Assembly (NCBI GenBank): GCA_951406725.2 | Contig: OX597814.1 | Span: 51,832,001 to 51,896,000 of the forward strand | Reading direction: 5' to 3' | Source: Octopus vulgaris | Lineage: Eukaryota | Length of the DNA: 64,000 nucleotides | Shown here: in pieces, positions 1 to 64,000 of the stretch | Numbering within the stretch: the stretch's first letter is position 1 | Layout: the number at the start of each line of letters is the position of its first letter | Notes under the pieces: generated by a model | Told to the model about the DNA's origin: nothing | Database searches by the model: none | What the model saw: only the letters and a program-made list of their open reading frames with translations | Translations under genes and position numbers: made by a program

Positions 1-7
1 CTTATGG

Positions 8-1970
8 CATCATCATCATCATCATCATCGTTTAACGTCCGCTTTCCATGCTAGCATGGGTTGGACGGTTCAACTGGGGTCTGGCAAGCCCGAAGGCTGC
101 ACCAGGCCAGTCAGATCTGGCAGTGTTTCTACAGCTGGATGCCCTTCCTAACGCCAACCACTCCGAGAGTGTAGTGGGTGATTTTATGTGCCACCGACAC
201 AGGTGCCAGACGAGGCTGGCTGACGGCCACGCTCGGATGGTGTTTTCTTATGTGTCACCGACACAGGTGCCAGACGAGGCTGGCGGACGGCCAAGCTCGG
301 ATGGTGTTTGTTACGTGCCCTCAGCATGGAGGCCAGTCGTTGCGGTACTGGCTACGGTCACGTTCGGATGGTTTTCTTATGTGCCACTGGCACTGGTACC
401 ACAAGGATACAAATTCCATTGATGTTCATCTATTTTGATTTGGTTCGATTTGATTTGATTCGATTCGATTCTCACTTGCCTCAACAGGTCTTCACAAGTG
501 TCACAAGAAGGAAGGTATGCACAGGTGGACTGACTACGTCCCAGGTAGGGGCCACGGATTATGGCTTCACTAGTCTTGCCGGGTCTTCTCACGCACAGCA
601 TACTTCCATAGGTCTCGGTCTCTAGTCATTTCCATGGTGAGACCTAACATCCGAAGGTCGTGCTTCACCACCTCGTCCCAGGTTTTCCTGGGTCTACCTC
701 TTCCACGGGTTCCCTCAACTGCTAGGGATTGGCACTTTCTCACACACCTATCTTCATCCATTCTCGCCACATGACCATACCAGCGCAATCGTCTCTCTTG
801 CACACCACAACTGATGCTTCTTAGGTACAACATTTCTCTCAAGGAACTAACGCTCTGTCGAGTAAGTACACTGACATTACACATCCATCGGAGCATACTG
901 GCTTCGTTCCTCACGAGCTTACGCATGTCCTCAGCAGTTACGGCCCATGTTTCACTGCCATGTAGCATAGCTGTTCGTACACATGCATCATACAGTCTGC
1001 CTTTTACTCTGAGCGAGAGGCCTTTAGTCACCAGCAGAGGTAAGAGCTCCCTAAACTTTGCCCTGGCTATTCTTATTCTAGCAGTTACACTTTCAGCGCA
1101 CCCACCCCCACTACTGACTTGGTCACCTAGATAGCGGAAGCTATCAACTACTTCTAGTTTTTCCCCCGGAAAGTGACAGAAGTTGTTTTCTGCAGATTTT
1201 CGGAGGTCAATGCTCCAGAGCATCTGCCACATACAAAAACTATCTTCCCAGTTAGCCTACCTTTGACATTGCTGCACCTCTTATGTGTCCATAGCTTACA
1301 CTGGGTACATCTTATAGAGTTTCTACCTACACCTTTTCTACAGATCGAGCAGGGCCATCTTCCTGAGGATATTTGTGGATTGTCTACCTTTCTACTTATT
1401 AGTACTTTGGTTTTAGCTAGGTTGACTCTAAGGTCCCTCGATTCTAAACCCTCCTTCCACACCTGGAACTTCTCCAGTTCTGATAGTGACTCAGCAATTA
1501 GAGCGAGGTCGTCAGCATAGAGGAGCTCCCAGGGGCAACCTGTCTTGAATTCCTCCACAATTGCCTGGAGGACTATGATAAATAGGAGGGGGCTGAGTAC
1601 TGAACCCTGGTGGACCCCAACCTCTACTTTGAATTCTTCTGTGTACATGTTGCCAACTCTAACCTTACTTACGGCATCTCTGTACATGGCTTGCACAGCC
1701 CTCACCAGCCATTCATCTATCCCTAGTTTCCTCATTGACCACCAGATGAGGGATCGGGGGACCCTATCAAAGGCTTTCTCCATGTCAACGAAAGCCAGGT
1801 ACAGTGTCTTATCTTTGGCTAGGTATTTCTCCTGCAGCTGCCTTACCAGGAATATAGCATCAGTGGTGCTTTTCCCTGGGACAAACCCAAACTGCATCTC
1901 ATCTAAACTAACTCTCTCTCTAATTAGTTGGGCTATGACCCTCTCCGTAACCTTCATTACCTGATCCAAC
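8..1970 (-). mobile_element. 5'-truncated RTE-clade LINE (RT + Cys-rich region + 3'UTR with (GAT)n tail), in an intron of the KEN-domain gene
   Basis: ORF 1154-2116(-) has RT motifs QFGFVPGKSTTDAIF, AFVDMEKAFDRV, GVHQGSVLSPLLF and LYADDL. It continues by frameshift into ORF 570-1232(-) (FRYLGDQV, RRLRWYGHVARM, RGRPRKTW), typical of the RTE C-terminus. The (CAT)n run at about 8-28 is the 3' tail. Homology stops near 1970 (LDQVMKVTER). Confidence 0.93.
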
Positions 1971-2373
1971 ATACTTTTGTTAATTGTTTTAGGCACTATG
2001 TAATTGTGAACAGTTATAGACATCTTCTTGGTCCTTTCATCCTTGGTCCTGGAGAACATTGAGGATGTAACAACTGGATGGAGAGACAGATGCACTAGCA
2101 CTTGGCTGGTACTCATTTACAGCCGTGTTGACTGGAGCGACATGAAATGAAGTGCCTTCTTCAGGGACATAATGTGCTACTTGATCCAGGAATTGAACTG
2201 AAGGTGTTATGATTATGAGCTCAATACTCTAACTACTAGGCCATGCACCTTCATAAGGCTAATAGAATAGTAATCAGTTAGTACTGCCACTACTGTCATT
2301 ATTGTCAGCAATTATGTGTATTTTCAGAGCAGATTTTTTTCCCATTACTAAAAGGGATGGGTAGATTTTCACA

Positions 2374-2728
2374 GGCGTGGCTGTATGATAAGAAGTTAGT
2401 TGCCCAACCACATGGTTCTGGATTCAGCCCCACTGCATGGCACCTTGAGCAAGTGTCTTCTACTATAGCTCTGAGCTAACCAAAGCCTTGTGCGACTGAT
2501 TTCTTGCCTTGATTTTGCGTGATAGTTCCACTTGTTTACAAGTGATAATTGTAAACAAGTGGTGCCCTTCATTTCTAATCTTCTGTCAAAACATGTCTGG
2601 TCAAAGGGAAATATTATCTTACTTGGAATCAGGTGATGTTTGGTGACAGGAGGGGCCTCTGGTCATAGAAAAATCCACTTCAAAAAATTCCATCTGACCC
2701 ATGCAAGCATGGAATAGTGGACGTTAAT
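2374..2728 (+). mobile_element. tRNA-derived SINE (family A: GGCGTGGCTGT...CACCTTGGGCAAGTGTCTTCTACTATAG) with RTE-like tail
   Basis: tRNA-like head and a central core shared with copies at about 10590, 14440, 20915, 24120, 27075 and 44168. Tail CCCATGCAAGCATGGAA..GGACGTTAA resembles the RTE 3' end. Confidence 0.8.
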
Positions 2729-2921
2729 CAAAGGTGAAACAAACATAGCTATTAAATTATCTATTTTTTCCTTTTTATTACTATCCATAACTAGCTAATT
2801 CTTCTTCACCTCTCACATATTTTTCTTACTCATCAGTAGAATTCATTAAGGATGGTGGGATTGCTTTTTACTATGAAGAGTTTCTTACTATCCAAAACTC
2901 AATACCTTTCTTTTTAAATAG

Positions 2922-3005
2922 GCATCCTTACTTTTGGTCAAATCAGCGGAAACTTCAGTTCTTGTTAACTGTTGGAAGTGATATCCTAAATGCTTTGATG
3001 TTACA
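2922..3005 (+). CDS. IRE1/RNase L-like kinase-KEN protein, exon A (xHPYFWSNQRKLQFLLTVGSDILNALML)
   Basis: tttttaaatag acceptor and CA|gtaagt donor. HPYFWS matches the HPFFW kinase-to-KEN junction of IRE1/RNase L. Phase 2 at both ends. Confidence 0.88.
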
Positions 3006-3996
3006 GTAAGTGGATATAGTTCTGTTTTGGTTTATCAACCTTAATTTTATGTTTTCTCAAATACCAAAAATTATCAGACTAAAACTGTGAAAAATCTTGA
3101 GGTGGTTGCTTGACAACTGAGAAATAACATTCAGATTATGCTCAAATCCCATGCTACCATCTTAAAGAAAGGACTCATTAGATAATGTAGTCCATGGTAC
3201 ACTATGCTTGGAAAAAAAAAGATGGGATAGGCATAAGCAAGACACCTTTGATTAATGTTGATCTAAGTCTAACATTGCTAGGATTTTCAATGATTTTTCA
3301 CTCATAGCTGTGCTTCAATTACTGACATTGAGAATTTCAGTAACAGCAATATATGCTTAAAGGAAAATGCTATGCTTTAGCAGTAGTGTTTACAAATGGT
3401 GCAGTGAAAATTTGGATGAAGTTATATCAGACATGAGAAAGTCAAACCTATGAAAACACAATCAAGCTATGTTGGAAAGCTGCTGCTATTATGCAACCCA
3501 TTCTGGAATATAAAAACGAACAAAATATCAACAATGATGTTGATGGTACTCAATGTTGATGATGATAAGAACTGAATTAAACATGTTTATGTGGCTTATC
3601 TAGTGGAGTCAGTAATTTTTCAATAGCTGTTCAGTTTTTTCATATATGGTATTGAAGTAGGTGTTTTAAAGTTGTATGCTCTTTCTATTAGGAAATGATA
3701 CTGATATGAATTTTTGAGTAATATAGGCTAAGGCAAGTAAAGTGTTTTATCTAAAAGTAACAAGCTTATGGATGCCTACTGAAGGATTTGATCATCCTTT
3801 TGCTGATGAGACCAGAAATGTATTTTTTCAGCCTTTGTATATTTCTTTTACCATCATACTGAAATTAAAACAATAATGATTTTTTAATTTGTTTGAAATT
3901 TTTTCTAATAACATGCTGTTACAAAATAATTTTATATTGTATTGAAATATCCTCAAGTTAATATACATGGATACTTTTTATATTTTTTTAAATGAG

Positions 3997-4072
3997 AAAA
4001 AACTACAACACTGAAGCCAGCATCATATACTGTCTGAGCATTTGTGACACAATTGGATATTTTAAGAATTGG
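3997..4072 (+). CDS. KEN protein exon B (QKNYNTEASIIYCLSICDTIGYFKNW)
   Basis: T-rich tract plus atgag acceptor (non-optimal GAG) and TGG|gtaaga donor. Its phase 2->0 exactly bridges exons A and C and supplies the conserved KEN Trp. Confidence 0.75.
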
Positions 4073-4202
4073 GTAAGATTTTAGCCTTCATTTATAGTTT
4101 TTTTCTTCTTTCTCTGAGAGAGTTACAGCTTGTCTAAATGTATCTTGCTGAAGTATTTGTTTCTGTTATGCATACACAAAGGCTTTATTTTGATAGCGTT
4201 AC

Positions 4203-4204
<2 letters not shown>

Positions 4205-4237
<33 letters not shown>
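4205..4237. repeat. (TA)n microsatellite
   Basis: Direct observation. Confidence 0.95.
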
Positions 4238-4238
<1 letters not shown>

Positions 4239-5283
4239 CTAAGAACATGTATAAACTTATTCAATAAAACATTCAGTAAACAAACATTAGATGTTAGCAT
4301 GGTAAAATAGTAAACTGTGCACTTTATCCCCTCTATCAGATTGTTATTATTTAACTCCTGGTCAGCTCTTATCTTTCAGATCTAGCAGAGTAGGATTGAT
4401 GATGATGAAGCAATTTTGAGAAAGGTACAAGTTATGTTTGAACAGTGTGTGTTCCATGGAAGGCAATGGATGATATAAATGTACAGAAATATGTGTAAAA
4501 TGCACTACATGCTGTGTTCTGGTTACTTAATAGTCTGACCAGGGAAAAATTCTTATTCCATGCAAAACAGAACCTTCTGTTAAACTTTGCTCCAAGACCC
4601 ACTTTAGGTCAAACTCATGGAAAGAGAGAACAATTGCTCACTGAATAAATTACAGAAAAAGTGCAGATACAAGACATACATAATGACCGGACATAAATCA
4701 TTCACAATACAAATAGGCTATTCTTTGCAATTTTGTTTTTTCTAAGAAATAATCTATAAATCTGATAACAAAAGGTTTTGTTTAATCATAATCATTTGCT
4801 AGGAACTGTTAGTTTTCACAAAATAATGGGCTGAGACATTTTACTTTTATTAAAGCTGACAAAACTGGCAAGAGCGAAAGGTATATATTTGCAAATTTAG
4901 TGAAATTTGTTGATAGGAAAATTGTACTTATAAGCATGTTATTATGCATAAAGGTGAGGAAAAAGATACCGTAACTTTTAGTCTAAAAATGCATTGCCAT
5001 GAAATTGATTTAGTTCAAGATAAGACAAAACTTATAAACCCTGCACTTAGATGGCTAAATATTATTAAATGAATGTTATATAGATGACTATATCAGGAGA
5101 GCATTGTACTATATACTATAACATAACAAGTTCAGCATCTCATTGTTCCAAGATTTTTTCCCTACATTTTTTTTACATTCATAAACGAAATTCTAATCAT
5201 AGATCTGCTGTTTGTGCTATTTCAAAATTTTGGCTTGGTGTCTGTTCAATATAATATTACTTATTTAAATATGACCTTTTCAG

Positions 5284-5399
5284 ATGTCACTTATTGATAA
5301 GATCATCTTAGAAGAATTACAGAAAATCAGACCAATAAGGAATTCAGTGATTGAACTGGTGATCTTCTTATACAACACCTGTATTTTGTATAAACAAAT
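5284..5399 (+). CDS. KEN protein exon C (MSLIDKIILEELQKIRPIRNSVIELVIFLYNTCILYKQ)
   Basis: ccttttcag acceptor and AT|gtaagt donor. Aligns without gaps to IRE1 SVRDLLRAMRNKKHHY. Confidence 0.85.
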
Positions 5400-5619
5400 G
5401 TAAGTGTTTATATACTGTTTATACACAGGATTTATTTCAACCTTAATCCTTTTTAATCTGGCAGTGAATAATCCTTATGTCATTCCCTAATCATTTAATT
5501 TAATTTATTTTAACACCTGTTGTTTTCTATTCCTGTCGGAGTTAGGTGAGTTTTCTAGGTTTGAAGTGTAAAAAATATCTTCCTCAATCTTCCACTTCAT
5601 TAAAAGTCGAAGACTAAGG

Positions 5620-6545
5620 AAGATTCCTTTCATATGAATTGCTTAGTTTTTATATACCCAACTGTCATCTTTCACACACACACACATTTATATTGTATTC
5701 TCTCTTACACACTACAGCTGATTCCTTTTATACACCGCTTTTCTCTCAACTTATTTATTCTCTGTTCATGCACACTGACATTGCACATCCAGCAAAGCAC
5801 ATTCACCTCATTTCTTTCTACCTTTCACACACCATTGCCTATGTTTCACAACCATACAATATCATACTTCGTACACAAGACTTATGCAACCTGCTTTTCA
5901 CTTGGAAAGAGAATCCTTTTGTTGCTAGCAGAAGTAATAACTCGCTGAACCTCTTCTTTCTATCTATTCTTACTCTGGCTATTATAGTTTCAGGACACCT
6001 TCTATTGCTCATTAGGCCATCTAGGTAACAGGAGCTGTCAATTACTACCATCTGAACATTTCAAAGAATTCATTTCATGAGTGTACTTATTGCTCACTGC
6101 TCCAGTGGATCTGACTCTCCTTTTTGTTAGCCTACTTGTGATCACAGCTCACTTCTTGTGCACCCGTAGTTCAGATCTCTGCGTATTGAGTATGATAACT
6201 TCTCACGTGGCTGTTGAGTTTTTTCTTTTCTTTTCTACCAACTAAAACCTTGGGTTTCGATAGGCTTTCTTTGAGGCCTCTCAGTCCTAAGCTTTGCTTC
6301 CATGTTTGGAATTTCTTCTATAAATATTTGAATTAGCTATGAGAGCTAGATCATTAGTATACAGGAGCTCTCACACAATCAATCTTAAACTCTTCTGTTA
6401 TGGCCTAGAGAACTATAACAAACAGGAGGTGATTGGAAAGAATGCTCTGATGGCTACCTATCTATACTCTAAACTCTTCATTTAACGTGTCGTTAACTCT
6501 CACCTTGCTAGTGAAATCTCTGTATTTGGCTTCCATGGCTCTCAT
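5620..6545 (-). mobile_element. Degraded RTE LINE fragment
   Basis: The minus strand reads ELLYTNDLA near 6345-6370 and ..IIARVRIDRKK..LLATKGFSFQVKSRL.., paralleling the RTE at 570-1970. Many stops and frameshifts. Confidence 0.8.
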
Positions 6546-9086
6546 AAGCCATTTATTTGCACATAGTTGAATTATTCATCTTTACCCACACTTGGCACCA
6601 TAAATACATGTACCTGGGTACATGTCTGTGAGTCTGTCTGAGAGTGTGTATTTGCATGGATGTGACTGTGTGCATTTGTGTATCCATTCTCTGTGTGTGT
6701 CTGTATTCCTGTGTTTGGCATCTTGGTCGAGTATGTGTGAACATGCAAGCTTTTTATATGTGTGTGTATGTATGTATGACTAGGTGTACACGTGTATGTG
6801 TGTGTGTCCATACACATCTTTGGTGTAGTCTTTTTTGCCTTGTTTATAGGTGCAGGCATAGGTGTTTGGTAAGAGGTTTGCTTCCAACTACATGTTTCCA
6901 GACCTTTTATCATGTTGTGTGTGTGTATGGTTGTTTATATTCCACATTATCACATGACATTGAGCAAAATGATGATGCTGTGTTTAAATTCTCTGTAAGC
7001 AGTATTTCCTGTTGCTCTGTACTTTTGAAGACCAGTAGAGTTAAACAAATATTTCCTTACTTGAAGCAGCTAAGAATTGGCTTCAGAGAGGATTGTTAAA
7101 TACTGCAACAGTTTGTCTCTCTCTCTCTAACTCATGCCAGCATAGAAAACAAACTTAAAACCAATGAGCAAATACACACACTAAAACACACATATATCCA
7201 TTTATGTGTGTGTGTGTTTGTATAATATACTTACATATACATACGTGGACATTAAATGATGATGATTTCATATATATATATATGTTTATTTATATGTGGT
7301 GATACATATCTATATGTGGAAGGTGTGTGTGTATGAATATATATGGGTCTAACCCATGCCAACATCAAATATGGATGTTAAATTGTGATGATTATAATGG
7401 TCTAGGTTAATTACAATGTTGAAAAAGAGATAACTATAACAATCTGAGTCCTGTCCAGCCTATACAAGCATGAAAAAAAACCATGTAAAATGATGTTGTT
7501 GTTGGTTGTGGTGTTGATGAAGATGATCATACGAATGTTATAGAAGAAATAAATAGCTCTCAGCTCTTGTTATCTCTCACTTTGAAATATTGTGAATGAC
7601 TTCAAAAGAACTATGTTAAAATGCGAGAAATATTCACAGATAAACAGCTGTTGGTTATCCTGTTGAATCATTGAAGAATTCAACAGGGAAATTCATTAGA
7701 ACTTCCAGTATATAGATTGTAGAAATATCAAATATTTCTCTCTTGTTTAGTTTCAGATTAACCCTTATCTGAGAAGACCCATTCCAGCTGTGACCATCCT
7801 GTATTATTTGTAGACCTAGGAATAGTTTTATGCTTACTTCCATCTTCGATGTAATACATTGTGATTTGAGGGAAATTTTGGCTTTTATGTATTGCAGTTG
7901 TTTAGCCCCAGGTTGGTCCAGATGTGGAAGACATGATCAAAGATATTCTGGGTAGTGAGCATCTCATCTGCTCATGCACTGCTTGATGTCCCATTGCAAC
8001 ACATTTCAGAGAAGCTTGTTTGATACAGTTATCTATATCTTTCCGGAACTATGGACCACATTATCTAATGTGCTTTCTTATTCAGGATAGTAGGGAATGA
8101 TTTGAGGGAGACTTGGGTGCTATCTCTAATGAGGTGAGTGACCATGTAAAGGCTTCCTCATTGGTTCATTTCAAATTAACGTATCAACTGATGCTGTTGA
8201 CATTGTTGTTTTTGTTAGTGTTATTGTTGTTTAATCCCAAGTCAACCCTGAATTGATCATATCTATTATCGAATACATTTATTCCAGCCGTAGTCATTTT
8301 GTCTTTCCTTGTACAGGCATAGTATATCATGAATTAAATTATCTAATGTCAACATTTAAGACAGTAGGATAATGTTTGAGATAGATTTGGCTGCTATTTC
8401 TAATGAGATGCATGATCTTGTACTTTTTCTTTGATTCATAGTATGAGATGTATTTAAAGAGAGTTCTAAAGAACTTTTGTACTCTGAATTCCATGGTTCC
8501 AGAAAGAAGTAGCTCACTGTATCAATAGGACTTTTCCTAAATGTGATGTGTTGAAATGGGACACCATGTGGTGCATTAGCAGATGAGATATATATTGTTA
8601 GTTATTAGCTAGTCCAAGTCTGTCGTGAATTGAGCAGACTTATGGTGAAAAACTTTCCAACCATGACCATATATTCTTATAATCTCAGGGTAGTTTGGGA
8701 CTATGTTACACATATCATTTCTTTCTTTAAGACGAAAGAAAATTCTTTGGTTGCTATTTCCTGCTGATTCAGTGACTGCACTGAGGACCCTTGATAGGAT
8801 TCATGTGGGGTATTCAGGCTGAACAGAACTTCAGCGCCATGAATCTTCTTTTTTTTTTCTTCAGAGTGGAACATGCATAGATATACATGTTTATATTCTA
8901 TATTTGTTATTGCTTGGGTGAAATGGTGTATCCTTATTCAAAATATGACCTGTCACTTTGGGCTTTCAAAATCCCTAAAGTTTGTCAACAGGTAGTGCAA
9001 CCAGCTGTAAAATATTGCCTAAAATAACTCTCCATCCAATCCTTGCTAGTATGATCTAAAAACAGATGTTAAATGAATGAATAAAC

Positions 9087-9126
<40 letters not shown>

Positions 9127-9136
9127 TTACATAGAA

Positions 9137-9352
9137 ATCATCATTATTTAACATCCACTTTCCATGCTGGTATGATTTGGATTGTTTGACAGGATCTGGC
9201 AAACTATGGCAGTGTTGGGCTCCAATGTCAGCTTTGGAATGGTTTTTAGGGTTGGATGTTTCTCCTAGTGCCAACCACTTAATAGAGTGTATTGGGTGCT
9301 TCTTTTTCTTTTTATGCCACTGGCACTAGTGGGGTTGCCAAGTAATTTGCAA
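9137..9352 (-). mobile_element. RTE-3'-tail-type short repeat
   Basis: atcatcatt..ttaacatccactttccatgctgg..gccaaccact.. matches the 3' end of the RTE at 8-400. Confidence 0.7.
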
Positions 9353-9510
9353 GACAGAAGAACAAGGAGACAAAAAATAAAAAGCTTCCACTACTAAATG
9401 GGAAATATTTGAGAGGGGAAGATGGGTTTATGCTAGATGCTGGAAGGCTAAAATAAGATAGAGAGTCAAGCATAGGTGTCTTGCTACACAGGAGATGCAT
9501 GGCTAACCAC

Positions 9511-9544
<34 letters not shown>

Positions 9545-10589
9545 GGATGGGAGTAGTTGAAGAGATAAAGGAAATTTGTGATGGTGAGCCAGAGCAAACT
9601 CTCAGGGTACAAGAAGGTGAGCATTAGAGAAGATGCAGACAGTTAGTCAAGGGAGGGGAGAGGGATGCTTTCAACAATCACCTACTTTTGTACTGAAGGT
9701 ACAAAAGTAGGTGATTGGTGGAAATATTGTGAGCAGGGAGAATGATAAGAAATGGAAGTGGTTCCAGGAAGGAGAGGATGAGGGATGGAGGTAACCAGAG
9801 GAGAAGGGTGTAAAATATGCCAATTTGGCTTTCGGGTAGTTACAGTAGTCGAGTTGTGTCAAGATAGGGGAGTGGTAGGTGTTAGGATGAGATCTGGGGG
9901 GAAATGCTTGATGGAGCAGAAAGAGAGGAGAAGGTTAGGGCCTGAGGGATGGAGGAAGAGAGAGGTAGATGGGTCAATAGAAAAATAAAGACAGGATATA
10001 ACTGTCTATTTGTTGGAGGTATCCTTCTTCATGCATAATGATTTTTGGTTGCATCACCGATTTGTTAATTCTTCTCTGCTAACTTGATGCTGACTGGGCA
10101 TTCTCTCAATCTCTGTATTCATTTTTGCAAGCTGAGTGGATTGGAGCAATATAAAATAAATGGACTTGCCTATGGATACAACATACCACTTGGACTAGGA
10201 ATTAACCCCCACAGCCTTATGATTGATATAAGCAGTATGTTGGTGGAGAGGTAAGGAAGGTGTACAGCTGCTGATGAGACTCCAAGCAAAGTTGAAATGT
10301 GTAGCATAAACAGCTGTTCTTTCTTTTTCTGTCCTTCAACATATTGTGTACATAGACACGATTTCATCTATTGTAACATAGTGTTGAATATAAGTCTATT
10401 GACCCGTTCTGTTCATTATAGCAACACTGTTAACACACCAGTAGTTTAAAGTAATCAATGTCACCATATTTCATTTAGATGGCATTGATGATGACATGAT
10501 GAATTGATATCTATACTCACACACTGACAAATACATACTTGCATACATACATAATCAATAAACCACTTAGTCAGTCACTTTACTTCTAC

Positions 10590-10712
10590 CATTTTCTCTT
10601 ACAAAGCTTTGGATGGCCTGGGGCTACAATTGAAGACATTTTTCCAAGATGCCATGCAGTGAGACTGGACCCAAAATTGTGTTTGAGAAGTGAATTTCTT
10701 AACCACACAGCC
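10590..10712 (-). mobile_element. SINE family A fragment
   Basis: Reverse complement of the head at 2374 (gaagaca..ccaagatgccatgcagt..aaccacacagcca). Confidence 0.65.
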
Positions 10713-11400
10713 AGTCTGCACTTAATTGTTTGTGTGTATATGTGCTCTTTAGTTTGTTTTAGTAATCACAGCTAAAGCCATGGTGGATCATTATCTTCAA
10801 AGTTGATTGTCATATGCCTTTTGTGTTATCTTTGCATAAATTCAAGGGCCCAATGCCTTTGGTTTCTTAGTGTTTGTGGTATCACTGGAGATTGCTCAAT
10901 AGTTATCTCTTGTTACTGCTATTTCTATTGTTAGTAAAATCCAGCATTATTTATATAAAATTGTAATACATTGCTATAGCGCTCTCACTCTCTCTCACTT
11001 TTATGACTTGACCCATTGGTTTAATGTCTCTGCAGTGACTTTTTTCTAAAATGTCTCCTTTGCTCTTGTAGCCATTCATGATGATGCTATTATACTAAAT
11101 ATTAGTGATAGCATCTTCCTACACTACTTGATTGCCATATGAGTAACCAGTGCATGCCCTATATTGCTGGGGAGTATCTATGTTAGTCCAGCAGTTTTTC
11201 CTGTCTTCATATCCTTAATGGTAATCAACTGCAGTAGCTGATCCTTTTTTATGGATCCACTTTGGGTACCTACATCCACTCCCACCACACACACATTTCC
11301 CCTATTCGGTAACCCTTCATTGTATTGTTTTCCAGCCTCTTCTTTCTCAGCACCAGTCAAAGTAAATTAGCTGTTATTGGCAGAATTCTGCTTTATGCAT

Positions 11401-11822
11401 GGCATATAACCCCTCATAACTTTTTTATTTTGGGGAATTTGCAGAAAATGTTTGCAAATTTGTATTCTACACACAGGAAATCATAGAACTATGCAAAAAG
11501 AAATTAAAAAAAATTTTTCCAACTTTTTTTTTAGAAATCACAGTTTAAAATACAATCTGAATTTTTGGTGTAAATCACAGCAATAGACCGTTAAATGTGT
11601 TCATGGGGAAAAAGATATTGAAAGACATCAATACATCAGACTGACAAACAAACAAGGATGGTATGAGGTAGTTGTGAGATGTGCTAAAAATAACAGCAAA
11701 TCACGCAAAAATTTTTGTTTTGTTTTTCCATAGTCATATGGTTTCCCTTGTTTAGAACACAAATTTGCAAAGATTTTCTGCAAATTCCAAAAAATAAAAT
11801 AACTAATGAGGGGTTATATGCC
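11401..11822. mobile_element. MITE / non-autonomous DNA transposon with about 100-bp imperfect TIRs
   Basis: GGCATATAACCCCTCAT...GGAATTTGCAGAAAAT..TTTGCAAATTTGT at the left is the reverse complement of ACAAATTTGCAAAGATTTTCTGCAAATTCC...ATGAGGGGTTATATGCC at the right. Confidence 0.85.
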
Positions 11823-12581
11823 TTAAATATTCCACCCTGCTGTCATCCATCTGCACTTTTTGCTGACCACAATCTGATTTAACTTGACACCTCACATATC
11901 TGGCTCTCATGGTATAGAACATTGTAAACCTCTTGCTCTTGGCTGCCCCACTCGCTGTGCATACTTAATGTCTAGCTTCTCTTCTAGCTATTTGATAGTA
12001 GTTCTTACTCTCCATCTTACCATCATTCTTTCTGGGCCTGTCTCTTAGCTTTTATGACTTATTGTTCAACCACCGTACTACCTTCCACCTGTATGATATT
12101 GGGGTGTATTTATATATATATATTTCTCTCTTTACCTCCTCTCTTATGTGTGTGTATGCTGCATTGGTTTTGTGTGTGCATGTGTGTAAATTTTTAGCTC
12201 AGTAATAAAAATATATGTAAATGCAATGTATAAGAATCCAAATCAGTGAAAATTTTAAAAACATTCACTGAAAGCATCTAAGCTTTGTACATAGGAAATT
12301 GGATTAGTTAACACATGTGTAATGTGTTGAATTCTTAAAATACATTGGGAGCAAAGGTGAATGAAAAAAAGAATTCAAATCAAGGAATAAAATTGCAAAA
12401 GACAGCTGTCACACTCAATTGGGATTTAATAATTAAATTCCTTTCCAAAATTTGTTGTATCTATTCAGTTTTCTATTATTATCTTTGAAAAATTGCCCCC
12501 TGATAGTTATTGTAGTAATTATATAAGTATTGTCATATGAATATTATAATACTTTTTTAAAATGATCTTTAATATCTTTAG

Positions 12582-12720
12582 GAGTCAAGAAGTCAAAGAT
12601 ATCCTGGGTGAACCTTTCAATTATTTTCTTAAAAAATTTCCCAAGTTATTTCAAGTAATTTTTCATGTGATTGGAAAATCGAACCATAGACATCGAAACA
12701 TCTACAGGATATTTTATTAA
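12582..12720 (+). CDS. KEN protein terminal exon D (MSQEVKDILGEPFNYFLKKFPKLFQVIFHVIGKSNHRHRNIYRIFY*)
   Basis: atatctttag acceptor, and phase 2 joins exon C (AT|G = Met). Matches the KEN C-terminus (IRE1 EVRETLG..YFTSRFPHLL..YY; RNase L IGDPSLYFQKTFPDL). TAA at 12718-12720. Confidence 0.88.
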
Positions 12721-12918
12721 TTAAATTACAAGGATTATATTTCCTCTATTTTATATGCATATTTACACTCTATATAATCAAAAGAACGAGAAAGAACAAT
12801 CGTGAGAAAAAAATTTTATGGAAAATTATTAAAAATTATATAAAAAAAAAAAAGATATATATTTCATGTAACGTTTTTAAAAAGAATTTTGATAAAATTT
12901 ATACGTATTCAGAAAACT

Positions 12919-13014
12919 AATAAAAGAATATTATAAAGTATCTTTATTTATTCATTTATTTAATAAAGAAGATTACTTGAAAAATTTCTTTGGCTTCTTT
13001 GACATTTTAATAAA
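12919..13014 (+). promoter_or_regulatory. Candidate polyadenylation signals of the KEN gene
   Basis: AATAAA at about 12919, 12962 and 13009, 200-290 nt after the stop. The AT-rich context weakens this. Confidence 0.4.
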
Positions 13015-13351
13015 CTCAATAATACTTTTAATAAAAATCTTTTAATTAGTCAAAAGTTAAACAGCCACAAGAGAAATTTTTTTTAAAATCCTGTTGTTTT
13101 AGCCCAGCACAGAATCAATGATATTGAAAATGATGGAATAAGAGCCAGTGCTATTATAATGCTAAGTCTTCTGCTAAATCGACACCATTTAGTGCATTGC
13201 ATGGTTGCTGTTAATGATATTAAAGATAAAATTTGTATTAGTTAAAAGGAAAAAATAAATAAAAATAAAAATCGGTTTATACTATACACAATTTAAACAT
13301 GTGATATTTACAGTTCTGTATTTAGGAGATGAGGAATTATTTACATTTGAT

Positions 13352-13756
13352 GGATATTTGTCCTCATCTTGTTTGTTGTTAACACATTTTGGCTTATATA
13401 TCCTCCAGCCTCCATCAGGTGTCTTATGGAAATTTTGAACCTGGGTTCTCATTCCTAAGGTATTTTTTTGATATTGTTATTATTATTCAGGTCACTGCCT
13501 GGAATCGAACTTGGAATCTTGGGGTTAGCAGCCCGCGCTCTTAATTCATAGGCATAGTGGTTAAATGTGTGGGCTACTAACCCCAAAATTCCAAGTTCAA
13601 TTCCAGGCAGTGACCTGAATAATAACAACAACATCAAAAAAATATCTTAGGAATGAGAACCCAGGTTCGAAATTTCCCCAAGACACCTGATGAAGGCTGG
13701 AGGGTATATCAGCCGAAACGTTGTGTTAACATCAAACAAGATGAGGATAAATATCC
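13352..13756. mobile_element. Head-to-head inverted pair of tRNA-headed, hammerhead-tailed SINE-like elements
   Basis: Arms 13352-13544 and 13561-13756 are reverse complements around a 16-nt spacer. The head has A-box-like GGCATAGTGG, anticodon-like stem-loop GGG-CT(G/A)CTAA-CCC and B-box GTTC(G/A)ATTCC. Confidence 0.88.
13682..13727 (+). ncRNA. Minimal type I hammerhead ribozyme (Penelope-type)
   Basis: Stem I GACAC(13682-86)/GTGTT(13723-27). Core CTGATGA(13687-93) plus extra A. Stem II GGCTG(13695-99)/CAGCC(13710-14). GAAA(13715-18), palindromic ACGT in place of stem III, and cleavage triplet GTT. Confidence 0.82.
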
Positions 13757-14439
13757 TTTATAAAATTATCTTCTTCAAAGATACTGTGCAATGTTTGTAA
13801 GAAGAACTACATGTAAACAGAGTTCTGCTATGTATTTCTATAATTTCAAAGGAACTTCACTCTAATGTGAAGTTTTTGGTAATTCAGTAAGTTGCATTGC
13901 AAAATGATCATCCCACATTTATTAAAATAGTGACAAGTTTAAGTTTTGCTTAAGTTTTGAAACTATCAGTTTTAATCTAAACCAGAACAAGATTAGAATT
14001 GCAGTGAAAATCCCATCTCAATCATGCTAAAAAATCCAATCTCTGAACAACTCCCACATTTAATGAAAGTAAATTCTTGAAATTTAAAACCCTGAGGAAA
14101 CAGTTTCCAAATTTCATGAAATTCAAGCCTAGTTTGTGCTTTACTTTGAAAACACAGATTTGCCTTTAGCAATACAAAATATGAAACTCCTAATTTTATT
14201 TATCTTTATAATTGAGAAATTGTTCATCATTATAATCAATATCAACTTCAGCTATATTCTTTTCCTAGAACACTGCCTTCAGGCATTTTCCGTTATTCAT
14301 AACAGCCCCAGTATTTATTTCTGTTCAGTTCTTATTTTATTGATCTATATTTAACTATTGGCTATATTACCATTTTGATCATTTCGGTCTTGTTTTATCT
14401 GGTGATTTTGAGACACATTCACTGACACATACAACATAC

Positions 14440-14603
14440 AGACGTTTCTGTCCAGTTTCCATCTACCAAATTCTACTGGCAAGCTATTGATCAACCTGAA
14501 GCTATAGTTAAAGAGACTTGTCCAATGTGCCATGCAATGGGATTGAAGCCACAACCATGTAATTGTGAAGTAAACTTCTTTACCACACAGCCATACTTGC
14601 ACC
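14440..14603 (-). mobile_element. SINE family A
   Basis: Reverse complement of the family A head and core. Confidence 0.75.
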
Positions 14604-16779
14604 TATGACGATTAACTATTAACATTCTTTAGATATCAAATGAATATCAAATAAATGCAGTTGACAGCACCTGTTGTTATATACTTGTTGTCATAGAGCT
14701 ATGGCTGAATCGTCTTTATTATTACCAAAAGAAATTTTGTAATAGATGCTGATTTGTCAAGAAGTGTTTGCTGAAAGATGAGAAGATTAAATAAATGAAA
14801 TGACAATATTTGAATTAACTCCAGAAAAAAAAAGTACTTTTTGAAGAATAGATTAAATCATTTGTATAAAAATAGTGAAGAACACCATGAATTGTAATCT
14901 ATATATAAACTTATAGTTAATCGTCAAGGTTAAATATATGTTTATTAAACACACACACAAGTATAATTTATCCACACATACATTGTCCTAATACTTTTAA
15001 TACACTGCCAGAGTATGTGCTAGTATGCATATGAGTAAAATCTACACGTTATTCTTAGCATTATTTATAAGTAGCTTAAAATTGTTTCCTCTTTCTGTAG
15101 AATGGAACAGTTTAGGTACACTTTCATTTCATTTAAAGAACAGGTTAGAGACTTTTATTAAGTTGGCAAAAACCAGGCAAAACTAGTTGATCTGTTCTCC
15201 AGAAAGAACCATATAAGCTTAACCGTAGGTTCTAGTTCTGTTATGAAGTTGAAAGCATGCAAATTTACTTACAATTTAAAATTATACTTGAATAAAGAAA
15301 TATAAAAATATTAGAGACCTTACATGTAGGGTCATCTCTCTCTCTCTCATTGATGGAAATGTTAGATGGCTGTTTGTATTGGATAGCTATTGCATTTGTA
15401 TTTCTGTAGATATGTGTTCATGTTGCACCACATAGAAGTTAAGTTTGTTTATTTATTCTTAGTTAGAAGGAAAGACAGTACTCATGACTGTGGGAAAGAG
15501 GGAGGAAGATATCCTGTAATTAGATACTAGCTTGAATGCTAGCAATGAAATAGACTATGTTAAAGACACTGAAGGTATTAGGCTGTTGTATTACAGATTG
15601 TCTACCTCTCGGGTAGGTTATGGTGGTATTTGATCTCGGAATGCTGAGAACAAATACTACAAAGCATTCCATCACAATGCTTTAAATGATTCTGCTGGTC
15701 CACTATGCTAGACTGATTGTTTATTTGTCAACCTCAGAAGAATGAAAAGTAAAGTTGATCTTCGTAGAATTTAAACTCAGGACACCTGAAACCAGAATAA
15801 ATATTGTGAGGTACTCTATCTGATGCTCTGATTACCCCACATTTGTAAGATGGATCCTTCTAGTCATATTCACAAACTAATGCCACATTATGACTGCTGC
15901 GGAAAAAAAAATGTTTGAAAGAAATTTGAATTGGCTATTCTTAACTGAATAACAGCTATTCATTAATACTGAGAAATGATAGAGATGACTAACATTGGGA
16001 TAAAATTATAGTCATTACATGATGTTGGGAAGCCATAGAAATTTGTCTCACTAGTGGTGAATTTTTTCACTGTGAGATTGTTAATTTTTTGGAGTTTCTG
16101 CTATTACCATACCAAAGCTAAGAAATAACATCATCATAATGTATAATTTAATCACTAACTTTATTAGAATGTTCTTTGTTATATTATAATTTCACAGCTG
16201 GAAAGATAACTAAATGGTTGAAAATAACATTTGAGAATGAATATAACACATGAACAAAGTTCTCTAACACAAAACAGAAAATTAAATAAAGCCATTTTTT
16301 TTTGTTGCTCATTTTTGGATTTTTAGCAAAACTTTAACCACCACCATCACAAGAGAATCTCATCGTGATTAATAAACCTGTTAGAAACAGAAGCCAAATT
16401 TGCCTCAAACTGTACTTTGTTTTTAAAAAAGGAAAGACACATTGAATAATTAGTCCTAGATATTTTAGTCTTTAAAAAGAAGAAAAAAAACAGGACAGTC
16501 ATGACTGGAAGGCCTTTGTTCAAAGATCTGTTCAATCAAGTCTGACAGAAGTTAGACAAACAACAATAATTCGAATATTTACCACCACCATGATAACAAT
16601 ATCTGAAGGAGTTGCATTTTCATATGTCTTAGTGCTTTTAGTTTTTGTTGAGTACACACATTTAGCTCATGTTGAACCATGAAAGAATTCAGTTGGCTAC
16701 TATGCTCAAAACCAGATATTAGCCATCATCAATTCAGTATTAAATGTAATATATTTTAGGTCATAATGATAATAATGAA

Positions 16780-17450
16780 TGAATGGAATTATTGTGTACA
16801 GTGCTCCGGTGCACTACAACTTATCAAAGGTGCATGTATAGTACATAGAATTATGTACAAATATCAGGAAAGTGAACAGTGTATGAGTCATGATATACAT
16901 GTGTGCATGCATATGGAGTGGGGTGATATCAGGTGTGGTGTTGGCCAATTTCAGAAAGCATGGAGGTTTTAAAGGATGCAATGTTATAGCAGCTAACAAC
17001 CAATGCAGGTAATTTATTCCATGCTTCAGCAACTCTGAGAATGAAAAATGTTTCCAAAAGTCATGGAAGCTGTGCTGTTTTCTGACTTTGTAGGCATGCC
17101 CATGTGCATTAGACATTGGAATTCAGAGTTGTTGTAGGCACAATTGTTAATAATTTTGTGGGTGCCAGGTGTCAGAGCTTCAATGTATCCATGCCCAGAA
17201 TGTAGTAGATGCCTGATGGAGGGTATTTGCTTGGTTGCATGTCTCTGAACAGTTTCCAGGAAGTCAATGTTCAGAGCAAGATAGGGGTTCCAGACTGGTG
17301 ATGCAAATTCCAAGTTTGGCTGCACCATGGCCATATACAGCCTTAAATAGATCGCTGAAGAGTGGCTGACAAAGGTCTTGTTGAGTGATGCCAAGATACC
17401 CTCAGCCTTCTTGACAATTTTAGAGACATGCTTTGTCCAGAGTAAATTGC
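16780..17450 (-). mobile_element. CR1-clade LINE 3' fragment
   Basis: ORF 17026-17394(-) reads LYMAMVQPNLEFASPVWNPYL..IDFLETVQRHATKQIP, the typical CR1/L2 ORF2 C-terminus. A related + strand remnant lies at about 33730-34175. Confidence 0.85.
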
Positions 17451-17559
17451 TTCTGTCAAGTTTTCCCGTCTTATTTGACTTGCCTCTGTTCTTGCTACAA
17501 TTTTGCTTTTCTTACAACCCTTATGCATTTCATTAACACTTGGTAACATAATTCTTTCT

Positions 17560-17986
17560 ACTATAGGCACAAGGCCTGAAATTTTAAAAGTGTCTAATCA
17601 ATTGCATCAACCCCTGTGCTCAACTGGTTCTTGTTTTATCAACCCTGAAAGGTGTGAAAGGTAAAGTCGACCTTTGCAGAATTTGAACTCAGCAGCATTT
17701 TTCCAGCTTTATGTTCTAAGTATTTCGTTTTGTGCAGTAATGATTCTGCCAGCCTGCCACCTTAGTGAAATAATGATGGTTTTGAATTTTGGCACAAAGC
17801 CAGCAATTTCAGGGGAAGGGGAAGTTGATTATATTGATTCCAGTACTCAGCTGATACTTATTTTATTGACCCTGAAAGAATGAAAGGCAAAGTCGACAAT
17901 ATTTGAACACAGAACAAGTTGGGCAGACGAAATGCCATTAAGCATTTCAACTGATATGTTAACGATTCTGCCAGCTTGCTGCCTTA
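17560..17986 (-). mobile_element. Two tandem copies of SINE family B (MetaSINE-like core GCCTTTCATCCTTTCGGGGTCGATAAA..GTACCAG)
   Basis: Both contain the reverse complement of the core (ttttattgaccctgaaagaatgaaaggcaaagtcgac) and the ttctgccagc head. Confidence 0.75.
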
Positions 17987-18744
17987 CTGAGTGAAATAAT
18001 GAGATGATTTATTTTTGACTTTAGAACAATTTAAAAGACAATGGCAATTTGGCAGAGAAGTTAGAGTGTTGGACAGAATTCCTCAGAGTTTTTGTTCCAT
18101 CTTATTGCATTCTAAGTTCAACCCATACCAAAGTCAACTTTACCTGTCATCCTTTCAGATTTGATTTTTAAAAAATGTGCCAGTCCTGTGTAGTGGATTA
18201 GTAGGACATTTGACTGAATATCTTGCATTATTTGTACTGCCATTTTGCATTCTGGCTTCAAATCTCACCATGGCCTAGGTGTTGCCTGGTTTAACACCCC
18301 ACCTAGTGCCTTCAGTGAAGTCCACTCTATTGCAAACATTTCCAGCCTGGGGATACCTTCCTTCCTCTCTCCCTCCCACCAGTTTCAGAGGTCTTGTAAT
18401 AGATCATGGGCACTCTGACTAAAAAAGATTTTTAAAAAAGCAGAAATAGAAATGGAAGAACACCAGATTGAATTAAATCCCATCAAGGTGGATATGATCT
18501 TTCAATTCCGTTGAGTCAATAAGATCCATATCAGTTATACTTAATGGATGATACTCCTTCTCTCTGCAATTTTACTTTGTAACATGTTATTAATGTTATG
18601 CAGAGGAAAAAAATTAAAAGAATTGTGATGAGTGAAACTGAATAAATCCATGGTTTAGTATGTAATCTTCCTATTACAAATGATGCTGACAAGTCTTAAA
18701 ATATTTTAAATCCAAATCTTTTCTTTTTAATACTTTCATGCTGT

Positions 18745-18948
18745 AAGGCAGTTTGCAGGCAGAATCATTAGCATGCTGGGGAAAATGCATCTTGTCTGTC
18801 TTTATGTACTGAGTTGAAATTCCGCAGAGGTTGACTTTGCCTTTCATCCTTTTGGGGTCAATCTAAATACCAGTTGAGTACTGGGATCAATGTATAAGTG
18901 ACTTACCCTCTTCCCTGAAATTGATGGCCAAAGTTTTAAACTAATATT
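18745..18948 (+). mobile_element. SINE family B
   Basis: aaggcagtttgcaggcagaatcattagc..gagttgaaattccg..gactttgcctttcatcctttt ggggtc. Confidence 0.78.
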
Positions 18949-20914
18949 TTCATATTGTACTGTAAGGAAAAGAAGTTAATGCTATTGGACTCAAAGTTCT
19001 TGTAAATAGGGTGAAAATGATATTGATTTTGTGCATATACATAATTTCAGATTTAAAGAAGGAAATTAAACTGTGTTACACATGTCCTCCTCAAGAATTG
19101 TAGTAACTAAGTGAAATAAAATGACTATGACAAGGAATCAATACTGGGGCATCAACTCATCTCACCAGGAACTTACATTTAATTTAGAACATTCATGTAT
19201 ATTGAAAGCAAAAGACTCTTCACACTATGTTTTCCAATACCATGATTTGTAATGCATAAGTCTACATTGTAAAGAATTAGAGAGGGACAATCATTGCTCA
19301 CAGATAGTACCTCATGCCAACAGAGAAAAAACATGTGAATTGATTTATTAAAATTGTGAGGATGATGGTGAGATTTCAACATTTAATCAACATTACATCA
19401 ACATACTAATGGAAGGTGAACATGGATTATGAAAATGATTATCTGGTAGTAACAGTAGACTTAGGGTTTATAGATTTTTTGTTTTTTTTAGTTCTTTCTT
19501 TCATATCAGCCTTTAATCTGGTTGATATAGTGGAATACTAAAAGGAGAAAATGTCAAATTAAGTAAAGTCAAGAAGTCAAGATCCAACTAATCATATCAC
19601 TGGTTACTGCTGCTACAATATTTGCACAATGTAAATCTATTTAGGTGAACATTGCTTCTGGTGAAATCTAATAAAAGAGTTGCTTTATTATTATCTTCTT
19701 GTATTTTGATCTTTGACTTTTACTAAACCAGCTGAAATATTTGTGGCTTTCAGAGAGAGAGAACAAGAACTAAGTAAAAGCATATAGAAATTCTCCACAG
19801 TTTTTGAAATATATGTTACTTTGACACAAGGGAATGAATATAGTGGAATATTTATGATTATAATAAATATCACCCCCAAGGAAAACTTAGGAAAAGTTAC
19901 AATTCCCATTTTGGCATGAGTTCTTTAAAAATTTATTATTAACAAATGAGAAATAGAAGGAAATAATTTTGATGCAATTAAATAACCAATATATGTTGTG
20001 AAATATTTTAGAAGTATGATCTCTTGTAGAATATATTGAAAAAAAAAGGTAAAATATTTCTTTTTGAAAGCAATTTGTATTTTAATCTATTTTAACTTCA
20101 GATATATCAAAGGAACGAGGTGCAAATATGCAAATAGCATTTATTATTCACTGTTACAGCAGCTGCTGATTGATGTTATTGAAATAAAGCCAGTTAGGTT
20201 TTTAGAATAACAATTTTAATATCACTCTTTTAAGAATGACAGAACAAGATTAAAATTTTAGCAAATTAGTTTGTCACCATATAGGAACCTCTGCATAGTT
20301 TCTGAAATAGCAGTAAAATCTTCATTACAGTTCACCCTTACAGTCTTCAAGAAAATGAAGGTCAGATTTACCAATATAGTCCCTATGTTCTGTCTGAACA
20401 AAAAGCTGGTCACTTCTGAAATGCTATTGATCATAGGTTTGACATGGGACTAAATAAAAGAAAAAAAAAAAACAGTGATTAAACTATTAACATATAAAGC
20501 CTGAGCAATCTCAGTTACAAACACCAATGAACTTTTTATATTAAAATGAAAATAAATAACATCCTCTATTTATCTTGAATATTTATCTATGTAATGTGAG
20601 TAAATTAAAATTTGGGGTGGGAGCTATTTACTTTTTGAGGGGCAAATTTTAAAAAAGATGAAACTGAGGCCATACAAGTTTGTTCTTTACATCTGTCCCT
20701 TGCAATCACCCTCTTTCCCCACCCATAATTACTACCTGATGTACACCTCTGCACTCTCACGTGTGTCTACCTACACACAGTCACCCTCAGTGCCCTCTCA
20801 TATCTACCATAGCCTCCTTGAGTCAAATTACCAGAGTCAAAATACTGGGAGTGAAATTACCAGGAGTCAAATTACCAGCTACCATATATATTATAGATAT
20901 ATGATGGACTTCTT

Positions 20915-21046
20915 TTAGTTTTCATTTACCAAATCCACTCACAAGGTTTGGTTGGCCCAATAGAAGACACTTGCCCAAGGTGCCACACAGTGGGACTGAA
21001 CCCAGAACCATGTAGTTAGGAAGCAAACTTCTTCTACTCAGCTATG
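20915..21046 (-). mobile_element. SINE family A
   Basis: accaaatccactcacaagg..gaagacacttgcccaaggtgccacacagtgggactgaaccc. Confidence 0.8.
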
Positions 21047-24000
21047 CTTGTCTTTATGAAAAGACATCCTTGTCACTAATAAGGATGTCTTTTCATTTCT
21101 TTCCTGATCTAGAACTGGCTGCAAATGTTCCTCAAGTACCATCTTAAATGGTACTTGAGGTACCATCTTAAATGGTCACATAGTTTTAGCTAAATGAATC
21201 AAACCCAGAGCAAGAGTAATACTTATTTTACCAACCATAGAGAGAAAAATGAAGCAAATAGATCGGAATGTTGAAAGTTGGAAACAAATGCTACAATCTA
21301 TATAGTTTTGTGTTCGGATTCCGTCATTGACTCAAAGCAAAAAGCTTTCCTCTGGAAGGGAACAACCAATGAAATTTCTACCCCATGATACTGTTAAAGT
21401 TTCTCTTGAACAGTTGCTGGTTAACATCTTTGAGAAAAGGAAAGATGTATGAGTTGGGGGTATCTAAGTAGAGATTGTGTGAAACCAGCAAACTCTAAAA
21501 GAGCAGAAACTACTATAGTAGCAGTATTTAAACTTTAGTAGCAAGATTCAAAACTAAGCATTCTTTCCAAACTCTTGTACCGAGTTGCATTGATTTTAAT
21601 ACTCTCGTTTCTTTTTTATCATATGCACTGACTCTCTTTTACATTGAATTCTATAGTTTAGATTTAACTGATGCTTGATATTGTAGTTATTTTGGTATAT
21701 AGTGTTTGTTGCAGTGTTATTTTGGTGTAATGTTAATATATCTGTAAAATGTTAGGCATGTAGTTGCAGAGGAATATATTTTGTAATTTAGAGTTGATAA
21801 TGGCTATAAACAGTGTTCTTCAGATCTCTAAACCTCACAGACACAGTTGCTTAATAACAACCAAACAATCATAAATTAGAAACCCAGCTCCATAGAAACA
21901 AAATGACAATAGCAACAAGCAAACCTTCCAGCACATTATTCACCAACAACATTAAGAGTGCACCATCTTAAACCACATATCACACTCTATAAAAGCAACA
22001 CACATTTTGGCGAAGTTTAATGCTTTATTTGCAGTGGTGAATCTTAAATAAATTTAAAAAATGCCATTCTGAATATGTTGCATCTTTTTAATATGGAAAC
22101 TAGTATCTTTAACAAATTAAAATAACCTCACATCAGTAGGAAAAAAATAAATGTTTACTATTTGAAAACACTTCAATCTAGTTAATTTAAACTCAATGAC
22201 TTTATAGTTAGAGATCCAAATGTAAACTTAATTATTTGATAATAGTAACCTTATAGACAGATTTTATTAAGAGATTTTTTCTTCATTATTTTAAAATGTT
22301 TGTTCAGATGATGAAGGAAAAAGAAAACAATATGTTATTCAAATAGTAAAAGTAATTCAGTTGGTAATTGTAAATTACAGTATAGTTTATTTTACATTGT
22401 ATTTGCTATTAAAGAAATATAGCAAAGAACATTTTAATCTGCTTTCTATCAAGTGAATCATAGTTAATGTTTTTCTCCCTCCGAGCAGTAGCATGGTAAC
22501 CTGCTACTAAACAGTTCCTAAAATGTTTCAATGAAAAAAAAAAATCTAATTATCCTCTTATTGAAAAAAAATAGTGTCAAAGACTAGAAAAAATATATAT
22601 TAAAAATAGATTTCTATCAGTCAACAGACAAAAGTGCATAAACATAAAAATAACAATACAAAATCAAGCTCAAACAACATTTTATTGAGAAAAATTGCTT
22701 TCAAAGATACAAAAATACAATGCTTTCATCAAAGACACAATAATGTTTTATCCTTTTACATTTTTTTTTTTTTTATATTTTTTATGATTATTTTTTGGCT
22801 GAAAGATGTGATCAAGGTATAAGAAAAGATGGTTGAGAAGATAACAGAAGCACCGAGAAGGAGAATAAATGTTTAGAAATAAAGGCTGTCTGTTGAAGGT
22901 GCGTAAAGAGTTTGAGATGGGTAGGAACAGGAAGGCGTTTTATGATGATATTCAACAAGGGAATACAGATTGAGGCCAATGTATAAAATTACGGAGAAAA
23001 TAATCCTTACAACACATCAACTGATGCTTATAAAAATTTGGTTCATTATTTATTGTTAGAACTGGTTCTAACAGAAATTTATGCAAGGTGTAAAACAATG
23101 GCTAGTAATTAACCTTAAAAAATTGTACAGGAGGTATAGTGTCTGACATTAGACAGGCAGTTTTAGCTTTAATTGTACTATTGTTTACAGAGTTTTCAGA
23201 TGTCATGAAATGAGAATGAAGAATTTATTATTAGAACTTAATAGATGAAAGGAACATTTGAGGAAACATAAGGGGAAAGTAATTTAGTTAATTAGATAAT
23301 GTTCTCAAATTGGAATACAGAAAATGATATTAACATTTTTTTTATTGGAGATGAAAGAACAATAACCAAGGGAACAGTGATAATTAATATTTAATAAATA
23401 TAATTCTGGATATGTGCATTTGTGTACATATGCATGTGTGGGAGGTACATGTGCTATGTATGATATTTTGAATAATTTATAGGTCACCTTTTTTATTTCA
23501 AAAATGACTCACTGTAATAGTGGATTTTATACTAAAATGTGGGAAAATTAGAAATCAAAGAACTTATTAATAAAATTGTTACTGTACAATTGAATAATTT
23601 TGAAATTATACATTTATTACTCTTAACCTAAATTTTATTTCACCATATCTACCAATGTCTCTTGTACAAACAGCAAAGGAGGTTAACAGTAAAGGATCTA
23701 TTTTATTTTTCTACTGCATATAGTCTAGTTCAATATCTGTTTAATGTCTGATACATTCTGGCTCTATTTATTATTTGTAAATGACATTTATTTTAAGTGT
23801 GTGTGTTTGTGGAGTGGGTACAGAGGTCTAGTTGATTAAATTGACCTCAGTATAGATTGGTATTTACTTAATCAACCGTAAGGAGCTGGAAGGTAAAATT
23901 GACTTTGGCAGAATGTAAATTTTGTGAAACAAATAAAAATTCTTTTACTTCAGCACTTCTGTTCATCAACTTCACTGCCTATAATTAAATTGATAATTAT

Positions 24001-24119
24001 ATTTGTAGTAGCAGTAAACTCTCACATTTTCCTAACAAAAGCAAAATGTTGCAATGCATATCAACTAAGAAGTTAGTGTATATACTATAAAAAGAGCTTC
24101 AGAAAGGTTTAGATTGTCA

Positions 24120-24410
24120 ACCTCGGGCCAACCAAAGCCTTGTGAGTGGATTTGGTCGACAGAAACTGAAAGAAACCCATCATGTATATCTATATATATA
24201 TGTGTGTTTGTGTGTCTGTGTTTGTCCTCCCAACATCACTTGACAACTGATGCTGGTGTGTTTACATCCCCATGACTTAGTAGTTCAGCAAAAGAGACCG
24301 ATAGAATAAGTACTAGGCTTCCAAAGAATAAATCTGGGGTTGATTTGCTCGACTATAGGCGGTGCTCCAGCATGGCCACAGTCAAATGACTGAAACAAGT
24401 AAAAGAGTAA
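24120..24410 (+). mobile_element. 5'-truncated SINE family A
   Basis: cctcgggccaaccaaagccttgtgagtggatttgg..cagcatggccacagtcaaatgactgaaacaagtaaaaga. A similar copy lies at about 27075-27392. Confidence 0.8.
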
Positions 24411-27400
24411 CATATTGTTTAAGCGGATCAAATGTAAACTATAGATTTGATAAGAAAAATGTATACCTATTCACAAAAGAACAAGATTTCATTTTAATAT
24501 TCAATGAATCTTTGAACTTTAAAACGGATATTAGCTAAAAAGTTCAAATTTTTTAGTAAATTGGAATTGCTAGAAAGCCTTTCTTTTTCATGATAGAATA
24601 CACATTAAATAAAACAAAGTCAGTTGTCAAATGTTGCCTGGGATTTCAGTATGTGGACATGGAGTCCATATGTGTGGGGACATAGATATAAATCAGACAA
24701 GATGATAAATAGCTTCAGTATGTTAATGGATGAAGGTGGGTTTTTTTCCCAAATTTGTCATAATTATACTTGAGATAAAAATACTAGAAATGGATCTAAA
24801 TAAGCATTTTTTAATGAAAAGACATATATGTAGGTATCAAAAATTACTTTAGTTTAAATGCATAATAAAGTCCAAAGTAACTGGTGGTGGTCTGCATTGA
24901 CAAAACTTTTGAAATGAAGTACATGACTTTGAATAAGTTTATGTCATGGGCAGAGGTGGGAATATATCATTTCAGGGCTGACACTTCATTTGGTACAAAA
25001 TAAATTTATCAACTAGTTGGAAAATTTATTTTCTCACAAATGAATGGTCAGTCCTGAGATGTTAGATTCCTCTTCCCCTTTGACAATACAAACATATCCA
25101 AAACCATGTTCTTTGGGTTAAATAATCAACCCTACAAAGTGAAGGTTAAAATAAAAGTGAACAGAATTGAAAGTTAACTTAGCACAAGGATATATAACAG
25201 GAGGAGAACATAGGAAAAAGTGATAGAAATTGATACGGAAGCTATTTAAAGAATATATTGCAATTGCTAGTTGGAAATAATGAAGGACTTACATAAGTTA
25301 GAGATATTCTTTTTGAGCAATTGGTAAGGCTAAAAAAATATTGCTAGTAAGTTCAAAGAATTATGTGAGGTTTTTATGATATTGAGTTAAGAAGACATGA
25401 ATAAAATTGTGTATCATTCTTACTTGTATGCATAGCCACCTTGGTTATGTAAAATATATCTATAAAGTAAGTCCTTTGAAATCAAACAATCTTGTTATGG
25501 ACTAGAGGTGTAAGATGTAAATATAATCAATGTCATAGGGTTTAATGTGAGAAAGGCAATTCCGGATCATTGCTACTGCATGATAAAGTGTTTTGTATAG
25601 ATTTTACGAAGAGAGTTCCAAGATGGAATAGGAAATGTACGTTTGAATGAGACAGTCAAAATACAAGTTATGCAAAAAGTTTTGAAGAACAGTCTAGTAG
25701 CAACACAAGTGGCACAGAGAAGATATATAAATGGACAATATACCAGAGGTAGTTTTTAAAGATGAGTTTACCTTCAAAGTAGCTATCTTTATACCATCTT
25801 AAAATAAACTTAGTGAGATTTTCATAGATATTAGAGTAGTTGTCCTTACAGAATCTATTATGAAAAACTATGCCAGTTAAGACTGAAATAGAAAATACTT
25901 TCATTAAATGCTCTATACATAATTGAAAAAGTTTCTATTGTAATTTAATTAGTATCCAAAATATATGCTTCTGGGTAAATGTAGTGGTGCAGATTCATAA
26001 ATTATTAAACTGCAGAATGTTATCCCTAGAGATCATGGCAGGTTGAATTTCAATTATTGTACTTAAATTAGAGTTCAAAAGTATATGAAGTTCTCTTTGT
26101 ATGTTGTTTATAGTTACTATATAAATGTAGACTAACATAAAGAGAAATTCATATTCCACTAAGGAAAACAATTTATATCAATAGCTGTTGACATTTAACA
26201 GTTACAGAACACACAAATGCGCTGATAGCAGTTATGGTTATATTATTAGATTTGATATGTTACACAAACTTAAATTCATTGCATTCCAGTAATTTATTTT
26301 TTTTATTTTCATCTGAGATATGAATTAAATATTTTTAATGTATTTGAGTGTATGTGTGTGATATTTTTAGAGAAGAGAACAAAAATATATTTTATTAAAA
26401 TATCTAAATATAACCTTTCGGATTAAAGATGGGCTAAATATAACCTTTCCAATTTAAGGTTGACTAATAAAATTAAATTTTACAAAACACAAGAAATATA
26501 ATAGCTCCAGTATCAAGGAAACTTAACCCTTATCAGAGAATAATTTCCTAAAAGTATGTTAAATGTTTATTATAATAAAATAGTTTGCAAAGTATATTAT
26601 AGTTATTTTCACATGCACACATTTAAGTTGTGAACTTCATGACAATGTTAAATTGGATAAACATGGAACATACTATGATAAGAAATTATGATCAATAAAG
26701 GTTAAGAAGTAACATTCTTGTTCAAATATTTTAAAATTAAATATAAATTTTTATCTCAATTCGTAAAGTGCAAGTTTTGAAGGTCGGTTAAAATAAAGTA
26801 GTTAAAGAAACAAAAAGAAGAAAATAACAAATGGAGTTCAAAAATATTAAGTCAAAGCTAAGAACAAATCATTAATTCTTACTGAAAGAAAGCTATCAAA
26901 TGACTATACCTCAGATAGTTACAATCAATACAGAAACCAACCCACCTGAGATTGCCTCTGTTTCTGACAGGACTGTTCATTTTACTATGTGAACCTATAA
27001 TGTTCATATTCCATTATAATTTTATGCTACATTCCAGGCACCAACTTAATAATGATAAAGTTTGTTATTTTACTACAGCCATCCAAGTTCTTGATTTGGT
27101 TTTGGGTTCAGTTCCACTGTGTGGCACGTTGGACAAATGTCTTCTACTATAGCCTTGGGCTGACCACCAAAGCTTTGTAACTGAATTTGTTAGACTGAAA
27201 GACACTCATCATATATATCTGTATGTGTTTTTTTTTACAACTGATGTTGGTTTACATCCCTATAAATAATTTCAGTGAAAAGTACCAAACTCATAGATAA
27301 GTACCAAGGTCAATTTATTTGACTAAACCCTTCAAGTCAGTGCATCAACATGGCCACAGTTCAATGACTGAAACAAGTAAAAGATAAAAGATGTATAGAG

Positions 27401-30400
27401 ATAAAAATATTGCTATGAAAGAGTTAAGAGGTAAATGATAGAACAACAGATTTAATAAATGTATAAAACAAATCATTTTTGAAGGCTGGGTGTATGGGGA
27501 ATTTGTAAAAGAAGCAAAGGAATTATGTTAGAGAGATAAAATTACAGTATTGTTGAGTTCAAGAGTGGTAAAAGAGACATTAATAATAATTCATAATCTG
27601 GTTTGTATGTGAATGTAAGACTAACATAACATGTGTGAAAGTTATAGAAATTAAGAAGATTTTATACAGTGATTTTGTTTTTTAAATACATTAGCAAGTT
27701 TTCTTTTACTATGACATTATGATGACATGTTCTGTAAAAACAAAATGGATATAAGGTTGAAAATACAGGCAAATATAATCAGCTCCAATTTCTGACACTC
27801 AATAGAACTCCCTTACCTGAAATGTTTGCAAGGTGGTGCAAGAATAGAAATATGTCTGTGGTTCATGTAGCAAGTATATCAATGCCTCACAGTCTTAGCC
27901 ATATGGCTCTTACAATGAGTATCAGTGGGCCAGGTGGACTGGCTTACAGATCTATTTTGACACAAAATAATAACTTCAAAGTGTACCTCAATATATAAGG
28001 TGTCTAGCAGCTCACTCCAACAAACATGAGATACCTATCATTTTGAGAACAGTTATTAGGAGTTCAATTCTATGCTGAAGCTTGCCCAGCTTCAATACCT
28101 CAAACAGCTCATTGTGCAGGCTCTTCCGATTATCTACATAAAGTCCTTTGTTGATGGAATGCTCACAATAGGATCAGGCTCAGGACATTGGTTGGAAATT
28201 GTCCTACAATATAATACACATGGACTAAATGGTCATTGAATTCTGTCCTCAGAGCAAAGACATCTTCCAGTCATACCTATGTGGTAAACAACTTTATTTA
28301 AGGATAGCACATATAAAGGGACCTAGTAAATGTGGGCTAAAAGAATGCTTGCTCTGATTTCACATGACTCAGAAGCTGATCTCAGTCATATCTTTCAGCA
28401 GTCCTGAAACTATGAAAGCCAGATAAATTGCAGTAGTTACACTATTTTTTAAATGGTGAACTAATCTACCAGCAATTCATGGTGTTAACAATACAATCAA
28501 GAACCTAATTTTTCACACCCTCCTTGATACCCCTCTAGGAATAAATGAATGTATAACAACATTACATATTCTTCTGTCTAAGAACCAAGTTTATAACTAT
28601 CTACAGTTTTTAGGAATCAACCTTAAGTACCAACAGAAAGGTAAAAGATAAGTTTTACAGAGCCAACTTTGAAAACTCATTTTGGTGACTTCAATTCAAT
28701 AAATAAACAAAGGGTTAGTAAAATGATCTAAAATTACCTGTGTTTTCTCACTTTCTACTCAGAGAATAAATTGTATATCACAAACATTTTATCAAGAATA
28801 TATGTACAAAACATTGTGGAGGCAGATTGATATAAGAAGTGATCATCTTTTGGTTACATTATTATTTGATAAAGGGACTTTCAGGACAGTCTAATGATTT
28901 AGACCATGTAGAGGGCTCGATGCTTGATGGATTATCAGATGATATGTTAAAAAATGTGCATTTCAGTTCATTCTACATTCAGCACATGAAACACTTTAAC
29001 ACTGCTTCATTAGCTAATCAAAATATTAGTCAAATCAAGTCAAAACATTACCATATATTCACTATTGAGGTCTTTGAATATCTTTTCTTAACCTTTTCCA
29101 TCATTCTTGATTTTGGGCTGTTTTTATGCAATCTGATGTTCTTATTCCAGTTCATATCTGAATATCATTGAGCTAGTCTTTCCTTTTGCCATCTATTTTT
29201 CCAGACATGATTATATTTGCAAGCAACCTAGTCATTTTACTATTGTGACTGAAATACTGCATTTTTCTTTGACATGCTATTTCTGTCAGTCTTTCTTTTT
29301 ACCTAATTAATGCATTAAGTTATTCTAAGACTGACTGGTTTGTCTGCGATTCCTGTTAAGTAATGCCAACAATTCTGAAAGCACCTCATCTTGAATACTG
29401 ACAATTTCATCGTTGTCATTATTTAGCATCTATTTTCCATGCTGGCATGGGTTCTCCATGCTATTTGAGCATGTCTATGTCTCCCATCCATACAAAACAA
29501 TTGCACTTATCATAGATTGTATTAGCCATAGCTTGTTACTCATTGTAATGTTTTTGCTGTTCCAGATCTTTGATCGCTAATTGTTCTATTTCAATTCACG
29601 TCTGTATCTCAGTTCTTTCATCCCCATAACCCAAATTCTCCTCACCATATTTCTTGAATAAATATCTAATCTCCTAATATCAAATAATTCACTTTTAGGA
29701 CAGGCTAACAGATCAACATTGTCTGGAAATCTTAAGGGTGCAATTAATCTTCTGCCAATCCTGTGCCTTCAGAATCTTCTTGGGTACCAGTCAGGATTTG
29801 TTCAAGAAATATGTTGAAAAGTCCTGGTTATAATAGGCAGCAGCTTTGTCCCAGTTCAACATTTGCTTCATCTTTGCATTATTTCCTTGTCTTCCAGAAC
29901 TGCACCAAATACTTTTCTTGCATAGTTGTCTCAGTGTTCCAATCAATTACTATGAAATGTCACACTTTTACAGTGCTCCTCTCCAGACCTTGGTTTTCAT
30001 TTCAATTATCTGTTTTACAAGCATTGAAACCTTTCTAGAACCCTGCAAGAAGGGTTTAACAGAAATCAGATGGAAATGGACATACCAAATTGCCAAAGAT
30101 GGGCTAAATAGAGAATAGTTTCATTGAAGACAAAAATAATAACATGCTGATATATAGAACATGAACTGAGGAAAGATGGACAATATGTGAAGGGACTATA
30201 TTAGTATTCCATTAGAAGAGATTTAACATTATGTACACTCTGGGATAAGAAAGACCAGAAGAAGGTTTAGAGCCATATATTCTTAAAAGTAAAGTAGTGG
30301 GGAAGCAATAAAACATTTGAAAAATCAACAAAACAATAATAGGTTGTAAACTATCCTAGCAAAATATTACTAGAGTACTAAATTATCTAAAATTGCATGC

Positions 30401-30699
30401 ACAAAGGATAATTGCTGAAAAAAGAAGCAAGATTCTAATAATGTGTTACAAAATACAATTTCTCAAAATTAGCATGGTGGAAAATCTTAATACTCCAGAA
30501 CTTGTACCAAATGTTGATACAAAACATGTTACAACATGTTACAAAATGAAATTGACAGACTATGTCATATGTAACCCAATCACTAATAAAGAACAAGTTC
30601 TACAATGTGCTTAAAACAGTAAATGGACCTTAGCTGTGCACAGTTGACTTGGTACACTTTTATACTCTTATAATGAACAAATCTTAATAAAAAATGAGG

Positions 30700-32300
30700 G
30701 GTAAATTCTTGAATGATGAGGTGAGCACTTCTGTTTCCTATTCAATATGGGGTAATTCTACCAACAATCTACAAGTGAAAAACTCCTTGAAATTTTCTTT
30801 GATCCAATACTAAATGAAATACAGACAGCAATTCAAAACCTGGAAAACTGAAAATTCCCTGACACATAATATTCCAAATGAAATTTACAAATATGGCAGT
30901 GTAAGTTTAGTAACCAGAATTAATGAAATTATTACTATATGTTAAAAGAACTCTATAATTCTTTTATGTTGGAAATGCACTAACAGTGTCGCTGTATATA
31001 AGAGAGAGCTGATATTAGAAACAGTCAAGATATATCTCTTTTTTTTTTGATGTGGCAGAAAAAAATCTTGGAATTAGAGGGGAAAATTTTTCAACACTGT
31101 TCAGAGATTTTCTAAAGTTTCACTGTAAGTTTTGAGTCAAAACACAGCTGATATATTCATTTCTTGTCTCTTTGTCATGAATCATTGAAAATGACAATGA
31201 GATATGTACTTTGCCTTTATAGACCTTACCAAAGCTTCTCATAGTCAACAGAAATATTTTGTGATGTGTTTTACAGGGATGTGGTTATCCACCAAAATTC
31301 CTCTGACTTCTGTGACAGTTTCAAGAAAGGATGTGAACTTGGATAATATTTGAAAGAATCCAAAACATTTGATGCTAATGTTAGAGTGAAGCAAGTTTGT
31401 GTTCTTGTCTCTGTGCCCTTCAACATGTTTATAATTCATTGCCACTCTTCTCACAAGTAGATATCAATTCAGTTGATGGTATTCGAATCTGTTATTGTTC
31501 AGATGGTGTTTTTAGTAATCTCCGTAGAGTTAAAGTAAGGTTCAAAACACTGTTTGAACTCCAGTATATGGGTGATTCAGCTGCTGTTCCATATCAGCTA
31601 CAATTGCTTTAGAATAGTATAATATCAGCATCAAATACTTACCAATGTGTCAGAATTAAAAATTAATTGTTAAAAAGAAAAAAAAAAACTGAAGTCAATG
31701 CTGCAAGTACCTGAGGAAAAACAAATTCTGTGCAATTGTTCATTGATGATACTTTGCTTCAAAATGCACATCACATCACTTGGAAGTATCGTTGTCAGTT
31801 TGGGAACATGTATATGAAGAAATTCAAAACTCCACGTTTTCTTCCTCGGCATTATAAAAGAACTATTTTATAATTAGGGCCTCTGACTGCACACAACGCT
31901 GGGAATATAGAGTAGTTTGCATTTGAATTTTTTTGAGTGGCTGTGAAACTTGGACTCTATCATTGACATGTCAAGATTCTTGATTTATTTTACATCCACT
32001 CCCTCCAATACTTTTGGGGGTAATATGGAGGGACGAGATCTCTTACGGGCTATCTTGAAAACAATTCTGTGTGTTGTAAAAGTGAGGTACAAAGAGCACA
32101 TTAAAAAAGCAATGAAGGCATGCTGCAAACTTCCTGACTCACAACTGAATAGTTGTCTCAGTATGGAATCACTTCAGAGTGTATCTCCCACTTTGAGAAA
32201 GATGTATGACCTCAAGGGAGAAAAAAAAAGAATGTCACCAATGACAACATCAAGACAAGGAATCAACAACAATCTCATTTGTCGAATATCTAATCATTGA
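30700..32300 (+). mobile_element. Highly degraded RTE-like LINE (RT remnant)
   Basis: AFIDLTKA at about 31213-31236, YMGD near 31566 (YADD-like), and a PNEIYKYG-like segment at about 30874. Many stops. Confidence 0.6.
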
Positions 32301-35300
32301 CAACAGGATTAGCTTTATAATCATCTGTCATGTGACAAGTCATCAACAAAGAAGAAAAGGAAACATCATTATGTGTTAAGATGGGCTATTCAAGGATATG
32401 ATGAATCGTTTATAAACAAAGAAAAGTTAATAGTAGAGAATGTTTGATAAACCCATGTGTATGACAATAAAAGAAGAAAGCTAGATTGTCTTGGAATTCA
32501 GTCAAAGGTTTGAATAAGTAAATGCTAAATCCCACTGCATATGAAGAAGAGGTGTGGGTTAAAGTGTATATGGGAGGGAAAAAAGGGGATAGTGTATTTA
32601 CAGAGAGGTTCAAAGTGCACAGCTTGTATATGATTTGATCTGGCTGATCAAAATGTAAACTTAAAACCCTGCAAAAAAATTGATTTTTCAATAATAAAAA
32701 TTACCTTGATAAGTAAACTTATTGATTTGAAACCAAATTTATAGCTAAAAATAGAAAATACCACTTTACGTGACCAAGAAAAAAACTAAAGATTTCTGAA
32801 ATTTCTAAACAGCTAGCAACATGTATATTACAAAAGTAAAATATTTTTTTTCAGTTAATACTGATTACAATTCACACAGCAGGAATAAATTTAAGGTAGT
32901 TTGAAGAAACATGGTAGATGAGTAACAATTTAATGATAGAAAATATGAGAAATTCAAAGCTATATAAGTCTAGACTATATAGTTCAGATAGTTTGAATTA
33001 GCATTTAGCCTCAGAGGATATTTTTAACTGCTCTCCACTGAATAATGAAGAAAGTGTAAATATATATATAAAGATGGATAAAACGTATAAATTGCAAAAA
33101 AATTTACTATTATGGTAAGTAAAATCATATCTTTTGCATATACATACATACACACGTGTATGTGTGTGTAATGTGCATGGGCACATACAAAAACCTAACT
33201 ATATACATTTCTCCTTTTTAATGACATTATTTAATCAAATAAGCTATTTGAATATCTGATTTTGTTTACTAGAATAGCATTTTTTTAAAGCAATTTCATA
33301 TAGCTTAGCCATCTTGGAAAATGCCTACATCCAACATAACTAAAGATTCCAATAGCTCAGCAAACTCATTCTCAGGTATAAATGTAACATCATGCAGTAA
33401 GAACTTTGCCAATCAATCACTGGTTGTCTATTTAAAGCTGTAAATGGCTGTAGTACATCTACACTTACAGTTTTCATCTCAAGTCCTGAACCCTCATCTT
33501 GTCCAGAATATTAGTTGTGCTGGTACCACATTAAAAGCACTGGTGCTGGTGCCATATTAAAATTACTCATTACACACTGTAAAGTGGTTGGTTTTAAGAA
33601 GGGCAATGAGCCATAGAAACCATGCCAGAACAGACAATGGAGTCTGGTGCAGCCCCTGCATTACCAGCTCCTGTTAAACTGTCCAACCATGCCAGCATGA
33701 AAAAAAAAGGACATTAAATGATGATGATGCTGTTCAGAGACATACCTTCCCTCAGTCACCTAGCATATCTTAAACATCTTGCATCTCAGGGCTTCAATAT
33801 CTAGCAGCTGACTTAGTAAAACTTGCAAGATTCCTCACCATCTTTTCCAATAATTTTGATCACCATTTTGAATTCAACATCTGCCATACATGCTTATAAA
33901 ATCCCACTCAGAATTGTCAAAGTATGGAATATACTATCTACATTTGTTCTTAACTGTCAGGACACTACATCCTTAAAAAACTCCATACTTTCTGAAATTT
34001 GCTAACATTACCCCTGATGTGTCGGTGCACCCTTTCTCTTTATGACCCATTTACTGTTCACCTTTGTTGTTTTGTGTTTTATATTATGCAGAAGGCATGT
34101 AATTTTTGGCTATTACTGCTGCTTTCTGTCCTCTCTTTTTATCCTTTTCTGACAACTTGTAGTGCACTTGAGCATTGTATATAACACACTCATTATTATT
34201 ATTAAACAATAATACATATATTACATCAGTATGTACTAAAATATTAATAAATGTTATTGCATCAATAATTACAAAAACAGAAACAAGTTTATTATAGTAA
34301 ATAGAACAGATATTATGTCTAATAAAAAACAAACTATGTAGACAATGTTTATATGAACCAAAAATCATCTAGACTACATAACAGATAGACATAAAAAGAC
34401 TTCAAAAAACAGAACATGACAAACATTAAATCTAATCTCAAACAAGCATTAATATATTACAAAAATAGGAAATTTAAATGTCTTTTCATTAACAACAAAC
34501 CTGCAAGCCACTAAGCAAAACTTCAAATAACCATATGGAACCATTAAAGTTGGACAACCAAATAACATACTTTATTGCTGTCTGACTATGCATCTACAAC
34601 AAAGTACTGGTTTAATATCTTATCTTGCACAACAAAAAAACAAGGTAGATAGGAAAAGAACAGAGCCTAAAAGAGAAGGCTCCAAATAGTTCTCCAGCCT
34701 GCTAGAAATAGCAGCCAAATACCCCTCAAATTGCACTCGTCTTAAAGAATACAAGATATGTTGGATACAGTAGTACTAGATATATTATTTAAAAATAAGA
34801 TGGTAAAGTTATGACAAGATCATTGCTGATCATAAGTCACTCAATCAGGACTGACCTGGGTTTAACACTAGCATTTAAGCCAGCTATATCTGACCCATAT
34901 ATTCTAACTGTTTTATCTTCAAACTGACCAGATCTGGCCTCTCACATCTATGCTACAATGTCATTCTAAAAATAGTCACGTCATTGAAATCTCGAAACTT
35001 CAAAGCATTACATTTGATGATAATAAGAATATTAAAAAAATTAAACAATAATAGATGAAAAAAAAAACAATAACAACAAATATTCTTACATTTTACTGAT
35101 TAGCTGCAAAACTGTAGACATGGAAACTATATTAACAACTAAATATAATAGAAAACATAATTGATGCAGCATCTTAGTAACAAACTAAAGCCAGGAATAC
35201 AGATAGATGAGATGGATTTGTTGGGAAGCAGAGCAGAGCCTGGTTCTTGTTGGATAGCACAGAAATGAATTAGCAACTCTAGGTGAGGTACTGAGTAGGA

Positions 35301-35468
35301 CACCCCAATGCAGTACAGGACAGCTAAATAGCGATTTACAGTACTTAAATGGCTGAAGCATTGGTGAAGTCTAATGTGCTGTTAATAATGTTCCAGTATT
35401 GGCAGTGAGATACTTTGCAGTTGATATTCTTTCTGTCTGTCTTTGACTCGCCCCCTCTCTCTGTTTTT

Positions 35469-35520
<52 letters not shown>

Positions 35521-35593
35521 CAAAAAGTAAAATTTACCACCACTTAAAAGTGGATGTTGTTAGCAATATTTACTGAGAGAAACTCTCATATGG

Positions 35594-35830
35594 ATAAGGC
35601 AGCGAGCTGGCAGAAATGTTAGCACGCCGGGCGAAATGCTTTGCAGTATTTCACCTGCCGTTATGTTCTGAGTTCAAATTCCGCCAATGTCGACTATGCC
35701 TTTCATCCTTTTGGGGTCAATTAAATAAGTACCAGTTACGTACTGGGGTCGATGTAATCAACTTACTCCGTTTGTCTGTCCTTGTTTGTCCCCTATGTGT
35801 TTAGCCCCTTGTGGGCAGTAAAGAAATAAA
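35594..35830 (+). mobile_element. Young SINE family B inserted with a 10-bp TSD (TCTCATATGG) into a MITE
   Basis: TCTCATATGG at 35584-35593 and 35835-35844 flanks a CpG-rich, full-length SINE with an A-rich tail. Confidence 0.88.
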
Positions 35831-36050
35831 AAATTCTCATATGGTTTTGAGGTGCATGTAAGCACACTTGTTTATAGTGCTAGTGGGAGACAATCACTGC
35901 CAGGATTAACAGATCACATGATTTTGGCCTTCTAAATGGTAGATACCTGATTACTGGAAATAGAAGTATCCATCCCGCTAGCAATATATGCTGGATCACA
36001 GTGCCAATCAAGCACTGGTGTTGCTAAAAGCCAGTTGGCTTATTAAAAAA

Positions 36051-36380
36051 TAATTAAAGCTACAAAAGCAATATTAATACCAAAAGGTAACATTTATCAC
36101 CACTTAAAAGTGGATGTTGTGTTAGAACACACAATACTGTGATATTTGCCATGAGAGAAGGCCATGAAAAAAAGACTGAAATCACATGATCTGGTAGCAG
36201 CATTGGCAGTGATTGTCCCCTGCTAGCAGTATAAATAAGAGTGCTTATATGTACCACAAAATCATGAGAGATTCTCTGATGGCAAATATTGCAGTATTCT
36301 GTGTTCTAACTCAGCATCTACATTTAAGTGGTGATAAATTTTACCATTTGGTATTGATACCACTTCTGTTGCTTTAATTA
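36051..36380. mobile_element. MITE with about 105-bp TIRs; a second, inverted partial copy at about 35521-35935
   Basis: taattaaagc..tttatcaccacttaaaagtggatg..gttagaacac..atatttgccat is the reverse complement of atggcaaatat..gtgttctaac..tttaagtggtgataaa..gctttaatta. Confidence 0.8.
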
Positions 36381-36564
36381 TATATATATTATATTAAATT
36401 AGAGATAAAACCACTATTAGGCAAATCAAACGGTGAAAATCATAAACCAATACATAGAAATAAAATTAATTAATTCTAGAGAGTATTGGAATATCCTTCA
36501 AAGATGAATTCCAAAATAGCAGTTCTAACTTACCTGTAAATTCCATAATTTACTCCCTAATATT

Positions 36565-36606
<42 letters not shown>

Positions 36607-36609
<3 letters not shown>

Positions 36610-36770
36610 TCCTACACTCTCAGAGTGGTTGGCGTTAGGAAGGGCATCCAGCTGTAGAAACTCTGTCAGATCAGATTGGAGCCTGGTGCAGCCATCTGGT
36701 TCACCAGTCCTCAGTCAAATCGTCCAACCCATACTAGCATAGAAAGTGGACATTAAACAATGATGATGAT
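36607..36770 (+). mobile_element. RTE-3'-tail-type short repeat
   Basis: gagtggttggcgttaggaagggcatccagctgtagaaac..(gat)n matches the 3' end of the RTE at 8-180. Confidence 0.85.
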
Positions 36771-37409
36771 ATATATATATATATATATATAATTTTGTTA
36801 GAGATTGCTGAACAAAGAAATTTTTGTTTTGTGGCACATCTCAGAATACAATAAGGAAATAAATTGAATTTAACAGTTTTGTCATTTTAATGGCTAAAAT
36901 AATTTTCATCCTGCAATACTTCCAGTTTCTAAGAAATCTTTGATAAAACAATCGTTTTTGAGTGAGACAGACAATGTCCATGTAATTATTTTTTTAATTA
37001 TAAGGATGATGAAATTGGAAGCTAAAGTTGTTAATGTATAAGTTAAAATGTTGCAGGGATAGAAAAGTAGTTTTAAAAGATGTAGTTTAGAAAACTCAGG
37101 TGGAGAAAAGTCAGGGTGAAATGACCAGAAGATGATCCATATGTGCATTTAGTAAGGTTGGGTTGCAAGTGGTTTGAAGTTGTTTTGCCTGAGGTTAACA
37201 CTGATCAAGCAGGCTTATGATCAATGGTGCCCCAACTCTGACTATTCTTTTTGTTAGACAGTGCATCCAGGATTACATTGTCCAATGTACCCTTTTTAAA
37301 AGATGGATGGAAATTGAGGAGGGTTTGGTTGATATTTCTAGCAGGTTGAATAACCATATAGAGGCTTCTTTGTTTTCTTGTCCTTTATGTGTTAGATAGG
37401 GCGCAGTTT

Positions 37410-37735
37410 ATCATCATCATCATCATCATTTAATGTCCGCTTTCCATGCTAGCATGGGTTGGACGATTTAACTGAATACTGCACCAGGTTCCAATCTTGA
37501 TCTGGCAGTTTCTACTGCTGGATGCTCTTCCTAACACCAACCACTTCGAGAGTGTAGTGGGTGCTTTTACGTGCCAGCGGCACGGGGGCCAGTCAGGCGG
37601 TACTGGCAACAACTTTGCTTGAATGTTTTTCACGTGCCAGTAAGGTGATCCTGTAAAGATCACACTCGAACGGTGCCTTTTACGTGACACCAGCACAGAA
37701 GCCAGATAGCCGCTCTGGCAACAATCACGCTCAGA
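37410..37735 (-). mobile_element. RTE-3'-tail-type short repeat
   Basis: (atc)n ttaatgtccgctttccatgctagcatgggttggacg.. is near-identical to 10-200. Confidence 0.85.
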
Positions 37736-40700
37736 TTATAATAATGGATTTTAGTAATTCTTTTACTGGTTTTGATCATTAGGCAGTGTCCATGCTGGGA
37801 TACTGCTTTTAAGCATTTAAGGTGATCATATTGACCTCAGTATAAGTAAAAAAAATCTTGCTGGCTTGTGGCTATGAAGTTAAGTTCAGAAGAGCAACAG
37901 GAAAGGATAGCATTGGTAACTAAAAAGTTTCACCTTTTCCTAATTATAATTATTGTATGTGTTTGTGTGAAATAAGATTTTGAACTGTAGTTTAGTGTAT
38001 GAATGTAATTTATACAAGAACAGAAGCAGATAGGTGTTGACATACTTTCTTGTACTGGAGATTTTGTGATAATATTTTTAACTATGTGATATTAATGGAA
38101 GAGGTAAAATTCAAGTACAATGTTGTAGTGAGTGAGTGATTCATTGAGATGCAACAATTATTTAAAGAAAGGAAAAAGTAGACAGATAGATAGATAGATT
38201 CAGTTATTGTCATTGCTCTTTTCTTTTTCTCCTTAATTTGCTTGTTTCACATTCTGAAAATAATGAGGTAATTTCCTTCTGGTCTTACTTAAACTGTAGA
38301 GAGACCTTTGATCTTGATTAAACATTATAAATGGGTACAGGCTGTATTTCATTACAGAATTATAGTAGTAAACCAAATTTGTAGTTGGTTGTCAGAGTGT
38401 AATGACTGGTTAATATAGCCATTTAATAAAACTAGATAGAAAAGTTATACCAGCTTAACTACTATGTAAGATGTATTGAAGCAAAGAAAAATGAGTAAAC
38501 ATTGAACTGCTTCAGATGATGAGGTTCCAGCTTGGGAATCCAGGCATTTTGGGGGGTATGGAGGTGCCCCCTTAGTTGCCATGCTTCCCAGGACAGCAGT
38601 ACCTATCAAGGCCCTCGTTGTGAGTCAAAGAGAAAAAGTTGGTCATGTGGCTTAGGCATACAGGACTGAGGAAAGGGTTCACTCCTAGATACATGTCACA
38701 CAGACCTATTGGTGTGTTTCTGATGTCACATGAAACAGAGAGTTAAATAGGGCCTGTGCAAAAATAAATTGTAAATAAACTGGCAGAAGGTAACGGCAAT
38801 CAATTGCTGTTGCTTCCTCAAGAAAAATCATGAATCTTAAGACTTTGCCATAGAAGTCTATGATCACTGATGATTGTAGGTATGTTGCATGAAGAAAAAA
38901 GAGACACATTCATGTCTGTATATGTACATACATATAGCTTGCGTATAAGTGTATATATTAATAAAACAAAAACAACATGCACTGCAAACTACTTCAAAAT
39001 ATATTTGGCATGGGTTGCAGAGACTTATTGAGGTAGTATTCTACAGTAGATTTAATAGTTAGAAACTGAAAGAAGCCTGTTGCATACACACACACATGTG
39101 TGTGTGGGGGTCTCCTTATCTTAACATTATGCAATAGTTAAAATTGAATGTCACTGTCATATAAGCGTCCATTTCCAATCTGTAACTAATATCAGATTTT
39201 AACCAACTGACCAATAGAATTTAAAATTTCCAAGAAAATGAATGCTTTTTTGAAAAAGAACAATTTGTGATCTTTACTTAATAAAACAAGTATCTGAGAA
39301 AAAGAAGTATTACTCTTATATTTCTTACATTTCCTCCATTATAAACAAATTTGAAGATTTGAAGCTTATTGGGTGTCTTAATAGAAAGAAATTTAAATAT
39401 GGACAGTCAGTCTTCTATCAAGAAAGATGACAAAGTGTTGATTTTAGATTCAATTTATGTCACTTAGATGTTAATAAGCTCCCTAGAAAACAAAATGCTA
39501 GGAACAAATAAGATAAATCAGAAAGACTAATTAGAATTTTAAAACTATTAGTTAAGAAGGTACCAATTCCGTTATTCTAAGAATACCATTGAAAGTACTT
39601 ATGCAACCTACCAAAACATCTAATAGTTGAAATGATGATCAATTACTTCTTAGTAAACCTCTAAAATCTCCAAAGGTAGGAGGCAAATGCCTACAACACA
39701 GCCTTGTACACTTTAAAGAATTTAACTTCGATGACTGCCTTCAATATCTCAATAGAAAACTGGAATTCTAAAACTATGTAATAGAGTTTGTTGAAGAATG
39801 ATAGTTTTGGGTTATTTTATTTGAGAGTTAAAAGATCCAGTAAACAAAAATGCGACTAGCTGCCTGAAGGAGGAAGTTAGTGGAGGAATCTCCACTTTCT
39901 GCTGGTTTTTCTTAAGCTGGTGATAAGACAAGTCATGTAGTGAAAGTCAGAGAGGAGTTTCATTTTACTAAATAACAAAAAGTATGCGAGTAGAGTCTCT
40001 CATATTTGTGGAAGAATTTGGAAAGGTATGCAAAAGTAAATTCGATCTTACTTAACATAAAAATTTACAGCCATGATCTGGGATGTATCCAAACTAAAGA
40101 AACACATTTGTGTATCATGTTTGTAATAGAGTCACTGCTGGATAGTTCTAGTTATCAGTGATGACCATATTCATTTATGTGGATAGCCATCATTATCATC
40201 TTTTTACATTTGCTTTCCAATATGTGAATGTACACCACCTATTATTAGGTAAATAAATAGATGCATAGACAGATGGACAGAAGAGTTTGCAAAATAAAGA
40301 GAAAGAAAAAAAGGAGTGCTTTTCTACTTTCTCTATATTTTTTGGTTCATATCTATAATTAATGTAAACAAAATGGTTTACTTTGAACAAGTGTTATTTG
40401 TTGATAAATTATAAAAGAAAAATTGTCTGCTCATATATAGTTCTCCCACATCAATGGCATTACATATATCAGAAAATGTATGAATAGGACTACATTTAAA
40501 AAAAAATAATACTGGTGAAAAGAATGTTGGCAAAGGAAACAAAGTGTATTTGTTATGTATTCTCTAACATAGGAAATAAGGAAAGCAAAACATTTTTAAT
40601 GACCTAGAATAATTTTGCATTATCTGAATAAAATTTTGAAGGTTTTAACAATAACAATGTAATGCAAAGTATATTAAAGATTGTTTGAAGAATTCTATAT

Positions 40701-43700
40701 AGTAAACTATATAATAGATATATATAAGGGAAAACTCAATAAGAACAAGTTCTGCGAGAGAATTAGCCAGACAGGAAATATATTTTTTTAATAATAAATG
40801 TAAGAGTTTGAAAAGACACAAATCCAATATATTAAACTGTGATATTATACCTTGTATGACTACCTTCAAAAGAAACTCGAAACTACTGTCTTCAGAAGCT
40901 GCCAATAAAATTTTATTTGTATTTTATGAAGCTATTGCCTACAGTCTCTGATCTTTCCCTGGAGCCAATTAATTATATATTGATTTCATTTGCCAAAAAA
41001 TCTCTTAGTATAAAATGGAGTCATCTGAAAACTCATTTTTGCTTATTATGCCCTAGAGTAATTAAATTCAATTATGTAACTGCTACAATAGTATGATTTT
41101 AATTAAAACGCACCATTTAGAAAAGCAAGTTACACATCTATTGAGATCAAGCTAATTTTATTACAAATCTGTGAAGGTATAACTCAGTTTATTAAAAAAT
41201 TGAAAATTTAGAAATATATAATGAAAAAGTAAAAAAAGAACCATATTTATGGACAATTTAGAAAAGATGGTAATATTAGCTTTTAGAATGCAAAGATAGT
41301 CTGCTTTTAAGACAAATTTAGGTTGTAGCTGCATCCATATGTAACTAGGCACAACAGATAAAAGGCACAGCAAAATTGTGGCTATGATATTACATTTTTA
41401 GTAGCTGTAAAGATAAACAGAGAAAGAAAGTGAACTGCTGATTTAAACTGTTTCAACTCTGATAGAAGGCAAGATTGTGGACAACTTTTGCTTTGTTAAC
41501 AGTCAAATTTTGACTGAAGCAAGTGGCAAGACGGATAATTCTTTTTTACTACTTGACACAATTTCATCTTGATATACAAGATCTAATTTTCAATCAGTAC
41601 AAAATATAATGTAGAATTCTTGCTTACTTTAGTTAAAGGAGTTAATTATTTAATCTACAGCAACATTTTGGTCTAGGATGTAGCACAGTTCTAGTAACAA
41701 AGCATGAACTAAGTTAAAAAGCTGATTCCTCTTCCACTCAGATATTGTAGCATTTTTCTCTACTATTAAATTGATTACTAAGATATGTAGCTGGGTGAGT
41801 TCATAAGTTATAAGACAACCAACTGAGAGGCCAATGTTTCATATCCAAGCTCCATATTATGTCCATAGCCAAAATATTTAGCATCTCAAAACTCCTTCTC
41901 TGCCCTGATGTAAATAGATATTACAGGAGAGGAGCAACCTATTGTTATTTGCAAGAACTGTAAAATTACCAAGTATTTTGTTAGTTTGTAGAACTCAACT
42001 ATTGTGTGTTTAACTTGGATATTGTTAAGCTCTACTAAGGTAATTTACCTTAAATACACTGTATAAATATGAAATCTGCAATATCTTTATAATCCAGTAT
42101 TGCTGCTGGGAAAGATAGCTGAACAGCTGGTTAAAAGTACTTGGTTATGCTGACAGTTTAACAGCTTCTAGCTGATAATATTGACATTTAATTGGTTAAT
42201 AGGCAATAGTTCTGCACTCAGAAATTAGTTTGTTTAGTTGGAGGGTTACCTTGGTATTATTGATTATTATCTGATTATTTAGATAACATTTATACTTTAA
42301 AAATTCACTGAAAATTTGTTAACCATTTAATCTAGTAAAATGTTATGTTCTTACAGGAGGTAATTAAAAGATAATGAGAAACTTCTTCAACTATACTATT
42401 ATGATATTACCTATATAACAATTTTTTATGACCAAGATAATGTAATAATGCATTTTTTTACTTAGGAATATGGTTAACTTTAGTTGAGGACCTAAAATGA
42501 TTTTTCACAACTTTCTAAAAGCAAAGAGAGAGAAATTCTCACTAACACTATTCACAAAATAATCTATCACTGCTATTATTATCCACAGAATATCAAAATT
42601 ATAAAATTTTGAAATCAAATTTCATCTTAAGCAAAGCTGTCAGATTTATCTTCTGAGCAGACAAAATAGTGAACTATCAACTTACAGGTCAACAAGCATT
42701 TTGATGTCTCTAGGCTGGACATGTAATTCTACAGTCTACAATTTCCCTAAATAATTGCCAGACATCCTGAGAATGTTAGAGACAATGTTATGGTGATCTT
42801 AAAAAGTGGGGTAATTTGTTTCTTTTGTTCAAGCCCTATTCAGTTTTCAGCCTCTCCTACATTCCACTTAACAAAAGGCAACTTCATTGTAACTTTAAAT
42901 AGCTGCACAATGAAAGTGCATGGTAGTTATTGCAAACTTCAGTCTATGGCTGAATGAATAATGAATTTAATACTGGATCAAAGACTGAAAATTCATTTCC
43001 TACAATTAATTCTAATTTACAACACAAACATAAAACCATAGGTTTTAAGGATGAGTAAAAGTGAAGCTAACATTCATGTCTTTCTGAAATGCATTATCAG
43101 TTTAATTAAAATGTTAAAAAAAAAACAATTTGTAAACGTGATTAATTTTATGGTATACAAGATATTATCAACACTGTAAACCAAGAGCCAACTAATATAT
43201 GATCAATGCCCCTCTTCATCAATAAAAACTGAACTCACTTACAGGACCTCTGACTACATGTAACTAAAATTCTACGTTTGGACTATATATATAAAAAACT
43301 CAGCTATACAATTACACGAATGTGACAAGCTAGATATTCTTCATGGAATGTAATGTTGACAGCAGAAATGTCGAAGATTTTTTCTTTAAAGTCACAAATA
43401 TTTGGTACAGAAAAGAAAAGTGTTAAAATATTACACTTTAGGATTCTTTATGGCATTTCTTAGGATAGAAGCAAAAAATAATATGAAATAATTAATTTAA
43501 TTTATCATGACAAATTAAAAATGACACCTTTGATACTATCCTCCTTAGCCATTATTTATGAGACATGACTCTTAAGCAAAGAAAAACTAAAACCTGAAAA
43601 AAGAGTGGTGGTAGAATTGATAAGATACTGGCCTGTAGGCCTGTAGTCAAAACCTGTTACCAATATTTAATTCTTGTCCTGTCAAAGACAAACTTCAGTT

Positions 43701-44167
43701 TTAATACATAAGTTAATGTTAACATATCTAATGTCAGGAGCATTATAAAACTAACTAGAGATAATTATGCAATGAGGAAAAAATAATATTTATGAATATT
43801 ATTTTAATCTTTTTTAGCGAGTTTAAGAGACAATTCAAGACTGTTTCAGTCTTATTCTTACCTCATCAATAAAACATATATTACCATACTTATTCAAATT
43901 GTGATAAAAGAATTACTAAGTAAATATACAAGATTGTATGTTTGCTGGCATTGGAAAATGGAATTACTTAGAAATTAGGTAATTAAATAATTCATAACTG
44001 CAGGAAAAGGTAAAAATAATATTAAACACTGACTAATGCTTTTGTTCTTTCATTGATTAATTATTTACACTTGGCTTTCTAGAACAGTATACATTTATTT
44101 GACCTTTTCAATTTAAATTGTTTAATCCAGCAAACTGTATAATGCAATGTTATGAATTATGAAGTGG

Positions 44168-44614
44168 TGACATGGCTGTGTAATAGAATGTTTGCTTCCT
44201 ACCCATATGGCTTCAGGTTCAGTCCCACTTAGTTGTATCTTGGGCAAGTATCTTGTACAACTTTAGGCTGATTGAAGCTTTTTGAGTGGATTTTGGAGAT
44301 GTGAACTGAAAGAAGCCCTTGTGTGTATATATATATATATTGATAGATAGATAGATAGATAGACAGATAGATACATGTGTGTGTGGGGGGGGAATACTGA
44401 CTCTATACCTTGATATTGCGTGATAGTTGTATGTGTCACCATTATGCAAAAGGTGTCTATTTCCAATCTTCTGGGAAAACATGTCTGGTCATGGAAAAAT
44501 ATTACTTTACAGGTGAGGGTTGGTGACAGGAATGGCAATTGGCCATAGAAAACCTACTTCAATAAATTCCATTTGACCCATGGAAGAGTAAATGTGAAAA
44601 TGATGATGATGATG
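44168..44614 (+). mobile_element. SINE family A with internal TA/GATA/TG microsatellites and (GAT)n tail
   Basis: Same head, core and tail as 2374-2728. Confidence 0.8.
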
Positions 44615-45692
44615 CAGTGAGGGATCACTGCGGTGATGAGCTTAATTCATTTGAAGATCAAGTTAAACTCACAACATGGAAAACTACAATGAGAGAAAAA
44701 CTATTGGAATCTTTACCATTATTTCTCTTACTATCAATATACTTTCTACATTCCATTTGTACAACAGTGTTATGAAAGTTACAGGAGATCCGATGATAAC
44801 CTTTCGGGTCATTTTTTAAAAAAATTAGATTATATATGAAAAATAAATATGTATTGAAGTATGCATTTATTAAACTGTAGATAAAATTTTTTAAAAATTA
44901 ACATACCTTTTACATCCGTCTGATTATCTTTTTTCCATCTTGGACATTCTATGTATAATTTTTGATGATTCCCTGACTGAATTTTGAAAAAGAGAGAGAG
45001 AGAGAGAGAGAAGGGGGGGCAACGTGTGAAGAAACAATGAGGAAGAAAACCAGTAGATCACTTGAGTGAAGGAAAGAATAATAGTTTTATACATAAACAT
45101 AAAGTAGTCAATTATACTAATTCCAGTACTTGAACGGTATTTATCCTGGAAGGATAAAAGGTAAAGTTTACTCTGGTGGAATTTGACGAGAACATAAAAG
45201 GTGCAATTAAATACTATGAAGCATTTTGCCCACTGTTTTACTGATTCTACCAATTCATCTTCTTTTCCCATTCTACATGGGAATGTATGTGTTTAGAATA
45301 AAATTATTTTTAAATGTCTGAAAGTGTTATGTCCATTATGTTGATGCTAATCAAAATTCAAATCATAAAATTGAAAATCAACAGACTAACATGATAGTGA
45401 AAAGTGCAAAACCTAAGTGAAGGTGTGTATAAATAGGATGTGAATATTTTGGATGTACTATTGATATAGTTTTATATTAGTCCTTGCTATTTCACAATTT
45501 CTGGTTTATAACATTATAGCATTTAAACGTTTTCTTTTTATAATATGTTAAATTTACTTTATTATTTGTTCAATATAATTTATTTCAAAGATGAATTTTT
45601 TTCAGGATTATTCTTAAAGGTATTATACATATCAAAAGAAAATGTAAACTACAAAGTATTATATATGCATTACTTAGTCTTAACATATTTAA

Positions 45693-47683
45693 CCCTTTTA
45701 AAATGGTTGACATAAATTTACACATGCAACGTACATGCTTTAAATTGGTTGACATAATTATACACTGCCTGACTGAGAACCTATTGCCATATTAGTGGTC
45801 CATCTGCCAACAAATAGGCCGATTAGATGAAAATATTTACAACCTGATAGGCTGGTCATGCCACTCCGACTGTCAACTTTGTTATCGTGTCCTGTTTAGT
45901 CAAATTTATGGTCATGGTGTCCTACCACTCCAGCTCCATCAACTTTGTTGTCGTGTCCCCTTTAGTTGAATTTATGGTTATCGCACCCTACCACTTTGAC
46001 TCCATCAACTTCCTCGTCACACCCTGTTTCATTGAATTTATGATCATCACACCAAGGTCCACTACCTCACCAGTTGTTTCTTCCGGTTCAGACGATGACC
46101 CAGAGAGTGAGTATTTTCCTAATTCAGAATCAGATGATTTCAATAGCGATGATGATATTCTGGTTAATCAAAGGTACAGTGAATGGCCCTGGACAACAGA
46201 ATGTCATGTGACGAACGAGAGGCAATTTCATCTGATGGCATGGATTTACTAGTATGCCTGGCATAAAAGCAAACCTTGGACATGGAAGTTCGCCATTGGA
46301 AATCTTTCACAAGTTTTTGACAGATGAAATGTTCCAATATATAGTGAATGAAATGAATGACTATGCTGAAAACCACCCCCAGCATGTCAGACCTGGGCAT
46401 GGCAATGATTGGTTTCCAACCACAGGGGACAAAATCAAAGTTCTTCTGATACTAATGGGCATCGTAAAGAAACCAACCCTGGTGTCATATTGGAATCAGG
46501 ATCCAGCCACATTGACACCTTTCTTTCCAGAAAAGATGTCACATGATCAATTTTTGGTGCTTCTTCGAAATGTACATTTCAACTTGGGTGAGAACCAGGA
46601 TGACAGGCTGCACAAAATACGCCCTATCATTGATGAAGTAGCTGAAAGTTTCAGAACAGTGTATGTCCCCACACAGGACATTTATACAGATGAGAGTTTG
46701 TGGAAATTCAAGGGAAGGCTCTGATTCAAACAATACAACCTGACCAAACATGCCTGCTCTGGAGTTAAGGTTTATAAAGTATGCCAAGTCAACTGGCTGA
46801 GCCTGTGGGTACACATGGAATTACAAAATCTACACTTGTCAGGACAGATTGGATCTTCCAGTGTCTACTCTAGTGTCAACTGATGTATTGTCACAGAATG
46901 AAAACTTGTTTGACAAAGGCTACAATATTTATATGAATGACTGGTTTTCCAGTCCAGACTTCTTCCTGCAGCTGAAGCAAGGAGGACTAATGCCTATGGG
47001 ACTGTGAGGACACATAGGAAAAACATGCCACCCAATCTTCACAAGATAAAACATCAAAAGGGAGAAACAGCATACCAATGCACCAGCATTTTTATTCTAG
47101 TGTGGCATGACATGAAAAACGTCTGCATGTTATCCACAATGCATTCTGCAAGCATGAAGGACACTAGAAAAGAAGATGTGGAATAATGTCATAATGAAAC
47201 CTAGTGTAGTTGTTTCATACAATGAAGGGATGGGCAGGGGTTGATTGCTCAGATCAGCTGGCGATGACACACAAATCAGTGAGAAAATTTGTGAAATGGT
47301 ACAAAGAAATTTTCTTGTATATAGTTGATGTGTGTCATGAACTTGTGTTTGATTTGGCAGATGCTTGGCGGTGTGGGGGATGGATTGTCATTCAGGACTC
47401 TGTAGCTCCATGAAATGATAGAAGCATCAAACCTGCCAAAAGTACAGAATGCGTGGACATCCCCACACCAGACTCTCTCTTCACTGCATGGTGAAGAGAC
47501 ATGGACATTTTCCAAGACTGTTTCCCCTTAACGTCAAGAAGATAAACGTTTCAAGGATATGCACAGTATGTGAAGTAAAAGGGAAAGTAGACACCATTGT
47601 TCACAATGTGATATGCCAGTGTGTGTGATTACTATCAATGCAACCAAGTTGCTTGATAAAAAAAAATAACCATTGTCATGGGG
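45693..47683 (+). mobile_element. piggyBac transposon with disrupted PGBD4-like transposase
   Basis: TTAA|CCC at 45689-45695 and GGG|TTAA at 47681-47687. ORF fragments: acidic N-terminus, SPLEIFHKFLTDEM, MGIVKKP..SYW, DRLHKIRPII, DESLWKFKGRL*FKQY, VCMLSTMH, GVDCSDQL, KWYKEIF. Confidence 0.92.
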
Positions 47684-49059
47684 TTAATGCTGGGAGCATT
47701 AAAAACCTAACTAGAAATAGATATGCAAGAATAAAAAAAATGTATGGCAATCTAAAATTAAATAGTTTTGATTTTCTCAGGAAGTACAGGTAACAAATCC
47801 AGACATGTTTAAAAATAATCAGGCTTCATCAGTGAAACATTGCTTCCAATATATTTGCCAAAGTAGTTATGAATTAAAAATAACAAGACAGTACATTTAT
47901 TGGTGTAAGAAAATAGAACTGTTCAGAGATTATGCCAGGTGAGACAAGTCCAAATGTTTTAGCTTACTCAGATCTCTTCAGCAAAAACAGTCTTCACCAT
48001 ATTTTGCCAAGTAACAAGGCAGTCAGTTATTGGTATAGAAAATAGAATTGTTTAGAAATAGAGAAAGTGAGAGATGTCATCAACATGAAAGCAATAGGTA
48101 AGACTGTGCTTAAATGATGTTTAGGGCATTAACAGTTTAACTTGAGATGAATATGTAGTGAGAAAAAATTAGACAGACAAACAGATAGGTAAAGTCAATG
48201 CCTAATGTTTTCATTTTCTGGCAAGGAAGAGCAATAACTCATGCCATATTTTGGTCTTTTTTTTTGACCTCATCAGTAAATCATAGCCTTTGATGTACTT
48301 ACTCAAATATTGATAAATGATTAAGTAAATATACAATATTGTACATTGAAGATGTAAAGAAAGAGATCGAATAATATTAATATAATAAGATATTAGTCAT
48401 TGACTAATAATGTACTTGTTATTTTTCCTCTCACCACATTTTTTTATCAAGTTAGCTTTTCAATACCTTTGTATTAAATAATGCTAGCAATAACTTACTC
48501 ATTGTTTTTCAAGCAGATAGTGTCATTGAATTATTTAATCTCTTTGCATACATAGTTTGTTTGAATATGTGTATATGTATTCAGTTGATACAATCAGTTA
48601 ATAATGAGAGCGTTCTATTGACAGAGAAAAAACAGGTTTCTCTAGCTACAGTGTTCTAAGTAAATATGCATTTAGGTTTCTCAAACTACATTGTTCTAAA
48701 TAAATATGCATTTGTGAACAATAGTATCAGCAGACCTTATCTGAAAGCGATGTTCAATGAGCCAATGAATTGTTTGACATACAATCTCTTAACTACATCT
48801 GGTCAAACATATCTAACACCAAAAAATATAGTAATAAAGGTATAAAATTTAAATATGAAAATTATTTTGTACTTTAGTGCTTTTTTAATGTTGTATTATT
48901 TCATTATATTGTCACCACAACTCTGTATTATTCAAATTACTTCCATGTAGTTATCATGCTGTTTGCTACTTTGCATTATGTTATGTATTTCGTGTTTGGG
49001 GGAATATCATTAGTTGTTTGAAGTAAATTAAAAGGTATTTTCATTCTAGCCTAAACCTG

Positions 49060-49780
49060 TTTCAATTTAATTTACTCCAATGGATAAGATTCTAAAACAG
49101 GATATTTTCAACACTGACCAGAACACTAACAACATGGCCCAAAAATTGTGATATTGGTCTATCAGCTATTGAAGACAAGAAATTCAACAAACTTTATGTG
49201 CTAATTAATTATATCTTGCCACTCGTTTTCAAATGTATACCCAAATCTACCCATGAGGTCACTATTGACATATTTCAAAGTATATATGTCAAACTGAAAT
49301 ATGAAAACTTCTCAAAAAAATCAGAAACAAAAAATCATCAATGAATCTTTAGACCAATACTTATGGAACTTCAAACTTTTAAGCCAAGACTGAAACTTTC
49401 AACCCTTGACAGCTGAAAAGTCCCAGATCGACTATGTTAGGGACACCTTTGTTAATGGCATATGTTCAAAATGCATTTGCCAAGGCTTCTCACTTAGAAA
49501 CCACATCTCCTTATTTAGAAACCACATTTCAACTGGCCAAAAATACTAGAAATTACACAAAACCAGTTGAGGGACTTCCCAACCAACATAGCAATCAAAC
49601 TTATGCCCACCTTGAAGAGGAAGCAGAGATAACTGACTCAAATCGTACAACCACAGCTATTTTATGACTTAGGGGTATCTTTTGTAGCCTTATTAGGCAC
49701 TCTAGAAATAAGTGCCTACCCAAAGAAACAAGATGCAGCCTGTACAATAAAATAGTGAACTCCTCCTAATTAAAGACCTA
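49060..49780 (+). mobile_element. Degraded Gypsy-type gag fragment
   Basis: Fragments MDKILKQDIFNTD, RDTFVNGICSK and the zinc-knuckle-like FCSLIRHSRNKCLPKETRCSL across frameshifts. Confidence 0.55.
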
Positions 49781-52372
49781 CATCAGTTACAACCTTTCTC
49801 ATAACTATATCTGTCATTTCTCCATCATGTCCAACAACTGCAAGCATAGAGTTATAAGTGATCTTACTCTTGGCTCTTACAAGTATCACAAAGTATAACT
49901 TATAGCCCTAAATGATTTATACTTAAGTTAGAGTAACCTGCATTATTCATGATTTCTTACAATGCTGTTTTGCAATAAAGTAATGTTATCATTTATATCA
50001 AATTACTTTGTATAATCAAGTTTAATCCCACAACACATGTATTGGCTTTAGTGTAGGGCAACTAGCCTAACTTACTATACATTAAATTACCAAATTAATG
50101 TGTTGTATATGTCAAGACTTTAGAAAAGAGGTGATGTTAGCAAGTCTCTGTTGTTTTTCAAAATCCATCCTTTAATTGTATTTGACATTGATCACACTGC
50201 ATTGTCATAGCTGATATGTTACTTGTTATTTGGAGAAGTGCATACTATGTACAGTAGTAAGGAAGTTTCTGAATGAGTTCAGTCTCAAGTAAGCTGTTTA
50301 TGATGTTGTTAATAGAAAAGTAGGAATTATGAAGTCATTCAATAAAACAAAAGATCATGAATCTGCAACACATCCATGAAGATTGATATTCTACATCATT
50401 CCTGCTACAGGGATTTGACACCTCTGTAACAAGAACACTGTTACACATATTCCACAATCCTGCAAGGGAAAACTATTACTCTGTGCAAGGTTGTTGCTTT
50501 ACTTGAATTACATGGCATTAAAAAAGTAAAACTAAAAAAGAACGTTCTCAGTTTCAAAATGACATAGAAGATAAGCAGAGCAAACATAGCAATTACCCAA
50601 AGATTTCTGAAGCCATATAGAATTATATCCAGAATTATAACAGAGCAAGATGAGCATAAAAATATCAAAAATCATCTCTCACCATTGCAATGATACATAA
50701 AATGCCAGGAATGGCATCTAGTATAAACAATTTATTAATATAGCAATTAGTATTATTAATAGTTGCCCTATTAATATGTTAATATAGCAATAACCTAGTG
50801 TTTGCTATACGAGGTTATTAACATGAATTTAATATAAACTTTAGCTTTTCCAGAAGTGACACCAAAAACAGCAGAGATAGCTCATTGTAAAGCTAGTACA
50901 CAGTAACATATGGCTGAGCATGAATTTTGAATTTTGTATAAGGCTGATGTATTCAATGTGGAAATCCATGAAATGACTTAAGAAGCTATGGGAGGTGGCT
51001 ATGACACAATAGTGATTGCATTTGACTGTAGAAAAACTTACCACTAACTGAAGTTGACTTGGAATATTATAAGGGACAGCTTTGGAGTCATAATTTTGGC
51101 ATCCATGAAATGAAAGTGCTTTAATGCATCTGTAATAATATTTTGCTGGAAAAGGTCCCAGTAAAATAATATACTTGAATTTGTACATCTTGTTGCTCTG
51201 TATATTCTGTGACAGGTAGTTTCAGAAAATATTTCAGTTTAAGGAATATTTATTAAAAATAGGGAAATAGTTTCTATTTTGAGGAAAAGATTTAGCATTT
51301 ACCAGCTAGAAACTTTTTCCAGAAGCTAATGCATGTGTGTGCATGAACATGCACATAAATAAAGATTTTTTATCAATTAATCTTTAAAAATTGTTTTGAT
51401 ACTAGAAACAAACAAAAAATTTTATAAATGAACAAAAGAAAAAGACAAATATTGTTGACAAATTTTGGGAGGATATTTGCATATTTCATGCAATGAAATA
51501 TTTTGTGTGAGAATGTTTATTTGTGTGTATGTGTGTATTACAGATTTTACAGGTTAGGAAATTAAAATTTAAATGAGAAAACATTGAAATAATAATAATA
51601 GCTTCTTAATTTTAATGAAAATTGAGACAAAAATATTTAAATATTCACAAATAAATTTTAGATTTTGGATTTTGAAAATATGAGATAATTGAGCAGATGT
51701 TAATAACAATAATAATTTATTAGTTTGGTATAAAGCCAAAAACTTTTGGGAGAGTTATGGTGGATTGAATTAATCCAAATACATAATTAATATAATATTA
51801 ATAATAATTTAATAATAATAATGGTATCTTACATTGACATCAGGCCACAAATGTATAGGGAAAGGGTCTAGTTAATTGGATTCCCCAAGTATATGATTGG
51901 TGTATGTTTTATTAATCTCAGAGGAATAAAAGGCAAAGTTGATCCTGGCTGGATATGAAATGACAGTGTAAGTGGACAAAAAACAAATACCCTAGGGTAT
52001 TTAGTATGGCACTCTACTGCTTTGGCCAGGCACTGTCCTAATAATAATAATAATTATTATTATTATTATTTCTTTAATTTCTAACTTTCACTGAGAAAAA
52101 TATTGTTACTTTGTTAGGTATGATGAAGAGCTTATGATGGTTATATACAGTAAAATGGAATGTTAAGAACAAAGTTATTTTCTTATCATACAATGAAGAG
52201 TGTTAGAAACAATTATTATACAATGAAGAGTGTTAAGCCCAAAACATAGAGGCATCATTATTGTTTCCTTGTACAGTTATTGGATTATGATGGTGCTGTT
52301 CTTCAGACATTATGAAAAAACCCATCAATTATGGAAATAATACTGTCCACTATATGATATACATCAGTGGCA

Positions 52373-52471
52373 TTATCTGTGAGGCATATCCATTGACAAT
52401 GCTTGGACTATCCATGAGTCACATTTGGAACCTTCTCGAAATTCATCTTTTGTCAACTTGCCATCATTGTT
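52373..52471 (-). CDS. NCS1: Neuronal calcium sensor 1 / frequenin-like, terminal coding exon (NNDGKLTKDEFREGSKCDSWIVQALSMDMPHR*)
   Basis: atttttag acceptor on the - strand, phase 0. Completes the EF4 loop DLNNDGKLTKDE and matches the NCS-1 C-terminus DGKLT..EF.EGSK.D..IVQALS. Confidence 0.93.
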   Translation of the reverse strand, partial: NNDGKLTKDEFREGSKCDSWIVQALSMDMPHR

Positions 52472-52739
52472 CTAAAAAATAAAGATAAAAATATAGATTA
52501 ATAAATGTTAAAAACAGAAATAACACAACTATTTTATAAAATTTTAGCTTTTTTTAAAATTTCCAGCTAAAAATTTAAAAAACAGGACATTTAATGCACT
52601 ACATTTTTACAGACAAACATCTGAATAAAATGTCATCTGCAAGTATACAAATTAAAAATTATTTTATCTTACAGTAAGGCAAATAGATTCTGTGAATCAA
52701 AGATGTATATTAATAAGTAAATGAACTTCATTCATAACT

Positions 52740-53073
52740 ATGATACCAGTGCTAGTGGCATGTAAAAAGCACCATCCAAACGTGGCTGATGCCAGCAACA
52801 CTTGACTGGCGTTTGTATTGGTGACACGTAAAAAGCACCAACTGATCGTGGCCGTTTGCCAGCCTCCTCTGGTCCCTGTGTCAGTGGCATGTAAAAAGGT
52901 CCCACTACACTCACGGAGTGGTTGGCATTAGGAAGGGCATTCAGCTGTAGAAACACTGCCAGATCAGATTGGAGCCTGGCGCAGCCTCCTGGCTTCCCAG
53001 ACACTGGTCAAACCGTCCAACCCATGCTAGCATGGAAAACGGACGTTAAATGATGATGATGATGATGATGATG
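52740..53073 (+). mobile_element. RTE-3'-tail-type short repeat
   Basis: Reverse complement of the RTE 3'UTR at 10-400, with a (GAT)n tail. Confidence 0.85.
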
Positions 53074-53210
53074 AATTAAAGGGGTTTCAGCTATAAGCAT
53101 CCTGTCTTTTTAGGGGTTATTTAATGTGACCTTTCCTTAATAGGGTATGAGAGGTTTTGGTGCTACTTGTTTGGCATCACTGATTTGATGCTGACTTATT
53201 TGCCATCAGT

Positions 53211-53242
<32 letters not shown>

Positions 53243-54527
53243 TCTCTGTGAGCATATGTTTCTTTATGTGTATAAGATCAGGAGAAACTGTTTATGGCAT
53301 CATGTTCAATTAATAAATTGTGATCTCTCTCTCTCTCTCTCTCTTATTCTATCTGTATGTGTATATTTCTGGGTATGCATGCATGTGTGTGTGTACCTCC
53401 AGGGCCAAAAAGTACTGTTGCCAAAACATGTTTTATGTCCAGTCATCAGCAGTGACAAATCACCAGCATCCAAGCAGTCACACCCAATCATCTCATTCTG
53501 CTTTATTAAAAATTTAAGTGTTACCCAAGGGAGATTTGACTGCTAGTTTCTAATAAAAGCTGATAGAAAGCAGAAACCTTCTTAACTTTTCTCTTAACAA
53601 TCTTACATAGAAATATGTGGCTGTAAGTTTTTAAGGCAATCAATCTATAACAGCTAAGCATCAACATATACATTTCCCAATTCTAAGTACTAATGCCTAT
53701 GCACATTAAAAACTATACCTAAGTACTTTTATCCAATAATAATTGAATGTCTTTATTATGCATTACAAACTTTTGAAGTAGCTAACTCAGCTTCTCTTTT
53801 GCATCCTATCTTAAAAATATATCCATTGTGTAAATTGTATATTTAAAATATTTTGTTCTAGTTTTCCATTTTGATGAATATTGACAATCTTTGTAAATAA
53901 ATTTATGAAAGAATCATGAAAAAAAAAAATCATAATGCTAAATGGTTTTCTACTTTCTGTTTCAAGGAATGTTCATAAATTGATTAAAAAGAAACATCCA
54001 TTATAAGTTTTAAGATTAAATGATAATCTTAGGATATAAAAGTAAATAAATTTAAAACATCAGTACAGACATTTGATGAGAGGTGTGTTGTCAAATATTA
54101 TTTGTTATCTTAAAGTAAATAACGCAAATTCACAATAAAAAGTAATTGATGAGATTGGAAATGGTATTTTTAGTCAAGTATTGAAATGAATATGAACAAA
54201 ATGAGATAAAAAAAGAAGAGCAATCCTGAATTCTGATATTTATAACTGTATTCACAGTATATTTATTATAAGGATATTATATGAGCTAACATGGTCGCAT
54301 CTGTGTGATCATTCAACCTGATAGAAATAGCAACAAATTTCTATAAAATCACACACCCTATCCTCTTAAATGAAGAAAGGCACATTAAACAATGTTGTTT
54401 CTGATATATAAAAGGATGGTATGGTCACAACTGGAGCACTTTTGATCAAATGTCTACTGGATTGGGGATAATCTGGTGGTGGTGGAAATAGACAACAAAA
54501 TTAAATTGAATCTAAGGAGTTGCAGTA

Positions 54528-55093
54528 TTGGGTTGTCCAGAAAGTTTGTGCCAATTTATAGCAGCTTACCTTTCGACTTATTTTAGAACATGGTTGAGTC
54601 CATAAAATAGGATTTGACTACACCTCCATTTAGAGCACAGTTTAAGCTATCTTTTCGTGGAAGAAGGTTTATGTTCCTATAACCTGTGTTAATTCTGTAA
54701 CCCTTTAAAATGGAAGATAAGAAAGTTCATTTTCGGCACTTGATGCTTTGGGAACCAGATAAAAATTGCTGCAGCTTGGCTGGAATGTGTTACTCCACCC
54801 TCCATATTCACCAGATATTGCTCCGTCGGATTTCCACTTATTCGGGTCTCTGCAGAATAGTCTTGATGGTAAAAATTTCAATTCCTTGGATGACGTAAAA
54901 AGATACCTTGATGAATTCTTTGCCATGAAACCACATCAATTCTGGGAAGAGGATATTTTCAAGTTAAAGGAAAGATGGAGATACATTGTGCAACAAAATG
55001 GTTCATATTTGGTTGATTAAAAATGTAATGGCAAGTATTCATTGACCTTTTTCTTTCCTTTAAAAATAGGCATGAACTTTCCGTACAACCCAA
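54528..55093 (+). mobile_element. Internally deleted mariner (IS630/Tc1/mariner) element in the NCS1 intron
   Basis: TA|TTGGGTTGTCCAGAAAGTTTGTGCC ... GGCATGAACTTTCCGTACAACCCAA|TA TIRs. The N-terminus MEDKKVHFRHLMLWE is joined to the C-terminus HPPYSPDIAPSDFHLF. Confidence 0.93.
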
Positions 55094-56627
55094 TAAAATC
55101 ATCTCAAGATGTGGTAACTTTTCATATCATTTTGTTTATTTTATTTTTTACTAGCTGAGTTTTAAAGAAGAGACAATGCTCAGAATTTTGTATCTTTCTT
55201 CCACCACCACCACTACACTGATGAGATTGTTGCCATTAATTTCAGCTTAAAGTGTTGGTAGTCAACACCCATAGGGAAGGCATGAGCAAATGGAATTCCA
55301 GATGGATTGGAAGTTGTGGTTAGTGTAGGGTTGAGGGCAGGACGCAACATGGGTGATGAGAAGAGAAAAGGTGAGCGAGTTGGTAATGCCATGTTGGGGT
55401 GACATGAGATTGGCTAGCTCTGAGAAACATACAGGCTATTATAGTAATGGCAGAAAAGAGAAGAGACAGTATACTTGTGACAAGAACCTGGAGTATGTCT
55501 GAATACTTTTATGCTAATCAGTTAAGCAACCTTTCTCCGGAGGCAGTGTTTATAAATGGAAAGATGAGATAGAGAACATCCAAATGCACATTTGAATTAT
55601 TATCTACTGGTGTACATTTGAACACTCATATAATTATCAATTTATAATAGGTAGCTCTCCATTTACTCTGGCAACAATTTTATTTTTTTTTATGTTATTT
55701 TCAAAAACACTCAATTTTCGATATTTACATGTATGTATATATGGACTAATATGGCTAAAAATCTAAGGTGATAAATATATCACTCAGAATATCAATGTGC
55801 CTTGTAGACATATAATATTGATTCTGTAAAGAGAAGCAATATCATCAGCTAGATCTTGATCTTTTTTGTATTATAGCCAGTAACATACAGTGAGAATTGG
55901 AATATTAGCAGCACATGCCAAGAAGAGATTTGAATAAATGAATGAATAGGCAACATCTTAAGACATTAATAAAATCATTCATATGTCACTGCTATTGGCA
56001 TTGATTCTACTTATTAAATACACCTGACTTGTGTTTTTAAGTATGTAAACCTGTCTATCATTAAGTTACAGGTGCTACTGACATATTTAAGCTGGAGAGC
56101 CAGCAATTTTTTGGCTAAACTTACATAACTAGAGAAAAATTACAATGTTTTCTTGTAAATAAATATCTATGTAAAACAATGAAATGTTAACAGGATTTTA
56201 AAAATTGAGAAGAGATTAGATAACATGAAATATAATCCAAAGAGAAAAAAACTTTAGCTTGATGGCATAAAATATTAAGAAAATATAAAAGATTAGTTGA
56301 ATCAGTTAAATAGTATATTTACAAGTTACAGGTTTGAAAAGAATGAAAGCAGTATAGATGAGCTACTGGTACATGTGTGAAATAAGATATTAAACCAACC
56401 ACATTTCTTTATTATGTATATTATAAAGCATAAATATTAAATTTAATGGGCTGAAATTTTTCTAATTGTTTTTTTATGTTAAATATCATTCTGATGCTTA
56501 AAAACAGGTGAGGTTTGACAAGAAGGGCATCTAGCCATAGAAAACCTGCCTCAACAAACTGTCTGACCCAGCATAGAAAAATGGACATTGAATGATGATG
56601 ATGATGATGTGTGTGTGTGTATATATA

Positions 56628-56839
56628 CAAGGTAGACAAAAAGTAGGTTTACAGTTATTCAACTATCTCTTTCGCATTCATATATTAACAGTTCAGATCT
56701 TAATTATAAAAAAATATGAAACCATTTTGCTATGCTAATTTAGTTAATTGTAAGATAAAAATTTAAATGTAATAAAATGTTTTAAAAGAAATTTAAAGTG
56801 CCTACGTGATAATTGTAAATCTACTTTTGGGCCACTCTG
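56628..56839. mobile_element. Tc1/mariner-type MITE
   Basis: TA|CAAGGTAGACAAAAAGTAGGTTTACAGTT ... AATTGTAAATCTACTTTTGGGCCACTCTG|TA imperfect TIRs. Confidence 0.7.
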
Positions 56840-56901
56840 TATAGATATATATATATATCATCATCATTTAACATCCGTTTTCCATTTCCATGCTAGCATG
56901 A

Positions 56902-56902
<1 letters not shown>

Positions 56903-56942
<40 letters not shown>

Positions 56943-56963
56943 TAGATAGATAGATAGATAGAT
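56903..56963. repeat. (TA)n(GATA)n compound microsatellite
   Basis: Direct observation. Confidence 0.95.
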
Positions 56964-59399
56964 AAGTAACAACAGATGGATAATGTGTCAATTCACTACA
57001 GCTGTTTCCAACGAATTTTTAATTGATTAATAGAGATGTTGCATCGTTAGAAAAAAAAACATTTTCATCAGGTAAATACATGAACCACAACATTTAGAAA
57101 CATACAAAAATCAACAGCATGTGCTTGATTCTACAAGCCTTGCTGGTCATGATACTCAGTTGAGTTCATAACCTGAATATCTTTCTGCCTGTACTTTGGT
57201 AACCACGTATGAATTCATCTTTCTTTGTTGTGTATGCATTTTAATTTTGATTTGCTCCAGTGCCTTACCATTTAAGTACCTGGTTCACTTGAACCCTAGT
57301 CTTTTGTTACACACACAAACACATATATAATCTATTTGTTGTTGTTGATTTTATAGCATTTCATTCTTTCATATGTTTTCAAGGATTCACTCAACATGAA
57401 GCTAGGCTGTGGAATGAATGAAATCTGTTGGTGAAGAGAAGTTTTTGATGTATTAATGTGGGTGTGTCAGAGTTTCTTACCATTCCTCTATAGATTCTGA
57501 CATATTCAACTCAAATTACAAAAAGATTAAGCAAGTGTTAAAATCAAGCTAATATAATCTATGAAGCAATTTATATGAAAATACATTCTTGTAAATTTTC
57601 CTTATTCTTTTAATTCTATGGAGTATCCATTCTTATTTTCTATGTTACAGCAGTTGAGCTGCTGTTATAAATAAATCAGCATTTTATATATCTAACTCCA
57701 GGCATTAGGATGGTATACAGAAAATATGCAGTGGAAAATGAAGATAGTTTATACCTGTTCATGAAGAAAAGCTACAGTTATAGCAAGATTTCTTTTATTT
57801 ATCTTCTTGAATATAAAAACAAATTCTTTATATGAATAACATTTTGATTTTGAAAAAATTCTGAATTACAGCTGATCAAAAAATTATAAAAGAGAAAAAA
57901 GAAAAATAGGTTTACAAAGAAAAATAAGTTTCAAAGGATTTTCTGTAATGTTATTTGAAATAAATATATAAAAAAAGTGGAGGATAAACTAAATATCATT
58001 TTTTTTTATTCACAGAGAGGGGGTCAAATGGCAGCTGTTTTTCAGAAAAGGAAGTGTAATTTCTGCTGGATAAGTTTTCATTCAACTAATGGAATACGTT
58101 GCACCTGCTCTTATGATAACACTTGAAGGTGTTATCGCTATTGAAAACATCTCTTACTGTTCCAAGGATAAGCTATGCATAATCACAAAATTCATTAAAA
58201 ACCAACATACAAGAATGAACATGTTAGAATAAATTGAACAATATGTGATTCCTCTGATTAAGCATAGATTATACAGTGGCCACCATAAGCATAGAACCAT
58301 TAAGTGATTTTATGAATTTTTGATATTTTCTAACTTTTCAAATAAAATTGTTAATCAATACACACAGTAATATAAAGAAAGCTGTAAATGCTTAAAACAG
58401 AGAACAAAGGGTTTTATTTTTGTTTTGATAATGCTTTTCATCACCAGTATATTACATCCACTTTTCCATGTTGTGTGGTCATCACAGTCCAAATTAGATC
58501 TTATTTGGAATTACTACCCTCCTAGATGGATCAGGAACCATGTTTTGCTCTATGTTTCATTTTTAGCATGGCTTCTAAAGCTGAATACTACTTTACAGAA
58601 TGCACAAAATACATTTTACTGTGGTTACCAGTACTAGAGAGATTGCCTTATCCCTTGCAAGACTGAAGAGTTCTCTACCTTATATTGTTTCAGTTCTTTT
58701 GTTACCAACTCCCAAAGTGTTTTCACTTAACAAAATATCCCCCCACTCTTTGCATTGTCTGACTCATTCCTTCCTTTTCCATACAAAACAAGGTGGGAAG
58801 AAAACTAGAGTGAGAAGTTGATAATAGGGAGAGTTTCAAAAGAGAACTAAGGATAAGAGTAAGGTGATATACAGCTACATAAAGGTTATTGGTAAAGAGC
58901 TTGAGCTTGAAAAGGGTGATGAAAGAGAGAAAAGGATGACAGAATGTTGTGAGAGAGAGAGGAGTAATAAAGTAGTTACATGATAGTTAATGTTAAAAAA
59001 GATTGAACAGAAGTTCAGTGAAGGAGTGACAAAAAGAAGGAGAGAACAATGGGAAGAAGACAGAACGAGGTAAGACATAATAATGAAAATAAGAGTGATG
59101 GTAAAGAGAATGCTGAATAGCAATAAAAGCAGCTGATGGTGGAGAAAGACATATTATATAAAAGGCGTAATGAAAGAGAGAACGGTGGTAGGGATTTCCA
59201 TCATCATTGTTATCATTATTTTGTGTCTGCTTTTCTATATTTGCATGTGTTGGATGGCTCAGCATTTTACTTATTATTGTGGTCTTTTGTCATCGTCTTA
59301 TGAGGATCACTGTCTTGAGATCGGTTTCACTACCTTGTTCTTGGTTCCCTTTCCTCCACAGGTTCCATTCTCTTAGAATACTTGATACTTCTTATACAA

Positions 59400-59990
59400 T
59401 TGACATCCTCCATATGCATCCCGTATCTGTACCAATGCAGTTTTCTCTCTACTTCAGTTTCTGATTCCTTTTCTATCCAGTTTTTCTCTTAGTTCATTTG
59501 TGCACAAATATTACACATTAACCTTTCCAAATTTTTTGCATTCAAGGCACATATCTCACTATCATGCATCACCACACATCATATAACATACCCTTCACTC
59601 TGAAAAAGAATACCATTGTTGCTAATAGGAGTAGGAACTCCCTGAATTTTTTCCATCCCATTCTAATTCTGGAAGTTATGATTTCAATGCTAATAAGGTC
59701 ATTTAAGTAATTAGAGTTTTCAACTACTTTTTGAGAGTCTTCTGAGCATTTGGAATAATTTTACATGATTTCTTACTGTTTATTGTGCATCTTCATATAT
59801 GGTGTACGATATAGAATTCCTACCAACTCCTTATATACATAATGAGCAAGGTGACTACCGACTACCCTAATGCCGGTATAGTTCTGTCTTCTTTCCTAAC
59901 TAAAATTTTTGTTTTTCTTTCTCTGCACTCTCTCAACTCTAGGTTTATTTTGAAAGCTTTGATCTGACTACATAACTGACTAAATGTGAC
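59400..59990 (-). mobile_element. Degraded RTE LINE fragment
   Basis: Segments parallel the RTE at 800-1450 (e.g. ttccatcccattctaattctgg = RIRMGWK; caactact). Confidence 0.55.
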
Positions 59991-60289
59991 CAACTTCAGA
60001 TATTTTCAATATCTCAGTAACTATCCTTTACTTTTAATAAATCATACAAATGTATAAATTTCCAAGAACAGCTAACTCTATATTATCATAGAAAAAAATG
60101 AAAATGAACAATATTAATAATTAATATGTATGGTATGCATTAGATAATACAATTGTATATTCACATATTTGTGTGTCTTTGGGTTTGTCCCCCACATAAC
60201 TTGAGTGCTGGTGTTTGTTTACATTCTTTACTTTCCTTACATTTCTTACTTTCAACATGTTATGTCCCACTACTACACATCAGTGGTTG

Positions 60290-61544
60290 TGTGAGTTACA
60301 AATCATCGTCACTGTTATATCCCGCATTATGACAATATATTTCATCGTCTCTGTGGGACTGGCTCAAACAGAAGAACTTGCTGACTGACATTACTGACTG
60401 TGTCAGTCCACTATTTATTAGTAGTGGACCAGCCCACTTCTCACCGGGGGGGGGGGCATTCACTACAACACCTACCCCCTTTGAGATTTTTCTTTTTTCT
60501 CAATACAACAATTTTTTTTTCACTACTTTTTCTTCTAACCAGAATTATTTTTCTTATTTAGATTTTTTTTCTTGTTCCACACAGAATTATATACATATAT
60601 ATATATTTCCAAAAATTACACAGCATTATTATATATATATTTTTCATTTCTACAGTTTTTCCTTTTATTACACTTTTCTCAGCAGAAACTGGATTGGTTA
60701 CCTGCAAACTTTCATTATCTTTTAAAGTGTTTGCATTAGAACAATTCCTCAACAAAGTGTATTCAAGTAGAAAGGACCTTTTCTTGTAACAGATGGCACA
60801 GATTCTCTAATTTCAGAATTTTCTACAATGTATTCTTCACTAGTCACTTCCATCAACATTTCATCTGGAGTCTTTTCAAGGAAGATTTGTTTTGTATCCT
60901 CAATTACAGAATGGCTTGCATCTTCTTTGTCCATTTTAACTTTCTTAGCAATTGGTTCATTTTCAATTTCAACAGATGATTTCTGCTTACGTTTGAAATC
61001 TGGTATGGCTTGCTTTAAATGTATCGTTAATTCTTTTTCATTTTTTTTCTTCTAACCAGAATTATTCTTTGTTCCACACAGAATAATTAAATTCTTCGTA
61101 CAGACTTATTATTTTTTGTTCCCCACAGAAGCATTTTTTAAATTCAAAATGCCGTAGGTAGTACCAAGTCTACATTATTACTGGTAGTGCTACTACATAT
61201 AGTGACCTGACTTCAAATGGACTTATTATTTTTTATTCCGCACAAAATTATTTTTCACCATGTGTTAGAATTCCAATTTTATCAGACATTCTTTTCTTCA
61301 GAAGTTTTTTTTTTTCATATTTTTCACTGTGTATATTACTTTTCACTGTGTGAAGTTCAATTCTGTGTGAACTACAAATCCTCATCGCCACTGTTATGTC
61401 CTGCATTATGACTATGTATTTCGTTGTCTCTGTGGGACTGGCCCAAACAACGTATCTCACTGACTGACATTACTGACTGTGTCAGTCCACTATTTATTAG
61501 TAGTGGACCAGACCATTTCTCATCTGGGGGTGTCCGCCACAACA
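60290..61544 (-). mobile_element. Small LTR retroelement (TRIM-like/deleted) with two about 180-bp direct repeats
   Basis: Repeats at 60290-60470 and 61364-61544 both start TGTTGT on the - strand and contain AATAAA. A purine tract AAAGGGGGTAGG (60471-60482) abuts the downstream repeat. Confidence 0.75.
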
Positions 61545-61719
61545 TTTCATAAGTTAACAATGAGCATTTTACTGATTTACACTAAAAATTTGTACTAACC
61601 CTTAAAATCTAATCAATATGAATATATTTCTAGGTTTCAAACAAGAGACTGAGCTACAGGATCTCCTAGTGACAAAACTAAATACCAACAGAAATTATGT
61701 GTAACTCTTCCACATAGAT

Positions 61720-62036
61720 CAGAGATTCTCAACCATTTTTTTTTTTAATAGTCTGGTCCCCTTTGATTACCATTTTATTCTGGTAAAACCCCATAGCCAT
61801 TCACTGTTTAAAAACTAGTTTTATAGATACTTCTTTCAAAATTTCTATTTCGTTTTTCACATATTAACTTGTGTAGGTTGAACTATGTAAAATGTTAGAG
61901 GAAAAAAAACCTAGTTGATTCTTGCAATACATACCAATACATACATCTTAAGCAAAAATTTTTCAGAGGTCCTTAAAATACTATTGTGGCTCCCAATTTA
62001 CTGTTTTGTTGCATGGACTCCACTTGAGAACCATTG
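61720..62036. mobile_element. hAT (Charlie-like) MITE
   Basis: TIRs CAGAGATTCTCAA / TTGAGAACCATTG, with an 8-bp TSD ACATAGAT / ACATAAAT (one mismatch). Confidence 0.8.
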
Positions 62037-62781
62037 ACATAAATCAAATAGTTGCGGTTGTTTTGCATCCAGGCTACATTTGATTGTGCAGATCTATTAT
62101 CTTAAATGTTCCAGCCACACCACTAATCTATGAGTGGGCTTACAGTATACAATGTGATATTCCATTTTAAAGATGGTCTGGTAGGATTTGAGAAATATTT
62201 TATTGTTATTTCTAGCAAGTCAAGTCACTGTATAGAAGCTCCCCCAATGGTTCAAAACAGTAGCAGTTATTTGATATAGTCTTATTTTAAATTTCATTAA
62301 TGCTTTTGTTGCAGTTATTGACTAATTATATCTAATTATTCTCATTATATTTGCCCACTTTTCTTTTCCAATAAACATAAGATATTGCTACAAAAATGCA
62401 TTTAATATAACAGTAAATAACCACAGAAAACAGTAACAAAAATAATTAAATGGGGCATACAGAAAATAAACATATAAAAATTATTTGAACACACATACAC
62501 ATGAATTAGTGTAAAGTAACACATTCATACTTGCACACATACAATTTCATTGTAAAAATACTTCTTTTTTTTTTAGCTAGTGCTAGCACAGAAAAGAAAT
62601 ATGCATAAGGCTTAAGCAAAATATGTTTAAAATATGTCTACATCTTGTAATAAATGTTAATTAAAATGTTTCAGAAATAATGCAATCATAAATTATAGTC
62701 TCTCATTTAATAGAAATTAATTTTGTTTCACATTAAACAAAGTAAATAAAGGAAAAAATTTAGCTGTTCTTAAAAACATAC

Positions 62782-62948
62782 CAAATCCATTTGGGCAAAT
62801 ATTTTCTCAACTCTTTTTTCTGGAGTATCTTCATCTTCCGGTAAATCCATTAAGTTACCCACCATATTATAAATAGCACCTACAATATCAACCATCTCCT
62901 TTTTGGTGATATATCCATCGTTGTCAAGATCATACAAGTTGAAAGCCC
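62782..62948 (-). CDS. NCS1: NCS-1/frequenin-like exon ([56 protein letters not shown])
   Basis: aatttag acceptor (phase 1 in Trp) and TTG|gtatgt donor. Canonical EF3 loop [12 protein letters not shown] and the NCS-1 signature TPEKRV. Upstream exons were not found in the window. Confidence 0.95.
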
Positions 62949-64000
62949 CTAAATTATAGAAGAAAGAAATATTTTACCAATTTAGCTCAAATAAGAAAAA
63001 TATTCTCCAAAAATCATTTAAAAATGGAGCACATTTTATCAAACATGCTTTAATAAAAGAGCTTCAAATCCTTGATTACCCCCCCCCCCCCCCCACTACC
63101 ACACACCTTATATGGTAATACAGGCAAAGCTATAGTGGAAGTGTCAAAACAACTAAAACATTGTATTCTGGTGTAACAAATATCTGAAAATAAGAAAGGT
63201 ATGCCAACATATTTGAAATGCAAGCTTTTACAATTAAAGCAAAATTAAAACCAGCAACTTGAAACACATTGGTATAATATATGTATGTACAATCATATTT
63301 AACATGTTCATATACACTTGAAAGTGGGAAGAGCTTGTGCTTTGTGGAAATAGTCTCAGGTGTAAGTTCTTTTGTTGTGGAAAGATCATTTGTAGCTCAT
63401 GAAGCTTAAGGAGAATTTTTTCCCAGGACTATATCTGTAGCAAAAGGACATAAATGTGTAAAATATGACTGTACATGCATGTATTTTATTCCATGCAGCT
63501 TTGTGCACCTACAGATAGTTAATTCCAGCTTGACAAAGCTTTGTGCACATGAGAAAATGTACTACTTGCTGTTCTTATATATATAAGATCAACTGTTCTT
63601 ACAGGTCTGTGAAGGACTGAATCAGTATTCATAACTTGAAGGACAATGATGCAGAAATGCATGCATCTTACAATTGGAGGATGTGTGAAAAAGCCTAGTG
63701 ATGTGTTTTCACACATATCAATGAAAAGAATTTTCTGCAGAGACTATTTCCACTGTGAAAGGCCTTCTGACATCCAAGTATACAAGAACATGTTCAATAT
63801 GATTGTACATACATATATTTCATTCAACACTGCTTCATAATCCTCCAGTTAATTAAACATTAATATAATATATACATACAAACATTAAGTGCCAACACTT
63901 ATTAGTGGTTAAGATATTTACTCTTAGATCTCACTATGAGGTACCTTATGTAAGTATCTTCTATTGTAACATTTGCTTTACAAATACCTTGTGAAGAATT

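Follow-up and report, generated by a model that had tools for sequence, protein, structure and literature searches.

The question raised by this locus, which lies in a 64,000-nucleotide stretch of the Octopus vulgaris genome (contig OX597814.1; hereafter the window), is what a KEN domain of the IRE1/RNase L type may be doing once its RNA-cleaving residues have been replaced. The four phase-compatible exons from which the first-pass annotation had spliced a KEN peptide were found to be exons 17–20 of an intact gene of 20 exons and 1803 codons, whose 5412-nt frame, as built with a splice-site model, is open throughout and has no internal stop. Exons 1–16 were placed by tblastn and the same model upstream of the window (contig positions 51770069-51830653) and encode ankyrin repeats, an ARM-like domain, a low-complexity region and a pseudokinase, while the 3' part of intron 16, delimited in the same way, occupies positions 1..2921 of the window (+ strand). 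On the + strand there follow exon 17 (2922..3005), which encodes the end of the kinase (HPYFW) and the first KEN helix (GSDIL), exon 18 (3997..4072), which continues the KEN as far as its conserved Trp, exon 19 (5284..5399), which holds the former RNase active site, and the coding part of exon 20 (12582..12720), which supplies the C-terminal KEN helices and the stop codon TAA. These exons have AG/GT ends and agreeing phases, the acceptor of exon 18 being an unusual GAG; the gene also has one GC donor. The putative 3' UTR (12721..13035, + strand) contains candidate polyadenylation signals (ATTAAA at 12828; AATAAA at 12919, 12962, 13009 and 13030), and a contig of sequencing run X2 reaches 12853 within it.

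The proposed splicing was borne out, as the joints 3005/3997, 4072/5284 and 5399/12582 were all present in contigs of two of the four sequencing runs examined (X1 and X2), which are probable RNA, a status guessed by the tool and absent from the run records; none of the three was present in runs X9 and X12. The RefSeq models agree with the joints on either side of exon 18, exon 17 lies within a 4553-base contig of run X2 with no differences, and exon 20 likewise shows none in a contig of run X1. Uncharacterised RefSeq entries represent the gene in O. sinensis (XP_036357000.1) and O. bimaculoides (XP_014775694.1), and the C-termini of these proteins match the spliced peptide with one and three changes in 137 codons, respectively. 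The gene had been called cryptic, a description that fits the assembly's own model CAI9715102.1, which omits exons 18 and 19, and does not extend to RefSeq, where they are modelled. A genome-wide query with exon 19 returned one match, namely itself. Additionally, contigs span intron 17 (3006..3996, + strand; GT...GAG with a weak acceptor) in both X1 and X2 while the depth over intron 18 is zero, indicating that intron 17 is often retained; retention brings a stop directly past ...ALMLQ, with loss of most of the KEN domain. The RefSeq isoform X2 of O. sinensis terminates at this same ALMLQ.

At the positions of IRE1 Tyr892, Arg905, Asn906 and His910, all six octopus sequences holding the site have Ile, Tyr, Asn and Leu. 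In the window (+ strand) these are Ile (ATA, 5335..5337), which is Tyr in other molluscs, Tyr-Asn (TAC AAC, 5371..5376), found throughout the mollusc clade, and Leu (TTG, 5386..5388). The R-N-x3-H motif and the catalytic Tyr of active KEN/HEPN RNases are therefore both missing, and the residue mapping of the first-pass annotation (Arg to Tyr, His to Leu, upstream Tyr absent, Asn kept) holds. The family profile aligned to human IRE1 places RTY...RAMRNKKHHY over rqy...lfvyncclhf; the Arg, Asn and His columns were identical in four of four MAFFT modes, while the Tyr892 column is alignment-sensitive, because a one-residue indel lies next to it and the KEN-only MAFFT runs placed it on a gap. No further His or Arg was found in the site helix, and A-to-I editing was rejected as a rescue since it cannot regenerate His, Arg or Tyr. 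Loss of the His alone lowers the activity of yeast Ire1 by at least 3e5-fold, according to the available part of PMC3149027, the KEN Arg is reported as necessary in the available part of PMC3710099, and human RNase L is inactivated by H672A (PMC10400998). The upstream exons, once recovered, revealed a feature that the first-pass annotation had missed: the kinase is degenerate too, with HGR in place of HRD and NYG in place of DFG, although the VAIK Lys is retained.

The encoded protein comprises, in order, about five ankyrin repeats, a predicted armadillo-like domain, approximately 900 low-complexity residues, the pseudokinase and the KEN. Pfam identified only ankyrins N-terminal to the kinase-KEN in the O. 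bimaculoides protein. Pfam and hydropathy analysis revealed neither a signal peptide nor a luminal domain nor a clear TM segment in the octopus protein, its best hydrophobic window scoring 1.82 against 2.32 for the IRE1 TM and its N-terminal maximum -0.89 against 2.31; together with the ankyrin N-terminus, this upholds the view that it is not the IRE1 orthologue. The KEN profile PF06479 recognised one of the four exons, exon 20, at E 2.3e-4 and 21.7 bits, which is below the cut-off of 23.3; the full O. bimaculoides protein exceeds that cut-off at 32.8 bits and orthologues score 45-50 bits. An AF2 model of the kinase-KEN (pLDDT 82.8) superimposed on IRE1 (6w39) with Z 34.6 and rmsd 2.4 over 354 residues, and on RNase L with Z 29.3 and rmsd 3.8 over 358. 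The helical, ARM-like domain gave no Foldseek match at E<=0.001, and structure comparison (VIA) yielded many ARM-type matches (Z 11-14), none prominent. In the Atlas, ankyrin-armadillo proteins scored 0.80 for this domain, which counts as a lead only.

Phylogenetically, the gene sits in a mollusc-plus-chelicerate ankyrin/ARM/pseudokinase/KEN family, an evolutionarily old group that the first-pass annotation had also overlooked. The family forms one clade (support 98/94) in a tree that took in two fungal IRE1s and the teleost family and left out RNase L and metazoan IRE1, and its specific helical domain is common to 30 representatives at E<=0.001. The HRD Asp is absent, with an HG-x loop present, in 36 of 36 kinase modules of the family. 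The four catalytic columns read Tyr/Tyr/Asn/His in 16/16 other mollusc-clade sequences, oysters, mussels, scallops and limpets among them retaining the catalytic His, so that the Arg-to-Tyr replacement is old, while the losses of Tyr and His are octopus-line events. In bivalves and limpets the Tyr, Asn and His are invariant, with Tyr in place of Arg, and the KEN is the most conserved part of the protein (mean identity 61% vs 43% for the kinase). The catalytic His is retained in none of 11 chelicerate sequences. The octopus gene is thus neither IRE1 nor RNase L, nor a young octopus paralogue. Literature searches turned up no description of the family or the locus, though the supplementary trees of PMC10400998 may include such proteins among the non-RNase L ankyrin-bearing clades.

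The structure and splicing of the gene, its catalytic residue losses, its place in the family and the constraint on the protein are established, and on this basis the octopus gene probably encodes a cytosolic double pseudoenzyme that acts as a non-cutting scaffold, because the kinase and the KEN both lack key catalytic residues (the HRD and DFG aspartates; the KEN Tyr, Arg and His). The scaffold role is suggested by the architecture: the ankyrin and ARM-like repeats may bind a protein partner or signal, the pseudokinase-KEN could, by analogy with the RNase L pseudokinase, form a folded module for docking or dimerisation, and the output would depend on contacts between proteins and not on RNA cutting. 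In the molluscan ancestor the protein would have kept a Tyr-Asn-His site, which the octopus line lost while retaining the fold.

The claim of a maintained KEN agrees with the three amino-acid changes in 137 codons relative to O. bimaculoides, where about 16 are expected at 4.8% intron divergence (P 8e-5), a divergence that is a floor, as only pieces at least 90% identical were counted, with change counts that are small. It is rather unlikely, by our estimate, that the octopus KEN is instead a slowly decaying vestige that packs on the kinase C-lobe without a binding role while other parts of the protein function. This possibility draws on exon 19, whose 39 codons contain all three changes (P 0.02) and whose bases changed at 5/116, near the intron rate, against 0/223 in exons 17 and 20 (P 0.004); such drift, together with the retention of intron 17, fits a vestigial KEN equally well. 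It is also favoured by the KEN-truncated isoforms listed by RefSeq, by the long octopus end branch (1.4 vs 0.1-0.9 for other mollusc end branches) and by the three different ways in which chelicerates have lost the site. The double-pseudoenzyme reading is supported by the columns invariant in seven other molluscs, of which octopus keeps 29/50 in the KEN and 38/45 in the kinase (Fisher P 0.007), so that change is concentrated on the KEN. Against decay, no amino-acid change is seen in the KEN codons of the other exons (98 in all), and the core motifs HPxFW, GSD, W, LxxFxYN and PxxYFLxxFPxLF are retained; the octopus KEN has preserved its fold, and drift is seen in the active-site exon.

That the protein heterodimerises with IRE1 as a decoy or dominant-negative regulator, as the first-pass annotation had suggested, is improbable and finds no support in the present analysis. 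The closeness of its modelled fold to IRE1 and its still basic KEN (18 K+R vs 10 D+E) would suit such a partner, but identity to IRE1 is only about 25%, an ER anchor is absent, the family is old and separate, and the pre-kinase helix aligns to RNase L and not to IRE1 structures. In addition, His-dead yeast Ire1 (H1061N), in the available part of PMC3149027, stimulates the wild type about tenfold in trans and inhibits it only at excess. Still less probable is continued RNA cleavage through a rewired site (Tyr at 5371, Asn at 5374 and a nearby Tyr and Arg): the Asn and the Tyr typical of the family persist, as does the basic surface, yet no His lies close by, editing offers no remedy, and KEN conservation falls along the octopus line. 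A decaying pseudogene, to which the GAG acceptor, GC donor and intron retention might point, is hardly credible and largely refuted by the intact frame, the spliced contigs, the absence of change in 240 ARM-like residues and the strong constraint elsewhere.

The gene belongs to a third lineage of ankyrin-pseudokinase-KEN proteins, soluble and shared by molluscs and chelicerates; if the scaffold reading is correct, the octopus protein is a dead control provided by nature and a rare combination of pseudokinase and pseudonuclease. The octopus gene itself is already modelled in RefSeq and its scaffold function is putative. Of greater interest is the form found in bivalves and limpets, which may be an active nuclease of the RNase L type working through a non-canonical site; it poses the questions of whether the HEPN arginine is dispensable for RNA cleavage by a KEN and whether an RNase L-like arm exists in molluscs. 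We tentatively entertain an undescribed molluscan cytosolic stress or immune nuclease of this kind, ankyrin/ARM- and pseudokinase-gated and with a Y-N-x3-H site. The nuclease would have been switched off, with the scaffold kept, in octopus and independently in spiders, scorpions and ticks. If true, natural conversions to a pseudo-nuclease would have occurred repeatedly within one family.

To our knowledge, IRE1 and RNase L are the only characterised KEN nucleases. The canonical IRE1 of the octopus genome was not located by protein and pattern searches, which miss split exons (PF06479 missed the present gene too), and those candidates that were checked proved to be different kinases or a match by chance. 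A genome search for OAS1_C gave no match, nor did its control searches. RNase L proper is reported solely from jawed vertebrates (PMC10400998), and is held to be missing from Aplysia (PMC10400998; PMC9334734). The octopus protein resembles RNase L in its soluble ankyrin, pseudokinase and KEN order and in a model whose alignment spans residues 1-423 and takes in the pre-kinase helix not covered by IRE1 structures. It differs in the ARM-like domain and low-complexity residues inserted between ankyrins and kinase, in a kinase without HRD/DFG aspartates, where ATP binding by RNase L involves two cations (per the available part of PMC4718504), and in the loss of its KEN catalytic residues, including Leu for the His H672. 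IRE1/ERN1 is the top PDB match by both sequence and structure and shares the kinase-KEN fold; its membrane-anchored luminal architecture and its kinase and RNase residues are not shared, and the family lies on a separate branch from the two fungal IRE1s. The teleost 'IRE1-like / ppk4-like' proteins share an ankyrin N-terminus, a W-x-P-x-S-x-R-W type pre-kinase motif and the kinase-KEN, but form a separate clade with HRD/DFG in 50/50 modules and Tyr/Arg/Asn/His in 42/50; homology of the helical region to this family was not detected (hhalign 3%). The available part of PMC3710099 gives a conservation of about 95% for the KEN motif, names no ankyrin-pseudokinase-dead-KEN family, and proposes HEPN/KEN-type domains without Rx4-6H, such as those of MtlR and Swt1, as non-catalytic RNA binders. 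These offer a parallel to the octopus domain, differing in that the dead octopus domain is a KEN placed behind a pseudokinase.

The locus is an intact, spliced and constrained gene that has lost both of its catalytic residue sets and belongs to an old family. The first-pass annotation had joined four small exons into the end of a KEN (IRE1/RNase L-type RNase) gene with replaced catalytic residues; these plus-strand exons (17 to 20, at 2922-3005, 3997-4072, 5284-5399 and 12582-12720) are real and were correctly read, and form one branch of a wider story. Their phases are compatible throughout, exon 18 following a GAG acceptor, and all three joints are present in contigs of X1 and X2, two of the four sequencing runs compared, which are probably RNA (the tool's guess) and derive from a related organism with introns approximately 5% diverged from the window. 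Querying with exon 20 retrieved RefSeq proteins from O. bimaculoides (LOC106873009) and from O. sinensis (LOC118762493), spliced just as in the window; exons 18 and 19 are skipped in the assembly's own gene model, CAI9715102.1. Intron 17 (3006-3996) is spanned by a contig in both runs, from which a ratio of retained to spliced form is not derivable, and intron 18 has a depth of 0. When intron 17 is kept, the reading frame closes after ALMLQ, which is also where the O. sinensis isoform X2 in RefSeq ends. Selective retention of this GAG-acceptor intron yields a KEN-truncated isoform that may be under regulation or a target of nonsense-mediated decay. The preceding intron 16 holds a LINE fragment (570-2116, minus strand; RVT_1, E 5.8e-27), which we take to be of the RTE type. 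Elsewhere in the window are a piggyBac-type transposase fragment (45851-46724, plus strand; DDE_Tnp_1_7, E 2.6e-29) and an ORF (17026-17511, minus strand) that looks, by eye, like the C-terminal region of a LINE-type reverse transcriptase, without a Pfam match.

Mapping of the O. sinensis protein onto the 150 kb upstream gave a gene of 20 exons over approximately 75 kb (5412 nt, 1803 codons) with no internal stops and one GC donor; this GC-AG intron starts at the exon 9 donor, upstream of the window (contig position G000:C1:51804644). The encoded protein carries approximately five ankyrin repeats (residues ~90-260), a helical domain without a Pfam match (~260-500; AF2 model pLDDT 89), a low-complexity stretch of ~900 residues, a kinase and finally the KEN domain, whose score exceeds the Pfam cut-off. 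Since the best structural matches of the modelled helical domain are armadillo-type solenoids at Z 13-14, none standing out, 'ARM-like' denotes a predicted fold class rather than a named relative.

In yeast Ire1, His1061 and Tyr1043 are reported as the acid-base pair and Arg1056/Asn1057 as holding the phosphate, with H1061N costing at least 3e5-fold in activity (PMC3149027). By profile alignment, octopus has Ile/Tyr/Asn/Leu at human IRE1 Tyr892/Arg905/Asn906/His910; the last three columns were stable in all four aligner modes, while the Tyr column adjoins an indel. The KEN motif is listed elsewhere as approximately 95% conserved (PMC3710099). A-to-I editing was considered as a rescue and cannot restore the octopus site. 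The kinase keeps its beta-3 Lys and catalytic-loop Asn, with HGR and NYG at HRD and DFG. A helical-domain profile found 30 representatives among 1.84 billion, ten of which were looked up, and profile searching added further named ones; the named members comprise Mytilus, Ostrea, Saccostrea, Argopecten, Solemya, Patella, spiders, scorpions and ticks, several records being unnamed or fragments. Proteins P0046-P0048, unnamed and divergent, also carry the helical domain and may widen the family's range past molluscs and chelicerates. We aligned 90 kinase-KEN modules, having set aside matches covering fewer than 250 profile positions and nine kinases that are unrelated (P0015-17, P0114-119), and the HRD Asp was missing from all 36 mollusc-chelicerate modules. 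The KEN site is Tyr/Tyr/Asn/His in all 16 mollusc-clade sequences outside octopus (10 named species and further unnamed records, with many near-copies) and Ile/Tyr/Asn/Leu in all six octopus sequences that hold it; His is missing from all 11 chelicerate-clade sequences. The boldest reading, a rather doubtful one, makes the bivalve and limpet KEN an active Tyr-for-Arg nuclease whose activity was lost repeatedly, in octopus and in chelicerates. A 26-row unrooted tree joined molluscs and chelicerates (98/94) and nested octopus inside the molluscs (100/99) on a long branch; built without RNase L or metazoan IRE1, it does not place the family relative to RNase L. No KEN from squid, cuttlefish or Nautilus turned up among the sequences searched for the family, so the loss of His can be assigned only to the lineage that leads to Octopus.

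In seven other molluscs, conservation is higher in KEN than in the kinase (61% versus 43%), whereas against octopus both stand at ~31%, and octopus keeps 29/50 invariant KEN columns versus 38/45 for the kinase (P 0.007). Amino-acid changes relative to O. bimaculoides number 2/170 (ankyrin), 0/240 (helical), 37/879 (low-complexity), 3/286 (kinase) and 3/137 (KEN), the last against ~16 expected at the 4.8% intron rate, a floor derived from run X1. All three KEN changes lie in exon 19 (P 0.02), with base differences at 5/116 versus 0/223 in exons 17 and 20 (P 0.004). Because of these domain and exon counts and the intron 17 coverage, we conclude that the KEN fold is held, its active-site face is relaxed and transcripts without KEN exist. 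The protein is probably a cytosolic double pseudoenzyme: the ankyrin and ARM-like repeats would receive a signal or bind a partner, and the pseudokinase-KEN unit would dock or dimerise without cleaving RNA, by analogy with the RNase L pseudokinase, for which a scaffolding role in dimerisation is proposed (PMC4718504). The weakest step is binding by KEN itself, and a vestigial KEN, retained for packing, is an unlikely but serious alternative. The kinase-KEN model (pLDDT 82.8) reaches Z 34.6 to IRE1 and Z 28-29 to RNase L. A decoy of IRE1 is improbable: no signal peptide was found in the 1803-codon protein, and its best hydrophobic window (1.82) falls within the folded helical domain. Slighter still is the chance of a rewired active site. 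A pseudogene, given the open frame and the constraint, is scarcely credible.

The literature covered, mostly outside subscription journals, held no account of the locus or family, and trees in PMC10400998 may include the clade. That source reports RNase L as limited to jawed vertebrates and lost in ray-finned fishes, with several other proteins acquiring ankyrins independently; OAS1 and RNase L are both reported absent from Aplysia (PMC9334734). Unnamed ENA proteins P0012/P0021, with a long ankyrin array, intact kinase and a KEN with R-N-x3-H, fall outside the fish and protostome clades as another ankyrin-KEN fusion. A teleost ankyrin-kinase-KEN family (P0011, P0066, P0070-P0111; outside the window) is expanded, with some tandem kinase-KEN units, and is a candidate RNase L substitute: HRD/DFG are intact in 50/50 modules, and Tyr/Arg/Asn/His, and thus both residue sets, in 42/50. 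Its helical region has no detectable kinship to that of the mollusc-chelicerate family. RNase L structures align with the octopus model from residue 1-5, pre-kinase helix included; with IRE1 chains the match begins no earlier than residue 18-29. Membership tests place the octopus protein outside IRE1; it would work like a disabled version of RNase L, yet by the corresponding tests it falls outside RNase L as well.
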